Notes under the pieces: model-generated
Database searches by the model: none
Seen by the model: only the letters and a program-made list of their open reading frames with translations
Told to the model about the DNA's origin: nothing
Shown here: positions 1 to 64,000 of the stretch, piece by piece
How the letters are laid out: every line of letters begins with the position of its first letter
How positions within the stretch are numbered: the stretch's first letter is position 1
Sequence record: MW822007.1
Reading direction: 5' to 3' (one strand)
Length of the DNA stretch: 64,000 bases
Source: Escherichia phage BF15
Translations under genes and position numbers: made by a program

Positions 1-287
1 ATTGTATTCTGTCGTTTAGCACCAGTTTGTTTAAAGTCATGATTGTCGATTTGATCGGTACGAGCAACTCCGAATGATGATTTAATCTTAGCTTTAGATC
101 CTTTAGTTATAGAAATAAACATCTCGGAAGACCCTTTCTTAAAGTCCGATGCGGATACTTCAACGCCGTTCTTAGCAAGTGACCTCAGAATTGCCTCCGC
201 GTACTCATCATCAAGACTCGCTTGAGTATTAATAACGAATGTCTTTGGTGCAGCCGCTTCATTGATAAATTCTTTGAAAGTTTTCAT
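1..287 (-). CDS. internal-protein-like capsid-targeted protein (partial; 3' end lies beyond window start)
   Basis: Minus-strand ORF with ATG at 287..285 preceded by SD AGGAA; N-terminus MKTFKEFINEAA resembles the T4 internal-protein capsid targeting sequence; absent from ORF track because truncated. Confidence 0.6.
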   Translation of the reverse strand, partial: MKTFKEFINEAAAPKTFVINTQASLDDEYAEAILRSLAKNGVEVSASDFKKGSSEMFISITKGSKAKIKSSFGVARTDQIDNHDFKQTGAKRQNT

Positions 288-298
288 TTTATTTTCCT
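250..298 (-). repeat. repeated leader module (RBS + capsid-targeting N-terminus), copy 1
   Basis: About 45 nt nearly identical to 589..632 (gcttcattgataaattcttt.aa.gttttcattttatt). Confidence 0.8.
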
Positions 299-317
299 AA
301 TTAATTTTGATGAGATA

Positions 318-347
318 ATAGTACAACAACCCTATTTAAAAGTAAAC
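318..347 (-). promoter_or_regulatory. T4 early-type promoter (GTTTAC-N18-TACTAT) for partial IP-like gene
   Basis: Minus strand reads GTTTAC (342..347), 18-nt spacer, TACTAT (318..323). Confidence 0.45.
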
Positions 348-620
348 TCATTTTAAATAAATTGCGTATTTTTTATAACCCGCTGACTCATGACGAAGAC
401 CCTTATCATTAGCAAAACGCTCAATGTTGTTAATTTGATTCTGGTCAAGTTCAGAGATGTCAAACACGAAAAAGTTACGTTTGTTACCAACTGTTACATA
501 GTCAGTTAAATCAATATCATATAGGTAATTGATGTCAGCAATCAAAGTCTTGACAGCTTTGCTAATTTTTACTTTTTCGTTAAAAGCAGCTTCATTGATA
601 AATTCTTTAAATGTTTTCAT
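348..620 (-). CDS. internal-protein-like capsid-targeted protein (about 90 aa)
   Basis: ORF track 348..632 begins at a TTG; ATG at 620..618 with SD GGAG gives MKTFKEFINEAA, the same leader as the neighbouring ORF; position next to 57B matches T4 ipI. Confidence 0.6.
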   Translation of the reverse strand: MKTFKEFINEAAFNEKVKISKAVKTLIADINYLYDIDLTDYVTVGNKRNFFVFDISELDQNQINNIERFANDKGLRHESAGYKKYAIYLK

Positions 621-632
621 TTTATTCTCCAA
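589..632 (-). repeat. repeated leader module, copy 2
   Basis: Direct repeat of 250..298 with about 4 mismatches. Confidence 0.8.
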
Positions 633-656
633 TCACTCATTTGTTTTGATAGGGTA

Positions 657-686
657 ATAGTATCATAACTAAAACCCCATGTAAAC
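657..686 (-). promoter_or_regulatory. T4 early-type promoter (GTTTAC-N18-TACTAT) for IP-like gene
   Basis: Minus strand reads GTTTAC (681..686), 18-nt spacer, TACTAT (657..662); same architecture as 318..347. Confidence 0.45.
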
Positions 687-698
687 AGCTTTGTGAAA

Positions 699-1395
<697 letters not shown>

Positions 1396-1396
<1 letters not shown>

Positions 1397-2121
1397 TATA
1401 GTACCTTTAGTGTATTTTTAATTTTAGAAAAAAGTTCTTCAAGAGAACCATCGTTTGTAATTACTAAATCACCATCACGAATTGGCAATCCAGCTTCTGT
1501 AATATGTGTATCATTGGATTTTTGACCAGGACGAACTACATGAATTACTGTAGCACCCATCGCCCTAGCCGCATCCATTTCATGATCTTGACGAGTATCA
1601 GGAACGATATAATAATCATAACCTGAGTTAAATTTATCAAGATAATCTAAAGCAAATAATTTTACCCAATACATGCGGTCGAAGTTATTAACAATCAAAT
1701 CCGTACCTAGGGCTTGCATCAGACGACGGACTGACCATTGGTCTTCAATATTATTTATAACGTCAATAATCTTGTTACATGCTACGGAATCAACTGATTC
1801 TTGTCCTTCGTCCTCAAAAACACACACACCCTTAATTGGGCTTTTACCGTTAAGATAGCAAAATGCTTGTTCCATAATCGTGATTACTTCTGATTTAGTC
1901 AGATTTAAATTAGTCTCACGATCATAGTCAATTCCTTCAAACTCTTTGCGAGTTAAGCAAGGATAGTCAGTGTTTGCTGCAAATACACCCCATGCATAAG
2001 CCAATGCATCTTTAATAGGACCAGCAAGTTGATATTTAACTGCAGAATAATTATTCATGATAAAATCTGCAGTAGTATCTTTTCCACTACGCTTTACACC
2101 ACTTAAAAAGATTAGTTTCAT
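1396..2121 (-). CDS. 1: deoxynucleoside monophosphate kinase
   Basis: 241 aa, P-loop GVKRSGKDT; length and synteny match T4 gp1. Confidence 0.9.
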
Positions 2122-2170
2122 ATGTTTCTCCTCAAATTTAGTTAAGATTATAACACATGAAACTGAAGCA

Positions 2171-2701
2171 TTAAACTTCTGCTATAATTTTACCATCTTT
2201 TTCTACTTGAAAATACGTATAAGGAATCGTTGCTGTACATACTAAAGCTGGGTCTGAATCTTCCGTGTAGCTAAATTCTACTTCAGACAGGTCAGAAACC
2301 CAAGGCTTATAAAAATTTATTGACATCACGATTTCAGTTTTACTGTTATCTAAAATGTAAAGCGTAATGTACTCAGGACCTGTTTTTTGGGCAGTATTTT
2401 CACCTGTAAGATAGTTGCTAGTTCCTAGCATCCATTCATACATTCCTATCCACGACTTAAGTTCTTCATCAACTATAAATCTCACAATGAGTGGGTCGTA
2501 CTCAAATGTAACTCCTGGACGCTGTGCTCGGCCTAGTCCAAACGGCCCAGTCACGGTATCAGTAACAGGTATCCTAATTCCCGGAATAGGAACTGACTGA
2601 GCATTTAAAGTAAAAGCAGATGTAGTATTACTATGTGGTATTGATACTACAAAGTTAGTTGTATTTGCTTGGTTAAAAATTTGTTGTAGTGCTTGCGACA
2701 T
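2171..2701 (-). CDS. 3: gp3 tail completion / sheath stabiliser
   Basis: ORF track ORF is 203 aa from an upstream alternative start; internal ATG giving MSQALQ... yields 176 aa as in T4 gp3; synteny 1-3-2-4. Confidence 0.8.
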   Translation of the reverse strand: MSQALQQIFNQANTTNFVVSIPHSNTTSAFTLNAQSVPIPGIRIPVTDTVTGPFGLGRAQRPGVTFEYDPLIVRFIVDEELKSWIGMYEWMLGTSNYLTGENTAQKTGPEYITLYILDNSKTEIVMSINFYKPWVSDLSEVEFSYTEDSDPALVCTATIPYTYFQVEKDGKIIAEV

Positions 2702-2807
2702 ATATTCCTCATAATGCTTTATAAATGTTGGTGGTATAATGGGTCTAAGTCCCTTCCATTCAATTCCAATTAGAACAAACAATAGAAAAGAATGGAAGAT
2801 AATAGAA

Positions 2808-3632
2808 TTAAATATTTGACCAGACTTTGTTTGCAGAGAAACGTTTTCCTTTTGAAACGAACTGCTGAAGTGGCATTAACACAACGTTCGCCCAGTCTTT
2901 CGGGGCGATTTCAACAAGACTACCCATGATATTACCAGGTATATATGCCTTAATCATTTGGTCTGCACCCCTAAATCCTTTCACTTGACTCCAATCAATT
3001 TTTAATTTCGTTTTATTAGTAATAGTAGGTGTATTTGAATATTGCTTTAAAAGCTCTTCTAGAAATTGCTGACGAGCTTTAGGTGGAATATAGTGCAAGT
3101 TCAATCCGTACATTAAATTATGTTTACCTAAACCGAGGTAAATTATCAAAGGAAATTTATCCCAATAAGGAAGAGTTTCCTTGTGTTTAGCATCATAAGC
3201 AAAAGCATATATTCGTCCCGGCTGCGGGCGAACAACTTTATGTCCTTTTACCTGCTTAATAGTTTCAGCAAACCACTTTCTGGTTTTATTATTAATTGCT
3301 GCGCCTTCATTACGAATTTTATCACGCAACGTTTGCCTAAATGAATTTATCATAAGCAGTTGTCTTTCTTGCTTATTGAGTTTATTCATTGGTTTTGATT
3401 CAAGCTTTTGAATCTTTTCAGCCGTTTTAATTCCTGAAGCATATTTTGACATTGCCGAAGTAAACGTAGAATATTTAATTCCTCTTTCTTCAGCAAATTG
3501 CTTTCCTGTCATTCCTTTTGCTTTGGCCTTTTTGTATTCAAGACCTATCTGAATCCATTTCTTTTCGTTTAATGATTGCTTAACCTTTGGAACTTGGGGA
3601 GTGCTTTCATTAATTATTTGAAAAATAGCCAT
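2808..3632 (-). CDS. 2: gp2 DNA end protector protein
   Basis: 274 aa basic protein; length and synteny match T4 gp2. Confidence 0.85.
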
Positions 3633-4084
3633 TATGCCCCCTTAAAGCCAAGAGCTCGTAATCCATCTTCTGTTAGAATTCTAAATTTTATTCCACGCTT
3701 TTCAGCTAAAGATTGTGCTGCTTTCCATTTGTCAGTATTAACGGAATATGTATAAATTTCATTCATAAATCTTTTCTTCGCTGCGGTTGTTAGATGTGCT
3801 GGTTTAACTGGTGGTTGTGTTTCTTTTTTAGGTTTTATTTCAATAAAAAATTCTTGTCCAGAAGAATCTTTCATCCAAATATCCATGAAGTATCTACGTT
3901 TTTTCCCTTCTGCATTACAAAAATAAGGAATTACTGCTGTTTCACTACCCCATGCAATAATTTCTGGATTTTTATCTAACCATTCAAAAAAGAATTTTTC
4001 CCAATTTGATCTATACGTAATTTTTTTAGGGTCACCTCTATATTTTGATATATTTTTAGGAACCCATTTTCCAGAATATGCCAT
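3632..4084 (-). CDS. 4: gp4 head completion protein
   Basis: 150 aa; length and synteny match T4 gp4; late promoter motif upstream. Confidence 0.85.
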
Positions 4085-4095
4085 TGGATTCTCCT

Positions 4096-4103
4096 TATAA
4101 ATA
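4096..4103 (+). promoter_or_regulatory. late promoter (TATAAATA) for gene 53
   Basis: Exact TATAAATA 28 nt upstream of ATG 4132. Confidence 0.7.
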
Positions 4104-4110
4104 GATAATA

Positions 4111-4118
4111 TATTTATA
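4111..4118 (-). promoter_or_regulatory. late promoter (TATAAATA on minus strand) for gene 4
   Basis: Plus strand TATTTATA, 26 nt upstream of minus-strand ATG at 4084. Confidence 0.65.
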
Positions 4119-4131
4119 AACAGGAGGGCCC

Positions 4132-4722
4132 ATGCTCTTTACATTTTTTGATCCGATTGAATATGCGGCCAAAACGGTGAATAAAAACGCGCCGACTATT
4201 CCTATGACAGATATTTTTAGAAACTATAAAGACTATTTCAAACGCGCTCTTGCGGGATACCGCTTACGTACTTATTATATTAAAGGTTCACCACGCCCGG
4301 AAGAGTTAGCAAATGCTATATATGGAAATCCGCAGTTGTATTGGGTTTTATTGATGTGTAATGATAATTATGATCCGTATTATGGATGGATTACTTCACA
4401 AGAAGCTGCTTATCAAGCATCTATACAAAAATACAAAAACGTAGGTGGAGACCAAATAGTATATCACGTGAATGAGAATGGTGAAAAATTTTATAATTTA
4501 ATATCATACGATGATAATCCGTATGTTTGGTATGACAAAGGCGATAAAGCTAGAAAATATCCTCAATATGAAGGAGCACTGGCTGCGGTCGATACGTATG
4601 AAGCTGCTGTTCTTGAAAATGAAAAACTTCGTCAAATAAAAATAATAGCAAAATCAGACATCAATTCATTTATGAACGACCTTATACGTATAATGGAGAA
4701 ATCTTATGGAAATGATAAGTAA
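4132..4722 (+). CDS. 53: gp53 baseplate wedge protein
   Basis: 196 aa; synteny (divergent from gene 4, upstream of gene 5); TATAAATA late promoter 28 nt upstream. Confidence 0.85.
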   Translation: MLFTFFDPIEYAAKTVNKNAPTIPMTDIFRNYKDYFKRALAGYRLRTYYIKGSPRPEELANAIYGNPQLYWVLLMCNDNYDPYYGWITSQEAAYQASIQKYKNVGGDQIVYHVNENGEKFYNLISYDDNPYVWYDKGDKARKYPQYEGALAAVDTYEAAVLENEKLRQIKIIAKSDINSFMNDLIRIMEKSYGNDK

Positions 4723-6433
4723 TAACCTCAACTGGTTTGTTGGTGTTGTTGAAGATAGAATGGACCCATTAAAATTAGGTCGTGTTCGTGTTCGTGTGGT
4801 TGGTCTGCATCCACCTCAAAGAGCGCAAGGCGACGTAATGGGTATTCCAACCGATAAATTGCCATGGATGTCAGTTATTCAACCTATAACTTCTGCAGCA
4901 ATGTCTGGAATTGGAGGTTCCGTTACTGGACCAGTAGAAGGAACTAGAGTTTATGGTCATTTTTTAGACAAATGGAAAACTAACGGAATTGTCCTTGGTA
5001 CTTATGGCGGAATAGTTCGCGAAAAACCTAATAGACTTGAAGGATTTTCTGACCCAACTGGACAGTATCCTAGACGTCTAGGAAATGATACTAACGTATT
5101 AAACCAAGGCGGAGAAGTAGGATATGATTCGTCTTCTAACATTATCCAAGATAGCAATCTAGACACTGCAATAAATCCCGATGATAGACCGCTATCAGAG
5201 ATTCCAACTGATGATAATCCAAATATGTCAATGGCTGAAATGCTTCGCCGTGATGAAGGATTAAGACTAAAAGTTTATTGGGATACTGAAGGATATCCGA
5301 CAATTGGCATTGGCCATCTTATCATGAAGCAGCCAGTTCGTGATATGGCCCAAATTAATAAAGTTTTATCAAAACAAGTTGGTCGTGAAATTACCGGAAA
5401 TCCAGGTTCTATTACAATGGAAGAAGCGGTAACTTTATTTGAACGTGATTTAGCTGATATGCAACGTGACATTAAATCACATTCTAAAGTTGGCCCAGTT
5501 TGGAAAGCAGTTAATCGTTCTCGTCAAATGGCATTAGAAAATATGGCATTTCAGATGGGTGTTGGCGGTGTAGCTAAATTTAACACAATGTTAACTGCTA
5601 TGTTAGCCGGAGATTGGGAAAAAGCATATAAAGCCGGTCGTGATTCATTGTGGTATCAACAAACAAAAGGCCGTGCATCCCGTGTTACCATGATTATTCT
5701 TACAGGCAATTTGGAATCATACGGTATTGAAGTGAAAACGCCAGCTAGGTCTTTGTCTGCAATGGCTGCTACTGTAGCAAAGTCTTCTGACCCGGCTGAC
5801 CCTCCTATTCCGAATGATTCGAGAATTTTATTCAAAGAACCTGTTTCTTCATATAAAGGTGAGTATCCGTATGTTCACACAATGGAAACTGAAAGCGGTC
5901 ATATTCAGGAATTTGATGATACCCCTGGGCAAGAGCGATACAGATTAGTTCATCCGACTGGAACGTATGAGGAAGTATCACCATCAGGAAGAAGAACAAG
6001 AAAAACTGTTGATAATTTGTATGATATAACAAATGCTGATGGTAATTTTTTGGTAGCCGGCGATAAAAAGACTAACGTCGGTGGATCAGAAATTTATTAC
6101 AACATGGATAATCGTCTTCACCAAATAGATGGAAGCAACACAATATTTGTGCGTGGCGATGAAACCAAGACAGTTGAAGGTAATGGAACTATCCTAGTAA
6201 AAGGTAATGTTACTATTGTAGTTGAAGGTAATGCTGACATTACAGTTAAAGGAGATGCTACCACTTTAGTTGAAGGAAATCAGACTAATACAGTAAATGG
6301 AAATCTTTCTTGGAAAGTTGCTGGGACAGTTGATTGGGACGTTGGTGGTGATTGGACAGAAAAAATGGCATCTATGAGTTCTATTTCATCTGGTCAATAC
6401 ACAATTGATGGATCGAGGATTGACATTGGCTAA
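4706..6433 (+). CDS. 5: gp5 baseplate hub / cell-puncturing spike with lysozyme domain
   Basis: 575 aa; central lysozyme-like segment (GYPTIGIGHL); C-terminal VxGxxxxx beta-helix repeats; length identical to T4 gp5. Confidence 0.95.
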   Translation: MEMISNNLNWFVGVVEDRMDPLKLGRVRVRVVGLHPPQRAQGDVMGIPTDKLPWMSVIQPITSAAMSGIGGSVTGPVEGTRVYGHFLDKWKTNGIVLGTYGGIVREKPNRLEGFSDPTGQYPRRLGNDTNVLNQGGEVGYDSSSNIIQDSNLDTAINPDDRPLSEIPTDDNPNMSMAEMLRRDEGLRLKVYWDTEGYPTIGIGHLIMKQPVRDMAQINKVLSKQVGREITGNPGSITMEEAVTLFERDLADMQRDIKSHSKVGPVWKAVNRSRQMALENMAFQMGVGGVAKFNTMLTAMLAGDWEKAYKAGRDSLWYQQTKGRASRVTMIILTGNLESYGIEVKTPARSLSAMAATVAKSSDPADPPIPNDSRILFKEPVSSYKGEYPYVHTMETESGHIQEFDDTPGQERYRLVHPTGTYEEVSPSGRRTRKTVDNLYDITNADGNFLVAGDKKTNVGGSEIYYNMDNRLHQIDGSNTIFVRGDETKTVEGNGTILVKGNVTIVVEGNADITVKGDATTLVEGNQTNTVNGNLSWKVAGTVDWDVGGDWTEKMASMSSISSGQYTIDGSRIDIG

Positions 6434-6467
6434 TATACTTCCAATGAGCGCTGATTTAGGAGAATCC

Positions 6468-6962
6468 ATGGAAGGTTCTTCTATCGACGTCACCTTTACC
6501 GCTCAATTAGAAACGGGTGAAACGTTAGTATCTATAAATATAACTAGTTACGAAGAAACTCCTGGGGTTTTAGTAGAAGAAAATCGTTTATATGGAACGT
6601 ATGAATCTGTATTTGGATTTGGAAATGACGCATTGAAATATCGTTTAGATAATGAATTTAAAACTGCTGCTTCATGGGAAGACCTTCCAACTGATTCTAA
6701 TACTCAGTTATATCTATGGAAAGCTCCTCAAAACCTCCAGAAGACATTCACTTACGAAGTAACATTAATATATGACTACCAAGAACAAAGTGAATCTGGA
6801 GGTTCTGGCAGTAATTCTAGGTCATCTTCTGATACTACTGAATCAACGGATCCTCCTGCTCCAATAAGAAAAACTCTTGTTAAAAATTACACAAAAACTA
6901 TAGTTGGAAATTGGAGCCGTTGGGCTAATAAATTGAGAAGCTACGTATATGAGAGGCAATAA
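6468..6962 (+). CDS. 5.1: gp5.1-like protein (start uncertain; ORF open from 6405)
   Basis: ORF between genes 5 and 5.4; ATG at 6468 is preceded by AGGAG; earlier in-frame starts at 6408 and 6444 cannot be excluded. Confidence 0.6.
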
Positions 6963-7255
6963 TGTCAGGATTAAGTTATGATAAGTGTGTTACTGCTGGC
7001 CATGAAGCATGGCCTCCAACAGTTGTGAATGCTACACAAAGTAAAGTATTCACTGGAGGAATTGCTGTTCTCGTAGCAGGTGATCCAATTACAGAACATA
7101 CAGAAATTAAAAAGCCATATGAAACACATGGCGGAGTGACACAACCTAGAACTTCTAAGGTATATGTCACTGGAAAGAAAGCTGTTCAAATGGCTGATCC
7201 AATATCATGCGGTGATACTGTGGCTCAGGCATCATCTAAAGTATTCATTAAATAG
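6962..7255 (+). CDS. 5.4: gp5.4 PAAR-repeat spike tip protein
   Basis: 97 aa, same length and position as T4 gp5.4; Cys/His-containing small protein. Confidence 0.8.
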
Positions 7256-7263
7256 GATTCAAA

Positions 7264-9246
7264 ATGGCAAATACCCCTGTAAATTATCAATTAACAAGAA
7301 CAGCAAATGCTATTCCCGAGATATTCGTCGGGGGTACATTTGCTGAAATAAAACAAAACCTCATTGAATGGCTTAATGGTCAAAATGAATTTTTGGATTA
7401 TGATTTTGAAGGCTCAAGATTAAACGTTCTGTGTGACCTTTTAGCTTATAATACATTATACATTCAGCAGTTTGGTAATGCTGCTGTGTATGAAAGCTTT
7501 ATGCGTACTGCTAACTTACGAAGTTCAGTTGTTCAAGCTGCACAAGATAACGGATATTTACCTACTTCAAAATCCGCTGCGCAGACCGAAATTATGTTAA
7601 CATGCACTGACGCATTGAATAGGAATTACATTACTATTCCTCGCGGAACTCGCTTTTTAGCATATGCAAAAGATACTTCTGTTAATCCATATAACTTCGT
7701 TTCTACCGAAGACGTTATTGCCATTCGTGATAAAAATAACCAATATTTTCCGCGTTTAAAATTGGCCCAGGGACGTATAGTAAGAACTGAAATCATTTAT
7801 GATAAATTAACACCTATTATCATTTATGATAAAAATATTGATAGAAACCAGGTTAAATTATATGTCGATGGAGCGGAATGGATTAACTGGACGAGAAAGT
7901 CAATGGTTCATGCTGGTTCAACATCAACGATTTACTATATGCGTGAAACTATTGATGGAAACACTGAATTCTATTTTGGTGAAGGTGAAATTTCTGTTAA
8001 TGCTTCTGAAGGAGCTTTGACCGCTAATTATATCGGAGGTCTTAAACCTACTCAGAACTCTACGATTGTTATTGAATACATCAGTACTAATGGCGCTGAC
8101 GCGAACGGAGCAGTCGGATTTTCATACGCAGATACATTAACAAATATAACTGTCATCAATATTAATGAAAACCCAAACGATGACCCAGATTTTGTTGGGG
8201 CAGATGGCGGCGGCGATCCAGAAGATATTGAGCGTATTCGCGAATTGGGTACTATTAAACGTGAAACCCAGCAACGCTGCGTAACTGCGACCGACTATGA
8301 TACATTCGTTTCAGAAAGATTCGGTTCTATTATTCAAGCGGTTCAGACTTTCACTGATTCTACTAAGCCTGGTTATGCATTTATTGCTGCTAAACCTAAA
8401 TCAGGATTATATTTAACTACTGTACAACGTGAAGATATTAAAAATTATCTCAAAGATTATAATTTAGCTCCTATTACACCATCAATTATTTCTCCTAATT
8501 ATCTTTTTGTTAAGACTAATTTAAAAGTCACATATGCTTTAAATAAGCTGCAAGAATCAGAACAGTGGCTAGAAGGTCAAATAATTGATAAAATTGATCG
8601 TTATTATACCGAAGATGTAGAAATTTTTAACTCATCTTTCGCTAAATCTAAGATGCTGACATACGTAGATGATGCAGATCATTCTATCATTGGCTCATCC
8701 GCGACAATTCAAATGGTACGTGAAGTACAAAACTTCTATAAAACGCCTGAAGCGGGTATTAAATACAATAATCAAATAAAAGATCGTTCTATGGAATCTA
8801 ATACGTTTTCATTTAATTCCGGACGAAAGGTTGTAAATCCTGATACTGGTTTAGAAGAAGATGTATTATACGATGTTCGTATAGTATCAACAGACCGAGA
8901 TTCTAAAGGAATTGGTAAAGTTATTATTGGTCCATTTGCTTCGGGTGATGTTACAGAAAATGAAAACATTCAGCCATATACAGGCAATGATTTTAATAAA
9001 TTAGCAAGTTCCGATGGACGCGACAAATACTACGTTATCGGTGAAATAAATTATCCAGCTGACATGATTTATTGGAATATCGCTAAAATTAATTTAACAT
9101 CCGATAAATTTGAGGTTCAGACTATTGAGCTATATTCTGATCCAATAGACGATGTTATTTTCACACGCGATGGTTCACTGATTGTATTTGAAAATGATTT
9201 ACGTCCACAATACTTAACTATCGATTTGGAGCCTATATCACAATGA
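7264..9246 (+). CDS. 6: gp6 baseplate wedge protein
   Basis: 660 aa, length and synteny identical to T4 gp6. Confidence 0.9.
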   Translation: MANTPVNYQLTRTANAIPEIFVGGTFAEIKQNLIEWLNGQNEFLDYDFEGSRLNVLCDLLAYNTLYIQQFGNAAVYESFMRTANLRSSVVQAAQDNGYLPTSKSAAQTEIMLTCTDALNRNYITIPRGTRFLAYAKDTSVNPYNFVSTEDVIAIRDKNNQYFPRLKLAQGRIVRTEIIYDKLTPIIIYDKNIDRNQVKLYVDGAEWINWTRKSMVHAGSTSTIYYMRETIDGNTEFYFGEGEISVNASEGALTANYIGGLKPTQNSTIVIEYISTNGADANGAVGFSYADTLTNITVININENPNDDPDFVGADGGGDPEDIERIRELGTIKRETQQRCVTATDYDTFVSERFGSIIQAVQTFTDSTKPGYAFIAAKPKSGLYLTTVQREDIKNYLKDYNLAPITPSIISPNYLFVKTNLKVTYALNKLQESEQWLEGQIIDKIDRYYTEDVEIFNSSFAKSKMLTYVDDADHSIIGSSATIQMVREVQNFYKTPEAGIKYNNQIKDRSMESNTFSFNSGRKVVNPDTGLEEDVLYDVRIVSTDRDSKGIGKVIIGPFASGDVTENENIQPYTGNDFNKLASSDGRDKYYVIGEINYPADMIYWNIAKINLTSDKFEVQTIELYSDPIDDVIFTRDGSLIVFENDLRPQYLTIDLEPISQ

Positions 9247-12200
9247 CAGTAAAAGCACCTTCAGTCACTAGTCTCAGAATTTCCAAGTTATCCGCAAATC
9301 AGGTGCAAGTACGCTGGGATGACGTTGGTGCTAATTTCTACTATTTTGTAGAAATCGCTGAGACAAAAACAAACTCGGGAGAAAATCTCCCGAGTAATCA
9401 ATACAAATGGATTAACTTAGGATATACTGCAAATAACAGCTTCTTTTTTGATAATGCTAATCCATTGACATCGTACATTATTAGAGTAGCTACAGCTGCG
9501 CAGGATTTTGAGCAGTCTGATTGGATTTATACTGAAGAGTTTGAAACTTTTGCTACAAACGCTTATACATTTCAAAACATGATTGAAATGCAATTAGCTA
9601 ATAAATTCATTCAGGAAAAATTTACTCTTAATAATTCTGACTATGTCAATTTTAACAATGACACTATAATGGCTGCATTGATGAATGAATCGTTTCAATT
9701 CAGCCCATCATATGTTGATGTTTCATCAATAAGTAATTTTATTATTGGTGAAAATGAGTATCATGAAATACAAGGTTCTATTCAGCAAGTATGTAAGGAT
9801 ATTAACCGAGTTTATTTGATGGAATCAGAAGGGATTCTATATCTTTTTGAGCGTTATCAACCTGTAGTTAAAGTATCTAATGATAAAGGACAAACCTGGA
9901 AAGCTGTAAAGCTCTTCAATGACCGTGTAGGATATCCTTTATCTAAGACTGTATATTACCAATCTGCAAACACAACATACGTTCTAGGATACGACAAGAT
10001 TTTCTATGGCCGCAAATCTACTGATGTTAGATGGTCAGCTGATGATGTCAGATTTAGTTCGCAGGATATAACATTTGCTAAACTTGGCGACCAATTACAT
10101 CTAGGATTTGATGTAGAAATTTTTGCCACTTACGCGACTTTGCCAGCTAATGTATACCGCATTGCAGAAGCTATTACTTGCACCGATGATTACATTTACG
10201 TTGTCGCCAGAGACAAAGTTAGATACATAAAAACGAGTAATGCACCTATAGATTCTGACCCATTATCTCCAACATATTCGGAACGGCTATTTGAACCTGA
10301 TACGATGACTATAACCGGAAATCCTAAAGCAGTATGTTATAAAATGGATTCTATTGGTGATAAAGTTTTTGCTCTTATTATCGGAGAAGTTGAAACATTA
10401 AATGCTAATCCTAGAACATCAAAAATAATTGATTCTGCTGATAAAGGAATATATGTTTTAAATCATGGCACGAAAACATGGAAAAGAGTTTTTGGCAACA
10501 CTGAAGAAGAAAGAAGACGTATTCAACCTGGATATGCGAATATGTCAACTGATGGTAAATTAGTTTCTCTGTCTTCGAGTAATTTTAAATTTTTAAGCGA
10601 TAACATTGTTAATGACCCTGAAACTGCAGCGAAATATCAGTTAATCGGTGCTGTTAAATATGAATTTCCTCGTGAATGGCTAGCTGATAAGCATTATCAT
10701 ATGATGGCATTTATAGCAGATGAAAAATCTGATTGGGAAACTTTTACACCTCAGCCGATGAAATACTATGCAGAACCATTCTTTAACTGGTCTAAAAAAT
10801 CTAACACACGCTGTTGGATAAACAACTCTGACAGAGCTGTAGTAGTTTATGCTGATTTAAAATACACTAAAGTTATAGAAAATATTCCGGAAACATCGCC
10901 AGATAGATTAGTTCATGAATACTGGGATGATGGTGATTGTACGATAGTAATGCCAAATGTTAAATTCACGGGATTTAAAAAATACGCGTCTGGGATGCTT
11001 TTTTATAAGTCTTCTGGTGAAATAATTTCTTACTATGATTTTAACTATCGAGTGAGAGACACGGTTGAAATAATTTGGAAGCCAACTGGAATATTTTTAA
11101 AAGCATTTTTACAAAACCAAGAGCGTGAAACTCCTTGGTCCCCGGAAGAAGAGCATGGATTAGCTGATCCTGATTTAAGACCATTGATTGGCACAATGAT
11201 GCCTGATTCTTATTTGCTACAGGATTCTAATTTTGAGGCATTCTGCGAAGCATATATTCAGTATCTTTCTGATGGATATGGAACTCAATATAATAATTTA
11301 CGAAATTTAATTCGTAACCAATATCCGCGAGAAGAGCACGCGTGGGAATATTTGTGGTCAGAGATATATAAAAGAAACATTTATTTAAATGCTGATAAAC
11401 GTGATGCTGTTGCAAGATTTTTTGAATCACGTAGCTATGATTTTTATTCTACTAAAGGAATTGAAGCATCATACAAATTTCTTTTTAAAGTTCTTTATAA
11501 TGAAGAAGTTGAAATTGAAATTGAATCTGGAGCTGGTACTGAATATGATATAATCGTTCAATCTGATTCTTTAACCGAAGACTTAGTAGGACAAACGATT
11601 TATACAGCTACAGGAAGATGTAATGTTACTTATATAGAAAGAAGCTATTCTAATGGTAAATTGCAATGGACCGTAACTATTCATAATCTTTTGGGAAGAT
11701 TAATTGCCGGTCAAGAAGTTAAAGCAGAAAGACTCCCTAGTTTCGAAGGCGAAATTATTCGCGGGGTTAAAGGAAAGGATTTGCTTCAAAATAATATAGA
11801 CTATATTAATAGAAGTAGATCATATTATGTAATGAAAATTAAATCCAATTTACCTTCTTCCCGCTGGAAATCTGACGTTATTCGTTTTGTTCATCCAGTA
11901 GGATTTGGATTTATAGCAATTACCCTTTTAACAATGTTTATTAATGTTGGTTTAACTCTTAAACACACAGAGACTATAATTAATAAATACAAAAACTATA
12001 AATGGGATTCTGGATTGCCTACTGAATATGCTGATAGAGTAGCCAAATTGACTCCAACTGGTGAAATTGAGCATGATTCAGTAACAGGCGAAGCAATTTA
12101 TGAACCTGGCCCAATGGCTGGTGTAGAATATCCTCTTCCTGATGACTATAATGCTGAAAATAATAATTCAATATTTCAAGGTCAATTGCCGTCTGAACGA

Positions 12201-12341
12201 CGTAAATTAATGAGTCCTTTATTTGATGCATCTGGAACAACATTTGCGCAATTTAGAGATTTAGTTAATAAACGTCTAAAAGATAATATAGGAAATCCAA
12301 GAGACCCTGAAAATCCAACACAGGTTAAAATAGATGAATGA
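9243..12341 (+). CDS. 7: gp7 baseplate wedge initiator
   Basis: 1032 aa, length and synteny identical to T4 gp7; start overlaps gene 6 stop (ATGA). Confidence 0.9.
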   Translation: MTVKAPSVTSLRISKLSANQVQVRWDDVGANFYYFVEIAETKTNSGENLPSNQYKWINLGYTANNSFFFDNANPLTSYIIRVATAAQDFEQSDWIYTEEFETFATNAYTFQNMIEMQLANKFIQEKFTLNNSDYVNFNNDTIMAALMNESFQFSPSYVDVSSISNFIIGENEYHEIQGSIQQVCKDINRVYLMESEGILYLFERYQPVVKVSNDKGQTWKAVKLFNDRVGYPLSKTVYYQSANTTYVLGYDKIFYGRKSTDVRWSADDVRFSSQDITFAKLGDQLHLGFDVEIFATYATLPANVYRIAEAITCTDDYIYVVARDKVRYIKTSNAPIDSDPLSPTYSERLFEPDTMTITGNPKAVCYKMDSIGDKVFALIIGEVETLNANPRTSKIIDSADKGIYVLNHGTKTWKRVFGNTEEERRRIQPGYANMSTDGKLVSLSSSNFKFLSDNIVNDPETAAKYQLIGAVKYEFPREWLADKHYHMMAFIADEKSDWETFTPQPMKYYAEPFFNWSKKSNTRCWINNSDRAVVVYADLKYTKVIENIPETSPDRLVHEYWDDGDCTIVMPNVKFTGFKKYASGMLFYKSSGEIISYYDFNYRVRDTVEIIWKPTGIFLKAFLQNQERETPWSPEEEHGLADPDLRPLIGTMMPDSYLLQDSNFEAFCEAYIQYLSDGYGTQYNNLRNLIRNQYPREEHAWEYLWSEIYKRNIYLNADKRDAVARFFESRSYDFYSTKGIEASYKFLFKVLYNEEVEIEIESGAGTEYDIIVQSDSLTEDLVGQTIYTATGRCNVTYIERSYSNGKLQWTVTIHNLLGRLIAGQEVKAERLPSFEGEIIRGVKGKDLLQNNIDYINRSRSYYVMKIKSNLPSSRWKSDVIRFVHPVGFGFIAITLLTMFINVGLTLKHTETIINKYKNYKWDSGLPTEYADRVAKLTPTGEIEHDSVTGEAIYEPGPMAGVEYPLPDDYNAENNNSIFQGQLPSERRKLMSPLFDASGTTFAQFRDLVNKRLKDNIGNPRDPENPTQVKIDE

Positions 12342-13338
12342 TTCAAGTGTTATCTATCGTGCGATAGTTACTTCAAAATTTAGAACAGAAAAAATGTTGA
12401 ATTTTTATAATTCAATTGGAAGTGGTCCGGATAAAAACACTATCTTTATTACATTTGGAAGATCAGAACCGTGGTCATCAAACGAAAATGAGGTGGGATT
12501 TGCCCCACCTTATCCCACCGATTCTGTGTTAGGTGTAACTGACATGTGGACTCATATGATGGGAACCGTGAAGGTTCTTCCATCTATGCTTGATGCAGTT
12601 ATTCCTCGTCGAGATTGGGGAGATACTAGATATCCGGATCCATACACATTTAGAATTAACGATATTGTAGTGTGTAACTCAGCTCCTTACAACGCTACCG
12701 AATCAGGCGCAGGCTGGTTAGTATATCGTTGTTTAGATGTTCCTGATACTGGAATGTGCTCAATTGAGTCTTTAACTAATAAGGATGAATGCCTTAAGCT
12801 AGGTGGAAAATGGACTCCTTCTGTTAGGTCAATGACTCCTCCTGAAGGTCGAGGAGACGCGGAAGGAACAATCGAACCTGGAGACGGGTATGTATGGGAA
12901 TATCTTTTTGAGATTCCGCCTGATGTATCTATAAACAGATGCACGAATGAATATATCGTGGTTCCTTGGCCCGAGGAATTAAAAGAAGACCCGACTAGAT
13001 GGGGGTATGAAGATAACCTCACTTGGCAGCAAGATGATTTTGGATTAATTTACCGGGTTAAGGCAAATACTATTCGTTTTAAAGCATACTTAGATTCAGT
13101 TTATTTTCCTGAAGCTGCATTGCCAGGAAATAAAGGATTTAGACAAATATCGATAATCACGAATCCTCTTGAAGCTAAAGTTCATCCAAATGACCCAAAC
13201 GTTAAAGCTGAAAAGGATTACTATGATCCGGAAGATTTAATGAGGCATTCGGGCGAAATGATTTATATGGAAAATAGGCCACCTATTATTATGGCAATGG
13301 ATCAAACAGAAGAAATCAATATTCTGTTTACATTTTAA
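12334..13338 (+). CDS. 8: gp8 baseplate wedge protein
   Basis: 334 aa, length and synteny as T4 gp8; followed by hairpin terminator. Confidence 0.9.
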   Translation: MNDSSVIYRAIVTSKFRTEKMLNFYNSIGSGPDKNTIFITFGRSEPWSSNENEVGFAPPYPTDSVLGVTDMWTHMMGTVKVLPSMLDAVIPRRDWGDTRYPDPYTFRINDIVVCNSAPYNATESGAGWLVYRCLDVPDTGMCSIESLTNKDECLKLGGKWTPSVRSMTPPEGRGDAEGTIEPGDGYVWEYLFEIPPDVSINRCTNEYIVVPWPEELKEDPTRWGYEDNLTWQQDDFGLIYRVKANTIRFKAYLDSVYFPEAALPGNKGFRQISIITNPLEAKVHPNDPNVKAEKDYYDPEDLMRHSGEMIYMENRPPIIMAMDQTEEINILFTF

Positions 13339-13343
13339 ATTAA

Positions 13344-13368
13344 GGGAGCCCATGGGCTCCCTTTTTCT
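13344..13368 (+). terminator. rho-independent terminator after gene 8
   Basis: GGGAGCC-CATG-GGCTCCC hairpin followed by TTTTT. Confidence 0.8.
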
Positions 13369-13369
13369 T

Positions 13370-13377
13370 TATAAATA
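13370..13377 (+). promoter_or_regulatory. late promoter for gene 9
   Basis: Exact TATAAATA 24 nt upstream of ATG 13402, immediately after terminator hairpin. Confidence 0.7.
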
Positions 13378-13401
13378 CTATAAACTCATAAGGAAACCGC
13401 T

Positions 13402-14268
13402 ATGTTCATTCAAGAACCAAAGAAATTGATTGATACCGGCGAAATTGGTAACGCTTCTACTGGTGATATCTTATTCGACGGTGGTAATAAAATTAATAGT
13501 GATTTTAATGCAATTTATAACGCGTTTGGCGATCAGCGTAAAATGGCAGTAGCAAATGGTACTGGTGCTGACGGCCAAATTATCCATGCTACTGGATATT
13601 ATCAAAAGCATTCTATCACAGAGTACGCAACTCCGGTGAAAGTTGGTACTAGGCATGATATTGATACCTCTACTGTTGGTGTTAAAGTTATCATTGAAAG
13701 AGGAGAACTCGGTGACTGTGTTGAATTCATTAATTCTAACGGATCGATATCAGTTACTAATCCTTTAACAATTCAAGCCATTGATTCAATTAAAGGTGTT
13801 TCAGGTAATTTGGTAGTAACTAGCCCATATAGTAAAGTTACTTTACGTTGTATTTCATCTGATAATTCTACGTCAGTTTGGAATTATTCTATTGAAAGTA
13901 TGTTTGGCCAAAAGGAATCACCGGTCGAAGGTACATGGAATATTTCTACATCTGGGTCAGTTGACATTCCATTATTTCATCGTACTGAATATAACATGGC
14001 TAAATTGCTAGTTACTTGTCAATCGGTAGATGGAAGAAAAATTAAAACGGCAGAAATAAATATTCTTGTAGATACTGTTAATTCAACGGTCATTTCTTCT
14101 GAATATGCTGTCATGCGGGTTGGGAATGAAACCGAAGAAGACGAAATCGCTAATATTGCATTTAGTATTAAAGAAAATTATGTAACGGCGACTATAAGTT
14201 CTTCAACTGTCGGTATGAGAGCAGCAGTTAAAGTTATCGCTACGCAGAAAATCGGGGTGGCTCAATAA
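13402..14268 (+). CDS. 9: gp9 baseplate wedge / long tail fibre socket
   Basis: 288 aa, length and synteny as T4 gp9; TATAAATA 24 nt upstream. Confidence 0.9.
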   Translation: MFIQEPKKLIDTGEIGNASTGDILFDGGNKINSDFNAIYNAFGDQRKMAVANGTGADGQIIHATGYYQKHSITEYATPVKVGTRHDIDTSTVGVKVIIERGELGDCVEFINSNGSISVTNPLTIQAIDSIKGVSGNLVVTSPYSKVTLRCISSDNSTSVWNYSIESMFGQKESPVEGTWNISTSGSVDIPLFHRTEYNMAKLLVTCQSVDGRKIKTAEINILVDTVNSTVISSEYAVMRVGNETEEDEIANIAFSIKENYVTATISSSTVGMRAAVKVIATQKIGVAQ

Positions 14269-16073
14269 TGAAACAAAATATTAATATCGGTAATGTTGTT
14301 GATGATGGTACCGGTGACTACCTGCGTAAAGGTGGTATAAAAATAAATGAAAACTTTGATGAGCTTTATTATGAACTTGGTGATGGAGATGTTCCATATT
14401 CAGCCGGTGCCTGGAAAACTTATGATGCTTCATCTGGTCAAACACTAACGGCAGAATGGGGAAAATCATACGCTATTAATACCTCTTCTGGAAGAGTAAC
14501 TCTACAACTTCCTAAAGGAACTGTCAATGATTACAACAAGGTAATTAGAGCCAGGGATGTATTTGCAACGTGGAACATCAATCCAGTTACACTAGTAGCT
14601 GCTTCCGGAGATACAATTAAAGGGTCGTCATCATCAGTTGAAATTAATATTCAATTTAGTGATTTAGAGCTCGTTTATTGCGCTCCAGGACGCTGGGAGT
14701 ATGTCAAAAATAAGCAAATTGATAAAATTATTAGTTCAGACATTAGTAATGTAGCTCGCAAAGAATTTTTAGTTGAAGTTCAAGGACAAACAGACTTTTT
14801 AGATGTTTTCAATGGAACTAGTTATAATGTCAATAACATCAGAGTAAAACATCGTGGTAACGAATTGTATTACGGTGATGTATTTAGCGAAAACAGTGAC
14901 TTTGGCTCTCCGGGCGAAAATGAAGGCGAATTAGTTCCTCTTGATGGATTTAATATTCGATTAAGACAGCCTTGTAATATTGGTGACACCGTTCAAATTG
15001 AAACATTTATGGATGGTGTATCACAATGGAGAAGTTCATATACTAGACGCCAAATAAAAGTACTAGATTCAAAACTAACATCAAAGACTTCATTAGAAGG
15101 AAGTATTTACGTTACTGATTTATCGGCGATGAAATCAATTCCATTTTCTGCATTTGGATTAATTCCTGGTGAACCCATTAATCCTAACTCTCTTGAGGTT
15201 CGTTTTAATGGAATTTTACAGCAGCAGGCTGGAACAGCTGGATATCCTCTGTTTTTGTGTGAAGGCGCTAATTCAGACACGCAAGAAGGATGTATATCTC
15301 TTGGTGGCGAATGGAAAGAATCAAACACCGATTATTCTATAGAATATGAAGACGGAAAACCTATCAGTCTTTTATTTGATAGAAAATTTGAATCCGGTGA
15401 CATTATCGTTATAACATGGTTCAATAATGATTTAGGAACTCTTTTAGAAAAAGATGACATCATTGAATTGACTGATGACCGTTATGTTAGTAAAGGATCA
15501 TCTACCGAAGTTACTGGTGATGTAGCCTTAACAGATTTTGATAAAATCGGTTGGCCAAATGTTGAAAAAGTTGATTCTTATACTAGAACGTATAATTCAA
15601 TATCATCTATTTTCGATAGCATTTATCCTGTAGGTTCAATTTATGAAAATGCTATAAATCCAAATAATCCGGTGACTTATATGGGATTTGGTTCATGGAA
15701 ATTATTTGGTAAAGGACAAGTTTTAGTAGGATGGAATGATGATGTTACGGATCCAAACTTTGCTTTAAACAATAATGATTTAGATTCTAGCGGAAATCCT
15801 TCACATACTGCCGGTGGAACAGTTGGAACAACATCAGTAACGCTTGAAAACGCAAATCTTCCTGCAACTAAAACCGACGAAAGAGTTTTAATTGAAGACG
15901 AAAATGGATCGGTTATTATTGGAGGTTGCCAATATGACCCAGACGAAACTGGTCCTATATATACAAAATATCGTGAAGACTATGCAACAACAAACTCTTC
16001 ACATACTCCTCCTGCTAATATTAGTAATATTCAACCGTCTATTACTGTATACCGTTGGATAAGGATTGCATAA
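14268..16073 (+). CDS. 10: gp10 baseplate wedge / tail pin
   Basis: 601 aa (T4 602 from memory); synteny. Confidence 0.9.
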
Positions 16074-16732
16074 TGAGTTTACTTAATAATAAAGCGGGAG
16101 TTATTTCCCGCTTAGCAGATTTTCTTGGTTTTAGAACTAAGAAAAATGATATTTCGGTTATGAATAATCAGCCAGTAGGTGCTGTAACAATTTCACAAAT
16201 AGCAAAAGGGTTTTATGACCCAAATGTAGAATCTGCTATTAATGATGTTAGAAATATGGCAGAGCAACAGGTTGGAGCTGTATTAGTTAATATAAGTGGC
16301 GTATCTCCTACTGGCGTGCAGCAAACAGACTATTGGTCATTTGAAGGAACTGTCAATGATACTTCAGCCAAACCAGGTGACCCAGTTATTGTTAATATGT
16401 TTGGCATTCCTGTTAAAGCTACTAACGGAATGACTTCAATCGAATTTACCAGTGCCGTTAGAACAGCTCTGCAGGAAATGGTTGCAAAATTTATTGCAAT
16501 TGATTCATTTGAAGACCATCCTACCATAGGAAATAAAATACAAGTTAAGTATTTAGATAACCAAGAACATATCTTAGAACAATACTCTGATAAAGGAATT
16601 ACTTTCAAACAAGAAATAATTTCTCCTTCTAAACCTGGATACGGAACTTGGCAATTATTAGGTGCGCAAACTGTCACGCTAGATAGTCACACACAACCTA
16701 CGGTATTTTATTATTTTGAGAGAATAGCATGA
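16073..16732 (+). CDS. 11: gp11 baseplate wedge / short tail fibre attachment
   Basis: ATG at 16073 overlapping gene 10 stop (TAATG) gives 219 aa MSLLNNKAG...; ORF track entry starts at an upstream TTG. Confidence 0.85.
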
Positions 16733-18279
16733 GTAACAATACATATCAGCACGTATCAAATGAATCAAAATATGTTAAATTCGATCCTACTGGATCGAAT
16801 TTTCCTGACACTGTCACGACAGTGCAGTCTGCATTATCAAAAATAAGTAATATCGGCGTAAATGGTATTCCTGATGCAACTATGGAAGTTAAAGGAATAG
16901 CAATGATTGCGTCAGAGCAAGAGGTTTTAGATGGAACTAATAATTCTAAAATCGTTACACCAGCTACATTAGCAACAAGATTATTGTATCCAAATGCTAC
17001 TGAAACTAAGTATGGTTTAACGCGCTATTCAACAAATGAAGAAACATTAGAAGGCTCAGATAATAATTCATCAATAACGCCGCAAAAACTGAAATACCAT
17101 ACTGACGATGTGTTCCAAAATAGATATTCGTCTGAGTCATCAAACGGGGTTATTAAAATATCATCTACACCTGCAGCTTTAGCTGGAGTTGATGATACTA
17201 CGGCAATGACTCCATTAAAAACACAAAAACTTGCAATAAAATTAATTTCACAAATAGCTCCTTCCGAAGATACTGCATCAGAATCTGTGAGAGGTGTAGT
17301 TCAATTATCTACTGTTGCGCAAACTCGTCAAGGAACTCTCCGCGAAGGATATGCAATTTCTCCGTATACCTTTATGAATTCTGTTGCAACACAAGAATAT
17401 AAGGGTGTTATACGTTTAGGAACACAATCGGAAATTAACAGTAATTTAGGAGATGTTGCAGTAACGGGTGAAACACTAAATGGTCGAGGAGCTACTGGTT
17501 CTATGCGTGGAGTAGTTAAATTAACGACGCAAGCCGGTATTGCCCCTGAAGGTGATAGCTCTGGTGCATTAGCATGGAACGCAGATGTAATTAATACTCG
17601 TGGTGGACAAACTATTAATGGTTCTTTAAATTTAGACCATCTTACAGCAAACGGAATTTGGTCGCGCGGCGGAATGTGGAAAAATGGCGATCAACCTGTT
17701 GCCACTGAAAGATATGCGTCCGAAAGAGTTCCAGTTGGAACTATTATGATGTTTGCAGGTGATTCAGCACCTCCGGGTTGGATTATGTGCCACGGCGGAA
17801 CCGTGTCAGGAGACCAATATCCTGATTATAGAAACACGGTTGGAGCAAGATTTGGTGGTGATTGGAATAATCCAGGGATTCCTGATATGAGAGGTCTTTT
17901 TGTTAGAGGAGCTGGCACGGGCGGTCATATTTTAAATCAACGTGGACAAGATGGTTATGGGAAGGATAGACTTGGCGTAGGATGTGACGGAATGCATGTT
18001 GGTGGTGTTCAGGCACAACAAATGTCATACCATAAACACGCTGGTGGTTGGGGAGAATACCAAAGACATGAAGCTCCATTTGGCGCGTCCGTTTATCAAG
18101 GATATCTTGGAACTAGAAAATATTCCGACTGGGATAATGCTTCATACTTCACTAATGATGGATTTGAATTGGGTGGACCGAGAGATGCCCTTGGTACACT
18201 TAATCGTGAAGGATTAATTGGTTATGAAACTAGACCATGGAATATATCATTAAACTATATTATTAAAATTCATTACTAA
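16729..18279 (+). CDS. 12: gp12 short tail fibre
   Basis: 516 aa; synteny between 11 and wac; Gly-rich C-terminal receptor-binding region. Confidence 0.85.
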
Positions 18280-18288
18280 GGATTACAA

Positions 18289-19746
18289 ATGATTGAATTA
18301 AAAGAGTTACCTTTTGTTGATAGCGTTCCTGGCGAAGGTCAGGAACGTATTTCATGGATTAAAAATGGTGAAGAAATATTAGGAGCTAGTACTAAGTATG
18401 GAAACGATGGGTCAATGAATAGACCAACTGTTTCTGTGTTTAAAAATGTCGAGGTTCTCGACGAAAATGTAGGAATTCTTAAAACTGCCATTGAAACATC
18501 TCAGGAAGATATTAAAACCATTCAAGGCATTTTAGATGTATCAGGAGATATAGAAGCGCTATCACAGATTAGTGTTAATAAAAATGATATATCAAATTTA
18601 AAGACACTCACGAATGAACATACTGATATATTAAATGGTACAAATACTACGGTTGATAATATTCTTTCTGACATTGGTCCATTTAATTCGCAAGCAAATT
18701 CAGTTTATAGAACGATTAGAAATGATTTGTTATGGATTAAAAGGGAATTAGGACAATATGCTGGACAAGACATTAATGGTCTTCCTGTTGTAGGAAATAG
18801 CAGCACGGGTATGAAGCACCGCATCATTAATAATACAGATGCTATAACTTCCCAAGGAATACGTCTAAGTGATTTGGAAGAAAAATTTATTGAATCTGAT
18901 GTAGGTTCACTGACAATTGAAGTCGGAAATCTTAGACAAGAACTTGGACAAAGACCATCTTCATTCAGTGAAAGCATATATTCACGTGTGCATAATTTAG
19001 ATCAATCTCAGATTAATCTTAGTTCCGAAATTAAATCTATCAAAACTTCTATTGGATATCCAGGAAATACTTCAATAATCACAGATGTTAACACTAATAC
19101 ACGAGAAGTTTCAGCTTTAAATGATGAACTAAATAAAAGCGGAGGTATTAAACAACGATTGACTGTCATTGAAACATCAATTGGCTCAGATGATATTCCT
19201 TCTAGTATTAAAGGTCAAATTAAAGATAATACCACATCAATTGAGTTTTTAAATGGAATTGTTGGTGAAAACACTTCATCTGGACTACGAGCAAACGTTT
19301 CATGGCTAAACCAAATCGTTGGAACTGATTCTAGTGGAGGTCAGCCTTCTCCTCCTGGGTCTCTTTTAAATAGAGTTTCAACAGTTGAAACTTCAGTTAA
19401 TAGACTGAACAATGATGTTCAAAACTTACAAGTTGAAATTGGTAATAACACTACTGGAATTAAAGGCCAAGTTGTTGCATTAAATAAACTAGTAAGCGGC
19501 ACAAATCCAAATGGTTCAACAGTAGAAGAGCGCGGATTAACTAATTCAATAAAAGCTAATGAAACTAACATTTCTTCTATTAATCAAGAAATGCGTAGTA
19601 TTAAAAGTAATGTATCTTCATTACAGGGGGATGTTCAGACTTTACAGGAAGCAGGTTATATTCCTGAAGCTCCAAAAGATGGCCAAGCTTACGTTCGTAA
19701 AGACGGCGAATGGGTACTACTTTCTACCTTTTTATCACCAGCATAA
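18289..19746 (+). CDS. wac: fibritin (neck whiskers)
   Basis: 485 aa, long heptad-repeat coiled coil; C-terminal foldon [27 protein letters not shown]. Confidence 0.95.
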
Positions 19747-19749
19747 CAT

Positions 19750-19776
19750 GGGGCCGCAAGGCCCCAAAGGATTTTT
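19750..19776 (+). terminator. rho-independent terminator after wac
   Basis: GGGGCC-GCAA-GGCCCC hairpin followed by A/T-rich tract with TTTTT. Confidence 0.7.
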
Positions 19777-19778
19777 AA

Positions 19779-21486
<1,708 letters not shown>

Positions 21487-21521
21487 TTATAAACTAATTA
21501 AAGCCCAGATTAGGAGAAATC

Positions 21522-24662
<3,141 letters not shown>

Positions 24663-24690
24663 TATTAAAGCATATTAAAGAGGATTAAAA

Positions 24691-26670
24691 ATGACTTTAT
24701 TATCTCCGGGCATTGAGCTCAAAGAAACTACGGTTCAAAGCACCGTGGTTAATAACTCTACTGGTACAGCAGCTTTGGCCGGTAAATTCCAGTGGGGTCC
24801 TGCTTTTCAGATCAAACAGGTTACAAATGAAGTAGATTTAGTTAATACTTTTGGTCAACCTACAGCTGAAACTGCTGATTATTTTATGTCTGCAATGAAT
24901 TTCTTACAATATGGAAATGATTTGCGAGTTGTGCGTGCTGTCGATAGAGATACCGCTAAAAACTCATCTCCGATTGCTGGTAATATTGAATACACTATTT
25001 CTACCCCAGGTAGTAACTACGCGGTTGGAGATAAAATCACAGTTAAGTATGTTTCAGAAGACATTGAAACGGAAGGTAAAATTACCGAAGTAGATGCTGA
25101 TGGAAAAATTAAGAAAATTAATATTCCTACCGCAAAAATTATCGCTAAAGCGAAAGAAGTAGGTGAATATCCAGCATTAGGTTCTAACTGGACCGCGGAA
25201 ATTTCTTCGTCTTCCTCTGGTTTAGCTGCAGTAATAACTCTTGGAAAAATTATTACTGATTCCGGTATTTTATTAGCTGAGATTGAAAATGCTGAAGCTG
25301 CTATGACAGCAGTTGAATTTCAAACAAATCTCGAAAAATATGGAATTCCAGGAGTAGTAGCTCTTTATCCAGGCGAGTTGGGCGATAAAATCGAAATTGA
25401 AATCGTATCTAAAGCTGACTATGCAAAAGGTGCTTCTGCATTACTACCAATTTATCCAGGTGGCGGAACACGCGCATCTACTGCCAAAGCAGTGTTTGGA
25501 TATGGACCACAAACTGATTCACAATACGCTATTATAGTTCGTCGTAATGATGCTATTGTTCAAAGCGTTGTTCTTTCAACAAAGCGTGGTGAAAAAGATA
25601 TTTACGATAGTAACATCTACATTGATGACTTTTTCGCAAAAGGCGGTTCAGAATATATTTTCGCAACTGCACAAAACTGGCCAGAAGGATTCTCTGGAAT
25701 TTTAACTCTGTCTGGTGGATTATCATCAAATGCTGAAGTAACAGCAGGAGATTTGATGGAAGCTTGGGACTTCTTTGCTGACCGTGAATCCGTTGATGTT
25801 CAGCTGTTTATTGCTGGTTCTTGTGCCGGTGAATCTTTAGAAACAGCATCTACTGTCCAAAAACACGTCGTTTCAATTGGGGATGCTCGCCAGGATTGCT
25901 TAGTATTGTGCTCACCACCGCGCGAAACTGTAGTTGGAATTCCTGTAACTCGCGCTGTTGACAACTTAGTCAATTGGAGAACCGCAACAGGTTCATACAC
26001 TGATAATAACTTTAATATCAGTTCAACCTACGCAGCAATTGATGGTAACTACAAATATCAATATGACAAATATAACGATGTCAATCGCTGGGTTCCATTA
26101 GCAGCTGATATTGCAGGTTTATGCGCAAGAACCGATAACGTTTCTCAGACTTGGATGTCTCCAGCTGGTTATAATCGCGGCCAGATTCTTAACGTTATTA
26201 AACTTGCTATTGAAACTCGCCAAGCTCAGCGCGACCGTTTATATCAAGAAGCTATCAACCCAGTAACTGGTACAGGTGGTGATGGTTACGTATTGTATGG
26301 TGATAAAACAGCTACTTCTGTTCCTTCTCCATTTGATCGTATTAACGTTCGTCGTCTGTTTAATATGTTGAAAACGAATATCGGACGTAGTTCAAAATAT
26401 CGTTTGTTCGAATTAAACAACGCGTTTACTCGTTCATCATTCCGCACAGAAACTGCCCAATACTTACAGGGAATTAAAGCTCTCGGTGGAATTTATGAAT
26501 ATCGTGTAGTTTGCGATACAACAAATAACACTCCGTCAGTAATTGATAGAAATGAGTTTGTTGCAACATTCTACATCCAACCGGCTAGAAGCATTAACTA
26601 CATTACCTTGAACTTCGTAGCAACTGCTACTGGTGCAGATTTCGATGAGTTAACTGGTCTTGCAGGTTAA
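24691..26670 (+). CDS. 18: tail sheath protein
   Basis: 659 aa, length and synteny as T4 gp18; TATAAATA upstream. Confidence 0.95.
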   Translation: MTLLSPGIELKETTVQSTVVNNSTGTAALAGKFQWGPAFQIKQVTNEVDLVNTFGQPTAETADYFMSAMNFLQYGNDLRVVRAVDRDTAKNSSPIAGNIEYTISTPGSNYAVGDKITVKYVSEDIETEGKITEVDADGKIKKINIPTAKIIAKAKEVGEYPALGSNWTAEISSSSSGLAAVITLGKIITDSGILLAEIENAEAAMTAVEFQTNLEKYGIPGVVALYPGELGDKIEIEIVSKADYAKGASALLPIYPGGGTRASTAKAVFGYGPQTDSQYAIIVRRNDAIVQSVVLSTKRGEKDIYDSNIYIDDFFAKGGSEYIFATAQNWPEGFSGILTLSGGLSSNAEVTAGDLMEAWDFFADRESVDVQLFIAGSCAGESLETASTVQKHVVSIGDARQDCLVLCSPPRETVVGIPVTRAVDNLVNWRTATGSYTDNNFNISSTYAAIDGNYKYQYDKYNDVNRWVPLAADIAGLCARTDNVSQTWMSPAGYNRGQILNVIKLAIETRQAQRDRLYQEAINPVTGTGGDGYVLYGDKTATSVPSPFDRINVRRLFNMLKTNIGRSSKYRLFELNNAFTRSSFRTETAQYLQGIKALGGIYEYRVVCDTTNNTPSVIDRNEFVATFYIQPARSINYITLNFVATATGADFDELTGLAG

Positions 26671-26686
26671 TACGGTGCATTCTAAA

Positions 26687-26704
26687 GGCCTGTTTCGGCA
26701 GGCC
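26687..26704 (+). terminator. hairpin after gene 18 (weak terminator or processing site)
   Basis: GGCCTG-TTTCGG-CAGGCC stem-loop, no strong T-run. Confidence 0.45.
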
Positions 26705-26705
26705 A

Positions 26706-26713
26706 TATAAATA
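26706..26713 (+). promoter_or_regulatory. late promoter (distal) for gene 19
   Basis: Exact TATAAATA right after hairpin 26687..26704. Confidence 0.55.
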
Positions 26714-26764
26714 CACTATATCCTTAATTCTTTAATTCTATATGCCCTAGGTTAAACATAGGGA

Positions 26765-26772
26765 TATAAATA
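26765..26772 (+). promoter_or_regulatory. late promoter (proximal) for gene 19
   Basis: Exact TATAAATA 14 nt upstream of ATG 26787. Confidence 0.6.
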
Positions 26773-26786
26773 CTACAGAGGCTAAT

Positions 26787-27278
26787 ATGTTTGTAGATGA
26801 TGTAACACGAGCGTTTGAATCTGGTGATTTTGCTCGACCTAACTTATTCCAAGTAGAAATTTCTTATCTTGGACAAAATTTTACGTTTCAATGTAAAGCC
26901 ACTGCTTTACCAGCTGGTATTGTAGAAAAAATTCCAGTCGGATTTATGAACCGTAAAATTAACGTAGCAGGCGATCGCACATTCGATGACTGGACTATTA
27001 CAGTAATGAATGATGAGGCGCATGATGCACGCCAGAAGTTTGTTGACTGGCAAAGCATTGCTGCTGGGCAAGGAAACGAAATTACTGGTGGAAAACCAGC
27101 AGAGTATAAAAAGAGTGCTATTGTACGCCAATATGCTCGTGACGCTAAAACTGTAACAAAAGAAGTCGAAATTAAAGGCCTGTGGCCTACTAACGTGGGT
27201 GAACTTCAGTTAGATTGGGATTCAAACAATGAAATCCAAACCTTTGAAGTAACTCTCGCTCTCGATTATTGGGAATAA
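26787..27278 (+). CDS. 19: tail tube protein
   Basis: 163 aa, length and synteny as T4 gp19; two TATAAATA motifs upstream. Confidence 0.95.
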   Translation: MFVDDVTRAFESGDFARPNLFQVEISYLGQNFTFQCKATALPAGIVEKIPVGFMNRKINVAGDRTFDDWTITVMNDEAHDARQKFVDWQSIAAGQGNEITGGKPAEYKKSAIVRQYARDAKTVTKEVEIKGLWPTNVGELQLDWDSNNEIQTFEVTLALDYWE

Positions 27279-27284
27279 AATGAA

Positions 27285-27300
27285 TGGGGAGAAATCCCCA
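27285..27300 (+). terminator. hairpin after gene 19 (weak terminator)
   Basis: TGGGGA-GAAA-TCCCCA stem-loop with GNRA-type loop. Confidence 0.45.
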
Positions 27301-27310
27301 TCCTGCTTAA

Positions 27311-28935
<1,625 letters not shown>

Positions 28936-28936
<1 letters not shown>

Positions 28937-29184
28937 TGGAAGGTTTAATTGAAGCTATTAAATCAAACGACCTCGTAGCCGCTCGTAAATTATTTGCTGA
29001 AGCCATGGCTGCAAGAACGATTGATTTAATTAAAGAAGAAAAAATCGCTATCGCTCGTAATTTCTTAATCGAAGGTGAAGAACCTGAAGACGAGGATGAT
29101 GACGAAGACGAAGATAGTGATGATAAAGACGACAAAAAAGACAAAGACTCTGACGAAGATGACGAAGACGAGGATGATGAATAA
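28936..29184 (+). CDS. 67: gp67 prohead core protein with acidic C-terminal tail
   Basis: 82 aa; synteny 20-67-68-21; poly-Asp/Glu C-terminus. Confidence 0.85.
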
Positions 29185-29609
29185 TGCTTCTGATCCCTGA
29201 AACTCATGAATTAGTTCTCGAGAATGTCGAAGCACTTATTCCTGAAGCACAGGGTCGCTTTGACGAATTGTCTTCTGCTTTAAATAAAGACGATATAAAT
29301 ACAATTGTCGAGAATATGCTTGATGATGAAACCGATTTAGCAGTTGCATTAGCTTCTATTAATGAAAATATGCCGTTAAATGAATTCATTGTTAAGCATG
29401 TTTCAGCTCGTGGTGAAATTACACGTACTAAAGACCGCAAAACACGCGAACGTAATGCATTTCAAACCACTGGGCTGTCTAAAGCAAAACGTAGACAAAT
29501 TGCTCGCAAAGCTACCAAAACGAAGATTGCCAATCCAGCAGGTCAATCTCGTGCTCAGCGTAAGCGTAAAAAAGCTCTTAAACGCCGTAAAGCATTAGGA
29601 TTAAGCTAA
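29184..29609 (+). CDS. 68: gp68 prohead core protein
   Basis: 141 aa, length and synteny as T4 gp68; basic C-terminus. Confidence 0.85.
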
Positions 29610-30247
29610 TGAATGAACCCCAATTACTAATTGAAACTTGGGGTCAACCTGGCGAAATTATTGATGGTGTGCCAATGCTTGAATCCCACGATGGAAAAGA
29701 CTTAGGTTTAAAACCTGGTTTATACATCGAAGGAATATTCATGCAAGCAGAAGTCGTCAATAGAAATAAACGTCTTTATCCAAAACGCATATTAGAAAAA
29801 GCGGTAAAAGACTATATTAATGAGCAAGTTTTAACTAAACAAGCTCTCGGAGAATTAAATCATCCTCCACGCGCTAATGTTGACCCGATGCAAGCCGCTA
29901 TCATTATAGAAGATATGTGGTGGAAAGGAAATGACGTATACGGACGAGCTCGTGTTATTGAAGGTGACCATGGTCCTGGAGATAAATTAGCAGCTAATAT
30001 TCGTGCCGGATGGATTCCAGGAGTTTCTTCTCGTGGATTAGGTTCATTGACTGACACAAATAAAGGTTATCGTATCGTAAACGAAGGATTCAAATTAACT
30101 GTAGGTGTTGATGCAGTATGGGGTCCAAGTGCTCCAGATGCATGGGTAACTCCTAAGGAAATTACCGAATCACAGACGGCGGAAGCCGATACAAGTGCCG
30201 ATGACGCCTATATGGCTCTCGCAGAGGCCATGAAAAAAGCGTTATAA
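29609..30247 (+). CDS. 21: prohead core scaffold protease
   Basis: 212 aa, length and synteny as T4 gp21. Confidence 0.9.
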   Translation: MNEPQLLIETWGQPGEIIDGVPMLESHDGKDLGLKPGLYIEGIFMQAEVVNRNKRLYPKRILEKAVKDYINEQVLTKQALGELNHPPRANVDPMQAAIIIEDMWWKGNDVYGRARVIEGDHGPGDKLAANIRAGWIPGVSSRGLGSLTDTNKGYRIVNEGFKLTVGVDAVWGPSAPDAWVTPKEITESQTAEADTSADDAYMALAEAMKKAL

Positions 30248-30250
30248 ATA
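30243..30250 (+). promoter_or_regulatory. late promoter for gene 22
   Basis: Exact TATAAATA overlapping gene 21 stop. Confidence 0.65.
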
Positions 30251-30277
30251 TTATTATCTAAACAACAGGACTACAAA

Positions 30278-31087
30278 ATGCTTAAAGAACAACTGATTGC
30301 TGAAGCGCAAAAAATTGATGCTTCCGTTGCTCTTGATAGTATTTTCGAATCAGTTAATATTTCTCCGGAAGCAAAAGAAACTTTCGGCACTGTATTCGAA
30401 GCTACCGTCAAGCAGCACGCCGTTAAATTAGCTGAATCTCATATCGCTAAAATTGCTGAAAAAGCAGAAGAAGAAGTAGAAAAAAATAAAGAAGAAGCCG
30501 AAGAAAAAGCTGAGAAGAAAATCGCTGAGCAAGCTTCTAAATTCATCGACCATCTTGCGAAAGAATGGCTCGCTGAAAATAAATTAGCAGTTGATAAAGG
30601 CATCAAAGCCGAACTGTTTGAATCCATGCTTGGTGGATTAAAAGAGCTCTTTGTTGAACACAACGTTGTTGTTCCAGAAGAATCAGTTGATGTTGTGGCT
30701 GAAATGGAAGAAGAGCTGCAAGAACATAAAGAAGAATCAGCTCGTCTGTTCGAAGAACTCAATATGCGCGACGCATATATTAATTATGTGCAGCGTGAAG
30801 TGGCATTGAGCGAAAGTACTAAAGATCTGACTGAGTCTCAAAAAGAAAAAGTCTCTGCTCTGGTCGAAGGTATGGATTATTCAGATGAATTCTCAAATAA
30901 ATTGAGTGCCATCGTAGAAATGGTGAAGAAGTCTAATAAAGATGAAAGCACTATTACTGAGGGTATAAATACTCCTGATACTGAAGCAGCCGGACTGAAT
31001 TTCGTCACTGAAGCTGTAGAAGATAAAGCTGCACCTGGTGCAGAAGATATTGTAAGTGTATATGCGAAAGTCGCATCTCGTTTCTAA
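30278..31087 (+). CDS. 22: prohead core scaffolding protein
   Basis: 269 aa highly charged alpha-helical protein; length and synteny as T4 gp22. Confidence 0.9.
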   Translation: MLKEQLIAEAQKIDASVALDSIFESVNISPEAKETFGTVFEATVKQHAVKLAESHIAKIAEKAEEEVEKNKEEAEEKAEKKIAEQASKFIDHLAKEWLAENKLAVDKGIKAELFESMLGGLKELFVEHNVVVPEESVDVVAEMEEELQEHKEESARLFEELNMRDAYINYVQREVALSESTKDLTESQKEKVSALVEGMDYSDEFSNKLSAIVEMVKKSNKDESTITEGINTPDTEAAGLNFVTEAVEDKAAPGAEDIVSVYAKVASRF

Positions 31088-31105
31088 TTTTAAAGGTTAA
31101 CACAA

Positions 31106-32671
31106 ATGACTATCAAAACTAAAGCTGAACTTTTGAACAAATGGAAGCCATTACTGGAAGGTGAAGGTTTATCGGAAATTGCTAATAGCAAACAAGCGAT
31201 TATCGCTAAAATCTTTGAAAACCAGGAAAAAGATTTCCAGACAGCTCCAGAGTACAAAGACGAAAAAATTGCTCAGGCATTCGGTTCTTTCTTAACAGAA
31301 GCTGAAATCGGTGGTGACCACGGTTACAACGCTACTAACATCGCTGCTGGTCAGACTTCTGGCGCAGTAACTCAGATTGGCCCAGCTGTTATGGGTATGG
31401 TACGTCGTGCTATTCCTAACCTGATTGCTTTCGATATTTGCGGTGTTCAGCCGATGAACAGCCCAACTGGTCAGGTATTCGCACTGCGCGCAGTATATGG
31501 TAAAGACCCAATCGCTGCCGGCGCTAAAGAAGCATTCCACCCAATGTATGGTCCAGATGCAATGTTCTCTGGTCAGGGTGCTGCTAAGAAATTCCCAGCT
31601 CTGGCTGCTAGCACACAAACCGTTGTAGGTGATATCTATACTCACTTCTTCCAGGAAACTGGTACTGTGTATCTGCAGGCTTCTGCTGTAGTAACAATCG
31701 ATGCTGGTGCATCTGACGCAGCTAAATTAGATGCAGAAATTAAGAAACAAATGGAAGCTGGTGTACTGGTAGAAATCGCTGAAGGTATGGCTACTTCTAT
31801 CGCTGAACTCCAGGAAGGTTTCAACGGTTCTACCGATAACCCATGGAATGAAATGGGCTTCCGTATCGATAAACAAGTTATCGAAGCTAAATCTCGTCAG
31901 CTGAAAGCTGCTTACTCTATCGAATTAGCACAAGACCTCCGCGCTGTTCACGGTATGGATGCTGATGCTGAACTGTCTGGTATTCTGGCTACCGAAATCA
32001 TGCTGGAAATCAACCGTGAAGTTGTTGATTGGATTAACTACTCAGCTCAGGTTGGTAAATCTGGTATGACCCTGACTCCAGGTTCTAAAGCTGGTGTATT
32101 TGACTTCCAGGATCCGATTGATATTCGTGGTGCTCGCTGGGCGGGTGAATCCTTTAAAGCTCTGTTGTTCCAGATTGACAAAGAAGCAGTTGAAATTGCT
32201 CGTCAGACCGGTCGTGGTGAAGGTAACTTCATTATCGCTTCCCGTAACGTAGTTAACGTTCTGGCTTCAGTTGATACCGGCATTTCTTATGCTGCACAGG
32301 GTCTGGCTACCGGCTTTAACACTGATACTACCAAGTCAGTATTTGCTGGTGTTCTGGGTGGTAAATACCGTGTATATATCGACCAGTATGCTAAACAGGA
32401 TTATTTCACTGTAGGTTATAAAGGTCCGAACGAAATGGATGCTGGTATTTACTATGCTCCATATGTAGCTCTGACTCCGCTGCGTGGTTCCGATCCGAAG
32501 AACTTCCAACCAGTAATGGGATTCAAAACTCGTTACGGTATCGGTATCAACCCATTTGCAGAATCCGCTGCTCAGGCTCCGGCTTCTCGCATCCAGAGCG
32601 GTATGCCTTCTATTCTGAATAGCCTTGGTAAAAACGCTTACTTCCGCCGTGTATATGTTAAAGGTATCTAA
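31106..32671 (+). CDS. 23: major capsid protein
   Basis: 521 aa, length and synteny as T4 gp23; strong terminator downstream. Confidence 0.95.
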   Translation: MTIKTKAELLNKWKPLLEGEGLSEIANSKQAIIAKIFENQEKDFQTAPEYKDEKIAQAFGSFLTEAEIGGDHGYNATNIAAGQTSGAVTQIGPAVMGMVRRAIPNLIAFDICGVQPMNSPTGQVFALRAVYGKDPIAAGAKEAFHPMYGPDAMFSGQGAAKKFPALAASTQTVVGDIYTHFFQETGTVYLQASAVVTIDAGASDAAKLDAEIKKQMEAGVLVEIAEGMATSIAELQEGFNGSTDNPWNEMGFRIDKQVIEAKSRQLKAAYSIELAQDLRAVHGMDADAELSGILATEIMLEINREVVDWINYSAQVGKSGMTLTPGSKAGVFDFQDPIDIRGARWAGESFKALLFQIDKEAVEIARQTGRGEGNFIIASRNVVNVLASVDTGISYAAQGLATGFNTDTTKSVFAGVLGGKYRVYIDQYAKQDYFTVGYKGPNEMDAGIYYAPYVALTPLRGSDPKNFQPVMGFKTRYGIGINPFAESAAQAPASRIQSGMPSILNSLGKNAYFRRVYVKGI

Positions 32672-32685
32672 TCTTTGACGATTTA

Positions 32686-32716
32686 AGGGACCTTCGGGTC
32701 CCTTTAGTTGTTTTTA
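32686..32716 (+). terminator. rho-independent terminator after major capsid gene 23
   Basis: AGGGACC-TTCG-GGTCCCT hairpin followed by T-rich tract. Confidence 0.8.
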
Positions 32717-32719
32717 TGG

Positions 32720-32727
32720 TATAAATA
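32720..32727 (+). promoter_or_regulatory. late promoter for gene 24
   Basis: Exact TATAAATA 27 nt upstream of ATG 32755, after gene 23 terminator. Confidence 0.7.
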
Positions 32728-32754
32728 AATCATATAAACCAAAAGGAAAGCGCA

Positions 32755-34038
32755 ATGGCTAAAATCAACGAACTTCTGCGCGAATCAACCACAACGAATA
32801 GCAACTCAATCGGTCGCCCAAATCTCGTTGCTTTGACTCGCGCTACCACTAAATTAATATATTCTGACATTGTAGCAACGCAAAGAACTAATCAACCTGT
32901 TGCTGCTTTTTATGGTATTAAATACCTTAACCCAGATAACGAATTTACATTTAAAACTGGTGCTACTTACGCTGGCGAAGCTGGGTATGTAGACCGAGAA
33001 CAAATCACAGAATTAACAGAAGAGTCTAAATTAACTCTCAATAAAGGCGATTTATTCAAATATAATAATATCGTTTATAAAGTATTAGAAGATACACCAT
33101 TTGCTACCATTGAAGAAAGCGATTTAGAATTAGCTCTTCAGATTGCAATTGTTCTTTTAAAGGTTCGTCTATTTTCTGACGCAGCGTCAACGAGCAAATT
33201 TGAAAGCTCTGATAGTGAAATTGCGGATGCTAGATTCCAGATTAATAAATGGCAAACTGCAGTTAAATCTCGTAAACTTAAAACTGGCATCACAGTTGAA
33301 TTAGCACAAGATTTAGAAGCAAATGGATTCGATGCTCCTAATTTCCTGGAAGATTTGCTTGCAACTGAAATGGCGGATGAAATCAATAAAGATATTTTAC
33401 AGTCTTTGATTACAGTATCAAAACGCTATAAAGTTACAGGAATTACTGATACTGGATTCATTGATTTGAGCTATGCATCTGCACCTGAAGCTGGTCGTTC
33501 ATTATACCGAATGGTATGTGAAATGGTTTCACATATCCAAAAAGAATCAACTTATACAGCAACGTTCTGTGTTGCTTCAGCTCGTGCCGCTGCGATTCTT
33601 GCTGCATCAGGTTGGTTAAAACATAAACCAGAAGATGATAAATATCTTTCACAAAATGCCTACGGGTTCTTAGCTAATGGTTTACCGCTTTATTGCGATA
33701 CTAACAGCCCATTAGATTATGTAATCGTTGGTGTAGTAGAAAATATCGGCGAAAAAGAAATTGTTGGATCAATTTTCTATGCTCCGTATACAGAAGGTCT
33801 TGACTTAGATGACCCTGAACATGTAGGTGCATTTAAAGTTGTAGTTGATCCAGAAAGTTTGCAGCCATCTATCGGTTTATTAGTTAGATATGCTTTATCT
33901 GCAAATCCTTACACTGTAGCAAAAGATGAAAAAGAAGCAAGAATAATTGATGGTGGAGACATGGATAAAATGGCGGGTCGTTCAGATTTGTCTGTTTTAT
34001 TAGGTGTTAAGCTACCAAAAATTATCGTTGATGAATAA
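32755..34038 (+). CDS. 24: capsid vertex protein
   Basis: 427 aa, length and synteny as T4 gp24; TATAAATA upstream. Confidence 0.95.
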   Translation: MAKINELLRESTTTNSNSIGRPNLVALTRATTKLIYSDIVATQRTNQPVAAFYGIKYLNPDNEFTFKTGATYAGEAGYVDREQITELTEESKLTLNKGDLFKYNNIVYKVLEDTPFATIEESDLELALQIAIVLLKVRLFSDAASTSKFESSDSEIADARFQINKWQTAVKSRKLKTGITVELAQDLEANGFDAPNFLEDLLATEMADEINKDILQSLITVSKRYKVTGITDTGFIDLSYASAPEAGRSLYRMVCEMVSHIQKESTYTATFCVASARAAAILAASGWLKHKPEDDKYLSQNAYGFLANGLPLYCDTNSPLDYVIVGVVENIGEKEIVGSIFYAPYTEGLDLDDPEHVGAFKVVVDPESLQPSIGLLVRYALSANPYTVAKDEKEARIIDGGDMDKMAGRSDLSVLLGVKLPKIIVDE

Positions 34039-34041
34039 AAC

Positions 34042-34068
34042 AAAGGGACCTTTCGGTCCCTTTTTATT
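34042..34068. terminator. bidirectional terminator between gene 24 (+) and rnlB (-)
   Basis: AAAGGGACC-TTTC-GGTCCCTTT hairpin flanked by A-run and T-run, terminator-like on both strands. Confidence 0.8.
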
Positions 34069-35072
34069 TAACTTACCAATTCAATCCAAGCCGGACGAAG
34101 TACATCTTGTACCATTTTAACTAATTCCTTTTTAACCAAAGAAGGATTATCCGCTTGAGTTAGAGTAATACCTTCACGAGAAGTTTCTTCCAAAATATCT
34201 TGAACAGTTAGCCCCATCACCTTTCCAAAATCCTTCGGACCAATTTCGCCAATTTTAGAAATAACGTTATTTACTCGGTTCAGTGTAACGTAGCAAGCTA
34301 AAATTCCCAGCAATTTATTATCAGCTTCTGACAACTCAACTTTAGCTTTAATAGGCTTATCAGACTTTTTCTTTTCACTAAATTTAGAGTTCTTGCATTT
34401 AATAGCTACACGATTGCCATTAGGCATCCAAGAAGGATAACAAGGTTTCAATACATAGCCTTCAGCGGTAAATACTTCGCCTTTTGCTTCGGCATTCCAG
34501 ACGTATTTATTTGCATAAACTAATCCAGCATGGTCTACCGTAAAATTATAATCCTGGACTACAGAATCTAAATCATTTGGCAATTTAATAAGCTCTTCAA
34601 ATTTACCACGACCTAAAAGTGGAGCCATTTTAAATTTAAATGTATTACAGAATGATTCCATCATATAATCATCGACATAAGTCACATCACCACTTTCGGT
34701 AGTAACAATAATGTCAAATACATAAAAATCTTTATCACCATAATCGATATTCTTCTGAATGCCAGGTCCAGCAAATTCGCCAAAGACTTGATAAGATACA
34801 ACTGCCGAAGTTTCCATAATATCTTGTACTGCTTTAATGGAATCAGCGTAATTCTTTAGAATAATTTCATACCCAAAGAAATCTTCAGCAGGAAGAATCG
34901 GTCCAGTACGTTTAGCACAAGTTGCTTTATCGCGCTCAATAATCAACGAGAAATTTGTACCATGAATCTTTTCACGAGCTACCCATTCGCCGCCAGTCAA
35001 TCCTAAACTATAAAGTTTTTCAATGAATTTAAAATTGTAATGATTTTCAAGACTGCTATACTTTTTAAACAT
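34068..35072 (-). CDS. rnlB: RNA ligase 2
   Basis: 334 aa; nucleotidyltransferase motif I EKIHGTN; length and position as T4 Rnl2. Confidence 0.9.
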
Positions 35073-35081
35073 AATTAATCC

Positions 35082-35360
35082 TCAAAATGTAATTTCTAAC
35101 CAATCACCATCACGCTGGTCACTATTGACTTTAAAGCTAAATCCTTCTTTTCTCAGCCAATCACCAATTTCTTCAGTAATCAATTTATCACGAGCAGTAC
35201 AATAATAACTAAAATATGTTTTACCTTGTTCAGCTGCTTTATTAGCAAGTTCCGAAAAATCTTTAATAAAACACTCTAGCTTAAACTGTTTGCTTTTAAG
35301 TGCTTTTTCGCGTAATTGATTAGCAAAAGATTCATTTTCATAAAGATCATACTGTTCCAT
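35082..35360 (-). CDS. hypothetical protein (24.2-like position)
   Basis: 92 aa ORF in the rnlB-hoc interval, codirectional. Confidence 0.6.
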   Translation of the reverse strand: MEQYDLYENESFANQLREKALKSKQFKLECFIKDFSELANKAAEQGKTYFSYYCTARDKLITEEIGDWLRKEGFSFKVNSDQRDGDWLEITF

Positions 35361-35562
35361 TTTTCACCTTTTTATTAATATGTCTTTTTCTATAGACAAC
35401 TTTTTCTCGAGTCTCAAATTTATTCTTAGCAGTCATAGCTCGAGCCCATAATACAGCCACTTCCTTTGCCTGTAAGTTCAATTCACGAGCAATTTCAATG
35501 AATGACTTTCCAGACTCATGGAGTGTAAACACCACAACCTCAGTTCTCATAATCAATCTCAT
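35347..35562 (-). CDS. hypothetical small protein with possible helix-turn-helix (24.3-like position)
   Basis: 71 aa ORF; segment SGKSFIEIARELNLQAKEVAVLW looks HTH-like; start may be an internal Met. Confidence 0.5.
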   Translation of the reverse strand: MRLIMRTEVVVFTLHESGKSFIEIARELNLQAKEVAVLWARAMTAKNKFETREKVVYRKRHINKKVKNGTV

Positions 35563-35629
35563 GCTATCGAGTTGGTGCCATTATATACATCGTTTTCTGA
35601 TTGCGTTTTGTGTGCTTTCAAAATGAAGA

Positions 35630-35647
35630 AAGGGGCCGAAGCCCCTG
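35630..35647 (-). terminator. terminator after hoc (minus strand)
   Basis: AGGGGC-TTCG-GCCCCT hairpin followed by T-rich stretch on the minus strand. Confidence 0.6.
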
Positions 35648-35650
35648 AGA

Positions 35651-37069
35651 TTATGGATAGGTATAGATGATACCAGTTTCTAAAGCAGTTTTATGAATGA
35701 TGTATCCATTACGCGATTCTTGAACATCAACTTCTGGATAGTCTTTCATCATCTTCTGAAGAGTGTAACGATGCAAGTAGTATTTACTATCTGGATCTTC
35801 AGTTTTCCAATCTTTACCTTCTTCAGTCATTTTTTGGATTTCATCCATAACCCACCAACCGCACCAGATATAAGCTGAGCTACGATGTGGAAGAGGATGA
35901 ACATAAGGTAATTCACCTTCTGGTTCCGGAGCAACTTTATCAGTCACTTGAACTTGACCTGTGGCTTTAACTGTTTTACTATCATAGTCAGTTGCTGTAA
36001 CGACAGCAGTAACTTCAATAGTTTGACTTCCAATAGATGAGGTATCAACAGTATATACGTTAGTTGACCCTTCCACAGGAGAAGAATCTTTCTTCCATGA
36101 GTAAGTAATTTGTGCTGCTTCAGGTGCGCCAGTAACATTAGCAGTAAATGTAGCCGAAGCATCTTGCTGAACATTAATAGAAGGAGGAGTCAATGTAACC
36201 TGTGGATTCATTGTCTTCTTATTAACTGTCAATGATACTTCATTGGAAGTAACTTCCTTTTCATTATAATTTTCTGCAGTTACTTGGGCTACGCATTTAA
36301 TTCTTTTTACTCCACTTGTAGTTGGAGTATAGTTAAATGTAGAGTTAGTTTCTCCACCAACTTGTGAATCATCTACATACCACTGATACGTGGCAGACGC
36401 TCCATCAGGTTGAGAAGCTAAGGCAGCAGTAAATTGAACCGGGGTTCCAATTACTCCAGCAGCAGGACTAGCAGGAGTTACTGCCAAGGTAGTTGTCTGT
36501 GTCTTTTTATTAACCGTTAATGATACTTCATTGGAAGTAACTTCCTTTGCATCATAATCTGTCGCGGTTACTTGAGCTACACACTTAATTGTTTTAACTC
36601 CGCTTGTGGAAGGAGTGTAATTGAATGTAGCAGAAGTTGCTTCGCCCACAGGAGAACCGTCAACGTACCATTGATACGTAGCAGATGCGCCTGATGGCTG
36701 CGAAGCTAAGGCAGCAGTAAATTCAACGGCTGTTCCGATTACTCCTTCTGGAGGACTATTAGGAGTTATAGCTAAGGTAGTTGTTTGTGTCTTATTTTGA
36801 ACTGTGATAGTTGTACTAATTTCAGCTGTTTCAGCTTCAGAATCAGGAATAGTATTTGTTGCAACTACCTTAATAGTCTTTTGACCAGCAGGTCCTTTTA
36901 ATACATAATCAAAAGTTGCTGCTGATCCTTCTTGGGGAGCATTATCTACGCTCCAAGCATATGTAATAGTTCCACCTCCAGTTTCACCACTGGGTGTAGC
37001 AGTAAACTGCTGAGTCTGATCTATAACTCCAGTAGGTGTTTTAGGAGTTATATCAACTGTAAAAGCCAT
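35651..37069 (-). CDS. hoc: Hoc highly immunogenic outer capsid protein, with one extra Ig-like domain
   Basis: 472 aa; N- and C-terminal sequence as T4 Hoc (C-terminal capsid-binding region ...YVHPLPHRSSAYIWCGWW...); internal tandem repeat of about 96 aa. Confidence 0.9.
   Translation of the reverse strand: MAFTVDITPKTPTGVIDQTQQFTATPSGETGGGTITYAWSVDNAPQEGSAATFDYVLKGPAGQKTIKVVATNTIPDSEAETAEISTTITVQNKTQTTTLAITPNSPPEGVIGTAVEFTAALASQPSGASATYQWYVDGSPVGEATSATFNYTPSTSGVKTIKCVAQVTATDYDAKEVTSNEVSLTVNKKTQTTTLAVTPASPAAGVIGTPVQFTAALASQPDGASATYQWYVDDSQVGGETNSTFNYTPTTSGVKRIKCVAQVTAENYNEKEVTSNEVSLTVNKKTMNPQVTLTPPSINVQQDASATFTANVTGAPEAAQITYSWKKDSSPVEGSTNVYTVDTSSIGSQTIEVTAVVTATDYDSKTVKATGQVQVTDKVAPEPEGELPYVHPLPHRSSAYIWCGWWVMDEIQKMTEEGKDWKTEDPDSKYYLHRYTLQKMMKDYPEVDVQESRNGYIIHKTALETGIIYTYP
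36213..36790 (-). repeat. intragenic tandem duplication (2 x about 288 bp) within hoc
   Basis: Two adjacent about 288-bp units roughly 85 percent identical by eye, encoding two near-identical about 96-aa Ig-like segments. Confidence 0.85.
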
Positions 37070-37078
37070 AAGTTATCC

Positions 37079-37759
37079 TTATTTTAATGTTACGAAAGAA
37101 GAGTTGCGTGTTTCACGAATTAAAACTGATCCGTCACGGTTAATGTAGTAAATTAAGCTAAATAAAGTTTGGTGTGCTGACGCGTGTTCAAAACTAGTTG
37201 GGTGAGATTTCCAATCCGGAGTTTCAGCAATCCATTGATAAATCCACCAAGGAACCGTACAGAATCCTGGATTTTTTCCAATCAGCTGAAGATTTGGACT
37301 AAAGTTTTCCGGAAGAGTAAATACAGACGGCTTTTCAGATTCAATAATCTCAGCTACAGCCTGTTCGAATTTTTCTTCAACAAAAGGAGTATCTTCAATC
37401 AAAACATCGGTATTTTCAGGAATTTTATCCGTTTCTACTACTTCAATTTTAATGTCAGATTTAACCGGAGAATCAATCAGAAGTGCTGCTTCTGGATTGA
37501 CTTCTTCATCGTCATATTTTAACCCTTCTGCGGCATCAGCAGCATCGATTAAGTCTTTAATAGATAACCCATCAGTCTCTGGCATAGGTTCACTAGCGAG
37601 CTTCTGGAGGGCTTCTTCAATATCAATAACGATATTATCAAAAGATTTATTCTTTTTGACCTTTATACCAAACTGTTCAGCATATTCAGCTAATTTAGCT
37701 TTAGCTTCTTTATTATCATCAAGAGCCTTCAGCTCTGCAATATAATCTTTATCTATCAT
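37079..37759 (-). CDS. inh: Inh, inhibitor of prohead protease
   Basis: 226 aa acidic protein between hoc and uvsW as in T4. Confidence 0.8.
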   Translation of the reverse strand: MIDKDYIAELKALDDNKEAKAKLAEYAEQFGIKVKKNKSFDNIVIDIEEALQKLASEPMPETDGLSIKDLIDAADAAEGLKYDDEEVNPEAALLIDSPVKSDIKIEVVETDKIPENTDVLIEDTPFVEEKFEQAVAEIIESEKPSVFTLPENFSPNLQLIGKNPGFCTVPWWIYQWIAETPDWKSHPTSFEHASAHQTLFSLIYYINRDGSVLIRETRNSSFVTLK

Positions 37760-37772
37760 AATATTTCCTCAG

Positions 37773-37780
37773 TATAAATA
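37773..37780 (+). promoter_or_regulatory. late promoter for uvsW
   Basis: Exact TATAAATA 29 nt upstream of ATG 37810. Confidence 0.7.
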
Positions 37781-37809
37781 TAGATATATTTATTACATGG
37801 TATTTAGAC

Positions 37810-39321
37810 ATGACTGACATTAAAGTACATTTTTATGATTTTAGTCACGTGAGAATTGATTGTGAAGAAAGTACATTTCATGAACTCCGTGATTTCTTTA
37901 GCTTTGAAGCTGATGGATATCGTTTTAATCCGAAATACAAATATGGTCACTGGGATGGACGAATCCGTCTATTAGATTATAATCGCCTTCTTCCATTCGG
38001 CTTAGTTGGGCAAATTAAAAAGTTCTGTGATAACTTTGGCTATAAAGCCTGGATTGACCCGCAAATTAACGAAAAAGAAGAATTATCAAGAAAAGATTTT
38101 GATGAATGGCTTTCTAAATTAGAAATCTATTCAGGAAATAAAAGAATTGAACCACACTGGTATCAAAAAGATGCAGTGTTCGAAGGATTAGTTAATCGTC
38201 GTAGAATTCTTAATCTTCCAACATCCGCAGGTAAATCTTTAATTCAAGCTTTGCTTGCACGTTATTATTTGGAAAATTATGAAGGTAAAATTCTTATCAT
38301 TGTTCCAACAACTGCTCTGACAACTCAGATGGCTGATGACTTTGTTGACTATCGTTTATTCAGTCATGCAATGATAAAGAAAATCGGCGGCGGAGCATCA
38401 AAAGATGATAAATATAAAAATGATGCACCGGTAATTGTTGGTACATGGCAAACTGTAGTAAAACAACCAAAAGAATGGTTCTCACAGTTTGGAATGATGA
38501 TGAATGATGAATGTCATCTTGCTACAGGAAAAAGTATTTCATCTATCATATCAGGTTTAAATAACTGCATGTTCAAATTTGGTCTATCAGGTTCATTACG
38601 TGATGGCAAAGCTAATATCATGCAGTATGTTGGAATGTTTGGTGAAATATTTAAGCCAGTAACGACTTCTAAATTGATGGAAGATGGACAAGTAACTGAG
38701 TTAAAAATTAATAGTATTTTTCTTCGCTATCCCGATGAGTTCACTACTAAATTAAAGGGAAAAACTTACCAAGAAGAAATAAAAATTATTACTGGGCTCA
38801 GTAAAAGAAATAAATGGATCGCTAAATTAGCTATTAAACTTGCGCAAAAAGATGAAAACGCTTTTGTCATGTTTAAGCATGTATCACATGGTAAAGCTAT
38901 TTTCGATTTAATTAAAAATGAATACGATAAAGTTTATTACGTATCAGGGGAAGTTGATACTGAAACACGCAACGTAATGAAAACCTTAGCTGAAAATGGT
39001 AAAGGAATAATTATAGTAGCTAGTTATGGTGTATTTTCTACTGGTATTTCAGTTAAAAATCTACATCACGTTGTTTTAGCGCATGGTGTTAAATCTAAAA
39101 TTATTGTATTGCAAACAATAGGTCGCGTATTACGTAAGCATGGTTCTAAAACAATCGCAACGGTCTGGGACCTCATAGATGACGCGGGCGTAGTTTCTAA
39201 ATCAAAAACATCTTCTAAAAAATACTCGCATTTAAACTATCTTTTAAAACATGGACTTGATCGTATTCAGCGTTATGCTGATGAGAAGTTTAATTATGTG
39301 ATGAAAGAGGTTAAACTTTGA
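37810..39321 (+). CDS. uvsW: UvsW DNA/RNA helicase
   Basis: 503 aa; helicase motifs PTSAGKS and DECH; length as T4 UvsW; TATAAATA upstream. Confidence 0.9.
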   Translation: MTDIKVHFYDFSHVRIDCEESTFHELRDFFSFEADGYRFNPKYKYGHWDGRIRLLDYNRLLPFGLVGQIKKFCDNFGYKAWIDPQINEKEELSRKDFDEWLSKLEIYSGNKRIEPHWYQKDAVFEGLVNRRRILNLPTSAGKSLIQALLARYYLENYEGKILIIVPTTALTTQMADDFVDYRLFSHAMIKKIGGGASKDDKYKNDAPVIVGTWQTVVKQPKEWFSQFGMMMNDECHLATGKSISSIISGLNNCMFKFGLSGSLRDGKANIMQYVGMFGEIFKPVTTSKLMEDGQVTELKINSIFLRYPDEFTTKLKGKTYQEEIKIITGLSKRNKWIAKLAIKLAQKDENAFVMFKHVSHGKAIFDLIKNEYDKVYYVSGEVDTETRNVMKTLAENGKGIIIVASYGVFSTGISVKNLHHVVLAHGVKSKIIVLQTIGRVLRKHGSKTIATVWDLIDDAGVVSKSKTSSKKYSHLNYLLKHGLDRIQRYADEKFNYVMKEVKL

Positions 39322-39905
39322 ATTATAAATTAATATACGATAATTTAATTAATAGAGCCCAGAATCGGGCTCGCCTTAATGGATACACTGAAACTCATCA
39401 TATAATTCCTAGATGTATGGGCGGTACGGATGATAAGTGTAATTTGGTAGAACTAACAGCTGAAGAGCATTTTATAGCTCATAAACTTTTAGCTAAAATT
39501 CATCCAAACCATTACGGTATAATTAAAGCCGTTATATGTATGGGGATGAATTCAAAGACTCATGAAAGACACGTTAATAAATCTTACGCCTGGGAACGTC
39601 GTAAAATGGCAGAACTTCAATCAGGTGAAGGTAATCCATTTTACGGAAAACACCATACGGAAGAACATAAACAATATATGTCAAAACTCATGAAAAATCG
39701 TCCAATTACGTGGGGAAGTAAAATTAGTAAAACTAAAAGAATGAACCCAACAAAATGGACTGAAGAAGCTAAAAGATTGCATTCTATCAATCAGGTAAAA
39801 ATAATGGCATGTATGGAAGGAAACATTCCGCTAAATCTATTCAGAAAATTAAAGATAACATGCCAGATAATTCAGGAGCTAATAACCCAGCTGCTAAACC
39901 TATAG
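39318..39905 (+). CDS. HNH homing endonuclease, N-terminal part (frame A)
   Basis: HNH motif HHIIPRCMGG...N...EEHFIAH; NUMOD-like repeat GNPFYGKHHTEEHKQYMS; no ATG start, ORF opens at TTG overlapping uvsW stop. Confidence 0.7.
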   Translation: MNYKLIYDNLINRAQNRARLNGYTETHHIIPRCMGGTDDKCNLVELTAEEHFIAHKLLAKIHPNHYGIIKAVICMGMNSKTHERHVNKSYAWERRKMAELQSGEGNPFYGKHHTEEHKQYMSKLMKNRPITWGSKISKTKRMNPTKWTEEAKRLHSINQVKIMACMEGNIPLNLFRKLKITCQIIQELITQLLNL

Positions 39906-40006
39906 AAGTAAATGGTGTTAAGTATAAATGCATGAAAGATGCTTCTAAAGCTACTGGATTATCAATGTACAAACTAAGAATACTTAGAAAAACAGTTAAT
40001 TTATAA
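39809..40006 (+). CDS. HNH homing endonuclease, C-terminal DNA-binding part (frame B, -1 relative to frame A)
   Basis: Frame B is open from about 39776 and encodes a second NUMOD-like repeat SGKNNGMYGRKHSAKS plus a C-terminal helix-rich tail; continuous with frame A if one A is added to the A5 run at 39797..39801. Confidence 0.55.
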   Translation: MYGRKHSAKSIQKIKDNMPDNSGANNPAAKPIEVNGVKYKCMKDASKATGLSMYKLRILRKTVNL

Positions 40007-40031
40007 GGGCTTCGGCCCTTTGGAGAAAAAG

Positions 40032-40262
40032 ATGTTACTAGAATTTAAACAATTTCTTTATGAAGCTTCTATTGATGAATTTATGGGTAAAATTGCATCA
40101 TGCCAAACATTAGAAGGTCTAGAAGAACTTGAAGCTTATTATAAGAAAAGAGTTAAAGAAACTGAATTAAAAGATACTGATGACATCTCTGTGAGAGATG
40201 CTTTGGCAGGAAAAAGAGCTGAATTAGAAGATTCAGACGATGAAGTAGAAGAAAGCTTTTAA
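40032..40262 (+). CDS. uvsW.1: UvsW.1 protein
   Basis: ATG at 40032 gives 76 aa MLLEFKQFLYEA...; acidic C-terminus; size and position as T4 UvsW.1. Confidence 0.75.
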   Translation: MLLEFKQFLYEASIDEFMGKIASCQTLEGLEELEAYYKKRVKETELKDTDDISVRDALAGKRAELEDSDDEVEESF

Positions 40263-40317
40263 ATTAAAAAAGGCCCAACCAAAAAGGAAGGGCCAAAACT
40301 ATAGACTAAAGGTCACA

Positions 40318-40485
40318 CTATAGCAAAAGTTGTGTTTCATTTAATTGTTCTTCCGAACTTTCTGAAACTGGTAGTTCTTTAATGTAATTATAACAAGGCC
40401 CAGGATGTACAGGACCTTTGTCTGTTTCAACAACCAATGCAGAATCGATTGGAGTTTTACAGACAACACAAATCTTATCTGACAT
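40318..40485 (-). CDS. hypothetical Cys-containing small protein (uvsY.-2 position)
   Basis: 55 aa ORF translated by hand (MSDKICVVCKTPIDSALVVETDKGPVHPGPCYNY...), below the ORF track length cutoff; downstream of uvsY, same strand. Confidence 0.5.
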   Translation of the reverse strand: MSDKICVVCKTPIDSALVVETDKGPVHPGPCYNYIKELPVSESSEEQLNETQLLL

Positions 40486-40513
40486 GATTGTCTCCTCTAA
40501 ATTATATATCTAT

Positions 40514-40738
40514 TTATATAACTCTCATATGCATATCAATGCCCATATCTTTGGAATAAAAATATTCATCAAGATATCCGGCAAATTTTCCTTTAATATA
40601 AAGTACATCTTCACCGCATGGGTGGTCAGCCAGGATACGAATATCCTGACGCTTGAGATTATACTTTTTCATTAAGAATTGAATTTCCGTTTCGAATTCT
40701 TCTTCATAATTAAAAGCATCATCAATGCTATATTTCAT
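40514..40738 (-). CDS. hypothetical protein (uvsY.-1 position)
   Basis: 74 aa ORF immediately downstream of uvsY, stop/start overlap. Confidence 0.6.
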   Translation of the reverse strand: MKYSIDDAFNYEEEFETEIQFLMKKYNLKRQDIRILADHPCGEDVLYIKGKFAGYLDEYFYSKDMGIDMHMRVI

Positions 40739-41151
40739 TATTTTCCAGCCTCAAATGCTCGCATGTCTTGAATATGCTTAATAGCAAATCCACGTGATTT
40801 AATAGCATCAAGAGCTCCGCTACAGAAATCTAATAAAATTCCCCAATATTGTAATGAAGTATCAACTTTTAAAACATCCTTATCAGCTGATAGAACTGTC
40901 TTCATTTCTGATTTCTCGTAACGATCCATACTAAATTCATCACCATCTCCTCGTCCCGAGTAGTAGTCTAATTTAGCTTTAAGAGCAACTTTTTTCTGTG
41001 CATCAATTCTAAGCATTTCCTTTTTAATACTTGAATGCTTATTAAGCCATTTACTATATAACATCACATTATTAGCTGCTTCATACTGTAATTTAGTCGA
41101 ATCTATAAACACATCTTTCTTCAATTCTTCTTGAAGATCTTCTAATTTCAT
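40738..41151 (-). CDS. uvsY: UvsY recombination mediator protein
   Basis: 137 aa, same length and position as T4 UvsY; MotA-box middle promoter upstream. Confidence 0.9.
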   Translation of the reverse strand: MKLEDLQEELKKDVFIDSTKLQYEAANNVMLYSKWLNKHSSIKKEMLRIDAQKKVALKAKLDYYSGRGDGDEFSMDRYEKSEMKTVLSADKDVLKVDTSLQYWGILLDFCSGALDAIKSRGFAIKHIQDMRAFEAGK

Positions 41152-41192
41152 ATTGTTCTCTATTCAATTGTTATTGGATTGGACTTAGATTC

Positions 41193-41218
41193 ATTATACC
41201 ACGTTTATACGTGAAGCA
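41193..41218 (-). promoter_or_regulatory. MotA-dependent middle promoter for uvsY
   Basis: Minus strand reads aaTGCTTCA (MotA box) + 13 nt + TATAAT, about 40 nt upstream of uvsY ATG. Confidence 0.7.
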
Positions 41219-41617
41219 TTATACTCTGTTACTAGAAGCCAGTTGCAGTTTTATCTGCTCAATATCATCAGGGTTATCGATGACCGAAAAGCGTATTTCT
41301 ACTATCAGAGTATAATCATCATAAACTGGTATTACATTAACTGCTAATTTATCAATACGCGGCTCGTAGTTTCTTACTGCGCTTTCAATGTTACGCTCAA
41401 CCGTATCAGCAGTAAGAGGAGTCATATTCTCAAAAAGTTGATCAGATAAATCGCAACCAAATTCTGGGTCAAACGGTCTCGACCCTTTTCTGGTTGTAAT
41501 AATTCCCAAAAGGCTATTTTTAATTGACCTTAATCCAAGAGATCTAGAAACATCTTTGTCCCAATCCATTTTCATTTCTGGGTCAATGTCAGAATAAAGC
41601 TTATTAATATTTGCCAT
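41219..41617 (-). CDS. 25: gp25 baseplate wedge protein
   Basis: 132 aa, length and synteny as T4 gp25. Confidence 0.9.
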   Translation of the reverse strand: MANINKLYSDIDPEMKMDWDKDVSRSLGLRSIKNSLLGIITTRKGSRPFDPEFGCDLSDQLFENMTPLTADTVERNIESAVRNYEPRIDKLAVNVIPVYDDYTLIVEIRFSVIDNPDDIEQIKLQLASSNRV

Positions 41618-42243
41618 TACAATAGCTCAAAGAATTCTTTGAGTCCTCTTATTACATGAGCGTGAGTTTTTCCACACTCTGGACACTTAATTGGAACAGC
41701 CAAATAAACAGTAGGCTTTAAAAGCATATCTTTTATAGCTACAATATCTGACTCTGTGATGATAGAATATAAATCTTCCAGTTCCTTTTCATTTAAGTCT
41801 TCAACTGGAATGCTTTCCCCGTTAGCATGAATCGTTTCTATGCATGATACTATCATGTGGGCTATATTTTTATCATCAAAAATTTTAGGGTAATGGAACT
41901 TAATTTTAATGTCACCCAGTGTATACCAGAGGTCTTCTGGTGCATCTATTTGTGTATGTAATAGATTTATATGGGTTGGTATTTCAGTTCCACAGGTGCA
42001 CTTCCAGGAGTTTTCATGATTAACTTCTCCAAGAGAATGCGCCCATAAATGAATCAACAATAGTTCTGATTCTTGGCGGTTTAAATCTTTTGCATTTGTA
42101 CAGTCTTTAATTAGCTTTTTAACAATTTCTTCGACTGAACCGTTCTTTTTAGCAGTAATAAGTTCTAGATATTCTTTAAGAGTAAATGCGCGACAGTTGA
42201 TTATTTTAGAACCAACTCTCACGTCAAATTTGTATTCATACAT
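41617..42243 (-). CDS. 26: gp26 baseplate hub protein
   Basis: 208 aa, length and synteny as T4 gp26; Cys-rich (CxxC) motifs. Confidence 0.85.
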
Positions 42244-42264
42244 ATTTAGCTCCTTTATTTATCA

Positions 42265-42272
42265 TATTTATA
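42265..42272 (-). promoter_or_regulatory. late promoter for gene 26 (minus strand)
   Basis: Plus strand TATTTATA, 21 nt upstream of gene 26 ATG (42243). Confidence 0.65.
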
Positions 42273-42276
42273 AATA
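42269..42276 (+). promoter_or_regulatory. late promoter for gene 51
   Basis: Exact TATAAATA 17 nt upstream of ATG 42294; overlaps the divergent minus-strand motif. Confidence 0.65.
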
Positions 42277-42293
42277 GAATAAAAGGAGCATCT

Positions 42294-43043
42294 ATGGCAA
42301 ACATTATTCGTTGTAAATTACCAGATGGTGTTCATCGTTTTAAACCATTTACGGTAGAAGATTATCGAGATTTTTTGTTAGTTCGAAACGATATAGAACA
42401 TCGGTCACCACAAGAACAAAAAGAAATAATTGCTGATTTAATTGCCGATTATTTTGGAGACTATCCGAAGACTTGGCAACCATTTATATTTTTGCAGGTA
42501 TTTGTAGGGTCAATAGGTAAAACTAAAGTACCAGTCACATTTGTATGTCCAAAATGTAAAAAAGAAAAGACAGTTCCATTTGAAATATATCAAAAAGAAC
42601 TAAAGGAACCTGTTTTTGATGTAGCTAATGTTAAAATTAAATTAAAGTTTCCTTCTGAGTTTTATGAAAATAAAGCAAAGATGATTACTGAAAATATTCA
42701 TTCTGTTCAAGTAGATGAAACATGGTATGATTGGAAGGAAATTAGTGAATCAAGTCAAATAGAACTTGTTGATGCCATCGAGATAGAAACATTAGAAAAA
42801 ATTCTCGATGCATTGAATCCTATTAATTTAACGCTACATATGTCCTGCTGTGATAAGTATGTAAAAAAATACACTGATATAGTAGATGTGTTTAAGCTAT
42901 TAGTTAACCCAGATGAGATATTTACTTTTTATCAAATTAATCACACACTCGTAAAAAGTAATTATAGCTTAAATTCAATAATGAAAATGATTCCTGCCGA
43001 GCGCGGATTCGTATTAAAACTGATTGAGAAGGATAAACAATAA
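42294..43043 (+). CDS. 51: gp51 baseplate hub assembly catalyst
   Basis: 249 aa, length and synteny as T4 gp51; divergent from gene 26 with late promoter. Confidence 0.85.
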
Positions 43044-44218
43044 TGAGTATGTTGCAACGCCCAGGATATCCAAATCTCAGCGTTAAATTATTTGATAGCT
43101 ACGACGCTTGGAGTAATAATAGATTTGTTGAATTAGCTGCTACTATTACCACATTAACTATGCGGGATTCTCTTTATGGCCGAAATGAAGGAATGCTGCA
43201 GTTTTATGATTCTAAAAACATCCATACAAAAATGGATGGAAATGAAATAATTCAGATTTCTGTAGCTAATGCAAACGATATTAATAATGTTAAAACAAGA
43301 ATTTATGGATGTAAGCATTTTTCTGTGTCAGTAGATTCAAAGGGTGATAACATCATTGCTATTGAATTGGGAACTATTCATTCTATAGAAAATCTTAAAT
43401 TTGGCAGACCGTTTTTCCCTGATGCAGGTGAATCTATAAAGGAAATGCTTGGCGTCATTTATCAAGACCGCACATTATTAACTCCAGCAATAAATGCTAT
43501 AAATGCTTATGTTCCTGATATTCCGTGGACTAGTACATTTGAAAACTATTTGTCATATGTCAGAGAAGTTGCTCTAGCTGTAGGAAGTGACAAATTTGTA
43601 TTTGTATGGCAAGACATCATGGGAGTTAACATGATGGACTATGATATGATGATAAATCAAGAACCGTATCCAATGATTGTCGGTGAGCCATCTTTAATAG
43701 GTCAATTCATCCAAGAATTAAAATATCCATTGGCATATGATTTCGTTTGGTTGACTAAATCGAATCCTCACAAACGTGACCCAATGAAAAACGCTACTAT
43801 CTATGCTCATTCATTTTTAGATTCTTCATTGCCAATGATTACTACAGGAAAGGGCGAAAACTCTATTGTAGTGTCAAGGTCAGGTGCTTATTCTGAAATG
43901 ACTTATAGGAATGGATATGAAGAAGCTATTCGTCTTCAAACTATGGCGCAATACGATGGCTATGCTAAATGTTCTACTGTCGGTAATTTTAACTTGACAC
44001 CTGGCGTTAAAATTATTTTTAATGATAGTAAAAACCAATTTAAAACAGAATTTTACGTTGATGAAGTCATCCATGAATTATCCAATAATAATTCAGTAAC
44101 TCATCTATATATGTTCACTAATGCAACGAAACTGGAAACAATAGACCCAGTTAAGGTTAAAAATGAATTTAAATCTGATACTACCACTGAAGAAAGTAGT
44201 TCTTCCAATAAGCAATAA
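43043..44218 (+). CDS. 27: gp27 baseplate hub protein
   Basis: 391 aa, length and synteny as T4 gp27. Confidence 0.9.
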
Positions 44219-44696
44219 AGAAGTTTCTATTCCTAAAATGGGTCTTAAACATTATAACATTTTAAAAGATGTTAAAGGTCCTGATGAAAATTTAAAACTT
44301 CTTATTGATTCTATTTGTCCGAATTTATCACCGGCAGAAGTTGATTTCGTTTCTATTCATTTATTGGAATTTAATGGAAAGATTAAATCTCGTAAAGAAA
44401 TAGATGGTTATACTTATGACATTAATGATGTTTATGTATGCCAAAGATTGGAATTTCAATACCAAGGAAATACATTTTATTTTAGACCGCCTGGAAAATT
44501 TGAACAATTTTTAACTGTGAGCGATATGTTATCCAAATGCTTGCTTAAGGTCAATGATGAAGTTAAAGAAATTAATTTTCTTGAGATGCCAGCATTCGTT
44601 TTAAAATGGGCAAATGATATTTTTACAACTTTAGCAATTCCTGGCCCTAATGGTCCAATAACCGGAATTGGCAATATTATTGGATTATTTGAATGA
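44163..44696 (+). CDS. 28: gp28 baseplate hub distal subunit
   Basis: 177 aa, length and synteny as T4 gp28; overlaps 3' end of gene 27 in another frame. Confidence 0.85.
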
Positions 44697-46465
44697 AAAA
44701 GCCACAAGAAATGCAAACGATGCGTAGAAAAGTTATTTCAGATAATAAACCAACACAGGAAGCGGCTAAATCCGCTTCCAACACTTTATCTGGACTTAAT
44801 GATATATCTACGAAATTGGATGATGCTCAAGCTGCTTCTGAATTAATTGCTCAAACTGTCGAAGAAAAATCGAATGAAATAGTTGGAGCAATTGATAATG
44901 TAGAAAGCGCAGTGAGTGATACTACTGCTGGTTCTGAGTTAATTGCTGAAACTGTCGAAATTGGCAACAATATTAATAAAGAAATCGGTGAATCACTCGG
45001 GAGCAAATTAGATAAATTAACAAGTTTATTAGAGCAAAAAATTCAGACAGCTGGAATTCAACAAACAGGAACCAGTTTAGCCACTGTTGAAAGCGCTATT
45101 CCTGTTAAAGTTGTTGAGGATGATACAGCTGAATCTGTGGGTCCTTTATTACCGGCTCCTGAAGCAGTTAATAATGATCCTGATGCTGATTTTTTCCCTA
45201 CCCCTCAGCCAGTTGAACCTAAACAAGAATCGCCAGAAGAAAAACAGAAAAAAGACGCATTTAACTTAAAATTATCTCAAGCTTTAGATAAATTAACAAA
45301 GACTGTTGATTTTGGATTTAAGAAATCCATTTCAATTACTGATAAAATATCAAGCATGTTATTTAAGTACACCGTCAGTGCTGCTATTGAAGCTGCTAAA
45401 ATGACTGCAATGATATTGGCTGTTGTTGTTGGAATAGACCTGTTGATGGTTCATTTTAAATATTGGTCAGATAAATTTTCACAGGCTTGGGATTTGTTTA
45501 GTACAGACTTTACTAAATTCTCTAGCGAAACCGGAACATGGGGTCCTTTATTACAGAGCATCTTTGGTTCTATCGATGAAATTAAAAAATTCTGGGAAGC
45601 GGGAGATTGGGGTGGTTTGACGGTAGCTATTGTAGAAGGGCTTGGAAAGGTTCTTTATAATTTAGGTGAACTTATTCAGCTTGGAATGGCTAAATTATCT
45701 GCGGCAATTCTTCGAGTTATTCCTGGTATGAAGGATACCGCTGATGATGTAGAAGGAAGAGCACTAGAAAATTTCCAAAATACTACAAATGCTTCTCTTA
45801 GCAAAGAAGACCAAGAAAAAGTTGCAAATTATCAATATAAAAGAATGAATGGAGAACTTGGTCCGATAGCAAAAGGACTAGACAAAATTGCGAACTGGAA
45901 AACTCGCGCATCTAACTGGATTCGTGGTGTTGATAATAAAGAAGCACTAACGACTGATGAAGAGAGAGAAGAGGAAGAAGAAAAATTAAAGCAACTTTCT
46001 CCGGAGGAAGCTAAAATTGCTTTAATGAAAGCTAATGAAGCTCGTGCTGCTATGAATCGTTTTGATGAATACGCTAATTCGGCTGATATGAGTAAAGATT
46101 CAACAGTTAAATCAGTTGAAGCTGCCTATGAAGACCTTAAAAAACGGATGGATGACCCGGATTTAAATAATTCACCGGCAGTTAAAAAAGAACTTGCTGC
46201 TAGATTTTCTAAAATTGATGCTACTTATCAAGAACTAAAGAAAAATCAACCTAATGCCAAACCTGAAACTTCTGCTAAATCGCCAGAAGCAAAACAAGTC
46301 CAGGTAATAGAAAAGAACAAAGCACAGCAAGCTCCTGTTCAACAAGCATCTCCTTCGATCAATAATACTAATAATGTTATTAAGAAAAATACTGTCGTTC
46401 ATAATATGACACCTGTTACGAGTACAACTGCTCCCGGTGTATTTGACGCGACTGGAGTTAATTAA
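44693..46465 (+). CDS. 29: gp29 baseplate hub / tail length tape measure
   Basis: 590 aa, length and synteny as T4 gp29; helical with hydrophobic central segment. Confidence 0.9.
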   Translation: MKKPQEMQTMRRKVISDNKPTQEAAKSASNTLSGLNDISTKLDDAQAASELIAQTVEEKSNEIVGAIDNVESAVSDTTAGSELIAETVEIGNNINKEIGESLGSKLDKLTSLLEQKIQTAGIQQTGTSLATVESAIPVKVVEDDTAESVGPLLPAPEAVNNDPDADFFPTPQPVEPKQESPEEKQKKDAFNLKLSQALDKLTKTVDFGFKKSISITDKISSMLFKYTVSAAIEAAKMTAMILAVVVGIDLLMVHFKYWSDKFSQAWDLFSTDFTKFSSETGTWGPLLQSIFGSIDEIKKFWEAGDWGGLTVAIVEGLGKVLYNLGELIQLGMAKLSAAILRVIPGMKDTADDVEGRALENFQNTTNASLSKEDQEKVANYQYKRMNGELGPIAKGLDKIANWKTRASNWIRGVDNKEALTTDEEREEEEEKLKQLSPEEAKIALMKANEARAAMNRFDEYANSADMSKDSTVKSVEAAYEDLKKRMDDPDLNNSPAVKKELAARFSKIDATYQELKKNQPNAKPETSAKSPEAKQVQVIEKNKAQQAPVQQASPSINNTNNVIKKNTVVHNMTPVTSTTAPGVFDATGVN

Positions 46466-46473
46466 GGAATAAT

Positions 46474-47568
46474 ATGGCAATTGTTAAAGAAATAACTGCT
46501 GATTTAATTAAAAAGTCCGGTGAGAAAATTTCAGCCGGACAGAGTACTAAATCAGAAGTAGGAACTAAAACATACACTGCCCAGTTTCCAACTGGGCGTG
46601 CTAGTGGTAATGACACTACAGGGGACTTCCAGGTAACAGATCTATATAAGAATGGATTATTATTTACTGCATACAATATGTCATCTAGGGATTCTGGAAG
46701 TCTTAGATCGATGAGATCTAACTACTCTTCTTCATCTTCGAGTATTTTACGTACAGCCAGAAACACTATCAGTAATACAGTATCAAAACTGTCAAATGGA
46801 TTAATATCAGATAATAATTCAGGAACAATAAGTAAAGCTCCTGTGGCAAACATTCTTTTACCGAGATCTAAATCTGACGTTGATACATCATCACATAGAT
46901 TTAATGATGTTCAAGAAAGTCTTATCAGTAGAGGCGGAGGAACTGCTACTGGTGTGCTAAGTAATATTGCTTCAACTGCAGTATTTGGAGCACTGGAAAG
47001 TATAACACAAGGTATAATGGCTGATAATAATGAACAGATTTATACGACAGCCAGAAGTATGTATGGTGGTGCTGAGAATAGAACTAAAGTGTTTACATGG
47101 GATTTGACTCCACGTTCCACAGAAGATTTAATGGCTATTATTAATATCTATCAATATTTTAACTATTTTTCTTATGGTGAAACGGGCAAATCTCAATATG
47201 CTGCTGAAATAAAGGGGTATTTAGATGATTGGTATCGTTCTACGTTAATTGAACCTTTATCTCCGGAAGACGCAGCTAAAAATAAAACACTGTTTGAGAA
47301 AATGACATCGAGTTTAACTAACGTCCTAGTAGTTTCAAACCCGACAATTTGGATGGTGAAAAACTTTGGTGCAACATCTAAGTTTGATGGAAAAACGGAA
47401 ATATTTGGCCCATGCCAAATACAAAGCATCAGATTTGATAAAACGCCTAATGGTAACTTTAACGGATTAGCTATTGCTCCAAACCTCCCTAGTACATTTA
47501 CTCTTGAGATTACTATGAGAGAAATTATCACGTTAAACCGTGCTTCTTTATATGCGGGGACTTTTTAA
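46474..47568 (+). CDS. 48: gp48 baseplate / tail tube initiator
   Basis: 364 aa, length and synteny as T4 gp48. Confidence 0.9.
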   Translation: MAIVKEITADLIKKSGEKISAGQSTKSEVGTKTYTAQFPTGRASGNDTTGDFQVTDLYKNGLLFTAYNMSSRDSGSLRSMRSNYSSSSSSILRTARNTISNTVSKLSNGLISDNNSGTISKAPVANILLPRSKSDVDTSSHRFNDVQESLISRGGGTATGVLSNIASTAVFGALESITQGIMADNNEQIYTTARSMYGGAENRTKVFTWDLTPRSTEDLMAIINIYQYFNYFSYGETGKSQYAAEIKGYLDDWYRSTLIEPLSPEDAAKNKTLFEKMTSSLTNVLVVSNPTIWMVKNFGATSKFDGKTEIFGPCQIQSIRFDKTPNGNFNGLAIAPNLPSTFTLEITMREIITLNRASLYAGTF

Positions 47569-48533
47569 TGTATTCTTTAGAGGAATTTAATAATCAAGCA
47601 ATAAACGCAGATTTCCAACGTAATAATATGTTTAGCTGTGTTTTTGCGACAACTCCATCAACTAAAAGCTCTTCGTTGATAAGTTCAATTAGCAACTTTT
47701 CTTATAATAACTTGGGTCTAAATTCAGATTGGTTAGGATTGACTCAAGGCGATATTAATCAGGGAATTACCACGCTAATTACAGCTGGCACACAAAAACT
47801 GATAAGAAAATCAGGAGTTAGTAAATATCTTATTGGTGCCATGAGTCAACGTACAGTTCAAAGTTTATTAGGCTCATTTACAGTTGGTACATATTTAATT
47901 GACTTCTTTAATATGGCATATAACTCATCTGGATTGATGATATATTCTGTAAAAATGCCAGAGAATAGATTATCCTATGAAACTGACTGGAACTATAATT
48001 CTCCTAATATTCGTATAACCGGGAGAGAATTAGACCCTTTGGTTATTTCATTTAGAATGGATTCAGAGTCGTGTAATTATCGTGCAATGCAAGACTGGGT
48101 TAACGCTGTTCAAGACCCAGTAACTGGATTACGCGCTTTGCCACAAGATGTCGAGGCAGACATTCAGGTTAATCTTCATGCTCGTAATGGATTACCTCAT
48201 ACTGCTGTGATGTTCACCGGATGCATTCCAGTGTCAGTGAGCGCTCCTGAGTTATCATATGATGGAGATAACCAAATAACTACATTTGATGTTACTTTTG
48301 CGTATAGAGTCATGCAGGCTGGAGCAGTTGATAGACAAGCTGCGCTTGAATGGCTTGAATCCGCTGCTATAAACGGTATTCAAAGCGTTCTCGGAAATAG
48401 CGGAGGCGTTACTGGACTATCTAATTCGCTTTCACGACTTAGTAGATTAGGAGGAACTGCTGGAAGCATTTCAAACATTAATACTATGACGGGAATTGTC
48501 AACTCGCAAAGTAAAATATTAGGAGCAATATAA
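47568..48533 (+). CDS. 54: gp54 baseplate / tail tube initiator
   Basis: 321 aa; synteny; followed by strong hairpin terminator. Confidence 0.9.
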   Translation: MYSLEEFNNQAINADFQRNNMFSCVFATTPSTKSSSLISSISNFSYNNLGLNSDWLGLTQGDINQGITTLITAGTQKLIRKSGVSKYLIGAMSQRTVQSLLGSFTVGTYLIDFFNMAYNSSGLMIYSVKMPENRLSYETDWNYNSPNIRITGRELDPLVISFRMDSESCNYRAMQDWVNAVQDPVTGLRALPQDVEADIQVNLHARNGLPHTAVMFTGCIPVSVSAPELSYDGDNQITTFDVTFAYRVMQAGAVDRQAALEWLESAAINGIQSVLGNSGGVTGLSNSLSRLSRLGGTAGSISNINTMTGIVNSQSKILGAI

Positions 48534-48537
48534 CAAT

Positions 48538-48568
48538 GGGGACCGAAAGGTCCCCATATTTTTATTTA
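48538..48568 (+). terminator. terminator after gene 54 (also at 3' end of convergent 96-aa ORF)
   Basis: GGGGACC-GAAA-GGTCCCC hairpin followed by ATATTTTTATTT. Confidence 0.8.
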
Positions 48569-48852
48569 CGGAATGAAATAAAAGCAGCAACTGAAGCAAC
48601 TAAACTGTCTTCAATATAAACTTCAATTTTTACCGGAGCTTCTGACTCAAATTTACCTGTTACTACACCTTGGAAAATGCTTTCAGTCTGTTCTGGCTTT
48701 GAAAAATTTTCAGAAGGAAAAATTCCGAACTTTTTATCTGTTCCAAAAATTTTGATAAATTCATCATAAACTGCTTCATTAAAAGCGTTATCAGCAGGAA
48801 TAACGCCTTCAACTACAAGTTCTTGACCTAAAAAGCGCAAAGAAGATTTCAT
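48562..48852 (-). CDS. hypothetical protein (alt-downstream small ORF)
   Basis: 96 aa ORF with ATG start; own early-type promoter GTTTAC-N18-TATAGT upstream; 3' end inside convergent terminator. Confidence 0.6.
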   Translation of the reverse strand: MKSSLRFLGQELVVEGVIPADNAFNEAVYDEFIKIFGTDKKFGIFPSENFSKPEQTESIFQGVVTGKFESEAPVKIEVYIEDSLVASVAAFISFRK

Positions 48853-48883
48853 TTTGTGTTCCTCATGTTATGTCAGTAAGTCT

Positions 48884-48913
48884 ACTATAACACAACACGA
48901 GGGACTTGTAAAC
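48884..48913 (-). promoter_or_regulatory. T4 early-type promoter (GTTTAC-N18-TATAGT) for 96-aa ORF
   Basis: Minus strand GTTTAC (48908..48913), 18-nt spacer, TATAGT (48884..48889). Confidence 0.5.
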
Positions 48914-50970
48914 TACATCTTGAACTTTTTAGACATTCCATTGATGTTAACCAAAGAAGCCAAGATTTGAGAAACTTCGTTTTCCTCTTCTTTTGATTCT
49001 TCTACAAGGAATTGATTAAACCCAGCCATTGGACGAACTTCACCAGTTTCCATTAGATGGTCGCCATCATATACCGATTCTTCTAATTGTTCAGAAGGAG
49101 GAACGATTGTGCCTTCGATTAGATACTTGTTATAAGCAGTTTCTTTCATCATGTACGTACTCACTTTATTAATCTTCAGCAAAATTCCACGTGGTAAAAT
49201 AACTTCAGCTTCTGATGGAAATCCTGATAAATGTCCTGGAACGATAACTTTGATTCGCTCAGCTCCTTTAATTACCATACCCACGCTAGTTTCAGCATCT
49301 TCATTGGCATACGCAGAATGACTACCCATATGCATTAAATCTTCAGCGTCAACAGAACCTTCTCCTTCACCAGAAAATACTGCACCGGAATCATCTAGAG
49401 CCATATAGTTTTTACCATACTCACCGAAGATATTTGGTTTAAGCGATGTGGATACGAAGTTCTTGAAGTAGAACATTTTATTTTCAATATTATGACGTAA
49501 AGTTTTAAAGGTAACTTCTTGTCCACGGTAAAGTGTAGTTCCTGGAGGAAGAACTGATCCTTTGGCAAAGGCAGAATCCATTGTCTCGATGTGTTTAATA
49601 GCTCGTTCCATATATTCTTCACGGGTAGAATCCGGTTTACCTAAAAGGAATGAGTTCATTTCAACATATGAATCTGCACAATAATCTTCAATTACATCAG
49701 ACTCAGCCTGAGTTAATCCTTTTGGAGTTACTTCAGTACTTGCATATTCATACGCTTGAGAAGCAGACTCATTAATCAATTTATAAACGCCATTCATGAC
49801 AAATTGAACAATAGCTACCTTTTCATCTGGTGTGGCTTTAGAACCTTTAACTAAATCATTGACAATTTTCTTAATAACATCAAAGCTATTAGAAATATTA
49901 ATGTCAGCAAGATCACTTAAAATTTTATCAGTTTTATAATCAAAAAATTCTTTATTCTTTAAATATTCTTGAGAACCTTGATATGATATATCGCTCTGTA
50001 ACTTGATAGATGGATCACGTAAACGCGCATGAGCCAATGCAATATGATTTCGGAAGCTTTCTAATTCATAATCACTAGATTTAAAACGGGAAGCACTCCT
50101 CATACCACCGATAGCTCCTTTGCTGAAGTTTGAACCAACCTGAATAACGCCAGAGTTCATTGGTCCTTCTGCTTTATATACCGGAACTTTAGATTCAAAC
50201 TCTTGATATTTCTTAGCAGCGAAGCTATCACCCTGAAGTGAAGCATCGACAGTAGAGTATTGAGCTTGTGCTGCTAATCGACGACTAATTTTAGTTTTCT
50301 GAATAACAGCTTGATCCGTGCGCTTATCATTTTCTAAAGCAATAGAAGCAGCAACAGCGACAGCTTTAGGAACAGCATTACCTGTTTTAACGTCTACATA
50401 AACATCACCAACCTTTGATTCAACTTTTGTGAATAACTCAGTTGAAATAGGAGGTACACCTGGAATGTCTTCTAAATTAGCATTTTTACGGTAAACCATA
50501 ATATATGCGTACTTTTTATCGTAATCCCAGATTTCCTTTAAAAGAACATATCGACCTGCTCCTTTAGTACGTACTAAACGGTCGGCAATAACTTGCATTT
50601 GACGAGCTGCACCATTTGTTTTACTCTTTAGTACGCGGAATAAGCATGCGTCAATTTTATACTGTTTCATTGTTTGAAGAGCAGTATCAAAAACGGCATT
50701 AATGACGCCAATTGGATTTCCACCTAAGTTTTTAAGTTTAACTAATGATAGTTTCTCATTAACACCTATCATTACGATATGCATCATTTTATCGCCTGGC
50801 TTAACGTTTTTATTTGTATCACCGCCAGAGGTGTATGTACAAAATCTAAATCCAGGAAGCACACTTTCTTCGCCTGCTTGAATAGCAAAAATTTGAGGTA
50901 TTTTATGCTTAGGATTTAAGTTAACAACCGGCGCCGAAGCGCCGTCAAATAATTCTGTAATAAGTTCCAT
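48913..50970 (-). CDS. Alt-like ADP-ribosyltransferase, paralog A
   Basis: 685 aa (T4 Alt 682 from memory); ART-like R/STS/E motifs (LYRGQ, VSTSL, SEAEVILPRG); N-terminal 240 aa strongly similar to the adjacent paralog. Confidence 0.85.
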   Translation of the reverse strand: MELITELFDGASAPVVNLNPKHKIPQIFAIQAGEESVLPGFRFCTYTSGGDTNKNVKPGDKMMHIVMIGVNEKLSLVKLKNLGGNPIGVINAVFDTALQTMKQYKIDACLFRVLKSKTNGAARQMQVIADRLVRTKGAGRYVLLKEIWDYDKKYAYIMVYRKNANLEDIPGVPPISTELFTKVESKVGDVYVDVKTGNAVPKAVAVAASIALENDKRTDQAVIQKTKISRRLAAQAQYSTVDASLQGDSFAAKKYQEFESKVPVYKAEGPMNSGVIQVGSNFSKGAIGGMRSASRFKSSDYELESFRNHIALAHARLRDPSIKLQSDISYQGSQEYLKNKEFFDYKTDKILSDLADINISNSFDVIKKIVNDLVKGSKATPDEKVAIVQFVMNGVYKLINESASQAYEYASTEVTPKGLTQAESDVIEDYCADSYVEMNSFLLGKPDSTREEYMERAIKHIETMDSAFAKGSVLPPGTTLYRGQEVTFKTLRHNIENKMFYFKNFVSTSLKPNIFGEYGKNYMALDDSGAVFSGEGEGSVDAEDLMHMGSHSAYANEDAETSVGMVIKGAERIKVIVPGHLSGFPSEAEVILPRGILLKINKVSTYMMKETAYNKYLIEGTIVPPSEQLEESVYDGDHLMETGEVRPMAGFNQFLVEESKEEENEVSQILASLVNINGMSKKFKM

Positions 50971-50973
50971 GAT

Positions 50974-53070
50974 TTATCCTTGAACGAACTTGTAAGGCAT
51001 GTTTGCAATATCTATGCAAGATGCAATAATTCCAAGAGATGATTCTACTTTTTGTTTAACATTTGATGAAACAAATGATGCAAAGTCAACTCTGTCTTCT
51101 ATTTCAATATCACCTGTCATTGCAACTACTTCGCCGGTTTCCATTAGACGGTCACCGTCATAAATTACTGATTCGGTGAGTTCTTCCGTAGTCATAACTT
51201 CAGCTTGAATGAGTTTTGTATTATTAGATGTTGTTCCGTCATTATTAGAAGCATCAGTTATTTTATTAACTTTGACCATCAATCCGCGTGGTAGAATAAC
51301 TTCAGCTTCTGTTGCTATTCCGAGACTTCCTGGATATACAACATTAACTTTATGAGCTCCATCAATTGCCCATCCTATTTGAACTTTAACGTATTCAGGA
51401 TTTTCTTTATACGCTCTTATTTCGTTTGGATTAATAGTTATTCCTTCTTCATTTTTATCAACTGTCAATTCATTACGAGCTTCTGGTTCTAAAAGACCAA
51501 TACCAGCATGTGTAATTCCAAAACGTCCAAAAATGATAGGAGTTAAAGAAGTAGATACAAAATTTCTGAAATAGAACACTTTATTTTTAACTAGTGCTTC
51601 GTATATAGGAGCAGTCATGCTTTGAGCACGATAAACTGTAATGCCTTCTGGTATACGGTCACCATTTTCAAAAGCTGAATCTAAATTATTTATCGCAGAT
51701 TCAATTTCTTTTTCACTCATTACATCATATCGTTCTGGATTGTAGCGGCCTAAAAGAAGATTATTGATGTCAGTATATCCTGATCCACAATACTCTCTAA
51801 TGCCGCGCTTTTGCGATGGAGTATATTTAGAACCATCACGGGCAATAGTAATATCAATCATTGGACCTGCACCAATTCCAGAAAAGCTATAAATCATTCG
51901 TTTGAGGAATTTAGTTTTTGCTGCGTTCCAGGAATTTTTAGTTATTTCTTCCCAGACTTCATCTGGCTGCCCTTTACGAGTTTTATTATGTTTATCAAGC
52001 CAATTATCTTTATATTCTTCAAAGAATTTATTAACAGCTGCTGCGTATTTCTCTAAACATTTTATTGAAGTAGTTGGTTCATTTTTGATCGCGTTAAAAA
52101 TTACATCTTTAATTTTTTCAGAAACTTCATCAACCTCACTTTTTGGAAAGAATTTATAGTCATAGTGAAGTTCATCTGCGGTTCCTTCGGCAATGATTTT
52201 TGCTGCCTTAGTTTTAGAAGCTAATGAATTAATTCCAAGCTTCATTTCTTCTGCTTCGGGAATTAAAGGAGCAGTAGCAGGTTTATTGAAATTAGCTGCA
52301 GTAGATTCATACTTCTGGAATAATTCGCTTTCAAATCTAGAAGATTCTAATGATTGACTTTGCGCAATTGCTCTACGGGAAATTTTAACTTTAACAATAA
52401 CAGCTTGGTCAGAACGTTTATCGTTTTCTTGCGCAATAGATGCTGCAATTGCCTCATTTTTAGTTACTTGAGCTCCAGTATCTTTATTGATATAAACATC
52501 GCCGACTTTCGATTCAACTTTAGTAAAGAGCTCGGTACTAATTTCTGGAACTCCTGGAATGTCTTCTAATGATACATTTTTGCGATGTATAAGAATATAT
52601 GCATACTTTTTATCGTAATCCCAGAGTTCCTTAAGAAGGACGTATCTGCCACCTGAACGACTACGGATAAGTCTATCAGCAATAACTTGAATTTGTCGAG
52701 CTTGACCAGCAGTTTTAGACTTAAGAATACGAAGCATGCAGGCATCAATTTTATACTGACGCATCGTTTGCATCGCAACAGTAAAAACTGAATTGATATA
52801 ATTAATTGGGCTTGGACCGAGACCTTTTAATTTAGCAATTGAACCTTTAGCAGTTAATGTAAAAGGAACAATATGCATCATTTTATCGCCCATTTTTAAA
52901 TCACGGTTAGTATCACCTCCAGATGTATAGGTACATAAACGAAAGCCTGGTTGTTCAATTGCGTCATCGACATGAACTGAAAAAATTTGTGGTATTTTCT
53001 TCTTTGGATTTAAGTTTGTAATCGGAAGAGTAGTATCTTCGTCAAATAATTCTGTAATAAGTTCCATCAT
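50974..53070 (-). CDS. Alt-like ADP-ribosyltransferase, paralog B
   Basis: 698 aa; ART-like motifs VYRAQ, VSTSL, TEAEVILPRG; N-terminus MELITELFD... near-identical to paralog A; TATAAATA 21 nt upstream. Confidence 0.85.
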   Translation of the reverse strand: MMELITELFDEDTTLPITNLNPKKKIPQIFSVHVDDAIEQPGFRLCTYTSGGDTNRDLKMGDKMMHIVPFTLTAKGSIAKLKGLGPSPINYINSVFTVAMQTMRQYKIDACMLRILKSKTAGQARQIQVIADRLIRSRSGGRYVLLKELWDYDKKYAYILIHRKNVSLEDIPGVPEISTELFTKVESKVGDVYINKDTGAQVTKNEAIAASIAQENDKRSDQAVIVKVKISRRAIAQSQSLESSRFESELFQKYESTAANFNKPATAPLIPEAEEMKLGINSLASKTKAAKIIAEGTADELHYDYKFFPKSEVDEVSEKIKDVIFNAIKNEPTTSIKCLEKYAAAVNKFFEEYKDNWLDKHNKTRKGQPDEVWEEITKNSWNAAKTKFLKRMIYSFSGIGAGPMIDITIARDGSKYTPSQKRGIREYCGSGYTDINNLLLGRYNPERYDVMSEKEIESAINNLDSAFENGDRIPEGITVYRAQSMTAPIYEALVKNKVFYFRNFVSTSLTPIIFGRFGITHAGIGLLEPEARNELTVDKNEEGITINPNEIRAYKENPEYVKVQIGWAIDGAHKVNVVYPGSLGIATEAEVILPRGLMVKVNKITDASNNDGTTSNNTKLIQAEVMTTEELTESVIYDGDRLMETGEVVAMTGDIEIEDRVDFASFVSSNVKQKVESSLGIIASCIDIANMPYKFVQG

Positions 53071-53090
53071 ATCCTCTCTAGTGTTTATTC

Positions 53091-53098
53091 TATTTATA
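53091..53098 (-). promoter_or_regulatory. late promoter for Alt-like paralog B
   Basis: Plus strand TATTTATA, 21 nt upstream of minus-strand ATG 53070. Confidence 0.65.
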
Positions 53099-53103
53099 AA
53101 ATT

Positions 53104-53121
53104 AAAGGCCCGAAGGCCTTT
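53104..53121 (-). terminator. terminator after ligase / 62-aa ORF (minus strand)
   Basis: AAAGGCC-TTCG-GGCCTTT hairpin on minus strand followed by AATTTTAT; next element is a late promoter. Confidence 0.6.
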
Positions 53122-53308
53122 AATAATCTAGTGGTAAGAGAGTACGATATATTTCAAACTTTGGCCCTTTTTCATAGGCATCAAATGTTTCTGTAAATTT
53201 ATTATAAGCATATGCATCTACAAATTCGAGAACGATTTGTGATACAGAAGTAGAAACATCTCCACCTTCTTTTTGAGCCACGACAATTGTTTCTAAGTAA
53301 GCTTTCAT
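53120..53308 (-). CDS. hypothetical small protein
   Basis: 62 aa ORF whose start overlaps the ligase stop (ATGA coupling); ends in terminator hairpin. Confidence 0.5.
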   Translation of the reverse strand: MKAYLETIVVAQKEGGDVSTSVSQIVLEFVDAYAYNKFTETFDAYEKGPKFEIYRTLLPLDY

Positions 53309-54765
53309 AAACCAGTTACCTCATGAAAATCACCAAATACATCCTCAAATGTATTAGCTTTAGTTTTATCTTCACGTAAACGAATCGCAATCGGAAGAAA
53401 TAATTTAACGTAATCAGTGCGGCCATCAGATTTTAACCAACCATTGCATTCGCACTCTAGAATTTTTCCAATATAATAATTTTGGTTTTCCATAATGCGA
53501 GTACGGTCAAGTTCATGTGATTTTACGCCAGCTTTATCTTTTAAGCCTGAACCTGCATTTACTTTAATTTTTCCACACTCTGATTCAAGAATAAATCCAC
53601 CCGCTTTAGTAGGGTCTTTACGGTGAGGATAAATTCCTACAATTTTTAAATCAACATCAATTACTTCTTTAAATTTATAAAGATTTTTTGAACGAGCATT
53701 TTCCCACAATCCATCGATATTTTTGAGAATAATACCTTCAAGACCTTGGTCAATATACTTTTTATAAATTACCTTAGCTTCATCTAGGTTATTTACTACC
53801 TGGTTTTCAATTAAAATTACTTTATCATATCCTGATGTCATTTGTTCTAGTTTAGAAAAACGTACATCATATTTTAAACGAAACGCCGGAAGACCGTATA
53901 TTTCTACCAACGGAACATAATCCCAGACCTGAAACTTCATGCATTTGGCTTCTTTTTCTGAAATAGTTCCCTTTAAAGATTTATTGGCGATTCCATTAGA
54001 AGCAGTACGAGATTCAGCTACTTCGGCAAACTCTTTAGCTTTACTATTTTCAGGAGCATCAAAAAGAAAATCTAGGCCTTCTGGTTCCTTTTCAACTTGC
54101 TCATGGTATACCAATTCGCCATCGATTAACACGCCTTCTGGATGAATCTGGCGGGCTTCAGCAGTCATTTTGATTAACTCTTCCTTAAGAAGATCTAATC
54201 CTAGGTATTCATTGCCAGCTCGTGATAAAAGACGAACATCATCTAATTCATCACCTCTGACTTCAGCAAAACACCGAGCTCCATCTGCTTTTAACTGCGC
54301 AAAAGCTGGAAACTTGATATTCTTACTAATGCCTTTTTCATCATAAGAACTTGCCAGCATTTGAGGTTGTTCAGGAATTAAACCTGGCCAAACTTTGTTT
54401 GCAATAGATACTGAAGCACCGCATTCAAGGTCTCGCATCATAACTCGACGCAAAACTTCAACATCATCCTTTTTACCATCGGTGATATATCCAGTTAATT
54501 CCTCAATTGCTGCATTGCCAGTTAATTTCCGAGTAGCTAACGTAAATTCAATAAAGTCAAGCATATCGGTAATAGTCAGCATTCCAAAACTCTGGGTAGC
54601 AATACCAGGTTTAGGCCATTTCTTGATATAATACTGTAACCCACGAGAATAAGTCAGACGATATACTCGTTTAAGCAATTCATTATTTTTATTCTTTTCA
54701 AGAATTGCTTGCTTCTGTTTAGTTGATCCAATAGATGCTATTTCATTCAGAATTTTAAGAATCAT
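53305..54765 (-). CDS. 30: ATP-dependent DNA ligase
   Basis: 486 aa; adenylation motif KADGAR; N-terminus MILKILNEIAS... as T4 gp30. Confidence 0.95.
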   Translation of the reverse strand: MILKILNEIASIGSTKQKQAILEKNKNNELLKRVYRLTYSRGLQYYIKKWPKPGIATQSFGMLTITDMLDFIEFTLATRKLTGNAAIEELTGYITDGKKDDVEVLRRVMMRDLECGASVSIANKVWPGLIPEQPQMLASSYDEKGISKNIKFPAFAQLKADGARCFAEVRGDELDDVRLLSRAGNEYLGLDLLKEELIKMTAEARQIHPEGVLIDGELVYHEQVEKEPEGLDFLFDAPENSKAKEFAEVAESRTASNGIANKSLKGTISEKEAKCMKFQVWDYVPLVEIYGLPAFRLKYDVRFSKLEQMTSGYDKVILIENQVVNNLDEAKVIYKKYIDQGLEGIILKNIDGLWENARSKNLYKFKEVIDVDLKIVGIYPHRKDPTKAGGFILESECGKIKVNAGSGLKDKAGVKSHELDRTRIMENQNYYIGKILECECNGWLKSDGRTDYVKLFLPIAIRLREDKTKANTFEDVFGDFHEVTGL

Positions 54766-55031
54766 TGTTCATCCTTCAGAGTTTGATTTACATCTCTATT
54801 ATAAATCAATTCATCATTAAGCTCAGGCAAAGACTTATGATATGTCGTTCTAACTTTATTTCCTTGCATCCAGTGCTTGACGTAAATGAAACCTTGCTCT
54901 ACACATTTTTTAAAAATTCGTTCGTCTTTTTGAGCACGGAATTCTGGATTGCATCTAAAAAATTGATTTACGTGACCGTAATCACGTGTAGTATTACCTT
55001 CATTTTCATAAATAGTATGAACAACAAACAT
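54762..55031 (-). CDS. hypothetical protein (30.1 position)
   Basis: 89 aa ORF, start/stop overlaps with both neighbours on the minus strand. Confidence 0.6.
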   Translation of the reverse strand: MFVVHTIYENEGNTTRDYGHVNQFFRCNPEFRAQKDERIFKKCVEQGFIYVKHWMQGNKVRTTYHKSLPELNDELIYNRDVNQTLKDEQ

Positions 55032-55870
55032 TAGAATGCTCCTTGAAAAATATTATCACCACTAGTAGGTCTATTATACAAATACTCTATGCCACCAGGT
55101 TTAATATAGTTCCATGTCTGAAACGGATGTGTCTGATATGGATGATATAGATGATTATAAGGATTAAATCCAGGCGTTCTCCAGGTAGTGTTCCAAGGAA
55201 AAGAATCGTTTTTAACCATCTTCTCAATTAAATCTTTTATAGCTTTTTCACTATCAAAACTTTCTTTATTTTCCTTCGGCGAAAAAAGCTTATTTTCTAC
55301 ATCATTCCATGTATAAACTCGCTGCGCAGTTTTTGGAATATTATCACGCTCCCCTCGAGCCATCCAATAAACAGGAACATTTAATATTTCACTCGCATGA
55401 TCGCAGTGATGAGCGAGATCGTCAATATAACAAATTACGTTATATTTCTCTTTTGCCTTTTTGAACAGCTCTTCTTTTGAAGAATCATGACCACACATCA
55501 TTACTTCCGAGAAAGCACCAGGAAAAAGAGCATTCAAATTAAATTGACGATTCAATAAAGCGTCAATAGAATCACCCAATGCTGTAACAGCAACAAAATT
55601 ATAATCTTCTTTTAATTTGTTAATTACACACAGGGCATCTTTATACGGAGACAAGTAACGAATAAAATCTGAACGATTGTATTTTTCAATTAACTTGACG
55701 CCAAGTTCTTCGTCACAATTAAAGAGTTTACCTGGAGAAATAAATTTCTCATCTTGGATCATTTTTAAAATATGTTCTAACGGAAGATTATATTTCTGAG
55801 CAAAATAAGGAAGGCCTGATTGCCAGCTTAAACATACTCCATCAATATCAGTCAAAATAGTTGGTTTCAT
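55031..55870 (-). CDS. HAD-superfamily-like hydrolase (30.2 position)
   Basis: 279 aa; N-terminal LTDIDGV resembles HAD motif I (DxDG[TV]). Confidence 0.6.
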   Translation of the reverse strand: MKPTILTDIDGVCLSWQSGLPYFAQKYNLPLEHILKMIQDEKFISPGKLFNCDEELGVKLIEKYNRSDFIRYLSPYKDALCVINKLKEDYNFVAVTALGDSIDALLNRQFNLNALFPGAFSEVMMCGHDSSKEELFKKAKEKYNVICYIDDLAHHCDHASEILNVPVYWMARGERDNIPKTAQRVYTWNDVENKLFSPKENKESFDSEKAIKDLIEKMVKNDSFPWNTTWRTPGFNPYNHLYHPYQTHPFQTWNYIKPGGIEYLYNRPTSGDNIFQGAF

Positions 55871-56331
55871 AGAGAGTCTCTTAATAGGTTTAACACATCA
55901 ATAAATTCAGCTTCGGTTAGTATTGTATCATCTTTTGTTAGACCACTAGCCATGCTGTGCTTCAAAACTTTTCCTTTCGAGGCTTGTAATGCATCACGAA
56001 AACCCCTGTTTTGGATCGCTGCTTCAAAATATGCATTTGTGTATAATTCTTTCCATGCTTCGGAATATCTTGAAAACGGAGTTCCAAGCCAGAACAACGT
56101 GCCACGGTCCTGAGCTCTTGCATAAGCTCGTCCAGCTTTTTGCGCGTCCAACCCGGACATCCCAAATATACGTCTTTGCTGTTCAACATTTTTCACCTTA
56201 CATCCTTGGAGGAATCCTTCTAGACCTCCAAATTGAATACCATCCATAACGAAAGGCCATTGGGCGAAATTGCTTAATGCACATGATGGCCATTTAAAAT
56301 TGCTTCTAATCTCTAACTCAGACATTTTCAA
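55867..56331 (-). CDS. NADAR / YbiA-like (DUF1768) protein (30.3 position)
   Basis: 154 aa; segment LSNFAQWPFVMDG resembles the YbiA/NADAR N-terminal signature. Confidence 0.6.
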   Translation of the reverse strand: MKMSELEIRSNFKWPSCALSNFAQWPFVMDGIQFGGLEGFLQGCKVKNVEQQRRIFGMSGLDAQKAGRAYARAQDRGTLFWLGTPFSRYSEAWKELYTNAYFEAAIQNRGFRDALQASKGKVLKHSMASGLTKDDTILTEAEFIDVLNLLRDSL

Positions 56332-56524
56332 TACTTATAATTTCAACATCAGCCCAATGACCATAGCAAGGAAGACGAAATTCAACTGGCCAGTTAGGGT
56401 CCTTTTCTAATATAATAGACTGAACTTGTGACTCTTCATATTCATCGGTATACGGACCTTTATACGTTACTTTATATGTGACCTTAATGTACTGAATTCC
56501 AAAAATCTTATTAATTATATTCAT
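56318..56524 (-). CDS. hypothetical protein
   Basis: 68 aa ORF in codirectional overlapping array. Confidence 0.5.
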   Translation of the reverse strand: MNIINKIFGIQYIKVTYKVTYKGPYTDEYEESQVQSIILEKDPNWPVEFRLPCYGHWADVEIISIENV

Positions 56525-56718
56525 ACTAATTCCTTTAATCCGTAAATAGGAGATAATTCATCACCCATACGAAGGTCTTCATTTCCATCTACCCAGGAAA
56601 CAATATAAGCCTCTTTTATTTGAATACCACTCCATTTAAATGGAGATAGAACCTTAGAAATTAATCCAGGTATACCAACTCCCTTTAATTCAACAGTTTG
56701 ACCTAAAAAGAATTTCAT
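56521..56718 (-). CDS. hypothetical protein
   Basis: 65 aa ORF in codirectional overlapping array. Confidence 0.5.
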   Translation of the reverse strand: MKFFLGQTVELKGVGIPGLISKVLSPFKWSGIQIKEAYIVSWVDGNEDLRMGDELSPIYGLKELV

Positions 56719-57056
56719 TAGAACCTCATCTGAAAACCGTGCGATTTAACATTACCACCACCAATGTCAGAAATATTAATTTCACGCGCAATTGAAGGGT
56801 CAATGTCAATTTCACGATTGAGTTTAACGATAGCTAAAGTATCGCGCCCATTTACACTACGGAACTCTAAGGGGCAGACTACATTAACGTAGTTTTTAAT
56901 CGATTCACTGGTAGGTTGCAAATGAGCAGGAAGGCCTTTAGGCGCCTTTGAGAAAACCACTTCACAGAAATTTTTACGGGTATCAAAATAAGTAGTCATA
57001 AACATAGTATTTTCCTCAGTAAGGGGCCGAAGCCCCTGTTTTATTTTAAATATCAA
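56718..57056 (-). CDS. hypothetical protein
   Basis: 112 aa ORF; RBS GAGGA just upstream of 57056. Confidence 0.55.
   Translation of the reverse strand: MIFKIKQGLRPLTEENTMFMTTYFDTRKNFCEVVFSKAPKGLPAHLQPTSESIKNYVNVVCPLEFRSVNGRDTLAIVKLNREIDIDPSIAREINISDIGGGNVKSHGFQMRF
57022..57050 (+). terminator. plus-strand terminator-like hairpin inside minus-strand early gene array
   Basis: AGGGGC-CGAA-GCCCCT followed by GTTTTATTTT on the plus strand. Confidence 0.4.
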
Positions 57057-57411
57057 ATTCGTTAAGAACTACATCAAAGATTGCTTTAAGATGCTCAGGT
57101 TTAGCTCTGTTACTCAGAATATGACGAATCCAAGTTTTAACCAGAAGCTTACGATTGACGCCATTCCAGCAAGGATGAGTACCTAAATCACGTTGACGGA
57201 AATCATCATCTAATGCGATTTTAAAAGAAGAACCTTCTTTCGTGATTGAAACCGTGATGCCATTTTCAAATCGCATATAAACGTAGTTAGGAGTCATATA
57301 CTGTTCAATTTCACATACTGATCCATTTTGATGTTTCCAAAGGCAGATAGTATCAATAGAACCTGCAATACCGTTAGAAACATATTTACGTTCAAAGTTA
57401 ATGTAGTTCAT
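57046..57411 (-). CDS. hypothetical protein
   Basis: 121 aa ORF in codirectional array. Confidence 0.55.
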   Translation of the reverse strand: MNYINFERKYVSNGIAGSIDTICLWKHQNGSVCEIEQYMTPNYVYMRFENGITVSITKEGSSFKIALDDDFRQRDLGTHPCWNGVNRKLLVKTWIRHILSNRAKPEHLKAIFDVVLNEFDI

Positions 57412-57479
57412 TTTTATTCTCCGAGATATTTAATTGCGGTACAGGTATATAATATCATATCCTGTACCAAAGTAAACAA

Positions 57480-57812
57480 TTATTTTACTACTTTCCAATG
57501 TTGCATGTCAAGTTTACCAACTTTTTTCATCTTCTCAATTAAGCGTTCGGCACGCTGGCGAGCTGTAACATAATACCATTCACCTAATTCATTTTGTTCA
57601 ATTTTTCCAACGATTACTGTATTCAATTCATAAATCCAACCAGTAAAGAAATTATGAACTTGGATTGTAAAGGTGAAATCTGTTCCCATACCTTCTGTTG
57701 TTTCTACTTCAATAATATCACCTTCAACTGCCATTAAGAACCACATAGTTTCGTTATATTCACCATTGAAGCATTTAGTTTTAACTGTGGCGTTCAGATT
57801 AATCGTTTTCAT
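57480..57812 (-). CDS. hypothetical protein
   Basis: 110 aa ORF; early-type promoter motif upstream. Confidence 0.55.
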   Translation of the reverse strand: MKTINLNATVKTKCFNGEYNETMWFLMAVEGDIIEVETTEGMGTDFTFTIQVHNFFTGWIYELNTVIVGKIEQNELGEWYYVTARQRAERLIEKMKKVGKLDMQHWKVVK

Positions 57813-57839
57813 TTTATTCTCCTTTGTTTGTGTAAGATA

Positions 57840-57869
57840 ATACTATCACAAAGGAACTATACTGTAAAC
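57840..57869 (-). promoter_or_regulatory. T4 early-type promoter (GTTTAC-N18-TAGTAT) for 110-aa ORF
   Basis: Minus strand GTTTAC (57864..57869), 18-nt spacer, TAGTAT (57840..57845), between terminator and ORF start. Confidence 0.45.
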
Positions 57870-57884
57870 AACTTTATGCAATCT

Positions 57885-57918
57885 TTGGAAAATAAAAAAG
57901 GACTCCCGAAGGAGTCCT
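57885..57918 (-). terminator. rho-independent terminator after basic 72-aa ORF (minus strand)
   Basis: AGGACTCC-TTCG-GGAGTCCT hairpin followed by TTTTTTATTTT on the minus strand. Confidence 0.8.
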
Positions 57919-57922
57919 CAAC

Positions 57923-58141
57923 TTATGCTTTCTGCTTACCAAAACGAGAAGCATCATCTCGAAGAACCGCACGTGCTCGGCGCATGATCTTCTCAACAGT
58001 TTGATTGATACGAGAGTTCGACCCACGCTTGTAACCAGCGCGTTTAGAATCACCAACTTTCTTTTCAACTGCTTTCTTTGCTTTAGCTTGTTTTGCCATT
58101 ATAAATTCTCTTTTAAATGAAAATGCAGGACTTATTGGCAT
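57923..58141 (-). CDS. hypothetical highly basic small protein
   Basis: 72 aa Lys/Arg-rich ORF (may start at internal MAKQAKAKK); followed by rho-independent terminator. Confidence 0.5.
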   Translation of the reverse strand: MPISPAFSFKREFIMAKQAKAKKAVEKKVGDSKRAGYKRGSNSRINQTVEKIMRRARAVLRDDASRFGKQKA

Positions 58142-58495
58142 TGCCTGCGAAAGCCCTCAAGGGGTACTTAGGTTTTGAATATTTACCGACAGGATAACCA
58201 TAAACCCGTCATCATACCTTATAGCTCTTATCTGTTGCACACCGTTAGCTTAAAGGTTCCGGGTTCGATTTCTCGAGGATAAGATATATACTGATGGATA
58301 TATAGGCCTTGAGGCGTACTCCCAATTGGCCATCACCTCGGGGTAGCATGCACTTGCCGCTATAAGAATAACATTCAAGAGGTACACCATAAAACTGCCG
58401 GGGTCTTAAAACTATAATGATTCGCAAATCATTAATCAGACAGTTCGATGGCTCCTCGATTTTAGCTCACACTAAGGCAGTGAATCTCCAATAAA

Positions 58496-58744
58496 TTACT
58501 TCAGTGTTACCACAAAGTGACGAACTGCTTTTCGTGCAGCAGAAGCCAGAGGCTTAGCATACTTAAGTTCATCTTTTTCCTGAAGCTCAGCAGCTAATGC
58601 AGTTTGAGCAGGATTCAGATGTTTGAAATAACGCAGGATTTCAAGAGCTTCGGCTTCAACATCAATAGATGCGCCATAGTTTTCGTGACCATTATTCCAT
58701 GCGTTTCGTTGCAGTTCAAGAGCGTGTTGTAATTGTTTAATCAT
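58496..58744 (-). CDS. rIII: rIII lysis-inhibition accessory protein
   Basis: 82 aa, same length and position (next to gene 31) as T4 rIII. Confidence 0.8.
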   Translation of the reverse strand: MIKQLQHALELQRNAWNNGHENYGASIDVEAEALEILRYFKHLNPAQTALAAELQEKDELKYAKPLASAARKAVRHFVVTLK

Positions 58745-58883
58745 TTAAAAATTCTCGTTAGAGATTAAAACTCGGTAGTCACGTTCTTCTGAATTTCATC
58801 TTCTTTCGACAGATCTCTCAGTTGTAGACTACCACATAGAATTGTTCGGTTAACTTATTATTCCGACACCCAATTCATATTAT

Positions 58884-58891
58884 TATTTATA
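58884..58891 (-). promoter_or_regulatory. possible late promoter upstream of rIII
   Basis: Plus strand TATTTATA at the 3' end of gene 31. Confidence 0.4.
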
Positions 58892-59227
58892 TCACTTATA
58901 AAGACACGGAATAGCTTTATAGTGACAGGTAACGAATTTTTGTTTAATTTCTTTTGGCTGCTTAAGACCCAGAGCTACAAAAGGATGCGGAACGTTTCGA
59001 ATTTGACCAACTGGAAGAGAAGTCAAATCACCAACTTCGCAGAAACCTTCAGGAACATCAGGACCAACAGAGTGAACTACACACAGTTCAGGAACTTCAC
59101 CTTGAACACGTTTACCGATAATGAGTCCTGATTCTGTAACTTCTTCATCACCGGCTTGTGCAGGTTCAGAAACTAAAATAACATATTCACCGACAGCACG
59201 AATTGGTAGCTGTTGTACTTCAGACAT
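58892..59227 (-). CDS. 31: gp31 co-chaperonin (GroES analogue)
   Basis: 111 aa, same length and position as T4 gp31; MotA-type middle promoter upstream. Confidence 0.85.
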
Positions 59228-59257
59228 CGTTTTTCCTTTTTGTTAACAGATGAATTA

Positions 59258-59283
59258 ATAATAACAAATAATTCTTAAAGCAT
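59258..59283 (-). promoter_or_regulatory. putative MotA-dependent middle promoter for gene 31
   Basis: Minus strand aATGCTTTA (MotA-box-like) + 12 nt + TATTAT, about 30 nt upstream of gene 31 ATG. Confidence 0.5.
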
Positions 59284-59592
59284 TTATTTACCAATAAATT
59301 GAAGCAAATGCTCAACTTTCATGCCATTAACGGAAATCAATTTGTCAATAGAAAAACCTCGCCATGCACCAAGCTCAACATCAAATACTGGAATCATATC
59401 AGTAGATTCTTTACGAGTAGATTCAGTCAATTTACCGGTTTGCATGGTTGGCATAAAGTCTGCATCACGAGTACCTTTCATAGTACGAATAGTACCATCA
59501 GACTTTTCAAAAACTACGTTTGAAATACCCATGGACAATTTAGTTTTCAAAATTTCACGAATTGCTACTTTTTGTTCAGTCGTCAGTTTCAT
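59284..59592 (-). CDS. hypothetical protein (31.1 position)
   Basis: 102 aa ORF between cd and 31. Confidence 0.6.
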   Translation of the reverse strand: MKLTTEQKVAIREILKTKLSMGISNVVFEKSDGTIRTMKGTRDADFMPTMQTGKLTESTRKESTDMIPVFDVELGAWRGFSIDKLISVNGMKVEHLLQFIGK

Positions 59593-59829
59593 TTATTTAC
59601 CTATTACAGTTTTAATATGGGTTGTTCCACGTTCTTTAAGAGTGGAAAGCAATTTTTGGCATTTTTCTAAATCAGATTTCCAACTATATGGTCTATCAAT
59701 ACAAACCCATTCTGACTTATAATACTGCTTCCATTTAGAGAAAAAATATTTCTTATACTCTACAGCAAATGAAATATTCTCATTAGAATAAGAACTAATT
59801 GCTGTGAGTTGTACCAAACGAAATTTCAT
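59593..59829 (-). CDS. hypothetical protein (31.2 position)
   Basis: 78 aa ORF; start overlaps the cd stop. Confidence 0.55.
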   Translation of the reverse strand: MKFRLVQLTAISSYSNENISFAVEYKKYFFSKWKQYYKSEWVCIDRPYSWKSDLEKCQKLLSTLKERGTTHIKTVIGK

Positions 59830-60410
59830 TATTCACCACAGAATTCGTTGATATTTTCCCAATTTAACTTATTCAAGTTTTTCTTAGGAACATTAAACAC
59901 TTCAATACCCGCATTTCGCAGAATATCATCCCAGCCAGGTTTATTTTTATCGTATGTTTCACAATAAACCAACTTTTTAATTCCAGATTGAGCTATCGCT
60001 TTTGCACAATCTGGGCAAGGAGAAAGTGTTACATACATAGTAGCACCTTCAATTGAAGAACCATTTCGTGCAGCAAACAAAATCGCATTTAGTTCAGCAT
60101 GAATTTCATTTTTAGACGACCATTCAGAGTGAGCGCTGCGGTGTTCTTTCGCCAAAACAAAACGATCAGTTGAACAAAATGATACACATTCGGGCTTATG
60201 ACCTTGAATGATAGTATGTTTAGGCTTATTCAGCAACCAACCTTGCTCAGCAGCATAATCGCAGCAATTCACACCACCAGCCGGAGAACCGTTATATCCA
60301 GTAGAAATAATACGTCCATTCTTTTCAATTACTGCTCCTACCTTCCAGGAGCAACACTTTGATTCTTGTGATACTAAATATGCAATTTGAAGTACTGTAC
60401 TCGCTTTCAT
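59829..60410 (-). CDS. cd: dCMP deaminase
   Basis: 193 aa; cytidine/deoxycytidylate deaminase zinc motifs HAE...PCPDC; length as T4 Cd. Confidence 0.9.
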   Translation of the reverse strand: MKASTVLQIAYLVSQESKCCSWKVGAVIEKNGRIISTGYNGSPAGGVNCCDYAAEQGWLLNKPKHTIIQGHKPECVSFCSTDRFVLAKEHRSAHSEWSSKNEIHAELNAILFAARNGSSIEGATMYVTLSPCPDCAKAIAQSGIKKLVYCETYDKNKPGWDDILRNAGIEVFNVPKKNLNKLNWENINEFCGE

Positions 60411-60745
60411 TTCATAATCACCAGATAAGCAGATTTAGCAGTTTCAACACGATAAATTTCGTGACGAAGTTTAGTTATACTTTTAATAACAGAACTAATT
60501 ATATTCTGCCCATCTTTAAAGCGGTTTTTCTTATCAATAAAAATTGCACCAGCCATCTTTTTGTGAAGCTCAACTGGATACTTCGTCACAATAATAGCAT
60601 CATACACAGAAGGATGAATACTATTCACTAGAGTATCATTCATTAAAGTTATTCTAATGAACTGTGCTGTTTCAGAGTCAAGCGCTCTATGATCGCCAGT
60701 ATCATTTTCAAGACAATTATCAATTATATCAGTTAAATTCATCAT
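60407..60745 (-). CDS. hypothetical protein (cd.x array)
   Basis: 112 aa ORF. Confidence 0.55.
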   Translation of the reverse strand: MMNLTDIIDNCLENDTGDHRALDSETAQFIRITLMNDTLVNSIHPSVYDAIIVTKYPVELHKKMAGAIFIDKKNRFKDGQNIISSVIKSITKLRHEIYRVETAKSAYLVIMK

Positions 60746-60978
60746 AGTACGCCATACACCCTTTGTGCTTCAACTAATCCATCAAAATCCAATTTGAGAT
60801 GTGTTATTTGGTCACCATCACCTGGATTCACAATTACTAATACTGAACGAGGAGTTTCGGTAATAACACGAACCGATGTTTCAGGAAATCGTTCAGAAAC
60901 CTTATTTACCAATTCCTGAGCAAATAGTTTAACTTTTTCTTGGAATTCTTTAACAGTAATTGGTTTTTCACTTAGCAT
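60742..60978 (-). CDS. hypothetical protein (cd.x array)
   Basis: 78 aa ORF. Confidence 0.5.
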   Translation of the reverse strand: MLSEKPITVKEFQEKVKLFAQELVNKVSERFPETSVRVITETPRSVLVIVNPGDGDQITHLKLDFDGLVEAQRVYGVL

Positions 60979-61039
60979 TTCAATTTCCTCATTTGTTTGG
61001 TAGAGCTATAATATCACAACTCTACCGTAAAGTAAACTA

Positions 61040-61315
61040 TTAAATTGCTTTGAATTCTGATGTCTGTGATTCAAAGCGAATATCGCCTTTGATAACTAAC
61101 TCAGCATCAAGACCAAATACGACAATGATATGCGCGGAACCTGGATACAGCGTAATTGCAATAGAATCCACTTGGTCTGGAAGCAAAGCGTTCAATACAT
61201 GAGTCACTTGAGCGTGGATTCGAAGTTCAGCTGCATTATCAAGCTTTTCAAACATATTATTAGCGATAATTTGGCTAAACACTACTTCTACGATTTTAGA
61301 ATAAGTCGGAAACAT
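61040..61315 (-). CDS. hypothetical protein (cd.x array)
   Basis: 91 aa ORF. Confidence 0.5.
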   Translation of the reverse strand: MFPTYSKIVEVVFSQIIANNMFEKLDNAAELRIHAQVTHVLNALLPDQVDSIAITLYPGSAHIIVVFGLDAELVIKGDIRFESQTSEFKAI

Positions 61316-61317
61316 AT

Positions 61318-61518
61318 TTACCTCACATAATTTTCTTCAAGCCAATCAATAACATCCAAAGCGTTATCAAAAATTGAACCATCTACTTTGTCTTCTGTTT
61401 CATAATCAAGAACATCTAAGCCTACTCTTCCGTCAACAATAGGCCATAGACAAAATAGATATTTCTTTTCTTTTTCAATTTTATCACAAAGACGATAAAT
61501 CTTTTCTAGATTATTCAT
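61318..61518 (-). CDS. hypothetical protein (cd.x array)
   Basis: 66 aa ORF. Confidence 0.5.
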   Translation of the reverse strand: MNNLEKIYRLCDKIEKEKKYLFCLWPIVDGRVGLDVLDYETEDKVDGSIFDNALDVIDWLEENYVR

Positions 61519-61707
61519 AAGTTTTCCATGGTAAAGGCAGTTTAGTTTTCTTTACTGTTAGTTCAGCATCAGGATTCTTTTCTCTTAATTTAAGACATTC
61601 CTCCCAAGCTCTGTTTTCACTAGTGAATACACAAAATTGCCCATTACTAGTACCAACTAAACCGCTATTTACAATAACAATAGCCCAAGTTTCATGATGC
61701 AAAGCCA

Positions 61708-61708
<1 letters not shown>
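61511..61708 (-). CDS. hypothetical protein (cd.x array)
   Basis: 65 aa ORF. Confidence 0.5.
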
Positions 61709-62908
<1,200 letters not shown>

Positions 62909-62912
<4 letters not shown>

Positions 62913-63139
62913 TTATTTTTCTCAACCAATGATTGAATATAATCATGCAGGTCTTTAGATGCTTTACCCCACTTATTTTGGTATTCATTTTTAAGATTAG
63001 CACGTGATTGAGCTAATAAAACATCATTAGTTGGAGGTAAAGATTCTAATCGTTGAATCTGGCGTCCATAAATCATTGCAGCCATCTCGGATTCATAAAT
63101 CAATCCTTTGAGATGTTCAAATTGATGCCATGAAATCAT
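62909..63139 (-). CDS. hypothetical protein
   Basis: 76 aa ORF. Confidence 0.5.
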
Positions 63140-63435
63140 TTACATTTATCCTCTTTTAGCTCTTGACGATAATAACATATCATAGTTTTTTGGTCATGTA
63201 CATATCGTTTTACATCATTAAGCCAAATACGAAATTCCTGGGAATCTTCAAATGGCATACCAACCCAAGCTTTACCATCAATAACTTTAACTTGCCAGGA
63301 TAGTTTAGCTTCATCATATGACTTTATTTGTACTGGCCAATTAGGATGAACTGTTTCTTTCTTTACTTCTAAAGGCTTTGTCGAACAACCAACTAGAAGA
63401 CCAATAGATAATATTACTGCTGATAGTTTAATCAT
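63136..63435 (-). CDS. outer-membrane spanin lipoprotein (o-spanin)
   Basis: 99 aa; signal peptide with lipobox LLVGC; overlaps upstream i-spanin-like gene by 4 nt. Confidence 0.7.
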   Translation of the reverse strand: MIKLSAVILSIGLLVGCSTKPLEVKKETVHPNWPVQIKSYDEAKLSWQVKVIDGKAWVGMPFEDSQEFRIWLNDVKRYVHDQKTMICYYRQELKEDKCK

Positions 63436-63785
63436 TTAGAAAGGTCCTGGATGTCTTCTGCGAACTTGTTGAAGGAGTTGTTGATTTGTTTTTCAACCAA
63501 TCCTGGCTTATGAGCCACCACATCCGCCTTCTTTGCATCTTTGCGCAGTTTTTCATTTTCACGCTCAATAGCAGCAATTGCCTCACGATTTTTATTATTC
63601 ATCGCATCAATATAATTATACTGAATTCGCAAATTATCTAATGCTAAAGCGTTTTCATTGGCCGTTTTTGTAATTTCAGTAACCGATGTTTCTAATCTTT
63701 CTACCTTATTTTTTAAAATAATAGATGTTCCGCCAAATGCTATTACAAGTAATAGCAATCCAGCTGTAAAATTACTTACATGCAT
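63432..63785 (-). CDS. inner-membrane spanin (i-spanin)
   Basis: 117 aa; N-terminal TM helix (GLLLLVIAFGGTSIIL) followed by coiled-coil periplasmic domain. Confidence 0.7.
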   Translation of the reverse strand: MHVSNFTAGLLLLVIAFGGTSIILKNKVERLETSVTEITKTANENALALDNLRIQYNYIDAMNNKNREAIAAIERENEKLRKDAKKADVVAHKPGLVEKQINNSFNKFAEDIQDLSK

Positions 63786-64000
63786 AAAGTTTTAATAACC
63801 TCTACAATATCGTCTTGAGAAAGACCGTTAATTAAAATATGATGTTCAGCTGGAGATTTAGAAATTTTAAAACATGCCTCAACATCTTCTGCCATATCTG
63901 ATGCACTACGATTTGGATTACTAATTCCAAGACGATGTTTTCCCGTCAAAGGATTAACGATGATGTAGCATTTACAGTTGTTAATATGAACATTAGGTTG
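63776..64000 (-). CDS. hypothetical protein (partial; 5' end beyond window end)
   Basis: Open minus-strand frame to the window edge, C-terminus ...DDIVEVIKTLCM, stop overlaps start of the i-spanin gene; not in ORF track because truncated. Confidence 0.4.
   Translation of the reverse strand, partial: QPNVHINNCKCYIIVNPLTGKHRLGISNPNRSASDMAEDVEACFKISKSPAEHHILINGLSQDDIVEVIKTLCM

Follow-up and report, generated by a model that had tools for sequence, protein, structure and literature searches.

The window analysed here (a 64,000-nucleotide stretch of DNA from Escherichia phage BF15, sequence record MW822007.1) begins with two small genes on the minus strand. From gene order and homology, this region is the 57B-proximal polymorphic IP1 locus of Tequatrovirus, carrying ip9 and ip7, and we are largely confident that both genes encode packaged internal proteins in a locus subject to shuffling. 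The initial annotation had described two adjacent minus-strand ORFs with a common leader and unrelated cargo, and this description was upheld. Both ORFs begin with MKTFKEFINEAA; the one at 348–620 is complete and the one at 1–287 is cut by the window edge. Past residue 12, BLASTP gave no alignment between the two proteins at E ≤ 100, and they belong to separate families, phrog_7673 and phrog_2667.

The ipI slot and its two genes

Identity of the first 1,400 bases of the window to many Tequatrovirus genomes, W143, SF2-1 and IME340 among them, was 97–98%. Phage records matching these bases numbered 700, and 49 of them covered most of the query. By sequence, the window is a Tequatrovirus genome. 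Its minus-strand genes run, 5' to 3', in the order 4, 2, 3, 1 (dNMP kinase), 57A (Pfam GP57, E 1.4e-50) and 57B, followed by the two small IP ORFs. In T4, the order after 57B is ipI, trna.4 and the tRNA cluster, and the IP ORFs of the window occupy the ipI slot, from 57B to trna.4. When this slot was compared across T4-like genomes, as the initial annotation had proposed, it was found to hold ipI in T4, Ip9 and Ip7 in the window and four internal proteins in UFV-AREG1 (ipI, a 90-aa ORF that is Ip9, a 102-aa ORF that is Ip7 and a 74-aa ORF). IME340 carries the same two ORFs as the window after 57B, both annotated as "internal head protein". The pair of Ip9 and Ip7 is common to at least 49 database phages, and the IP array is bounded on its left by the conserved 57B. 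A terminator scan of positions 1–1400 gave no terminator between the cassettes.

Both proteins match named internal proteins of T4-like phages. The complete ORF was assigned to ip9 because its product is 93% identical to RB15 Ip9 (UniProt Q38376, P0008) and 80% identical to the ip9 product of VR7; it matches phrog_7673, "internal head protein", over positions 1–90 of 90, leader included (E 1e-54). A mechanical call had placed the start of this gene at a TTG at position 632. This start was rejected because a correctly spaced GGAG precedes the ATG at 620 and the homologues all begin with MKT. The truncated ORF was assigned to ip7 because its product is 95.8% identical to that of phage T2 ip7 and 93.7% identical to CC31 Ip7; identity to P0018 (102 aa) is 99%. 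It matches phrog_2667, also "internal head protein" (E 1.2e-38), and its last 7 residues lie outside the window. The full length of 102 aa was judged from the complete homologues IME340 gp128 and P0018. Both genes are routinely annotated as "internal head protein". The coordinates of all the features are given in Table 1.

Table 1. Features of the IP1 locus and related genes in the window
Feature	Position	Strand	Basis or remark
ip7, Ip7 precursor, first 95 of 102 codons	1..287	-	3' end beyond window edge
Repeat copy 1 (RBS and leader codons)	252..297	-	46-nt reference copy
Capsid targeting sequence of Ip7, codons 1-10, MKTFKEFINE	258..287	-	alignment with T4 IPI/IPII/IPIII leaders
Shine-Dalgarno AGGA of ip7	295..298	-	read from sequence
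Early-type promoter-like site of ip7	318..347	-	GTTTAC 347-342, 18 nt, TACTAT 323-318
ip9, Ip9 precursor, 90 aa, complete	348..620	-	ATG at 620, TGA at 350-348
Repeat copy 2 (RBS and leader codons)	585..630	-	42/46 identical (91%) to copy 1
Capsid targeting sequence of Ip9, codons 1-10, MKTFKEFINE	591..620	-	alignment with T4 IPI/IPII/IPIII leaders
Shine-Dalgarno GGAG of ip9	627..630	-	about 6-7 nt 5' of ATG at 620; inside repeat 585-630
Early-type promoter-like site of ip9	657..686	-	GTTTAC 686-681, 18 nt, TACTAT 662-657
57B (Acb1 anti-CBASS phosphodiesterase family)	699..1154	-	Pfam PF23474 Acb1, E 7.8e-60; T4 57B position
Gene 21 prohead protease	29609..30247	+	Pfam Peptidase_S77, E 1.5e-111
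Gene 22 scaffolding core protein	30278..31087	+	Pfam T4_CASP, E 1e-89

The common leader and the elements upstream

According to a review of the work of L. W. Black, the first 10 residues of T4 IPIII are enough for packaging, and mutagenesis mapped targeting to residues 4 and 7 of the capsid targeting sequence (CTS) and processing to residues 8 and 10 (PMC9026906). The leader directs proteins to the gp22 assembly core, and foreign proteins fused to the CTS are packaged, processed and injected (PMC9026906). T4 IPII and IPIII start with MKTYQEFIAE/A (the slash marks the cleavage site) and T4 IPI with MKTFKEFTSTTTPVSTITE/A, which has the N-terminal MKTFKEF and ends in ITE/A. The initial annotation had likened the leader in the window to the T4 CTS and its gp21 cleavage context, and the alignment with the leaders of IPI, IPII and IPIII agrees with this. 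The leader, MKTFKEFINE/AA, keeps F4 (as in IPI), F7, I8 and E10, which is every residue mapped as functional. The I-N-E at residues 8–10 fits the gp21 motif (L/I)-x-E, and the genes for gp21 and gp22 are both present in the window. The leader peptide motif was found nowhere else in a six-frame translation of the 64 kb. At the DNA level, the leaders of ip7 and ip9 differ by two synonymous changes in codons 1–10 and a third in codon 11.

Cleavage by gp21 is predicted after Glu10 in both proteins. The predicted mature Ip9* comprises residues 11–90 (80 aa, 9.3 kDa, pI 8.2) and the predicted mature Ip7* residues 11–102 (92 aa, 9.9 kDa, pI 9.7). Both forms, at 9–10 kDa and basic, are near IPI* and IPII* in size and charge. 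We infer that Ip7 and Ip9 are packaged, cleaved and injected; the searchable literature gave no direct report of either protein in virions, cleaved or injected. In the proposed mechanism, both proteins would be made with the 10-residue CTS at the N-terminus, and during head assembly the tag would steer each precursor into the gp22 scaffolding core. The gp21 prohead protease would then cut after Glu10 and free the small, basic Ip9* and Ip7*, which would remain in the head with the DNA and enter the host along with it in the next infection. Since they would be injected together with the DNA, they would be present before any phage gene expression.

A near-identical repeat of about 45 bp had been noted around the two starts. 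The repeat is real and its length is 46 nt, but its second copy had been placed slightly off, at 589–632 instead of the corrected 585–630. With 42 of 46 positions identical (0 expected by chance), this direct repeat includes codons 1–12 as well as the Shine-Dalgarno sequence. A degenerate pattern of it matched only twice in the 64 kb, at the two copies, and not at all in 100 shuffles. Further upstream, exact matches to GTTTAC-N18-TACTAT were limited to the two sites before ip9 and ip7; with up to one mismatch allowed, there were 5 sites in the window compared to 0.59 expected. The sequence 5' of ip9 is near-identical, through the -35, to the region upstream of T4 ipI, and the 5'UTR of ip7 (ATCTCATCAAAATTAATTAGGAAAATAAA) is nearly identical to that of T4 ipI. 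The GTTTAC of ip7 directly adjoins the TGA stop codon of ip9. Both promoters are putative, being consensus matches only, and their activity is presumed. Early promoters alone fail to explain the supply of a protein that is needed late, for head assembly, and this speaks against the reading given above. Late promoters (TATAAATA) would account for a late supply of internal proteins.

The two upstream sites differ in their capacity to fold. The -10 of the ip9 site lies between the arms of a weak inverted repeat of 7 bp (ATGGGGT/ACCCTAT; z -1.19, with a DNA fold of -7.4 kcal/mol), compared to a 10-bp stem around the -10 of the T4 ipI promoter (z -2.05). At the ip7 site, the left arm is TAGGGT, which elsewhere pairs with ACCCTA, and the right arm is TCTCATC, which elsewhere pairs with GATGAGGT. 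The arms are chimeric, and a stem-loop of the PeSL (promoter-early stem-loop) type was rejected for this site since none forms (z 0.00). From their sequence, the chimeric arms look like the product of a crossover within the -10 loop.

Cargo turnover and cargo function

Leader-bearing ORFs were searched for in 36 IMG/VR loci around 57B homologues and in reference loci. This sample held 79 such ORFs, including the two in the window, and clustering of their cargo parts (BLASTP, E ≤ 1e-3) gave 22 families. Most of the ORFs immediately follow 57B; others form a second group 2–4.5 kb further on. When the 85 nt upstream of each member were compared, the 57B-adjacent promoter (…CACAAAGTTGTTTACAT…) was found to track position and not cargo: it precedes Ip9 in the window, ipI in T4, Ip7 in locus L039 and a fourth family in L009 and L040. 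The initial annotation had placed each cassette behind its own early-type promoter. This holds for both copies in the window, each with an exact match, but elsewhere a cassette may lack a private promoter. In L016–L021, Ip9 has no promoter of its own and is translationally coupled to the upstream IP (…GAATAAAATG), and in L032 and L033 Ip7 overlaps the 57B stop (…CCTTAAATG).

Several loci carry traces of rearrangement. The promoter element of L022 contains a tandem duplication of GATACTATTACCTCATCAA, that is, a duplicated -10/right-arm scar. In VR7, an Ip7 homologue lies in the other IP locus (e-denV-ip10-ORF-ip7-vs.8). OLB35 has a leaderless chimeric remnant that joins Ip7 residues 29–72 to Ip9 residues 56–90, implying that in an ancestor the two genes stood in the opposite order. 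The cassette system that had been suggested, in which a conserved promoter and leader are joined to swappable cargo, is borne out by the 22 cargo families among the 79 ORFs and by the recombination scars in the promoter/leader elements. These sequence patterns support a model in which homologous recombination in the conserved 5' elements shuffles the cargos. The substrates would be the repeated promoter/5'UTR/leader segments of about 70–100 bp before every cassette, and recombination between them would add, delete and reorder cargos. The downstream gene trna.4, which does not encode an internal protein, is preceded by the same promoter/UTR element without the leader, and would therefore provide the right-hand homology for the array. 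This promoter/5'UTR part alone may be a further recombination substrate.

Another explanation is that the leaders are kept only as recombination homology, and that Ip7 and Ip9 are unpackaged, ordinary early proteins of the cytoplasm. Each gene does have an early-type promoter before it, leaderless homologues of Ip9 exist, and IPIII lacking its targeting sequence is still active in the host cytoplasm (Srikant et al. 2022, PMC9391042). However, the amino acids of the leader are conserved over the 79 ORFs despite synonymous changes, and those conserved include exactly the targeting and cleavage residues. In addition, trna.4 has the promoter/UTR element but lacks the leader. We therefore regard this explanation as very improbable, and keep to the reading that both proteins are packaged by means of the leader.

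The two cargos are predicted to fold. The AF2 model of Ip9 (pLDDT 89.8) consists of the leader helix followed by helix-strand-strand-helix-strand-strand, and that of Ip7 has a core at residues 14–82 (pLDDT 83–91; strand-helix-strand-strand-helix-strand) with a basic, disordered C-terminal tail. Searches with the cargos gave sub-threshold noise only against Pfam, no match against PADLOC and nothing meaningful against PDB sequences. Foldseek against BFVD gave one significant match, a 535-aa viral protein in which the same C-terminal domain is probably present. Neither cargo resembled IPI* or a known anti-defence protein by sequence or fold, and the literature searched held nothing relevant on a function for Ip7, Ip9 or Ip8.

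An anti-defence role is the accepted reading for the internal-protein class. The GmrSD that is inhibited differs between Ip1, Ip2 and Ip3, without cross-protection, and no other Ip has an identified target (Silas et al. 2025, PMC12373910). By analogy with these three, the most likely role of Ip7* and Ip9* would be to bind a host nuclease that attacks the incoming glucosyl-hmC DNA, and so to block it. For Ip7 and Ip9 themselves, we put a specific anti-restriction role, argued from this analogy, at about even chances.

It is also conceivable that Ip7 and Ip9 are mainly structural, filling the head as basic proteins that neutralise the charge of the DNA or aid core assembly without a specific host target. 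The predicted mature forms are basic, and T4 internal proteins number about 300 copies each and associate with DNA in low salt; head assembly is also reduced in IPIII mutants (PMC9026906). We consider this role unlikely, as an arms race would account better than a generic role in charge for the extreme cargo turnover, with its 22 families, and compact, folded domains are predicted for both cores. Furthermore, Ip1–3 all have specific targets (PMC12373910), and the Ip9 cargo is found in phages without the T4 head system.

The last point comes from relatives of Ip9 outside the T4-like phages. Homologues of its cargo (residues about 19–90) were found as free-standing proteins of 72–74 aa in Kagunavirus JSSK01, Klebsiella phage D1 and Seuratvirus SHIN8, with 44–53% identity in Kagunavirus and Seuratvirus, which are siphoviruses. 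These proteins have no leader; their starts coincide exactly with the end of the T4-type leader and linker, and they match positions 19/20–90 of phrog_7673. A profile search added 30 further matches, all short and leaderless, most of them 72–74 aa and several of them truncated or frameshifted fragments. In Kuttervirus maane, the last 75 or so residues of gp082 (755 aa) are homologous to the Ip9 cargo and form a C-terminal domain. In JSSK01, a divergent intergenic region of 480 bp holds a sigma-70-like promoter site, TTGCAC-N17-TACTAT, and the first gene that follows it encodes the homologue. These relatives fit a 10-residue tag that serves as a portable address put on early proteins that are otherwise ordinary. 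For Ip7, a profile search run exhaustively over 1.84 billion representatives gave only T4-like Ip7 clusters and one further match, P0061. This is a 664-aa tandem-repeat protein and was judged spurious.

Kagunavirus, Seuratvirus and Kuttervirus are not known to be hmC or glucosyl-hmC phages and stand outside the T-even group with hmC-DNA. This hints that the target of Ip9 need not be a glucosyl-hmC-specific enzyme. Tentatively, the Ip9 cargo could be a mobile counter-defence domain delivered in three ways: pre-loaded in the head in T4-like phages, as a leaderless immediate-early protein in Kagunavirus and Seuratvirus, and as the C-terminal domain of the 755-aa protein in Kuttervirus. Phages that differ in DNA chemistry would all be served by the cargo, so that it would be expected to act on a defence or host factor of broad action and not on a type IV enzyme specific to glucosyl-hmC. 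If true, this would be a natural example of T4-like phages recruiting ordinary early genes to the injected arsenal by fusion to a 10-residue tag.

The same relatives bear on what Ip9, and possibly Ip7, acts on as an injected counter-defence protein. One alternative is that the target is not a type IV enzyme of the GmrSD type but a defence or host factor acting regardless of DNA modification. The leaderless siphovirus homologues, the position of the JSSK01 gene directly after its promoter site, the Ip9 domain at the end of the Kuttervirus protein and the presumably hmC-free DNA of these phages are all in its favor. On the other hand, all three T4 internal proteins with known targets act on GmrSD-family enzymes (PMC12373910), and homologous small binders can retarget. 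We hold this alternative to be less likely than not.

Relation to known systems

Repoila, Tetart, Bouet and Krisch reportedly described the polymorphic IP1 locus of T-even phages, including proteins named Ip7 and Ip9, in 1994 (EMBO J 13:4181). The locus in the window shares with theirs the slot, the leader, the repeated promoter/leader elements, the proteins and the shuffling hypothesis, and there is no substantive difference. Comeau et al. 2014 (PMC4122927) attribute to Repoila 1994 the hypothesis that shuffling within the IP palette could alter host range. Arbiol et al. 2010 (PMC2839356) describe the IP loci as polymorphic and as containing PeSL-like elements, put the known IP variants at more than 30, and propose that the elements may underlie the plasticity of the loci.

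Compared to T4 IPI/IPI*, the inhibitor of GmrSD from E. coli CT596, the window has the same locus, a homologous promoter and 5'UTR, the N-terminal MKTFKEF and likewise a small, basic mature protein; delivery by injection is presumed for both. T4 IPII and IPIII inhibit the GmrSD of ECOR21 and ECOR17, respectively. Their 10-residue leader, MKTYQEFIAE/A, has the same cleavage register as MKTFKEFINE/A. In contrast to ip7 and ip9, they are encoded at a second IP locus (denV-ipII-ipIII-e), and their cargos are unrelated to Ip7 and Ip9. The IPII/IPIII class has been demonstrated to be active in the host cytoplasm.

The PeSL cassettes of RB49 and phi1 are similar in that a repeated promoter element flanks small accessory ORFs and is a recombination site for modular shuffling (PMC2839356). 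The IP-locus elements are analogues and not homologues of PeSL, being based on T4 early promoters and having weaker, AT-rich stems (Arbiol et al., PMC2839356). As to the stem-loop, the ip9 copy has a weak stem and the ip7 copy none, and the stem is longest in T4 ipI. Unlike PeSL, the IP cassettes also have a common coding leader.

The locus, the leader, both proteins and the shuffling model have been known since 1994, and the finding in the window is a rediscovery. A small addition concerns the Ip9 cargo, which siphoviruses carry leaderless and which forms the C-terminal domain of the 755-aa Kuttervirus protein; the leaderless relatives offer a concrete handle on how injected effectors are recruited. 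As a discovery the locus counts for little, but it is of moderate value as a pointer to two candidate injected effectors. Beyond the T4 proteins with known targets, more than 20 other cargo families, including Ip7 and Ip9, are candidates for time-zero counter-defence.

Ip7 and Ip9 cargo outside the window

In phage VR7 an Ip7 homologue of 48% identity is found at the second IP locus, with denV/ip10 on one side of it and vs.8 on the other, which shows that one cargo family has been transferred between both IP loci. The OLB35 'ip7 protein', from an UNVERIFIED record, consists of Ip7 residues 29-72 joined to Ip9 residues 56-90 without a leader and is probably the remnant of a deletion. The chimera points to an Ip7-then-Ip9 order, the reverse of that in the window. 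On a contig resembling Citrobacter phage Moon, Ip7 is preceded by an element with a tandem duplication of GATACTATTACCTCATCAA, which looks like a scar of recombination within the promoter.

Ip9-type cargo was also found in other settings. Seuratvirus SHIN8 encodes a 74-aa protein that matches the Ip9 family (phrog_7673) in the cargo part only and does not have the targeting leader. In this siphovirus it is annotated as 'internal head protein / head and packaging'; given the cargo-only match and the missing leader, this label was probably mis-transferred from the T4-like family. Kuttervirus maane gp082 (755 aa, phrog_3867, unknown function) has a C-terminal Ip9-like domain, and its N-terminus, MAIPSFLNFLEES, loosely resembles an aromatic-x-x-F-L-x-E leader. 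The metagenomic protein P0043 (86 aa) bears Ip9-type cargo after a divergent leader, MKFNEFLTEA, which is shorter by one residue and could inform on the sequence variation tolerated in the targeting sequence.

Leader-like genes beyond the tRNA region

The 187-aa 'hypothetical protein' IME340 gp132 begins with the leader-like N-terminus MKTYAEFLTEAAKL, and the protein recurs in three other compared loci. A further family, of 154-205 aa, starts MKTYNEFLTE/NES. Together the two suggest a third, unannotated leader-gene site, 2-4.5 kb past the IP1 locus (ip9 and ip7) and just beyond the window.

Features in the window and in compared loci
Feature	Location	Strand	Details
57B (T4 name)	window 699-1154	-	Acb1 anti-CBASS match, PF23474, E 7.8e-60; directly upstream of IP array
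Alt-like ADP-ribosyltransferase paralogue, tandem pair	window 48913-50970	-	685 aa
Alt-like ADP-ribosyltransferase paralogue, tandem pair	window 50974-53070	-	698 aa
IME340 gp132	L001 7680-8243		beyond tRNA region; phrog_2280, unknown function
187-aa leader-like protein	L009 9465		
187-aa leader-like protein	L014 9174		
187-aa leader-like protein	L040 9165		
SHIN8 74-aa protein	L007 1492-1716		
maane gp082	L005 467-2734		
VR7 Ip7 homologue	L045 1880-2800		
OLB35 'ip7 protein'	L008 2375-2608		
GATACTATTACCTCATCAA x2	L022 ~6170-6250		

57B and the Alt-like pair

The strong Acb1 match of 57B places the IP array beside another counter-defence gene. The labels 'RNA ligase' or 'hypothetical' persist for this gene in many database records. 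Both Alt-like paralogues have the N-terminus M(M)ELITE|LF, a sequence that fits a short propeptide cut by gp21. T4 itself has one alt gene.

Follow-up and report, generated by a model that had tools for sequence, protein, structure and literature searches.

Hoc, the head decoration protein of bacteriophage T4, is bound as one copy at the centre of each gp23* hexamer via its C-terminal domain and carries an Ig-like fibre of about 180 Å (PMC10385173). The residues Y293, H295, R300, W309, W310 and D313 and the loop E355-G359 of T4 Hoc form the contacts to gp23* (PMC10385173). Hoc mediates the adherence of the phage to mucus, and the exchange D246N in the third Ig-like domain alters the binding to fucosylated glycans (PMC9271167). 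The gene is variable within the T4 superfamily (PMC2839356), and Hoc homologues carry between 1 and 10 Ig-like domains, which vary in number as well as in sequence (Fokine et al. 2023, PMC10385173). With 10 Ig-like domains, the Hoc homologue of Serratia phage Muldoon shares with the protein described here the conserved C-terminal capsid anchor and an Ig string of variable length (PMC10385173). Whereas the homologues compared by Fokine et al. 2023 are distant and their Ig domains unrelated, the variation reported below concerns one to four copies of one 96-aa unit within a single genus.

The DNA analysed in this study, called the window in the following, comprises 64,000 nucleotides of Escherichia phage BF15 (MW822007.1). 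Its hoc gene occupies the same position as in T4 (Hoc of 376 aa; PDB 5VF3 chain Z, 8T1X), and domains 1 and 3 of T4 Hoc have close counterparts here (identities in Table 1), but a further unit of the domain-2 type, designated copy A, separates domain 1 from the T4-like domain 2 (copy B). The Hoc proteins of PP01, ime09, vB_EcoM_G2133 and ECO4 exhibit the same architecture as the window (472 aa, order D1-A-B-D3-Cterm), and their units are orthologous by position. Compared to the window, the four-Ig hoc alleles of Tequatrovirus are 89-98% identical at nucleotide level over the whole gene and deviate only by point differences and local mosaic patches; copy A ends with KEV in the window instead of LSV in G2133 and PP01.

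Hoc of RB69 (Mosigvirus, 471 aa) comprises four Ig-like domains and the capsid-binding domain, too, and is collinear over the full length. Its fourth Ig domain, however, is of different origin. Domain 2 of RB69 is a co-orthologue of copies A and B together, and domain 3 is distinct from them; the four-domain state therefore arose independently in the two phage groups. The capsid-binding domain alone is nearly the same in both: over the last approximately 273 nt of hoc, RB69 (L011, 1801-2073) and the window (35651-35923) show 96.7% nucleotide identity. The Ig-like part of RB69 Hoc reaches only about 30-63% protein identity to the window, resulting in a sharp mosaic boundary at the junction of anchor and fibre. 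A hybrid Hoc of 567 aa from a metagenomic assembly (P0044) begins with domain 1 and a single domain-2 unit of the Tequatrovirus type and continues with three Ig domains near-identical to domains 2-4 of RB69, which suggests that Ig domains have been shuffled between genera on a shared anchor.

In our view, hoc of BF15 is very probably a common four-Ig allele, whose extra Ig unit derives from a duplication of domain 2 that took place within the Tequatrovirus lineage before the sampled phages diverged. In this course of events a 96-residue domain-2 unit would have been duplicated in tandem with its boundaries in the inter-domain linker (NK(K)T/QTTT, the slash marking the boundary). Both copies would then have been kept by purifying selection as intact Ig-like beta-sandwiches, with the amino-acid differences located mostly in loops, and the units would exchange segments by homologous or unequal recombination, leading to mosaic units.

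The hoc gene of BF15 and its repeated unit

The hoc product of the window shows 100% identity to a database entry named "highly immunogenic outer capsid protein" of Escherichia phage BF15 (P0009) and matches T4 Hoc (chain 5vf3_Z of the PDB) in phmmer with an E value of 2.6e-217. The assignment of the gene to hoc, already made in the preliminary description, is well founded: only two residues of the C-terminal 96 aa differ from T4, all gp23*-contact residues of T4 are kept, including the loop with the sequence ESRNG, and the gene order rnlB-24.2-24.3-hoc-inh-uvsW is the same in the ORFs of the window and in the T4 annotation. The location of hoc between inh and 24.3/24.2/rnlB, in the region of the late head genes, also agrees with PP01, RB32 and RB69. 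D246 of T4 domain 3 is conserved as D342. A Shine-Dalgarno-like AAGGA precedes the ATG of hoc, and the site equivalent to the hairpin behind the gene (Table 1) is annotated as terminator in the close relative vB_EcoM_G2133. Two small ORFs on the opposite strand within hoc (35693-35878 and 35944-36174) were regarded as fortuitous.

Table 1. Location of hoc, its domains and the adjacent hairpin in the window
Feature	Position	Strand	Remarks
hoc	35651..37069	-	472 codons + stop; Hoc head decoration protein; ORF list, phmmer, synteny
Ig-like domain 1, aa 1-94	36788..37069	-	81% aa identity to T4 domain 1; predicted beta-sandwich, pLDDT ~85-94
Repeat copy A, aa 95-190, extra Ig-like domain compared to T4	36500..36787	-	Pfam BiPBP_C, Ig_2 and PKD matches
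Repeat copy B, aa 191-286	36212..36499	-	nearest counterpart of T4 domain 2; Pfam PKD at 197-267
Ig-like domain corresponding to T4 domain 3, aa 287-376	35942..36211	-	88% aa identity; Pfam Ig_3 and I-set at 289-374
C-terminal capsid-binding domain, aa 377-472	35654..35941	-	2 differences from T4 residues 281-376
Terminator-like GC-rich hairpin AGGGGC-TTCG-GCCCCT, then T-run	35631..35646	-	5 nt past hoc stop; consensus scan and sequence

According to the preliminary description, hoc contains at 36213-36790 a recent tandem duplication of an Ig-like domain, consisting of two highly similar units that encode near-identical segments and account for the length of 472 aa compared to 376 aa in T4; a self-comparison of the gene, a prediction of Ig-like folds and a comparison of Hoc lengths in related phages had been proposed as checks. 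A repeat search of the window detected two ungapped direct copies of 288 nt on the minus strand, arranged head to tail with a start-to-start spacing of 288 and an identity of 78%. Tandem Repeats Finder returned a period of 288 with 2.0 copies, 80% matches and a score of 745 for the span 36212-36793. The two copies lie at 36212-36499 and 36500-36787, so that the earlier coordinates were right within 1-3 nt. With 226 of 288 nucleotides identical (78.5%) and without a gap, the match between the copies is far beyond chance. At the protein level 77 of 96 residues (80%) are the same. The terms highly similar and near-identical were therefore an overstatement.

Both units lie in frame 0 of hoc. Their boundaries (TVQNKT/QTTT and TVNKKT/QTTT) are located within the inter-domain linker, which means that exactly one domain is repeated. 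The T4 gene (NC_000866; 1131 nt, 376 aa) carries a single unit, and the excess of 96 aa in BF15 thus equals exactly one unit. The greater length of the protein is explained, as had been supposed, by an extra Ig-like domain, namely one further domain-2 unit in tandem and in frame.

The Ig-like nature of each unit is supported by Pfam, AlphaFold2 and Foldseek. PKD passed its Pfam cut-off, with further matches to Ig_2, Ig_3 and I-set, covering both units and the following domain. The AlphaFold2 model of the protein (37 homologues) exhibits four beta-sandwich domains with a pLDDT mostly above 85 and a C-terminal domain of lower confidence. In the PDB, the best Foldseek matches were four-Ig strings such as those of Dscam1, Sidekick and ICAM-5 (E about 1e-13, probability 1.00). 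Copies A and B have an identical predicted secondary structure, and 15 of the 19 amino-acid differences between them are located outside predicted strands (Fisher p = 0.0015).

Unit number in related phages and probable exchange between units

A megablast search with the hoc gene matched 678 phage records, and 60 evenly spread records were sampled for the length of the gene. About 20 of these contain a hoc gene of 1419 nt aligned in one piece (including PP01, ime09, ECO4 and G2133), about 30 contain a gene of 1131 nt (including T4, T2 and RB32), and three carry longer arrays of units. Record spans were used for this purpose, since the 597 records covered to at least 80% in megablast are unusable as a count of two-unit genes: a gene with one unit yields two alignments, which are then merged. 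Sorted by length, the protein cluster representatives comprise 81 of 376 aa, 30 of 472 aa (about 444 member sequences) and 9 of 568 aa. Three units are present in hoc of UGKSEcP1 (568 aa; L006, 1001-2707) and four in that of slur08 (664 aa; L007, 1001-2995). The Hoc lengths in the relatives therefore fall into discrete classes of 376, 472, 568 and 664 aa, corresponding to 1, 2, 3 or 4 units. Judging from these records, the 472-aa form is a long-established and common four-Ig allele, which is carried by about a third of the sequenced T4-like coliphages.

Across genes with two and three units, the similarity follows position: first units share 88% with one another and second units 86%. A search for strictly position-diagnostic residues yielded only 3 of the 96 (positions 46, 49 and 50) that reliably separate first from second units. 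Because of the mosaicism of the units, a clean A/B phylogeny is not attainable. The single-unit genes carry either diagnostic set: among the 81 representatives, 24 were of the A type and 40 of the B type.

To describe the mosaic structure, units were painted at the 62 sites distinguishing window copies A and B, and the number of switches was compared with permutations. The painting revealed long A-type and B-type runs with far fewer switches than in the permutations (p <=0.005 for seven units). The unit of T4 is itself a mosaic. Its first 210 nt are of the B type (95.7% identity to copy B), whereas its last 78 nt are of the A type, with 88-92% identity to A-type units compared to 79.5% to B. 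A B-type head combined with an A-type tail was also found in the middle one of the three units of UGKSEcP1 (U2) and in U3 of slur08. Such units would be the expected product of an out-of-register crossover between two A-B arrays. As the source of the one-unit gene of T4, one unequal crossover inside an A-B array was rejected: it predicts an A-type head and a B-type tail, but T4 shows the reverse.

The repeat had also been regarded as recombinogenic and possibly unstable. The range of one to four units and the chimeric units lend some weak support to this on the evolutionary scale only, as distinct from the level of a phage stock. The longest perfect homology between the copies is, however, 30 nt. 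Recombination of the T4 type needs only short patches of homology below 50 bp, according to the statement in PMC2839356 that refers to Singer et al. 1982, and a rare unequal exchange is therefore plausible despite tracts of this size. As a tentative suggestion, the domain-2 unit may represent a copy-number-variable cassette array (1-4 units), whose units trade segments through gene conversion and unequal crossing-over, both inside one phage and between phages infecting the same cell. In this way the length of the fibre and the set of loops could be adjusted for attachment to mucus or cell surfaces, or the dominant capsid antigen could be varied.

The exchange among alleles bears on the origin of the array, too. 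Instead of diverging in place, diverged single-unit alleles of the A and B type might have been joined by unequal recombination at co-infection, in which case the two copies would have differed by about 20% from the start. The mosaic units point to frequent exchange among alleles, the homology requirement of T4-type recombination mentioned above would allow such a joining, and single-unit genes with either diagnostic set do exist: at nucleotide level, copy A matches the single unit of RB32 to 91%, and copy B matches the unit of T4 to 91% (93% at amino-acid level). These single-unit alleles could, however, equally be deletion products of arrays, and the positional similarity across two- and three-unit genes indicates that the array is old and inherited either way. 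We consider a joining of alleles rather unlikely compared to the in-place duplication within Tequatrovirus. The same data fit both, and in either case the array is old and has been inherited.

Divergence and age of the two copies

The two copies differ at 62 nucleotide positions, 39 of which are third codon positions. According to the method of Nei and Gojobori, dS between the copies is 0.91, dN 0.12 and dN/dS 0.13, with the age following only as a rough bound because a dS of about 0.9 is near saturation and the unit contains about 72 synonymous sites. These values indicate that both copies have long been under purifying selection. Diversifying selection between the copies was rejected at the level of the whole unit (dN/dS 0.13 here and 0.08-0.27 in other arrays), although the replacements are concentrated in loops.

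Within six hoc genes that contain several units, the units of one gene were separated by a dS of 0.5-1.7. For orthologues from nine Tequatroviruses, the neighbouring region of D3 and the C-terminal domain gave a median dS of 0.26, the largest value being 0.36. The paralogue value of 0.91 is thus at least 2.5 times the largest orthologous one, bearing in mind that the units are mosaic and that the divergence of A and B could have been raised or lowered by recombination with other alleles. Furthermore, the nucleotide identity of each window copy to the positionally equivalent unit of G2133 and PP01 is 93-99%, compared to only about 78% for the non-equivalent unit; for copy A, the identities to the first units of these phages are 94% and 93%, respectively. 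Since the paralogue dS exceeds the orthologous dS and the positional orthologues are closer than the other copy, the split between A and B is, on this evidence, older than the sampled diversity of the genus Tequatrovirus.

The comparison with RB69 sets the other limit. RB69 domain 2 is similar to copy A (52%) and copy B (54%) alike, and RB69 domain 3 reaches 38-41% to them. The duplication is thus later than the split from the RB69 lineage, or the copies have been partly homogenised since. The equal distance of RB69 domain 2 from A and B places the duplication within the Tequatrovirus lineage.

A recent duplication private to this phage or its immediate lineage, with two near-identical and unstable copies, is highly improbable. 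It would agree with the perfect 288-nt periodicity without indels and with the identical predicted secondary structure of both copies. Against it stand the 62 differences in 288 nt, the dS of 0.91 compared to at most 0.36 between orthologues, the longest identical tracts of only 30 and 22 nt, the closer similarity of the G2133 and PP01 orthologues to the matching copy, and the occurrence of the two-unit allele in about a third of the related records. The word recent in the earlier account is therefore not tenable. In 45 comparisons of adjacent units from cluster representatives the amino-acid identity did not exceed 85% (median 79%), and there was thus no fresh duplicate in any of the sampled lineages.

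A mis-assembly of a single unit as two can practically be dismissed: only the general risk of repeats in short-read assemblies speaks for it, whereas reads are unambiguous with 62 distinguishing positions, and the same architecture recurs in dozens of genomes assembled independently by different laboratories, including G2133, PP01, ime09, ECO4 and PYps55T. Because a surface domain of the Ig type is repeated here with scattered differences, the copies were also considered as the template and variable repeat of a diversity-generating retroelement. This was rejected, as the mismatches showed no adenine bias (A in copy A at 17 and in copy B at 22 of the 62 positions), their majority falls on third codon positions, and transitions and transversions were equally frequent (31 each). 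Among the genes neighbouring hoc in the ORF list of the window, there was no reverse transcriptase ORF.

Expected effect on the fibre and surrounding genes

Given the near-identity of its binding domain to that of T4, Hoc of BF15 is expected to be present as one copy at each gp23* hexamer centre and to be dispensable for growth. Taking the 18 nm of the four-domain T4 Hoc as a basis, the extra unit would lengthen the fibre by about one domain, i.e. roughly 4-5 nm. This extension is to be expected because the anchor and the T4-like domain 3 are both intact. Domain 1 and one of the domain-2 paralogues would be pushed further away from the capsid, and a second set of domain-2 loops would be added. 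The additional loops and length may change the reach of the protein or its avidity for surfaces such as glycans, with possible effects on adhesion, dispersion or antigenicity.

The gene, its product and the four-Ig form are already contained in public records, and a variable number of Ig domains in Hoc has been published before. In the literature searched we found no explicit account of a copy-number polymorphism of domain 2 in Tequatrovirus, only the general variation of the Ig number (PMC10385173) and the variability of hoc (PMC2839356). A recombining array of one to four domain-2 units at the population level is thus the only aspect that may be called mildly new. A Hoc protein of 472 aa is no marker of a recent or unstable rearrangement; the length of Hoc in T4-like coliphages moves in steps of one 96-aa unit. 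These steps are relevant to N-terminal Hoc fusions (phage display, vaccine scaffolds), to immunogenicity and to work on mucus adherence, and the natural alleles with 1, 2, 3 and 4 units could serve as a ready-made length series.

Some further observations concern the surroundings of hoc. The homing endonuclease gene segE, located between inh and uvsW in T4, is absent here, and inh (37079-37759, minus strand) and uvsW (37810-39321, plus strand) are separated only by a 50-nt spacer (37760-37809). The uvsW ORF comprises 503 aa compared to 587 aa for T4 in NC_000866.4, the annotation of which notes sequence discrepancies in this section. The homologue of gene 24.3 (35347-35562, minus strand) is an ORF of 71 aa, compared to 56 aa in T4 and 67 aa (204 nt) in PP01, G2133 and ime09; this difference in length is probably due to the choice of the start codon. 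The spacer between inh and uvsW contains the late-promoter motif TATAAATA at 37773-37780 on the plus strand. In the whole window this T4 late-promoter core was found 20 times compared to 9 expected from shuffles, mostly on the plus strand between 4 and 33 kb, a distribution consistent with a block of late structural genes.

Follow-up and report, generated by a model that had tools for sequence, protein, structure and literature searches.

T4 MobE is a free-standing HNH homing endonuclease encoded between nrdA and nrdB, and its gene contains an internal weak terminator in the 5' coding region (PMC2988022). Another T4 enzyme, SegE, is a GIY-YIG endonuclease encoded between inh and uvsW, and uvsW is its homing target (PMC2988022). 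In I-TevI and in I-HmuI-type enzymes, most of the binding energy comes from the C-terminal modules (PMC2988022), which are arranged as beads on a string (1i3j/1t2t for the I-TevI DNA-binding domain, 1u3e for I-HmuI).

In the window, the 64,000-nucleotide stretch of Escherichia phage BF15 that was analysed (MW822007.1), a homing endonuclease gene (HEG) is found between the helicase gene uvsW and uvsW.1 (Table 1). The first-pass annotation had placed an HNH homing endonuclease, missing from T4, at this junction, and the comparison of the junction across relatives upheld this reading, the two host genes being separated by about 26 nt in T4 and in other HEG-less Tequatroviruses (including SF2-1 and OES_C-2). 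A search of 499 related phage records found the HEG in 48. The 'homing endonuclease' of T6 (YP_010067330.1) and about 47 other Tequatrovirus records share the locus, the TTG start, the Shine-Dalgarno sequence and the junctions; they are single-frame and 230 aa long, and the window protein, once repaired, is 97-100% identical to them. An orthologue of 226 aa, also single-frame, occupies the same locus in Klebsiella phage Roth16 (XNO92473.1, 69% identity).

Table 1. Features of the uvsW/uvsW.1 region, in coordinates of the window
Feature	Position	Strand	Remarks
uvsW helicase gene	37810..39321	+	503 aa; ORF list; 'DNA helicase' annotation in orthologous records
Diverged uvsW 3' block, HEG-linked	39186..39306	+	Comparison of HEG+ and HEG- genomes
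Substitute UvsW C-terminus, GAGGTTAAACTTTGA	39307..39321	+	Junction alignments; UvsW C-termini across T4-like genera
HEG frame A	39318..39905	+	TTG start, 195 aa; ORF list
GC-rich hairpin GAGCCC-agaatc-GGGCTC	39355..39372	+	Inside 5' end of HEG ORF
(ATCA)2, lesion site	39786..39793	+	Intact copies have (ATCA)3 or (TCAA)3; one 4-nt unit gone
HEG frame B	39794..40006	+	Residues 161-230 of intact enzyme; stranded 3' part with NUMOD3 copy 2 and I-TevI-like helix-turn-helix tail
A5 run	39797..39801	+	Unchanged relative to intact copies; not the lesion
Right junction, AAAACAGTTAATTTATAA	39988..40006	+	Resident uvsW terminal codons K-T-V-N-L-stop, now HEG C-terminus and stop
GGGCTTCGGCCC hairpin	40007-40018	+	Within 40007..40262, 3' of HEG; followed by GGAG Shine-Dalgarno
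uvsW.1	40032-40262	+	76 aa; PF11637 UvsW-1; preceded by GGAG Shine-Dalgarno

Family and relatives of the uvsW-associated gene

By sequence comparison, the gene is classified as a mob-type free-standing HNH homing endonuclease gene; the first-pass annotation had proposed an HNH homing endonuclease. NUMOD3 was detected twice in profile searches (E 2.5e-8 and 4e-4), PHROG 655 'homing endonuclease' was matched at E about 5e-59 to 7e-60 and PHROG 12434 'HNH endonuclease' at E 3e-10, and tblastn alignments to mobE of T4, RB6 and LZ7 gave 38-64% identity (E 4e-21 to 5e-26). The Pfam HNH profile PF01844 scored 17.2 bits, under the cut-off of 21.4, and NCBIfam returned only a sub-threshold match to 'group I intron endonuclease'. 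The His...Asn...His catalytic motif is present: frame A holds H27/H28, N42, H51 and H55, and H28, N42, H51 and H55 are invariant in an alignment of 47 family sequences. In the AlphaFold model (pLDDT 87), strands at residues 25-28 and 43-46 and a helix at 48-61 form a predicted beta-beta-alpha element at 25-61. Residues 157-216 match the DNA-binding domain of I-TevI (PDB 1i3j, E 0.006), which was also the top Foldseek match; whole-chain fold searches of the model are dominated by helical-repeat noise, and the I-TevI-like tail and the HNH fold are weakly supported by them. The literature search turned up no paper on this enzyme.

The nearest T4 paralogue is MobE. The N-terminal HNH region, which opens with MNYxxIY... 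in both proteins, is 64% identical over 73 aa and 47% identical over 124 aa. Each gene has a start codon that overlaps the preceding stop and a GC-rich hairpin at the same 5' codons (PMC2988022), and each is free-standing and variably present in T-even phages. The hairpin has the codon position of the published weak terminator of T4 mobE, and the stems present there in Roth16 and T4 mobE differ in sequence; a scan for sigma-70 promoters and terminators gave background levels. Unlike MobE, the element resides in, and presumably targets, the 3' end of uvsW rather than nrdB, its C-terminal region consists of two NUMOD3 copies and an I-TevI-like helix-turn-helix, it starts with TTG instead of ATG and it replaces the last codons of its host gene; in addition, the window copy is frameshifted. 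The beads-on-a-string organization of the C-terminal region recalls I-TevI and I-HmuI, the similarity to I-HmuI being weak. I-TevI differs in having a GIY-YIG catalytic domain and in being intron-encoded, and the window holds no intron at this place.

The 3' end of uvsW is thereby added to the catalogue of HEG sites in T-even phages. SegE is of an unrelated nuclease family and lies at the 5' end of uvsW, so that with the HNH gene at the 3' end uvsW has a HEG of a different, unrelated family on either side. Both are found in T6 and in KFS-EC3; in the window, segE is absent and the inh-uvsW spacer measures 50 nt.

Start codon, insertion boundaries and flanks

The TTG at 39318-39320 overlaps the uvsW stop TGA at 39319-39321 (TTGA), and the coordinates of this overlap, which had already been pointed out, were verified. 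Since the preceding in-frame codon (39312-39314) is TAA, no start other than the TTG is available ahead of the HNH histidines. It was common to the six Tequatrovirus copies examined (five intact copies and the window), and in alignments it falls opposite Met1 of both MobE and the Roth16 orthologue. On this comparison, the TTG start is normal for the lineage, and the want of an ATG does not indicate decay. An early ATG is indeed missing, as had been noted, the first in-frame one being codon 34 (39417) and not codon 33. This ATG is taken as the start in some GenBank annotations with 197-aa products; it was rejected here because a protein begun there would have no HH in its HNH motif.

The insertion lies within the final four codons of uvsW, and the element itself brings these four codons and the stop (39307-39321) as a substitute C-terminus. 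GAGGTTAAACTTTGA encodes E-V-K-L-stop, versus T-V-N-L-stop in the resident gene, and it contains the Shine-Dalgarno sequence GAGG (39307-39310), 7 nt ahead of the TTG. In HEG-less phages such as T4 or SF2-1, the uvsW 3' end reads ...CGCTACGCAGATGAAAAATTTAATTACGTAATGAAAACAGTTAATTTATAAGGGC... The host gene is thus preserved through a substitute C-terminus and the resident stop is captured, which illustrates how a HEG can invade a coding end. In Roth16, the HEG starts with ATG in an ATGA overlap, the native KTVNL-stop of UvsW is kept, and the orthologue ends in ...LRQLRNL-stop, its stop overlapping the uvsW.1 ATG.

In Tequatrovirus, HEG+ and HEG- genomes diverge on the upstream side of the element only. 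Twenty-two fixed differences were found in the 121 nt upstream, a number that falls to six (at 39234-39300) once the HEG-less recombinant OES_C-2 is added, the sixteen others (39186-39228) being shared with it. The entire 39186-39306 block is therefore not strictly linked to the HEG, as OES_C-2 carries its upstream half. In the 500 nt downstream, inspection revealed no difference separating HEG+ from HEG- genomes (the automated marker failed in that stretch), and the 40007..40262 flank, with hairpin, Shine-Dalgarno and uvsW.1, is the same in both. A Jiaodavirus pair displays the same skew, with 46 differences in 300 nt upstream versus 7 in 300 nt downstream. The uvsW 3' block was found at 95% identity or more in 48 records of the collection, a count equal to that of the HEG. 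These patterns suggest that the block is a co-conversion tract, which probably includes the protected target site, and they narrow the likely target to the final 70 nt or so of uvsW in HEG-less genomes.

The frameshift and its distribution

The first-pass annotation had described a protein split over two frames, with the break at the A5 run. The split itself is confirmed, frame A ending at 39905 and frame B being open from 39776 (over 39776..40006, with an internal ATG at 39809 that would give 65 aa), and the second NUMOD-like repeat and DNA-binding-like tail that had been seen in frame B correspond to NUMOD3 copy 2 and the I-TevI-like helix-turn-helix. The native sequence nevertheless runs through codon 159 and not just to the region of the A-run: codons 1-159 (39318-39794) encode the HNH domain and NUMOD3 copy 1, and codons 160-195 (39795-39902) are an out-of-frame tail of 36 nonsense residues.

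The position assigned to the break was wrong. Alignment of the window with five intact copies leaves a single 4-nt gap in (ATCA)3, 4-11 nt upstream of an invariant A5, and a 111-nt query aligns to 115 nt in 47 of 47 phage records, T6 among them. The A5 run was discarded as the lesion because every intact copy examined also has it, as do the IMG/VR matches; intact copies read it as GGT AAA AAT AAT, the G-K-N-N of NUMOD3 copy 2. The intact homologues that were aligned or translated are single-frame, and their extra bases at the break are one 4-nt repeat unit, the run being A5, not A6. An additional A at this run does fuse the frames, the product having 229 aa and not the 230 aa proposed, whereas restoring ATCA yields a 230-aa protein identical to that of KFS-EC3. 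No other lesion was found in the HEG. It is because of the 4-nt deletion that NUMOD3 copy 2 and the helix-turn-helix stand in the other frame, whereas in intact orthologues the complete C-terminal DNA-binding region is in frame with the nuclease.

The same (ATCA)2 allele is present in an independent public assembly, a Logan contig from run SRR13517625 (L025), with 48 SNPs and one indel relative to the window over 2.4 kb (2% divergence). The HEG segment of these two genomes is nearly identical, and the allele could have had one origin and been spread by recombination rather than having arisen repeatedly. Its detection came only through a look-up of the 65-aa ORF B product and through cluster members. 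Searches with the exact DNA pattern of (ATCA)2 gave no match in IMG/VR, JGI metagenomes or GTDB genomes, the IMG/VR pattern allowing both alleles gave only two matches, both wild-type, and exact look-up of the 195-aa and 162-aa (ATG codon 34) products in the contig index returned none.

That the true genome might carry (ATCA)3 and an intact 230-aa gene, the deletion being a sequencing or assembly artefact, would be in line with the absence of the deletion from all 47 GenBank or IMG/VR copies, with the proneness of short tandem repeats to miscalling and with the homopolymer noise of the separate public contig L026, and is very improbable given the same 4-nt deletion in a contig of a different run, assembled independently and with 48 flanking differences, an identical 195-aa protein deposited for phage BF15 (QXN75883.1) and the loss of an entire 4-nt unit, atypical for homopolymer error. 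The sequence records thus indicate that the deletion is real and that the allele exists in at least two phages.

Two other broken alleles were observed. One, P0133, has a product of 125 aa in five contigs, with a +2 shift after codon 107 deduced from the protein sequence only. In the other, L026, A5 is reduced to A4 (-1), and the quality of this contig, with its obvious homopolymer noise, is doubtful. The three independent alleles (-4, -1 and +2) all leave the tail in the same -1 frame.

Readings of the frameshifted copy

Translation of the intact enzyme would be weak, kept down by the TTG start, by coupling to uvsW termination and by the mobE-like 5' hairpin. The enzyme would bind DNA through its NUMOD3/helix-turn-helix tail and, in a co-infecting phage that lacks the HEG, nick or cut the uvsW 3' end, whereupon repair would copy the HEG with its flank into that phage. 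Cleavage, target site and homing of the lineage are proposed from family membership and flank asymmetry. In the window, an ATCA unit was lost, most likely by replication slippage, so that translation from the TTG gives 159 native residues followed by 36 nonsense residues. With one unit lost and the tail in the -1 frame, this copy of a homing endonuclease gene is most probably a freshly inactivated pseudogene, and among the three options first offered, the decaying endonuclease is favoured, the sequencing indel is unlikely and -1 slippage is unsupported. This exemplifies the cycle of gain and decay of selfish endonuclease genes, of which it is an ordinary early decay step, and current understanding of homing endonucleases is unchanged.

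A functional truncation or split is very improbable as well. The 195-aa HNH and NUMOD3 protein, with or without a 65-aa DNA-binding peptide made separately from the ATG at 39809, would then keep some role, for example as a nickase of relaxed specificity or as a repressor. In its favour, catalytic residues and NUMOD3 copy 1 are undamaged, as is ORF B with its ATG, the allele has persisted in two genomes or more, and the truncated protein could retain some activity. On the other hand, no obvious Shine-Dalgarno sequence precedes 39809, translational coupling to this ATG is impossible because the frame A stop lies 96 nt downstream of it, and the stranded modules are those from which I-TevI and I-HmuI-type enzymes draw most of their binding energy (PMC2988022). 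Zero substitutions have accumulated since the deletion, which leaves no time for selection to show.

Programmed recoding is also very improbable. A -1 slip of tRNA-Lys on A_AAA_A (39797-39801) would yield 229 aa (...INQVKNNGMYG..., predicted junction peptide INQVKNNGMYGR) and, combined with the TTG start, a very low enzyme level. tRNA-Lys is prone to slippage on A-runs. A -1 slip at AAA 39798-39800 regains the native frame at the cost of one residue, an 8-bp stem begins about 4 nt past the run, and all three frameshift alleles place the tail in the same -1 frame. The probability that three alleles share a frame by chance is nevertheless about one in four, and the L026 sequence is doubtful in quality. 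Moreover, the A5 run is ancestral, and since every intact copy has it in a different frame, selection for slippage does not account for it. No X_XXY_YYZ heptamer was found in the zero frame, whose context CAG GUA AAA AUA permits only single-tRNA slippage on A_AAA (G_GUA_AAA does not fit), and the search for a downstream stimulatory fold gave z = -1.26, with 22 of 200 shuffles folding at least as well. The two-frame arrangement is itself rare and derived; the intact homologues that were aligned or translated have a single frame, and the four additional bases are present in all 47 records.

Very improbable, too, is a milder version, in which the gene would not be dead but tolerated in an attenuated, frameshifted state: in alleles with a lesion in or just upstream of the A-run, as in the window, leaky -1 slippage of tRNA-Lys on A_AAA_A could supply trace full-length enzyme. 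Were it true, this trace might suffice for homing with minimal toxicity.

The uvsW/uvsW.1 junction and identity of the interposed gene

The window derives from a T4/T6-like genome (Tequatrovirus) whose nearest phage-collection records are 97-98% identical, so that it is not itself part of that collection. When checked against ORFs and frames, all coordinates of the first-pass annotation were correct, and its observation of a frame-split HNH gene between uvsW and uvsW.1 was confirmed by the ORFs and by family matches. ORF A starts at a TTG that overlaps the uvsW stop by two bases (cTTTGA). As the in-frame codon 39312-39314 is TAA, this TTG is the sole available start 5' of the catalytic histidines; the earliest ATG is codon 34.

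Features of the uvsW/uvsW.1 region in the window
Feature	Coordinates	Remark
uvsW	37810..39321	ORF list
HEG ORF A	39318..39905	195 aa, TTG start
HEG frame B	39776..40006 (open)	second frame
uvsW.1	40032..40262	ORF list

The element is a Mob-type free-standing HNH homing endonuclease gene (HEG), as several lines of evidence indicate. In profile searches, frame A matched NUMOD3 at E 2.5e-8, and its match to Pfam HNH stayed under the threshold; frame B gave a second NUMOD3 match and a weak match to the I-TevI DNA-binding domain. The HEG product matched PHROG 655 'homing endonuclease' (E 5e-59 to 7e-60). The sole PDB sequence match of the intact protein was 1i3j, the I-TevI DNA-binding domain, over residues 157-216, essentially the portion stranded by the frame break. 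The nearest characterised paralogue is T4-type MobE (tblastn, 64% over the first 73 aa and 47% over 124 aa). All 47 aligned homologues share H28, N42, H51 and H55, and the AlphaFold model (pLDDT 87) contains a beta-beta-alpha element at residues 25-61. None of the 15 HEGs of the published T4 catalogue lies at this junction (PMC2988022), and a literature search found no paper describing a uvsW/uvsW.1 HEG. The element is thus of a known kind, a widely annotated, uncharacterised Mob-like HEG, at a locus absent from the T4 catalogue.

Loss of one tetranucleotide unit

The HEG is present in 48 of 499 related phage records, including T6, PST, HY03, ZN18 and KFS-EC3, and carrier records annotate it as a single CDS of 693 nt (230 aa) with the same TTG start. 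Alignment revealed one consequential difference: intact copies read TCT ATCA ATCA ATCA GG and the window TCT ATCA ATCA GG, the T6 version of the repeat being (TCAA)3. A 111-nt window probe aligned over 115 nt in all 47 matched records, so every one has the extra 4-nt unit. Consequently, the frame A product consists of 159 native and 36 nonsense residues, and residues 161-230 of the intact enzyme fall in the -1 frame. The break had been placed at the A5 run 39797-39801, which is in fact A5 in all intact copies examined, where it is read as GGT AAA AAT AAT (G-K-N-N) within the second NUMOD3 motif. With ATCA put back, the product has 230 aa and matches the KFS-EC3 protein at every residue, which shows that the deletion is the sole defect and is recent. 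This supports the earlier suggestion of a decaying homing endonuclease: the gene has most likely been caught just after inactivation through loss of one repeat unit.

Programmed -1 slippage, also proposed initially, is not borne out: the site lacks an X_XXY_YYZ heptamer, folding downstream of it is unremarkable (z = -1.26), the A-run is ancestral, and the split over two frames is a rare, derived condition. If tRNA-Lys slipped back one base at AAA 39798-39800, a 229-aa near-native protein would result, and at background level this may still occur. No second (ATCA)2 copy turned up when IMG/VR, JGI metagenomes and GTDB genomes were scanned by sequence pattern, but an exact look-up of the 65-aa ORF B product retrieved a Logan contig from SRR13517625, carrying the identical (ATCA)2 sequence and, with 48 SNPs and one indel relative to the window across 2.4 kb, derived from a different phage. 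In addition, QXN75883.1 (Escherichia phage BF15, 195 aa), in the protein's 90% cluster, has the same sequence as the frame A product, although this deposit may come from the window's own genome. A one-off assembly error is therefore unlikely.

Another broken allele, a 125-aa product (P0133) shifted after GEGNP (codon 107), occurs on five contigs from other samples. In a T6-type contig (Logan ERR4622922, 1..40), the A5 run is A4; given two other A-run indels within 900 nt on this contig, that allele may be read noise.

Insertion anatomy and expression signals

In HEG-less genomes uvsW ends ...ATG AAA ACA GTT AAT TTA TAA, followed by GGGCTTCGGCCC. In HEG+ genomes it ends ...ATG AAA GAG GTT AAA CTT TGA, and the HEG itself ends ...AGA AAA ACA GTT AAT TTA TAA GGGCTTCGGCCC, which places the element (39307-39991) inside the last four uvsW codons. 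It brings a look-alike UvsW C-terminus, EVKL replacing TVNL (MK(T/Q)(V/I)(N/D)L across genera), while the displaced uvsW codons form the terminus of its own reading frame. The replacement C-terminus contains GAGG 7 nt 5' of the TTG. In Tequatrovirus, an ATG start is a single synonymous uvsW change away (CTT to CTA), and TTG is kept in 6/6 Tequatrovirus copies examined. The orthologue of Klebsiella phage Roth16, 69% identical and at the same junction, instead has an ATG start in an ATGA overlap; unlike Tequatrovirus HEG+ copies, its UvsW retains the native KTVNL-stop, and its HEG stop overlaps the uvsW.1 ATG. In KP1079, a HEG-less relative of Roth16, uvsW and uvsW.1 overlap at CTATGA.

The TTG is served by a good Shine-Dalgarno, and its overlap with the uvsW stop resembles the UAAUGA coupling of nrdA/mobE (PMC2988022). 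Near the 5' end of the coding sequence, a GC-rich hairpin (39355-39372) occupies the codons at which T4 mobE has its documented weak internal terminator (PMC2988022). Hairpins stand at the matching codon position in the window, Roth16 (L023, 2033..2051) and mobE of a mutant T4 clone (L024, 832..853) with different stem sequences, and structure rather than sequence may be conserved. The TTG, the stop/start overlap and the hairpin agree with the tight down-regulation that is usual for phage HEGs.

In the T4 reference NC_000866 (L005, 2178..3941), uvsW remains annotated as one fused gene of 587 aa, and the sequence at the GGGCTTCGGCCC hairpin reads AATAAGCTTCGGCCC, unlike all relatives; this is an old sequencing error that is already known (PMC1524935, PMC6486255).

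Flanking divergence and neighbouring genes

The differences fixed between HEG+ and HEG- Tequatrovirus (six and five sequences compared) number 22 and all fall at 39186-39300, within the final 121 nt of uvsW; inspection of the 500 nt downstream of the element found no difference separating the two groups. In HEG-less OES_C-2 (L027, 1201..1342), the upstream half of the uvsW 3' end is of HEG+ type (...VVSKSKTSSKKYS...) and the last ~70 nt of HEG- type, which reflects either recombination or a remnant left after HEG loss; with this phage included, six sites (39234-39300) stay strictly HEG-linked, several of them common to Roth16. A Jiaodavirus pair displays the same asymmetry (46 differences upstream vs 7 downstream, per 300 nt). 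Such asymmetry would be expected of an enzyme that recognises the 3' end of HEG-less uvsW and of an element that travels with a resistant, co-converted flank.

At inh-uvsW, the window has only a 50-nt spacer (37760..37809) and lacks segE, a 618-nt GIY-YIG gene found there in T4, T6 and KFS-EC3 and catalogued in T4 with uvsW as its target (PMC2988022). Two independent HEG sites, each variably occupied, thus flank uvsW.

In the mutant T4 clone OL964745 (L024, 801..1497), mobE carries two overlapping CDS annotations, of 240 nt and 471 nt; either this Mob-type gene is split as well or the annotation is at fault. Finally, hoc (35651..37069, minus strand) encodes 472 aa vs 376 aa in T4 and SF2-1 and has a tandem pair of almost identical Ig-like segments of ~95 aa, TTLAITPNSPPEGVIG...SLTVNKKTQ and TTLAVTPASPAAGVIG...SLTVNKKT, so that this head-decoration protein seems to have undergone an additional domain duplication.

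Follow-up and report, generated by a model that had tools for sequence, protein, structure and literature searches.

Two adjoining genes on the minus strand occupy the locus examined here, within a 64,000-nt stretch of Escherichia phage BF15 (record MW822007.1; hereafter the window). As an earlier note on this DNA had claimed, paralog A (48913..50970) encodes 685 aa and paralog B, taken as the mechanical open reading frame (50974..53070), encodes 698 aa. The real start of B is probably the second ATG, at 53067, giving 697 aa, because a GAGG is separated from the first ATG (53070) by 2 nt and from the second by 5 nt, and because the T4 and PP01 annotations begin with MELITE. The ATG of A lies 3 nt beyond the B stop and is preceded, at 6 nt, by an AGGA. 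An open reading frame map compared against PP01, T4, and JS98 showed the pair to be flanked by gene 30/alt.1 and alt.-3/gene 54, with genes 54 and 48 on the other strand. B is the ortholog of alt, with a product 70% identical to T4 Alt and the same locus beside alt.1 and gene 30. The arrangement is best explained as alt (B) followed by alt2 (A), a late operon of a non-T4 Tequatrovirus. T4 Alt is an NAD+-arginine ADP-ribosyltransferase that is packaged in the capsid (~40 copies) and injected with the DNA, and it modifies Arg265 on one of the RNA polymerase alpha subunits, along with other host proteins. The genes and their transcription signals are as follows:

48913..50970, minus strand: paralog A ("Alt2"), 685 aa, the complete form of the gene that survives in T4 as the alt.-1/alt.-2 remnant
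50974..53067, minus strand: paralog B, alt ortholog, probably 697 aa from the second ATG
53091..53098, minus strand: T4-type late promoter, exact TATAAATA, for the alt-alt2 unit; T4 alt has the same element upstream
53101..53124, minus strand: intrinsic terminator hairpin after alt.1, with a 10-bp stem, a UUCG loop, and then a U-rich tract running into the late promoter

An exact TATAAATA had been described 21 nt upstream of B; the element is indeed present (53098..53091), but it lies 20 nt from the first ATG, and 23 nt ahead of the second. This sequence occurs 20 times in the window against 9.07 occurrences expected. No further copy was found on the minus strand between 48913 and 53120, and since A lacks its own consensus late promoter, it must be read through from the promoter of B. 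The RNA fold of the terminator hairpin has an energy of -13.5 kcal/mol (z = -3.25), and the hairpin is also present in T4 and JS98; a pattern-based terminator scan did not list it 5' of B, and direct folding confirmed it. In the proposed scheme, RNA polymerase with phage late factors would initiate at TATAAATA, just past the alt.1 terminator, and cotranscribe B and A; for its translation, A would rely on a ribosome-binding site of its own, its ATG lying 3 nt beyond the B stop.

Compared with T4 Alt (gpAlt, 682 aa), the N-terminal 240 aa of B are identical and the C-terminal propeptide is 95% identical, and the promoter, terminator, and motifs are the same. At the DNA level the two genes form a mosaic, with ends that are ~97% identical and a middle part (nt ~723-1974) that is ~56% identical; in the proteins, the helical domain is 32% identical and the ADP-ribosyltransferase (ART) domain 70-80%. 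Given this divergence of the middle part, B represents an effector-module allele distinct from that of T4 alt, and its catalytic-module allele is that of Bas37, PP01, and RB33, not that of T4. The possibility that T4 alt is itself a recombinant of A and B was considered and rejected, as T4 Alt can be aligned with B over its whole length, and its identity to A is only 42%.

The two paralogs are 41% identical to each other (BLASTP, E = 5e-163). Near-identical 5' ends and similar N-termini had been reported, and both hold: A and B have exactly 28 nt in common (ATGGAACTTATTACAGAATTATTTGACG), and residues 7-238 are 67% identical. A diverged center of about 300 aa had also been proposed; the middle is diverged but does not form one uniform block, with the lowest identity found across residues ~239-415 (20%) and in the stretch between the Ser-Thr-Ser (STS) motif and the loop preceding Glu-x-Glu (17%). 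Both proteins share a four-part layout, namely a conserved N-terminal domain, a hypervariable helical domain, an ART domain, and a C-terminal tail, in which the domains map as follows:

52351..53049, minus strand: N-terminal domain of B, residues 7-239, 100% identical to T4 Alt and 67% to A, with the 6-residue propeptide MELITE ahead
50257..50952, minus strand: N-terminal domain of A, residues 7-238, 67% identical to B, with the propeptide MELITE ahead
49726..50256, minus strand: central all-helical domain of A, residues 239-415, the most divergent module, 20% identical to B
51181..51831, minus strand: ART domain of B, ~residues 413-629 in 697-aa numbering, supported by Pfam and invariant columns, with R480, S505-T-S507, and E587-A-E589
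49087..49725, minus strand: ART domain of A, residues 416-628, with R482, S507-T-S509, and E587-A-E589

Synonymous sites are saturated along the entire A/B alignment (pS ~0.6-0.7), the N-terminal domain included, and the duplication that gave rise to A and B is old; the matching alta-altb order in the Dhakavirus JS98 also speaks for its age. Because of this saturation, conservation of the N-terminal domain is attributed to selection; gene conversion was tried as an explanation and rejected on the same ground. Only the first 28 nt are identical. Among three phages, dN/dS was 0.017-0.042 for A and 0.030-0.062 for B, values indicative of strong purifying selection on both. The helical domain is hypervariable both between the paralogs and between alt alleles, and that of A was modelled as helices with a pLDDT of ~75-92 over most of its length. 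No Alt structure is known to have been solved, and a search of A residues 1-411 against PDB sequences returned no match below E = 0.3. An exhaustive HMMER search of the central domain of A against 1.84 billion representatives yielded a single marginal match of 31 residues (E = 4e-4), and hence no lead on target specificity. It should be noted that sequence divergence by itself is no proof of different targets.

Both paralogs match PHROG 802 over their full length (A, E = 4.3e-255; B, E = 1.6e-272) and the C3/VIP2-type ADP-ribosyltransferase family PF03496 (A, E = 2.4e-20; B, E = 1e-37). PF03496 and PF26846 are precomputed on all close homologs, and neither A nor B matched NCBIfam. The ART motifs that the earlier note had read from the sequence were recovered at YRGQ 481-484, STS 507-509, and EAEVILPRG 587-595 in A, and at YRAQ 480-483, STS 506-508, and EAEVILPRG 588-596 in B (698-aa numbering, in which the catalytic residues are R481, S506-S508, and E588/E590). 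Its claim that both copies are catalytically intact is likewise supported, as the Arg and both Glu residues are kept and are invariant in a 20-sequence family alignment. In models of moderate quality (mean pLDDT 74), the top Foldseek matches of the AlphaFold model of B were Vis, CDTa, iota Ia, and VIP2, and the same structural matches were obtained for A. Taken with the motifs and PF03496, these matches place Arg, Ser-Thr-Ser, and Glu-x-Glu in the correct order on an ART fold in both paralogs, and the ART domains are accordingly classed as C3/VIP2-type and predicted to be arginine-specific.

The Alt/Alt2 pair is real and ordinary, and annotations of it, as Alt/Alt2 or alta/altb, already exist in hundreds of genomes. 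A total of 396 phage records carry A at ≥95% amino acid identity, the next class being less than 60% identical. About four in five sequenced Tequatrovirus records have an alt2 that is intact and tightly conserved. The BASEL phage Bas37 (KarlGJung) carries the same gene in the same place with 11 aa differences (bas37_0032, annotated "ADP-ribosyltransferase Alt2"), and the PP01 copy, also in the same place, differs from A by 3 aa. In PP01, NBG2, ZN18, Shfl2, and others, A is annotated as a second "Alt-like RNA polymerase ADP-ribosyltransferase". Alt2 is absent from T4 and from at least 60 further records, and is therefore dispensable on laboratory hosts. In the literature, no paper characterizing Alt2 and no direct evidence for its expression, packaging, processing, or activity was found, and nothing relevant was found on paired alt genes (altA/altB) and virion mass spectrometry. 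In a Bas37 transposon library, Alt2 was scored "Intermediate" (116/164 TA sites hit, mean count 44.5) and Alt "Non-essential" (164/179 TA sites hit, mean count 203.6), and T4 Alt was found to help the phage evade Mokosh type I, a role in which Bas37 Alt (the B allele) cannot replace it (bioRxiv 10.1101/2025.11.20.689424). The transposon data suggest that, on E. coli K-12, the phage loses more fitness when Alt2 is disrupted than when Alt is.

Given that divergence between A and B peaks in the helical domain and the active-site loops, Alt and Alt2 most likely differ in the set of host proteins on which they would act, whether to take over the cell or to counter its defences. Alternatively, Alt2 could be a redundant back-up acting on the targets of Alt, for example RNA polymerase alpha, and be kept for dosage or robustness. 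This would fit the 67% identity of the N-terminal domains, the likeness of the two proteins in architecture, catalytic motifs, and structural matches, and the survival of T4-type phages that have no Alt2. However, the duplication is old enough for synonymous sites to have saturated, yet each copy is tightly conserved (A at ≥95% in 396 records, with the next class at < 60%), and the helical domain and active-site loops have retained only 17-20% identity. Moreover, even two alleles of alt are not interchangeable against Mokosh, and transposon insertions are tolerated unequally in Alt and Alt2. A redundant role is consequently regarded as unlikely.

The preferred reading, in which both proteins are delivered to the host with different targets, draws also on the head-protease sites. 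In T4 Alt, cleavage at ITE-6 and LTE-619 leaves a product of 68.2 kDa (PMC5694885). Both cleavage motifs are kept in A and B, as ITE-6 and an L-x-E that precedes the C-terminus by ~55-65 residues, and the Glu of each site is invariant among 20 family members. Site mapping reproduced the 68.2 kDa of T4 Alt and gave predicted mature masses of 69.1 kDa (A) and 70.2 kDa (B). The C-terminal motif YDGD.LMETGE, noted earlier, is present in both paralogs, and in the family alignment YDGD/E/GE is invariant along with the Glu at 631 of A. Because both paralogs keep the two head-protease motifs of T4 Alt, DGD.LMETGE is predicted to fall in the removed propeptide, outside the mature enzyme, as in T4 Alt. 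The C-terminal propeptides are predicted as follows:

50977..51171, minus strand: predicted C-terminal propeptide of B, 65 residues after LTE-632, containing YDGDRLMETGE and 95% identical to the T4 Alt segment removed after LTE-619
48916..49077, minus strand: predicted C-terminal propeptide of A, 54 residues after LEE-631, containing YDGDHLMETGE and homologous to the propeptide removed from T4 Alt

Model confidence is low (pLDDT < 50) over the C-terminal propeptide of A and over residues 652-697 of B, which make up most of its predicted propeptide. That Alt2 is made late but left unpackaged, acting in the producing cell or in head assembly and not as an injected effector, is improbable, since it keeps the MELITE propeptide, the C-terminal L-x-E site, and the YDGD..ME.GE tail that flank the mature virion protein in T4 Alt.

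The earlier note had left open whether T4 has a second full-length copy here. The arrangement differs from that of canonical T4, in which only a ~360-nt frameshifted remnant, alt.-1/alt.-2, occupies the site of A. The remnant has ~96% DNA identity to nt 1-348 of A, with 11 of 14 substitutions synonymous, and differs from it by two deletions, one of 1 nt in an A-run, which causes the frameshift, and one of 1,699 nt bounded by 9-nt repeats, located by comparison of the junction:

50623..50631, minus strand: proximal 9-nt repeat CTAAAGAGT, A nt 340-348, where the 1,699-nt T4 deletion starts
48924..48932, minus strand: distal 9-nt repeat CTAAAAAGT, A nt 2039-2047, at the opposite boundary of that deletion

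Of the two paralogs, A is the better match to the PHROGs derived from the alt.-1 and alt.-2 fragments. On sequence comparison, T4 alt.-1/alt.-2 is a recently decayed gene of the A type (alt2). In the T4 record the two fragments are said to duplicate the initial portion of alt; the comparison corrects this, alt.-1/alt.-2 being the leftover of a complete alt2. Although T4 and many relatives have only such a frameshifted and deleted remnant at the position of A, there is hardly any chance that A is itself a decaying or catalytically dead paralog of this pseudogene type, as its 685 codons are uninterrupted, Arg, Ser-Thr-Ser, and Glu-x-Glu are present, and dN/dS is 0.02-0.04.

The protease sites, purifying selection, and hypervariable modules lend indirect support to two injected effectors with different targets, which is the preferred reading. 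With good confidence, it is proposed that alt and alt2 form a late operon whose products are both packaged, trimmed, and injected, most likely with different host targets. Both precursors would enter the prohead core, where the head protease gp21 would trim both after ITE-6, and further cut B after LTE-632 and A after LEE-631, to yield mature enzymes of ~70 kDa (B) and ~69 kDa (A). Both enzymes would then be ejected with the DNA and ADP-ribosylate arginines of host proteins in the first seconds of infection. More tentatively, Alt2 may be a second virion-delivered effector with targets of its own, possibly neutralizing a defence system or toxin, with the helical domain as an exchangeable target-recognition cassette; if so, the loss of Alt2 from the T4 lineage would partly account for how T4 differs from other T-even phages in host range or sensitivity to defences. 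Knowledge of injected ADP-ribosylation comes nearly all from T4, a natural alt2 knockout. If Alt2 has its own substrates or counters host defence, a missing early step would be added to the model of host takeover, and this would matter for choosing or engineering therapeutic T-even phages.

Tandem pairs of full-length Alt proteins in the gene order described here, 30 - alt.1 - alta - altb - alt.-3 - 54, are found as alta/altb in JS98 (Dhakavirus) and IME08, and as alt/ORF187c in 44RR, the last noted earlier as a full-length duplication (Nolan et al. 2006). A is only 48% identical to altb, and the 5' ends of the JS98 pair, unlike those of A and B, are not identical to each other. The C3, VIP2, iota, CDTa, and Vis toxins share the R-S-ExE residues and PF03496 with the phage proteins. 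The latter add a ~410-aa N-terminal extension and, as predicted here, propeptides removed by protease, and in them a long insert separates STS from the loop preceding Glu-x-Glu. Further, delivery would be from the phage head instead of through a toxin pore.

The two paralogs lie in the alt region of a T4-like phage, where the downstream copy, A, and the upstream copy, B, stand back-to-back.

Features of the alt region in the window
Baseplate genes 54 and 48, plus strand: downstream of the pair
48562..48852, minus strand: alt.-3, downstream of the pair (96 aa, DUF5498, PHROG 1739)
48913..50970, minus strand: A, ORF of 685 aa (ORF map)
48924..48932: 9-nt repeat CTAAAAAGT, one bound of a 1,699-nt deletion in T4
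50623..50631: 9-nt repeat CTAAAGAGT, other bound of that deletion
50974..53070, minus strand: B, ORF of 698 aa (ORF map)
53101..53124: strong terminator hairpin directly before the late promoter (-13.5 kcal/mol, z = -3.25)
53120..53308, minus strand: alt.1, upstream of the pair (62 aa)
53305..54765: DNA ligase gene 30, upstream of the pair

Yersinia phage ZN18 and Escherichia phages PP01, NBG2 and KarlGJung (Bas37 of the BASEL collection), among others, are 97-98% identical to the 4.9-kb stretch, at least 80% of which is held by 364 of 544 matching phage records. A, only 42% identical to T4 Alt, is the gene annotated by BASEL as "ADP-ribosyltransferase Alt2" (bas37_0032), adjoining bas37_0033 "Alt", and is found in 396 records at 95% amino-acid identity or higher; RefSeq labels A and B alike as "Alt-like RNA polymerase ADP-ribosyltransferase". 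The pair is the standard alt/alt2 arrangement of most Tequatroviruses, already annotated and not a discovery, and a literature search for Alt2 found no paper characterising it. Among the neighboring genes, alt.1 has a Pfam match to PF24647 "Phage_blade" (E = 1e-29). At its start it overlaps the 3' end of the ligase gene by 4 nt, and behind it comes the terminator that precedes alt. An early-type promoter belonging to alt.-3 itself (TTTACA-17 nt-TATAGT, 48884..48912) abuts the stop codon of A. The Bas37 ortholog of alt.-3, bas37_0031, was depleted in one K-12 versus clinical isolate comparison of the HIDEN-SEQ supplement (log2FC -2.70, q = 0.02), and alt.-3 may be conditionally important.

A and B are adjacent paralogs (41% identical, E = 5e-163) and belong to the full-length Alt family, PHROG 802 (E = 4.3e-255 and 1.6e-272, respectively). 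Both carry the PF03496 ADP-ribosyltransferase (ART) domain (E = 2.4e-20 and 1e-37); a search of NCBIfam returned no match. The catalytic residues are present in A (R482, S507-T-S509, E587-A-E589) and in B (R481, S506-T-S508, E588-A-E590 in 698-aa numbering), and are invariant in 20 members of the family, whose identity to A ranges over 42-92%. The earlier note's observation of a tandem, catalytically intact pair was correct, and its interpretation is sound within the reach of sequence evidence. The identical 5' ends that it described share exactly 28 nt (50943..50970 and 53040..53067).

The late promoter proposed for the upstream copy is present: TATAAATA occurs without mismatch at 53098..53091 on the strand that codes for B, 20 nt before the first ATG. 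Because A lacks its own TATAAATA, a single late transcript would span both genes, the junction between which is 3 nt, with AGGA 6 nt upstream of the ATG of A. Genes 54 (+) and alt.-3 (-) converge, and between them lies a GC-rich hairpin of 9 bp with a T-run on each strand (48536..48557). It probably terminates transcription in both directions, and the late alt-alt2 transcript probably ends there. B begins with a tandem ATGATG (53065..53070); the Shine-Dalgarno spacing from GAGG is 2 nt for the first ATG and 5 nt for the second. Given this spacing and the annotation of MELITE as the Alt start in T4 and PP01 (the longer form is annotated in Bas37 and RB33-type records), the start of B is most likely 53067, giving 697 aa; the 698 aa noted earlier holds as a mechanical ORF but by these criteria begins one codon early.

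A and B have one module layout: the N-terminal propeptide MELITE (A residues 1-6, 100% identical between the two), an alpha/beta N-terminal domain (7-238, 67%), an all-helical domain (239-415, 20%), the ART domain (416-628, 34-51% in the core), within it an insert from STS to the loop before Glu-x-Glu (513-568, 17%), and an acidic C-terminal tail (632-685, 43%) that is mostly modeled with low confidence (pLDDT <50 over A 629-685 and B 652-697). Searching PDB sequences with residues 1-411 of A found nothing, and an exhaustive search with its helical domain found nothing informative. In T4 virions, mass spectrometry showed that the head protease gp21 cuts Alt after ITE-6 and LTE-619, removing 63 C-terminal residues and leaving 68.2 kDa (PMC5694885), a mass reproduced here from the same sites. 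The P1 glutamates of both sites are invariant in the family. Mature A is predicted to comprise residues 7-631 (cut after LEE, 69.1 kDa) and mature B residues 7-632 (cut after LTE, 70.2 kDa). The C-terminal DGD.LMETGE motif, counted earlier among the enzyme's motifs, is indeed conserved but, by the mapped T4 sites and invariant glutamates, would fall in the removed propeptide, outside the mature enzyme. That the motif is so strictly conserved points to a function in packaging or in holding the enzyme inactive until release, and its predicted place in the propeptide goes beyond existing annotation.

B is the alt ortholog, lying at the alt position and 70% identical to T4 Alt. DNA identity to T4 alt is 96.6% over nt 1-723, about 56% over nt about 723-1974 (window 51094..52344) and 97% over the last 120 nt; protein identity is 100% in the N-terminal domain, 32% in the helical domain, 70-80% in the ART domain and 95% in the C-terminal tail. 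B is therefore a different effector-module allele between conserved ends, and the sharp mosaic suggests recombinational exchange of the module between alt alleles. Such cassette-like alleles also go beyond existing annotation.

The A and B precursors would enter the prohead, be trimmed by gp21, and be ejected with the DNA, after which they would modify arginines of host proteins by ADP-ribosylation. That their substrates differ is suggested by the extreme degree to which the helical domain and active-site loops have diverged, together with two HIDEN-SEQ results. Evasion of Mokosh type I requires T4 Alt, for which the Bas37 Alt allele, the one that B carries in the window, is no substitute (10.1101/2025.11.20.689424). 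In the Bas37 reference library, Alt2 was "Intermediate", with insertions at 116 of 164 TA sites (mean count 44.5), and Alt "Non-essential", with insertions at 164 of 179 (mean count 203.6); the searchable main text of that preprint makes no comment on Alt2 (10.1101/2025.11.20.689424).

Synonymous sites of A and B have reached saturation over the full length of the alignment, N-terminal domain included (pS 0.6-0.7), so the duplication is old. Gene conversion as the source of the N-terminal similarity is rejected by this saturation; the similarity reflects protein-level constraint. The 28-nt identity contrasts with the saturation elsewhere and is absent from JS98 alta/altb; candidate explanations are a brief tract of gene conversion and a constraint at the nucleotide level on the translation start or propeptide region. 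In comparisons of PP01, Bas37 and the window phage, A has a dN/dS of 0.017-0.042 and B of 0.030-0.062, indicating that purifying selection maintains both. JS98 (Dhakavirus) has the same gene order (30 - alt.1 - alta - altb - alt.-3 - 54), a full-length alt duplicate was already reported in 44RR (Nolan et al., 2006), and 6phi13 and SHFML-11 carry two Alt-like paralogs that are 43% identical (2026 paper).

Reference T4 differs from this arrangement, as it has no second full-length copy, and its alt is followed by the small ORFs alt.-1 and alt.-2. These have been listed among paralogous duplications of alt (Nolan et al., 2006), and in the T4 record they are described as a duplicate of alt's first part; the alignment here is more specific. 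T4 retains a segment with about 96% identity to nt 1-348 of A. The loss of a single A in an A-run near nt 160 shifts its frame, and after nt 348 the sequence continues directly with the final 20 nt of A, which amounts to a 1,699-nt deletion. PHROGs built from the alt.-1/alt.-2 fragments match A (E = 2e-40 and 3e-38) far better than B (1e-21 and 2e-19). Of 14 substitutions in the common part, 11 are synonymous in the frame of A; T4 alt2 was thus under selection until shortly before its inactivation. On this alignment, alt.-1/alt.-2 are a deleted alt2, making T4 an alt2 deletion mutant of natural origin, which again goes beyond existing annotation. The deletion junction is common to at least 60 records, including T4 isolates, RB55, RB59 and ACG-C40.

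Follow-up and report, generated by a model that had tools for sequence, protein, structure and literature searches.

Genes 30.3 and 30.2 of Escherichia phage BF15: the NADAR protein AdfN and a predicted HAD phosphatase upstream of DNA ligase

Gene order upstream of the DNA ligase gene

The window, i.e. the entire stretch of 64,000 nucleotides from Escherichia phage BF15 (MW822007.1) which was analysed, is a Tequatrovirus (T4-like) genome. In a phage record search 681 records, nearly all from Tequatrovirus and relatives, matched the segment 54700-56600, which shares 98% identity with Escherichia phage vB_EcoM_JE01. The minus strand carries every gene in the examined part of the window, and the gene order corresponds one-for-one to the T4 map: alt, alt.1, 30, 30.1, 30.2, 30.3 (with the internal 30.3'), 30.4-30.9, rIII and 31 (Table 1). 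A previous sequence-only reading of this DNA had listed two open reading frames here, a YbiA/NADAR-like one of 154 aa and a HAD-like one of 279 aa. Both are real minus-strand genes, 30.3 and 30.2, yet the product of the former has 152 residues. The 154-aa frame is due to a mechanical TTG start at 56331, which lies inside gene 30.4 two codons before the real ATG. The gene in fact begins with the ATG at 56325, overlapping the stop codon of 30.4 (ATGTCTGA): from there it has the same length as in T4 (459 nt), its product aligns with T4 gp30.3 from end to end, and the published residue numbers E36 and K43 are recovered. Of 50,697 phage records, 1510 contained relatives of 30.3 and 1439 contained relatives of 30.2. 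With more than 1400 records each, the two genes are not chance open reading frames.

Table 1. Genes and features of the 30.3/30.2 region, listed by position in the window.
Feature	Position	Strand	Assignment
Alt-type ADP-ribosyltransferase gene, 685 aa	48913-50970	-	PF03496, E 2.4e-20; 42% identical to T4 Alt
Alt-type ADP-ribosyltransferase gene, 698 aa	50974-53070	-	PF03496, E 1e-37; 70% identical to T4 Alt
Gene 30, ATP-dependent DNA ligase	53305-54765	-	PF01068, E 4e-32
Gene 30.1 (DUF3045, 89 aa), between 30.2 and ligase	54762-55031	-	PF11243, E 4.7e-62; T4 30.1 counterpart
Gene 30.2, 279 aa	55031-55870	-	HAD-fold
Gene 30.2, residues 196-279 and stop codon	55031-55285	-	C-terminal tail
Gene 30.2, G-I-E-Y-L-Y-N-R-P-T	55093-55064	-	Short conserved motif near the end
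Gene 30.2, residues 1-195	55286-55870	-	HAD core and helical C1-type cap (residues ~16-86)
Gene 30.2, D8/D10	55849-55841	-	HAD motif I
Gene 30.3 (adfN), 152-aa NADAR-fold protein	55867-56325	-	Predicted DNA ADP-ribosylglycohydrolase
Gene 30.3, E36 codon	56220-56218	-	Key residue
Gene 30.3, K43 codon	56199-56197	-	Key residue
Gene 30.3, H123 codon	55959-55957	-	Key residue

The pair had been described as lying immediately upstream of DNA ligase and near two ADP-ribosyltransferases. The first point is nearly correct, except that the small gene 30.1 intervenes. The second holds: the two PF03496 genes are tandem full-length paralogs with a mutual identity of 41%; they are part of the context and stand outside the NADAR/HAD pair. 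Alt ADP-ribosylates arginine. Successive genes overlap by 8 nt (30.4/30.3), 4 nt (30.3/30.2), 1 nt (30.2/30.1) and 4 nt (30.1/30), and the minus strand showed no terminator-like hairpin from 57898 to the ligase gene. Overlaps and absent terminator are consistent with a single transcription unit from 30.4 to 30, which they may suggest but do not prove. A scan for sigma-70 promoters returned 22 sites compared to 27 expected by chance and, because of this deficit, was left out of the definition of the transcription unit.

The gene 30.3 product and T4 AdfN

The 30.3 product of the window is 94% identical to T4 gp30.3 in a gapless alignment of all 152 residues, and none of the nine substitutions affects an invariant column. 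It belongs to the Pfam family PF08010 (Phage_30_3), which it matched over the full model length with 227.9 bits (cutoff 36; E 4.2e-68); models of NCBIfam and PADLOC were not matched. The NADAR alpha+beta fold is present. The SNFAQWP...DG signature, from which the YbiA/NADAR likeness had been proposed, was located at residues 18-29. When a profile of ten family members was run against the PDB (hmmsearch), YbiA was the best match, with an E-value of 0.039 over the segment SNFA-WP...DG...E-F/Y-Q..K. Alignment of the family profile with E. coli YbiA (hhalign) gave a probability of 86% and an E-value of 4.9e-6 over 98 columns, and a phmmer search of the PDB sequences with the single sequence yielded noise only. 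Because the sequence signal to YbiA is modest, the NADAR assignment leans mainly on the fold. The matches to PF08010 and to the YbiA profile do not point to an unrelated fold, one of two findings which the earlier reading had named as contradicting its proposal.

The other was a lack of the NADAR catalytic residues. E36 and K43, the Glu and Lys with which T4 AdfN contacts the distal ribose, are present together with H123, and all three are invariant in ten family sequences down to 39% identity. H123 is located on strand 120-123, the last strand of the model, in the context L-(K/R/Y)-H-(S/T). NADARs keep the Glu by which this ribose is coordinated, and on the last strand the phage proteins have a His as their second catalytic acid (Schuller et al., 2023, PMC11543638; PMC11125620). 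At this position the YbiA family has Glu and the DarG1 type Asp (PMC11543638, PMC11125620). The C-terminal helix of gp30.3 is complete in the model (residues 138-151). Since the protein is full length and this helix is intact, gp30.3 of the window is predicted to be active.

The role of T4 gp30.3 and its activity against DarT have already been published, and the NADAR part of the locus is known in detail. Resistance of T-even phages to DarTG1 was mapped to gene 30.3, which was then renamed adfN (Johannesman et al., Nat Commun 2025, PMC11825919). Purified T4 AdfN strips ADP-ribose from DarT1-modified DNA in vitro, the E36A protein is inactive, and deletion of adfN renders T4 sensitive to DarTG1 (PMC11825919). 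In an independent in vitro study T4 gp30.3 acted on guanine-ADP-ribose, not on thymine-ADP-ribose (PMC11125620). On DarTG1 hosts, phages with a transposon insertion in adfN drop out (bioRxiv 10.1101/2025.11.20.689424). The adfN allele of RB69 is truncated by a frameshift, has lost the C-terminal helix and has reduced activity; plaquing of RB69 on DarTG1 was only partially rescued by the E36A or K43A variants or by an RB69-like truncation (PMC11825919). Expressed in uninfected E. coli, T4 AdfN gives no rescue from DarT1, and it is fully effective only during T-even infection (PMC11825919, PMC11125620).

The window allele shares with T4 gp30.3/AdfN (PF08010) the genomic position, E36, K43, H123 and the intact C-terminal helix, and differs at nine residues. 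Fold, catalytic residues and orthology identify gp30.3 as AdfN, and no sequence evidence was found to contradict this; activity and phenotype of this particular copy are presumably those of the 94% identical T4 protein. The suggestion of the sequence-only reading that the protein could counter DarT-type DNA ADP-ribosylation is borne out experimentally for that T4 protein (PMC11825919, PMC11125620, bioRxiv 10.1101/2025.11.20.689424). Its other suggestion, a general NAD/ADP-ribose metabolism linked to Alt, found no support in our data or in the cited AdfN papers. By analogy to T4, the DarT1 toxin of a DarTG1 host would ADP-ribosylate guanines in the phage DNA, and replication would be blocked. 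AdfN would then hydrolyse the N-glycosidic bond that joins ADP-ribose to guanine, which would restore the base, release ADP-ribose and allow replication to proceed.

Other NADARs are considerably more distant. E. coli YbiA (2b3w), to which an N-glycosidase activity on riboflavin intermediates is assigned, and the NADAR from Phytophthora (8bau) share 19-21% identity with gp30.3 and have the last-strand Glu of the YbiA family where gp30.3 has His. DarG1 and the DarT1-associated NADARs (Geobacter lovleyi, 8bat; E. coli C7) are 14% identical and have Asp instead of this His. gp30.3 probably acts like DarG1; however, it is an orphan, flanked by 30.4 and 30.2 with no adjacent DarT1 gene and with no PADLOC match, and in uninfected cells the T4 enzyme is no substitute for DarG1. 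We also considered gp30.3 as the DarG1 antitoxin of a DarTG1 system. This was rejected because the DarT partner is absent.

The gene 30.2 product, a HAD-fold hydrolase

gp30.2 is 97% identical to T4 gp30.2. A first search for its family yielded 100 cluster representatives, and at E ≤0.001 the profile matched 1427 out of 1.8 billion representatives. The Rossmannoid HAD core fold is present in gp30.2, and AF2 modelled residues 1-195 confidently. Directly after motif I the model has a helical insertion, a C1-type cap. The sequence LTDIDGV, in which HAD motif I had been recognised from the letters alone, comprises residues 6-12, and the 279-aa protein contains all four HAD motifs: D8/D10 (I), T96 (II), K132 (III) and D150-D151 (IV). 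In an alignment of 37 relatives D8, D10 and K132 were invariant, and T96, D150 and D151 were conserved to at least 90%. In 40 sequences of the wider family, down to 23% identity, D8, D10, R108, K132 and D151 were invariant. We conclude that gp30.2 is a HAD-fold hydrolase. This is an ordinary fold call which some GenBank records already carry, under the labels 'putative phosphatase' or '5' nucleotidase'. Our literature searches on gp30.2 returned no relevant paper.

In HAD proteins an Asp two residues after the nucleophile marks the phosphatase/mutase type. D10 occupies this position in gp30.2, which is thus not of the dehalogenase or ATPase type. The phospho-aspartyl intermediate would be formed on D8, with D10 as the general acid/base; phosphoryl binding would fall to T96 and K132, and metal binding to D150/D151.

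The placement of gp30.2 within the HAD proteins is based on PDB matches and puts it closest, among characterised proteins, to the 5'(3')-deoxyribonucleotidases. The best PDB profile match was the mouse cytosolic 5'(3')-deoxyribonucleotidase (2jao; E 0.018). DIDGVCLSWQSGL of gp30.2 aligns with NMDGVLADFESGL of 2jao, and W16 falls on the position of a Phe. In the deoxyribonucleotidases this Phe, eight residues after the nucleophilic Asp (Phe18 in cdN, Phe49 in mdN), stacks on the base. W16 is conserved to at least 90% in both alignments, i.e. of 37 and of 40 sequences. With the NT5C proteins (cdN, 2jao and 2i7d; mdN, 4mum; S. epidermidis, 3bwv) gp30.2 has in common the HAD core with a helical C1 cap, motif I as DxDGV, an aromatic residue at Asp+8 followed by S-G-L, and motif IV as DD. 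Yet it is only 17-21% identical and below the Pfam threshold, has an additional disordered tail of 85 residues with a conserved motif of its own, and constitutes a separate clade which is specific for T4-like phages and linked to ligase. NT5C was the Pfam family matched by most members of the wider gp30.2 family (10 of 40; best E 1.1e-8), and a relative with 34% identity to gp30.2 reached 22.4 bits against a gathering score of 24.8. gp30.2 of the window itself matched no model of Pfam, NCBIfam or PADLOC, and a single-sequence phmmer search against PDB sequences gave noise only. In PHROGs it is a member of an unannotated family with a weak match to polynucleotide kinase. Curated NT5C (PF06941) membership was rejected because of the sub-threshold scores. 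Judged by its motifs and its relatives, gp30.2 is predicted to be a Mg2+-dependent phosphatase which is near to, but outside of, curated NT5C. Judging from the closing helical cap and W16, the substrate would be small and nucleotide-like, and most probably a (deoxy)nucleoside monophosphate as it is for the 5'(3')-deoxyribonucleotidases. T4 recycles host dNMPs, which a general dNMP phosphatase would counteract.

Apart from one helix (207-220), residues 196-279 of gp30.2 were modelled with low confidence, and pLDDT was 41-54 over residues 221-279. Aromatic residues, Pro and Asn are abundant in this tail. Its length varies among relatives, and some have no tail at all. Close to its end is the short conserved motif listed in Table 1, which as G-[IVL]-E-Y-[LWY]-x-x-[QR]-P-T occurs in 16 of the 100 cluster representatives, from different genera, while the flanking tail cannot be aligned. 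It looks like a docking motif and may be one. A six-frame translation of the window contained no second copy, so no binding partner is suggested. In the longer relatives of gp30.2 (P0173, P0231, P0124, P0163 and others) no extra Pfam domain was recognisable.

Genomic neighbourhood and alternative functions

The neighbouring genes were searched in 77 IMG/VR loci around relatives of gp30.2. In 71 loci a DNA ligase gene followed downstream on the strand of the HAD gene, at most 1.7 kb away. A NADAR gene was upstream on the same strand within 1.3 kb in 36 loci, in 19 of the 77 within 100 nt, and 41 loci had no NADAR gene within 6 kb. These counts are descriptive only, given the strong synteny of T4-like genomes and the phylogenetic dependence among the loci. 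The comparison of 71 with 36 loci indicates that the stable association is that of HAD with ligase, not of HAD with NADAR. Open reading frames between the HAD and ligase genes of Aeromonas phage AS-zj and of a metagenomic contig are not NADARs (hhalign probability <1%). Klebsiella phage Metamorpho has its NADAR gene among tRNA genes at a distance of 60 kb, and the HAD gene is still next to ligase and Alt. Acinetobacter phages belonging to the subfamily Twarogvirinae retain the NADAR-HAD-ligase order with a NADAR that is only about 45% identical. We regard 30.3 and 30.2 as adjacent members of a conserved early block (NADAR, HAD, ligase, Alt); they are no demonstrated two-component system. In our view it is highly probable that the two frames are the Tequatrovirus early genes 30.3, i.e. 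adfN, and 30.2, encoding a HAD phosphatase with a presumed nucleotide-like substrate, and that they are neighbours within this block.

Possibly gp30.2 is an end-healing 3'-phosphatase, which readies nicks or breaks for the DNA ligase encoded next to it. The 3'-phosphatase of T4 polynucleotide kinase (1ltq, 5uj0), which acts on polynucleotide ends, has no large cap, whereas that of gp30.2 comprises about 70 residues. We regard this function as unlikely and maintain the nucleotide-like substrate.

An alternative for gp30.3 is that it mainly acts elsewhere, on soluble ADP-ribose-derived immune signals, on riboflavin intermediates as YbiA does, or in undoing the ADP-ribosylation by Alt/Mod. A comparative genomics study suggested that phage NADARs preferentially target soluble derivatives of ADP-ribose, and it pointed to their co-expression with ADP-ribosyltransferases in T4-like phages (PMC9503650). 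Two Alt genes are nearby in the window, in some genera the NADAR gene is among tRNA genes, and YbiA is a structural neighbour of gp30.3. Against this, the experiments with the T4 ortholog resulted in de-ADP-ribosylation of DNA guanine and a phenotype specific for DarTG1 (PMC11825919, PMC11125620, bioRxiv 10.1101/2025.11.20.689424). Further, phage NADARs have His where the YbiA family has its last-strand Glu (PMC11543638), and a NADAR activity on arginine-ADP-ribose is not reported in the cited NADAR papers. Another main target is quite improbable, and gp30.3 as an AdfN acting on DNA is preferred.

Finally, gp30.2 might be a partner of AdfN, either as the missing T-even factor or as an enzyme which disposes of a phosphorylated product such as ribose-5-phosphate, AMP or phospho-ADP-ribose. 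The authors of the AdfN study considered that an additional T-even protein may be needed (PMC11825919). The 4-nt overlap of 30.3 and 30.2 (ATGA) suggests translational coupling, the 36 loci (of 77) with a same-strand NADAR gene upstream of HAD include Acinetobacter phages of another subfamily, and the relatives of both genes, in about 1450-1500 phage records each, have nearly the same distribution and the same spread of hosts. The adjacency carries little weight because of the strong synteny of T4-like genomes. The 41 of 77 loci with no NADAR within 6 kb and the remote NADAR gene of Metamorpho argue against a partnership, as does a genome-wide transposon screen of T4 on DarTG1, which names adfN alone as conditionally essential (bioRxiv 10.1101/2025.11.20.689424). 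Chemically, no phosphatase step is required after AdfN because NADARs release ADP-ribose and leave an intact base (PMC11543638). A partnership of this kind is therefore very unlikely. One can take the idea further and envision the NADAR-HAD-ligase-Alt block, conserved across subfamilies of T4-like phages, as a DNA-damage-reversal module. In such a module the HAD protein would be recruited via its C-terminal motif G-I-E-Y-L-x-x-R/Q-P-T and would either supply the missing T-even activity for AdfN or process a phosphorylated lesion or product prior to ligation. We consider this a long shot.

gp30.2 stands for a predicted HAD phosphatase in more than 1400 genomes of T4-like phages, beside ligase almost everywhere. 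In the window it adjoins the gene of a protein which reportedly needs an extra T-even factor; this is a testable lead, even if the link is weak. The gp30.3 allele is of use for annotation and the prediction of host range only: as a full-length protein with intact catalytic residues it predicts that the phage would be resistant to DarTG1 hosts.

An overlapping frame within adfN

The gene for the NADAR-fold DNA ADP-ribosylglycohydrolase, adfN (gene 30.3), harbors in another frame an intact ORF. Its T4 counterpart, 30.3', is annotated in T4 as an internal translation product. Both proteins are read from shared DNA, yet the 30.3' ORF is only 71% identical to T4 whereas gp30.3 is 94% identical. This difference suggests that substitutions were taken up by the overlapping frame; from the sequence comparison they seem to have been absorbed there rather than in gp30.3. 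Selection at the protein level may even be absent on the 30.3' frame.

Features of the window and of the Metamorpho region L003 (MT701588.1 99754-108188)
Feature	Coordinates	Strand	Remarks
Two tandem full-length Alt-type ADP-ribosyltransferase genes	48913-53070	minus	698 and 685 aa
alt.1	53120-53308	minus	'Phage blade protein' PF24647, E 1e-29
Motif G-I-E-Y-L-Y-N-R-P-T	55064-55093	minus	gp30.2 residues 260-269
ORF within adfN	55962-56189	minus	75 aa; T4 30.3'; Pfam DUF2883 (E 6e-35)
Promoter-like site	57868-57840	minus	past the hairpin, before 30.8
Strong terminator-like hairpin	57898-57919	minus	9-bp stem, GAGGACTCC-TTCG-GGAGTCCTT, then T run
NADAR (gp30.3) homolog, Klebsiella phage Metamorpho (Jiaodavirus)	L003 4001-4444		

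Gene surroundings

The hairpin lies directly past gene 30.9 and, together with the promoter-like site, is likely to mark the upstream boundary of the gene block from 30.8 to 30. T4 possesses a single alt gene and remnants of a duplicate, alt.-1 and alt.-2, whereas the window carries two full-length copies. The encoded proteins share 41% identity and both retain the R, S-T-S and E-x-E motifs. Compared with T4 Alt, the upstream copy shows near identity in the first 245 residues and at the C-terminus, with a divergent middle portion; overall identity is 70%. The small gene alt.1, flanked by alt and the ligase gene, matches a recent Pfam family.

In Metamorpho the NADAR gene has surroundings unlike those in Tequatrovirus. 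It is located within a tRNA gene cluster, 60 kb away from the conserved block of 30.2 homolog, ligase gene and Alt gene. This placement amid tRNA genes brings to mind the suggestion that NADAR domains are connected with RNA repair.

The C-terminal tail of gp30.2

The tail of the HAD phosphatase gp30.2 is disordered and non-conserved except for the motif at its end. Among 100 cluster representatives of the gp30.2 family, 16, drawn from several genera, carry the pattern G-[IVL]-EY-[LWY]-x-x-[QR]-PT, which may constitute a docking motif.

Follow-up and report, generated by a model that had tools for sequence, protein, structure and literature searches.

Five T4-type early genes, 30.8 to 30.4, beside the counter-defence gene adfN in Escherichia phage BF15

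The analyzed window, a 64,000-nt stretch of Escherichia phage BF15 (MW822007.1), comes from a T4-like phage (Tequatrovirus), and the region considered here shows 97% identity to Tequatrovirus genomes, with vB_EcoM_WL-3 and NBG2 as the best matches. Five minus-strand ORFs at 56318-57812, located exactly where the preliminary description had placed them, are orthologs of the T4 genes 30.4, 30.5, 30.6, 30.7, and 30.8 (NP_049818 to NP_049822; 91-98% protein identity) and correspond to PHROGs 2042, 1690, 2153, 1582, and 1507, respectively. Gene order, strand, lengths, junction overlaps, and intergenic signals are as in T4, BF15 being a relative of T4 and not T4 itself, with few substitutions in the five genes. 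With 30.6 counted as 95 aa, the genes cover approximately 93% of the 1495 bases (Table 1). The term "undescribed", which had been applied to these ORFs, does not hold, since they have been annotated in T4 for decades, two of them have Pfam families, and an earlier study dealt with their transcription (Virology 2006;344:378).

Table 1. Genes and signals of the 30.9-30.3 region in the BF15 window
Feature	Position	Strand	Remarks
Intrinsic terminator after gene 30.9	57898..57919	-	Terminator scan; upstream boundary of the early unit
T4-type early promoter of 30.8	57840..57869	-	GTTTAC, 18-nt spacer, TGATAGTAT (extended -10)
Ribosome site of 30.8	57819-57822		GGAG
Gene 30.8	57480..57812	-	110 aa, pI 5.7
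T4-type early promoter of 30.7	57449..57477	-	GTTTAC, 17-nt spacer, TGATATTAT
Palindrome GGTACAGG-N15-CCTGTACC	57438-57468		Overlaps the -10 element of the 30.7 promoter
Ribosome site of 30.7	57419-57422		GGAG
Gene 30.7	57046..57411	-	121 aa, pI 7.7
UUCG-tetraloop hairpin between 30.7 and 30.6	57022..57037	-	Sense strand without a U tract after it
Gene 30.6	56718..57005	-	95 aa from ATG at 57005, pI 8.7
Gene 30.5	56521..56718	-	65 aa, pI 5.2
Gene 30.4	56318..56524	-	68 aa, acidic, pI 4.7
Gene 30.3 = AdfN (neighbor, outside the five)	55867..56325	-	PF08010

In the terminator that closes gene 30.9, a U run comes directly after GAGGACUCC-UUCG-GGAGUCC; the structure has a folding energy of -15.4 kcal/mol (z = -3.35), and the pairing of its stem is preserved by compensatory changes in RB69, AV110, JS98, and VR7. 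Past this terminator, the host sigma-70 RNA polymerase would start at two very strong T4-type promoters, those of 30.8 and 30.7, with predicted transcription starts at ~57833 and ~57442. Both promoters carry the -35 GTTTAC, TGn, and -10 elements of the T4 early sigma-70 "uber" promoter, the timing being taken from T4 data only; the architecture of early promoters is reviewed in PMC2988021. The minus strand has five occurrences of the pattern GTTTAC-N15-18-TAnnAT, where 0.96 would be expected. At the 30.8 promoter, GTTTAC is retained across genera or differs by one base (GTATAC, GTGTAC), and the 30.7 promoter and its palindrome are almost invariant among T4, RB69, AV110, JS98, and VR7. The palindrome is found once in the window, with 0 occurrences expected by chance. 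Middle promoters are listed only downstream of the five genes (P30 and P30.2), and in T4 the transcripts and proteins of all five were detected and classed as early (PMC9697503 supplements), so that the previous designation of the ORFs as early is well founded. We regard the identity and expression of 30.4-30.8 as T4-type early genes as practically certain.

GGAG is conserved at the ribosome sites of both 30.8 and 30.7, RegB cleavage being known from the T4 30.7 mRNA only, which this RNase cuts at the GGAG of the ribosome site (PMC9409239). By extension to 30.8, RegB would cut both sites minutes into infection, and the two proteins would therefore be made in a short early burst. The spacers that follow these two genes, 68 nt between 30.8 and 30.7 with a promoter inside and 40 nt between 30.7 and 30.6 with the hairpin inside, are at odds with the reported packing of the array by start/stop overlaps, which is seen at only three junctions, namely 30.6/30.5 (1 nt, TAATG), 30.5/30.4 (4 nt, ATGA), and 30.4/30.3 (8 nt). 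The hairpin folds at -11.8 kcal/mol (z = -2.8), its stem is retained across genera via compensatory changes together with a UUCG-to-GAAA loop swap, and it would probably define an mRNA 3' end, stabilize the mRNA, or attenuate transcription weakly. Past it, 30.6-30.5-30.4-adfN would be read as one unit, with 30.6 as the first of four genes; the 1-, 4-, and 8-nt overlaps imply that translation of 30.6-30.5-30.4-30.3 may be coupled. Just upstream of the array, at 58215-58365, there is also a 151-nt structured RNA, apparently undescribed, which JS98 carries as well; Rfam and tRNA scans of the region yielded no known RNA family.

As a mechanical ORF, 30.6 is 112 aa long (56718-57056). We rejected this form as an artifact of extension to a TTG: T4 annotates 95 aa, the phrog_2153 profile covers only residues 18-112 of the longer frame (E = 6.8e-49), and a conserved GAGG with the ATG at 57005, as well as the conserved hairpin, fall inside the supposed extension. 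Gene 30.6 thus begins at this ATG and does not overlap 30.7. Its product is 95% identical to the T4 protein and present in 770 records; an exhaustive search of 1.84 billion representatives gave only a handful of genuine clusters, and as judged from these matches the family is confined to T4-like phages. Apparent domain fusions of 820, 625, and 304 aa were discarded as spurious matches to TPR, beta-propeller, and low-complexity repeat proteins.

Profile searches returned full-length phage family matches for all five ORFs (E from 1e-32 to 1e-64). The only Pfam families matched are known by name alone: PF06919 (Phage_T4_Gp30_7) for 30.7, at 172.2 bits (cut-off 27) with residues 1-120 aligned to all 118 positions of the profile, and PF06019 (Phage_30_8) for 30.8, at 199.5 bits (cut-off 25) with residues 1-110 aligned to all 124 positions. 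The earlier statement that the ORFs have no recognizable motif is therefore a fair one; nor do all five have characterized homologs with housekeeping roles. In 47 syntenic loci, which represent at least 8 genera, the genes follow one fixed order, 31-rIII-30.9-30.8-30.7-(30.6)-30.5-(30.4-30.3)-30.2-30, and the ribosome sites of the array are conserved across genera. Pairwise dN/dS is below 0.5 for each of the five genes (30.4, 0.41; 30.5, 0.46; 30.6, 0.17; 30.7, 0.23; 30.8, 0.29), the comparators being the ligase (0.21) and gp31 (0.18). Although the small size of the ORFs (65-121 aa) and the lack of a Pfam family for three of them would suit remnants or frames left open by chance in AT-rich DNA, the full-length family matches, the synteny across genera, the dN/dS values, the ribosome sites, and the detection of the proteins by T4 proteomics leave such a reading with a negligible probability, and it is already refuted.

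In a transposon study of T4 on E. coli K-12, all five genes were scored "Non-essential", with insertions at nearly all TA sites (30.4, 21/21; 30.5, 19/20; 30.6, 22/22; 30.7, 28/29; 30.8, 25/25), whereas the ligase and gp31 were scored essential; the accessory nature proposed for the array is thereby borne out. The five members show no likeness to one another that would indicate a tandem array of paralogs, all ten pairwise hhalign probabilities being 6% or lower, and a common origin was rejected on these grounds. We interpret the array as the 30.8-30.4 part of the early region that in T4-type phages runs from 30.9 to ligase, made up of five unrelated, genuine, and dispensable early genes.

Variation between phages, another feature ascribed to the array, is characteristic of 30.6 (25/47 syntenic loci) and 30.4, which come and go, and does not extend to the broadly conserved genes 30.7 (47/47), 30.5 (46/47, obtained by HMM), and 30.8 (43/47). 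Gene 30.8 (phrog_1507) is present in 1041 phage records and its product is 96% identical to T4 gp30.8, while the family as a whole falls into two deeply diverged allele classes of 110 aa and ~117-124 aa with ~40-45% identity. The product of 30.7, likewise 96% identical to its T4 counterpart, was found in 994 records, and the gene also occurs in Vequintavirinae, outside Straboviridae. Nucleotide identity of 30.7 between phage genera reaches 87-89%, where ligase genes show only 65-68%, which points to either recent gene flow or very strong constraint exerted by a conserved host target. The 30.5 family (phrog_1690, E = 3.7e-33) is represented in 735 records. The 30.4 protein (phrog_2042, E = 1.8e-32) is 91% identical to that of T4 and has an invariant C-terminal motif W-A-D-V-E-I-I-S, with the remainder 44-49% identical between genera; it also forms two deeply diverged allele classes (85-99% or <60% identity).

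All five products are small (7-14 kDa; pI 4.7-8.7) and soluble, without membrane segments, the highest 19-residue Kyte-Doolittle mean being 0.99. None of the five families gave a match below E = 0.05 when its profile was compared with the sequences of solved structures, and the weak matches to ArsD (30.6), telomerase (30.8), and SufB (30.4) were rejected as noise. Scans of the five ORFs against NCBIfam and against PADLOC, which models defense proteins, were negative; divergent members of the 30.4, 30.5, and 30.6 families had no significant match in Pfam (DUF2158 for one 30.5 member, E = 0.23); and a homolog search with a 3105-aa concatenation of the five families and their divergent homologs returned nothing. 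Structure prediction and fold search, as suggested in the preliminary description, were run for 30.7 and 30.8 from shallow alignments of 10 and 4 sequences. The 30.7 model, of moderate confidence (pLDDT 78; one of five models), has seven strands and two C-terminal helices, a fold also seen in BFVD models made independently for members of the family (TM 0.74-0.76), and the 30.8 model is of low confidence (pLDDT 66). Foldseek comparison of both models with the PDB gave no match at E <0.1 and TM-scores of at most 0.35, and the BFVD search returned only uncharacterized family members.

The only member of the array with functional data is 30.5. According to a recent preprint (bioRxiv 10.1101/2024.12.17.629029), T4 30.5 binds the host polyphosphate kinase Ppk, as demonstrated by pull-down mass spectrometry and reciprocal immunoprecipitation, and activates the immune sensor bNACHT11; a clean 30.5 deletion was also constructed and plated. 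These properties were measured on the T4 protein, whereas the BF15 protein is known here from its sequence. Since the latter is 98% identical to T4 gp30.5 (64/65 residues), both Ppk binding and bNACHT11 activation very probably carry over. The earlier idea that such ORFs encode host-takeover factors is thus matched by 30.5 with respect to binding of a host enzyme, but its described effect on immunity is the triggering of bNACHT11. We propose that products of the array bind host proteins stoichiometrically and thereby would adjust host physiology or counter host responses under particular conditions. For 30.4, 30.6, 30.7, and 30.8, a mechanism of this kind, shown only for T4 30.5, is somewhat favored. 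The models of 30.7 and 30.8 offered no fold match pointing to a mode of binding, and the ligase-like dN/dS of 30.6 and 30.7 is awkward with full dispensability in the laboratory; these two genes could instead have an enzymatic or nucleic-acid-related role that their sequences do not reveal. The functional class proposed here, that of small, early, dispensable Tevenvirinae proteins of unknown fold that each bind one host protein, is represented by T2 gp6 and gp57, with CoaA and GlpK as their targets, and by the MreB/C/D-targeting Emp (Gp94) of Mosigvirus AV110. None of the three is related in sequence to the array, and expression of Emp is toxic; AV110 proteins found to be toxic carry numbers in the range 94-263, whereas the AV110 30.x genes, ~30-33.6 kb into the deposited record, would be low-numbered if the numbering follows the record.

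The neighborhood of the array suggests a different interpretation, in which at least one of 30.4, 30.6, 30.7, and 30.8 directly inhibits an anti-phage system as part of a counter-defense island, with 30.4 perhaps as a partner of adfN. The adjacent gene previously called NADAR-like is indeed a genuine counter-defense gene: 30.3 matches PF08010 (227.9 bits, cut-off 36), is 94% identical to T4 gp30.3, and corresponds to AdfN, a NADAR-type enzyme that undoes the ADP-ribosylation of DNA by DarT1 and thus acts against DarTG1 (Nat Commun 2025;16:1598; HIDEN-SEQ preprint). Like the five genes, adfN is early and dispensable; it would be co-transcribed with the array and, by its overlap, translationally coupled to part of it. 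Furthermore, 30.3 lies directly downstream in all 21 loci with a strong 30.4 match, T4-type 30.3 (>=80% identity) occurs in 729 records against 710 for 30.4, different small ORFs occupy equivalent slots in other genera, and dispensability on K-12 is shared with anti-defense genes. Diverged allele classes, as seen in 30.4 and 30.8, are known from arms-race genes, but recombination mosaicism explains them equally well. AdfN belongs to a recognizable enzyme family; in the five ORFs, neither an enzyme fold or motif nor any resemblance to AdfN was detected. The slow evolution of 30.6 and 30.7 argues against a counter-defense island. The HIDEN-SEQ preprint reports only 30.3/adfN and tk.4/adfM as the DarTG1 and DarTG2 hits, along with known factors for RexAB, RnlAB, and CBASS, and names none of 30.4-30.8 under these five systems; 30.5, by the account quoted above, triggers immunity instead of inhibiting it. 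We consider a counter-defense island, as put forward earlier, unlikely. With sensed triggers included, the chance that at least one of 30.4, 30.6, 30.7, and 30.8 acts as an undescribed inhibitor or trigger of a bacterial immune system is somewhat better, although still tentative; the best candidates are 30.4, owing to its adfN linkage and, together with 30.8, its allele classes, and 30.7, owing to its unmatched fold and its conservation. Together with AdfN, the 30.4 product might make up a counter-defense module, as its second component.

Alternatively, the five products might assist phage DNA or nucleotide metabolism as accessory factors, e.g., small subunits or regulators of replication-repair enzymes, with no host target, given the ligase, 30.2, and dCMP-deaminase neighborhood. 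The array is flanked by cd, gp31, and rIII at one end and by 30.2 and the DNA ligase at the other, and runs into the same transcription unit; purifying selection on 30.6 and 30.7 is as strong as on the ligase; and 30.7 is found in every syntenic locus and outside Straboviridae. On the other hand, the five genes differ from the ligase and gp31 in being non-essential, no sequence, profile, or fold likeness to nucleic-acid enzymes or binding domains was found, many genera with those replication genes lack 30.6 and 30.4, and 30.5 pulls down a host kinase and not a phage replication protein. This alternative appears highly improbable.

The discovery value of the locus is small, as the genes are catalogued in T4 and an early accessory role is consistent with textbook knowledge. 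The array is of use as a target list of four families that are carried by hundreds of T4-like genomes, expressed in the first minutes, and unassigned in function, beside a proven counter-defense gene. Interest in them is raised by their sibling 30.5, for which binding of a host kinase and recognition by an immune sensor have recently been shown. As starting points, the comparative results single out the strict linkage of 30.4 to adfN, the two allele classes seen in each of 30.4 and 30.8, and the unusually high conservation of 30.7 across genera.

The five small ORFs of the array correspond to T4 genes 30.4-30.8, which are real, early and dispensable. A search with the 2.4 kb around them matched 777 phage records; many Tequatrovirus genomes are 97% identical to this stretch. 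The assignment follows from the ORF list and the T4 record, which place the minus-strand genes in the order ligase 30, 30.1, 30.2, 30.3, 30.4, 30.5, 30.6, 30.7, 30.8, 30.9, rIII, and 31. Over its whole length, each of the five proteins matches a single PHROG family (E 1e-32 to 1e-64), and 30.7 and 30.8 additionally match their eponymous Pfam families, with scores far over the threshold. Profile searches of ORFs from 12 annotated regions of different genera and 37 IMG/VR loci revealed an identical gene order in 47/47 syntenic loci. Pairwise dN/dS values are 0.29 for 30.8, 0.23 for 30.7, 0.17 for 30.6, 0.46 for 30.5, and 0.41 for 30.4; the same rough estimate yields 0.21 in ligase and 0.18 in gp31. 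The five ORFs are genuine genes. The preliminary description, which presented them as candidates for undescribed inhibitor proteins, was correct in outline, as these are early, dispensable genes by a counter-defense gene, but the array is not new.

Coordinates of the features discussed (BF15 window, except for the last two rows, which refer to loci of other phages designated by L numbers)
Feature	Coordinates	Strand	Remarks
30.2	55031-55870	minus	279 aa
30.3'	55962-56189	minus	75-aa ORF, other frame, entirely within adfN/30.3
30.4	56318-56524	minus	protein 91% identical to T4
30.5	56521-56718	minus	protein 98% identical to T4
30.6	56718-57005	minus	protein 95% identical to T4
30.7	57046-57411	minus	protein 96% identical to T4
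30.8	57480-57812	minus	protein 96% identical to T4
30.9	57923-58099	minus	58 aa, protein 100% identical to T4
Putative mosaic region	55867-57812
Palindrome at 30.7 promoter	57438-57468
Terminator after 30.9	57898-57919		hairpin and U run, -15.4 kcal/mol, z = -3.35
Candidate structured RNA	58215-58365	minus	151 nt, rIII-30.9 intergenic region
Flanks of candidate RNA	58095-58214, 58366-58470
gp30.7 homolog	L009 4501-4872		Klebsiella phage KaOmega, Vequintavirinae
gp30.7 homolog	L049 5001-5357

Two further observations concern the adjacent genes. The ORF embedded in adfN is the annotated T4 gene 30.3'. The product of 30.2 has no Pfam match and only weak PHROG matches, namely phrog_415 (polynucleotide kinase, E 0.002) and phrog_1238 (phosphoheptose isomerase, E 0.008). 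In some of the records that share the 2.4-kb match, a gene is annotated as 5'-3' deoxyribonucleotidase or phosphatase.

The array had been described as packed with start/stop overlaps. Such overlaps are present at 30.6/30.5 (TAATG), 30.5/30.4 (ATGA), and 30.4/30.3 (8 nt), whereas spacers of 68 and 40 nt separate 30.8 from 30.7 and 30.7 from 30.6, respectively. The third ORF reaches 112 aa only by mechanical extension to a TTG: the T4 gene encodes 95 aa, the family profile spans residues 18-112 only, and the supposed extension contains both a conserved hairpin and a conserved GAGG-N8-ATG. With 30.6 being 95 aa long, 30.7 and 30.6 do not overlap.

T4-type early promoters were found ahead of 30.8 (GTTTAC-N18-TGATAGTAT) and 30.7 (GTTTAC-N17-TGATATTAT), and their layout agrees with the UP/-35/TGn/-10 architecture described for such promoters in T4 (PMC2988021). 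On its minus strand, the window has five occurrences of the pattern, versus about one expected. The ribosome site GGAGAATAAAATG is identical in 30.8 and 30.7 and is kept across genera. The T4 RNase RegB targets GGAG when it occurs in a ribosome site, and the 30.7 transcript is one of its established substrates (PMC9409239, with reference to Truncaite et al., Virology 2006;344:378). Compensatory changes across genera were observed in the UUCG hairpin that follows 30.7 and lacks a U tract, and they also preserve pairing in the terminator stem after 30.9. P30.2 and P30, the T4 middle promoters that are listed, are located downstream of the array, within 30.3 and 30.1. Taken together, the promoters, ribosome sites, hairpin, and overlaps suggest that 30.8 and 30.7 would be burst-expressed genes, each with its own promoter, and that 30.6-30.5-30.4-30.3 would form a coupled string.

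The -10 element of the early promoter of 30.7 is overlapped by a perfect palindrome, GGTACAGG-N15-CCTGTACC. No second copy exists in the window (0 expected by chance), and the sequence hardly varies among T4, RB69, JS98, and VR7. Since the likely transcription start is within its 3' arm, the palindrome would act as DNA, perhaps as an operator or cruciform, rather than as an RNA hairpin.

The array genes differ in their distribution. By tblastn, 30.4, 30.5, 30.6, 30.7, and 30.8 were detected in 710, 735, 770, 994, and 1041 phage records, respectively, compared to 1395 for the essential gp31. Among syntenic loci, 30.7 is present in 47/47, 30.5 in 46/47 (absent in RB69), 30.8 in 43/47, 30.6 in 25/47, and 30.4 in 21/47. 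In all 21 loci with a strong 30.4 match, 30.3 comes directly after it; three further weak 30.4-like matches occur in Gelderlandvirus-type loci without adfN. In other genera the array slots contain unrelated ORFs (L005, L006, L007, L008, L012, L013, L030, and L045), including proteins of ~170 aa between 30.8 and 30.7, of 150-204 aa replacing 30.6 (204 aa in Mosigvirus AV110), and of 55-69 aa replacing 30.4-30.3.

Nucleotide identity to RB69, JS98, VR7, and AV110 (L003, L004, L011, and L013) indicates that the region from 30.3 to 30.8 is probably a recombination mosaic. Identity is 87-89% in 30.7 and 80-89% in 30.3, and only 65-68% in the ligase gene. For 30.4 it is 59-63%, rising to 80-87% in the final 30 nt, and for 30.8 it is 52-55% to RB69, VR7, and AV110, while JS98 carries the T4-type allele (79%). 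Like 30.7 and 30.3, rIII is 80-89% identical to Mosigvirus, Dhakavirus, and Gaprivervirus. Both 30.8 (either 110 aa or roughly 117-124 aa long) and 30.4 (44-49% protein identity between genera, with an invariant C-terminal end) fall into two allele classes that are deeply diverged. Homologs of gp30.7 were also found outside Straboviridae (31-32% identity, profile E about 1e-48), among small-ORF arrays in otherwise unrelated context; the family therefore moves between phage families.

The five protein families are mutually unrelated (hhalign probabilities at most 6%). The proteins (7-14 kDa, pI 4.7-8.7) have no membrane-like segment and no match in NCBIfam or PADLOC, and family profiles found no relatives among 177,635 sequences of solved structures. 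With shallow alignments, AlphaFold2 modeled 30.7 as a sheet of seven strands with two helices after it (mean pLDDT 78, pTM 0.73; 1/5 models confident). Two distant family members have BFVD models that superpose on this fold with TM 0.74-0.76 and so support it; the PDB contained no structure resembling it (best E 0.15, TM no higher than 0.32). The weak 30.8 model (pLDDT 66) had no fold match either. When 1.84 billion cluster representatives were searched exhaustively by HMMER, 30.6 matched T4-like phage proteins only, three long matches being spurious repeat proteins.

A short distance upstream of 30.9, a 151-nt element constitutes a candidate conserved structured RNA, which looks more novel than the array itself. 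It is absent from T4, RB69, VR7, and CC31 and is carried by 404 phage records; Klebsiella phage copies are 90-95% identical in nucleotides to that of the window, whereas flanking proteins in one phage of that group (Jiaodavirus) are mostly only 33-69% identical. RNAalifold predicts a four-helix-junction fold for 16 copies (-38 kcal/mol), with 97.9% of cells paired versus 25-42% with slid partners, compensatory changes in 15/44 pairs versus 1-5 in slid controls, and the observed score reached by 0/500 shuffles. The RNA was assigned to the minus strand on the basis of frequent G-U pairs. No Rfam 15 family and no tRNA matched. Its most conserved 22-mer is missing from all of 185,579 reference genomes of bacteria and archaea, and 16 T4-like viral contigs each contain it once; a covariance model found a single copy in the window. 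The two flanks, which make up the remaining DNA between rIII and 30.9 and contain an A/T-rich hairpin (TAATGATT-TGCG-AATCATTA), are almost invariant between BF15, T4, and RB69, more so than most nearby coding sequence. The product of 30.9, encoded between the element and the terminator, is extremely basic (pI 11.4, net charge +13.5), a nucleic-acid-binding role being the obvious guess.

In a T4 transposon-insertion study, genes 30.1-30.9 were all non-essential on E. coli K-12, insertions being tolerated at nearly every TA site of 30.4-30.8. For RexAB, RnlAB, CBASS, DarTG1, and DarTG2, its text names only the known factors and tk.4. The NADAR-like gene after the array, 30.3, was shown to encode a counter-defense enzyme, AdfN, which reverses DNA ADP-ribosylation by DarT1 (Nat Commun 2025;16:1598). 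In another study (bioRxiv 10.1101/2024.12.17.629029), an AlphaFold-multimer screen identified T4 30.5 as activating the NLR-like sensor bNACHT11. Co-expression of the two greatly lowered colony formation (the authors' proxy for activation), deletion of 30.5 partially relieved defense, and polyphosphate kinase co-purified with tagged 30.5. One array member was thus shown, in T4, to bind a host kinase and to be sensed by an immune receptor. Our search of the literature on the function of 30.4, 30.6, 30.7, and 30.8 returned nothing. That these four are defense inhibitors is a possible but narrower and less probable claim. We infer that they may be small host-protein binders like 30.5, which would benefit the phage only in particular hosts or conditions.
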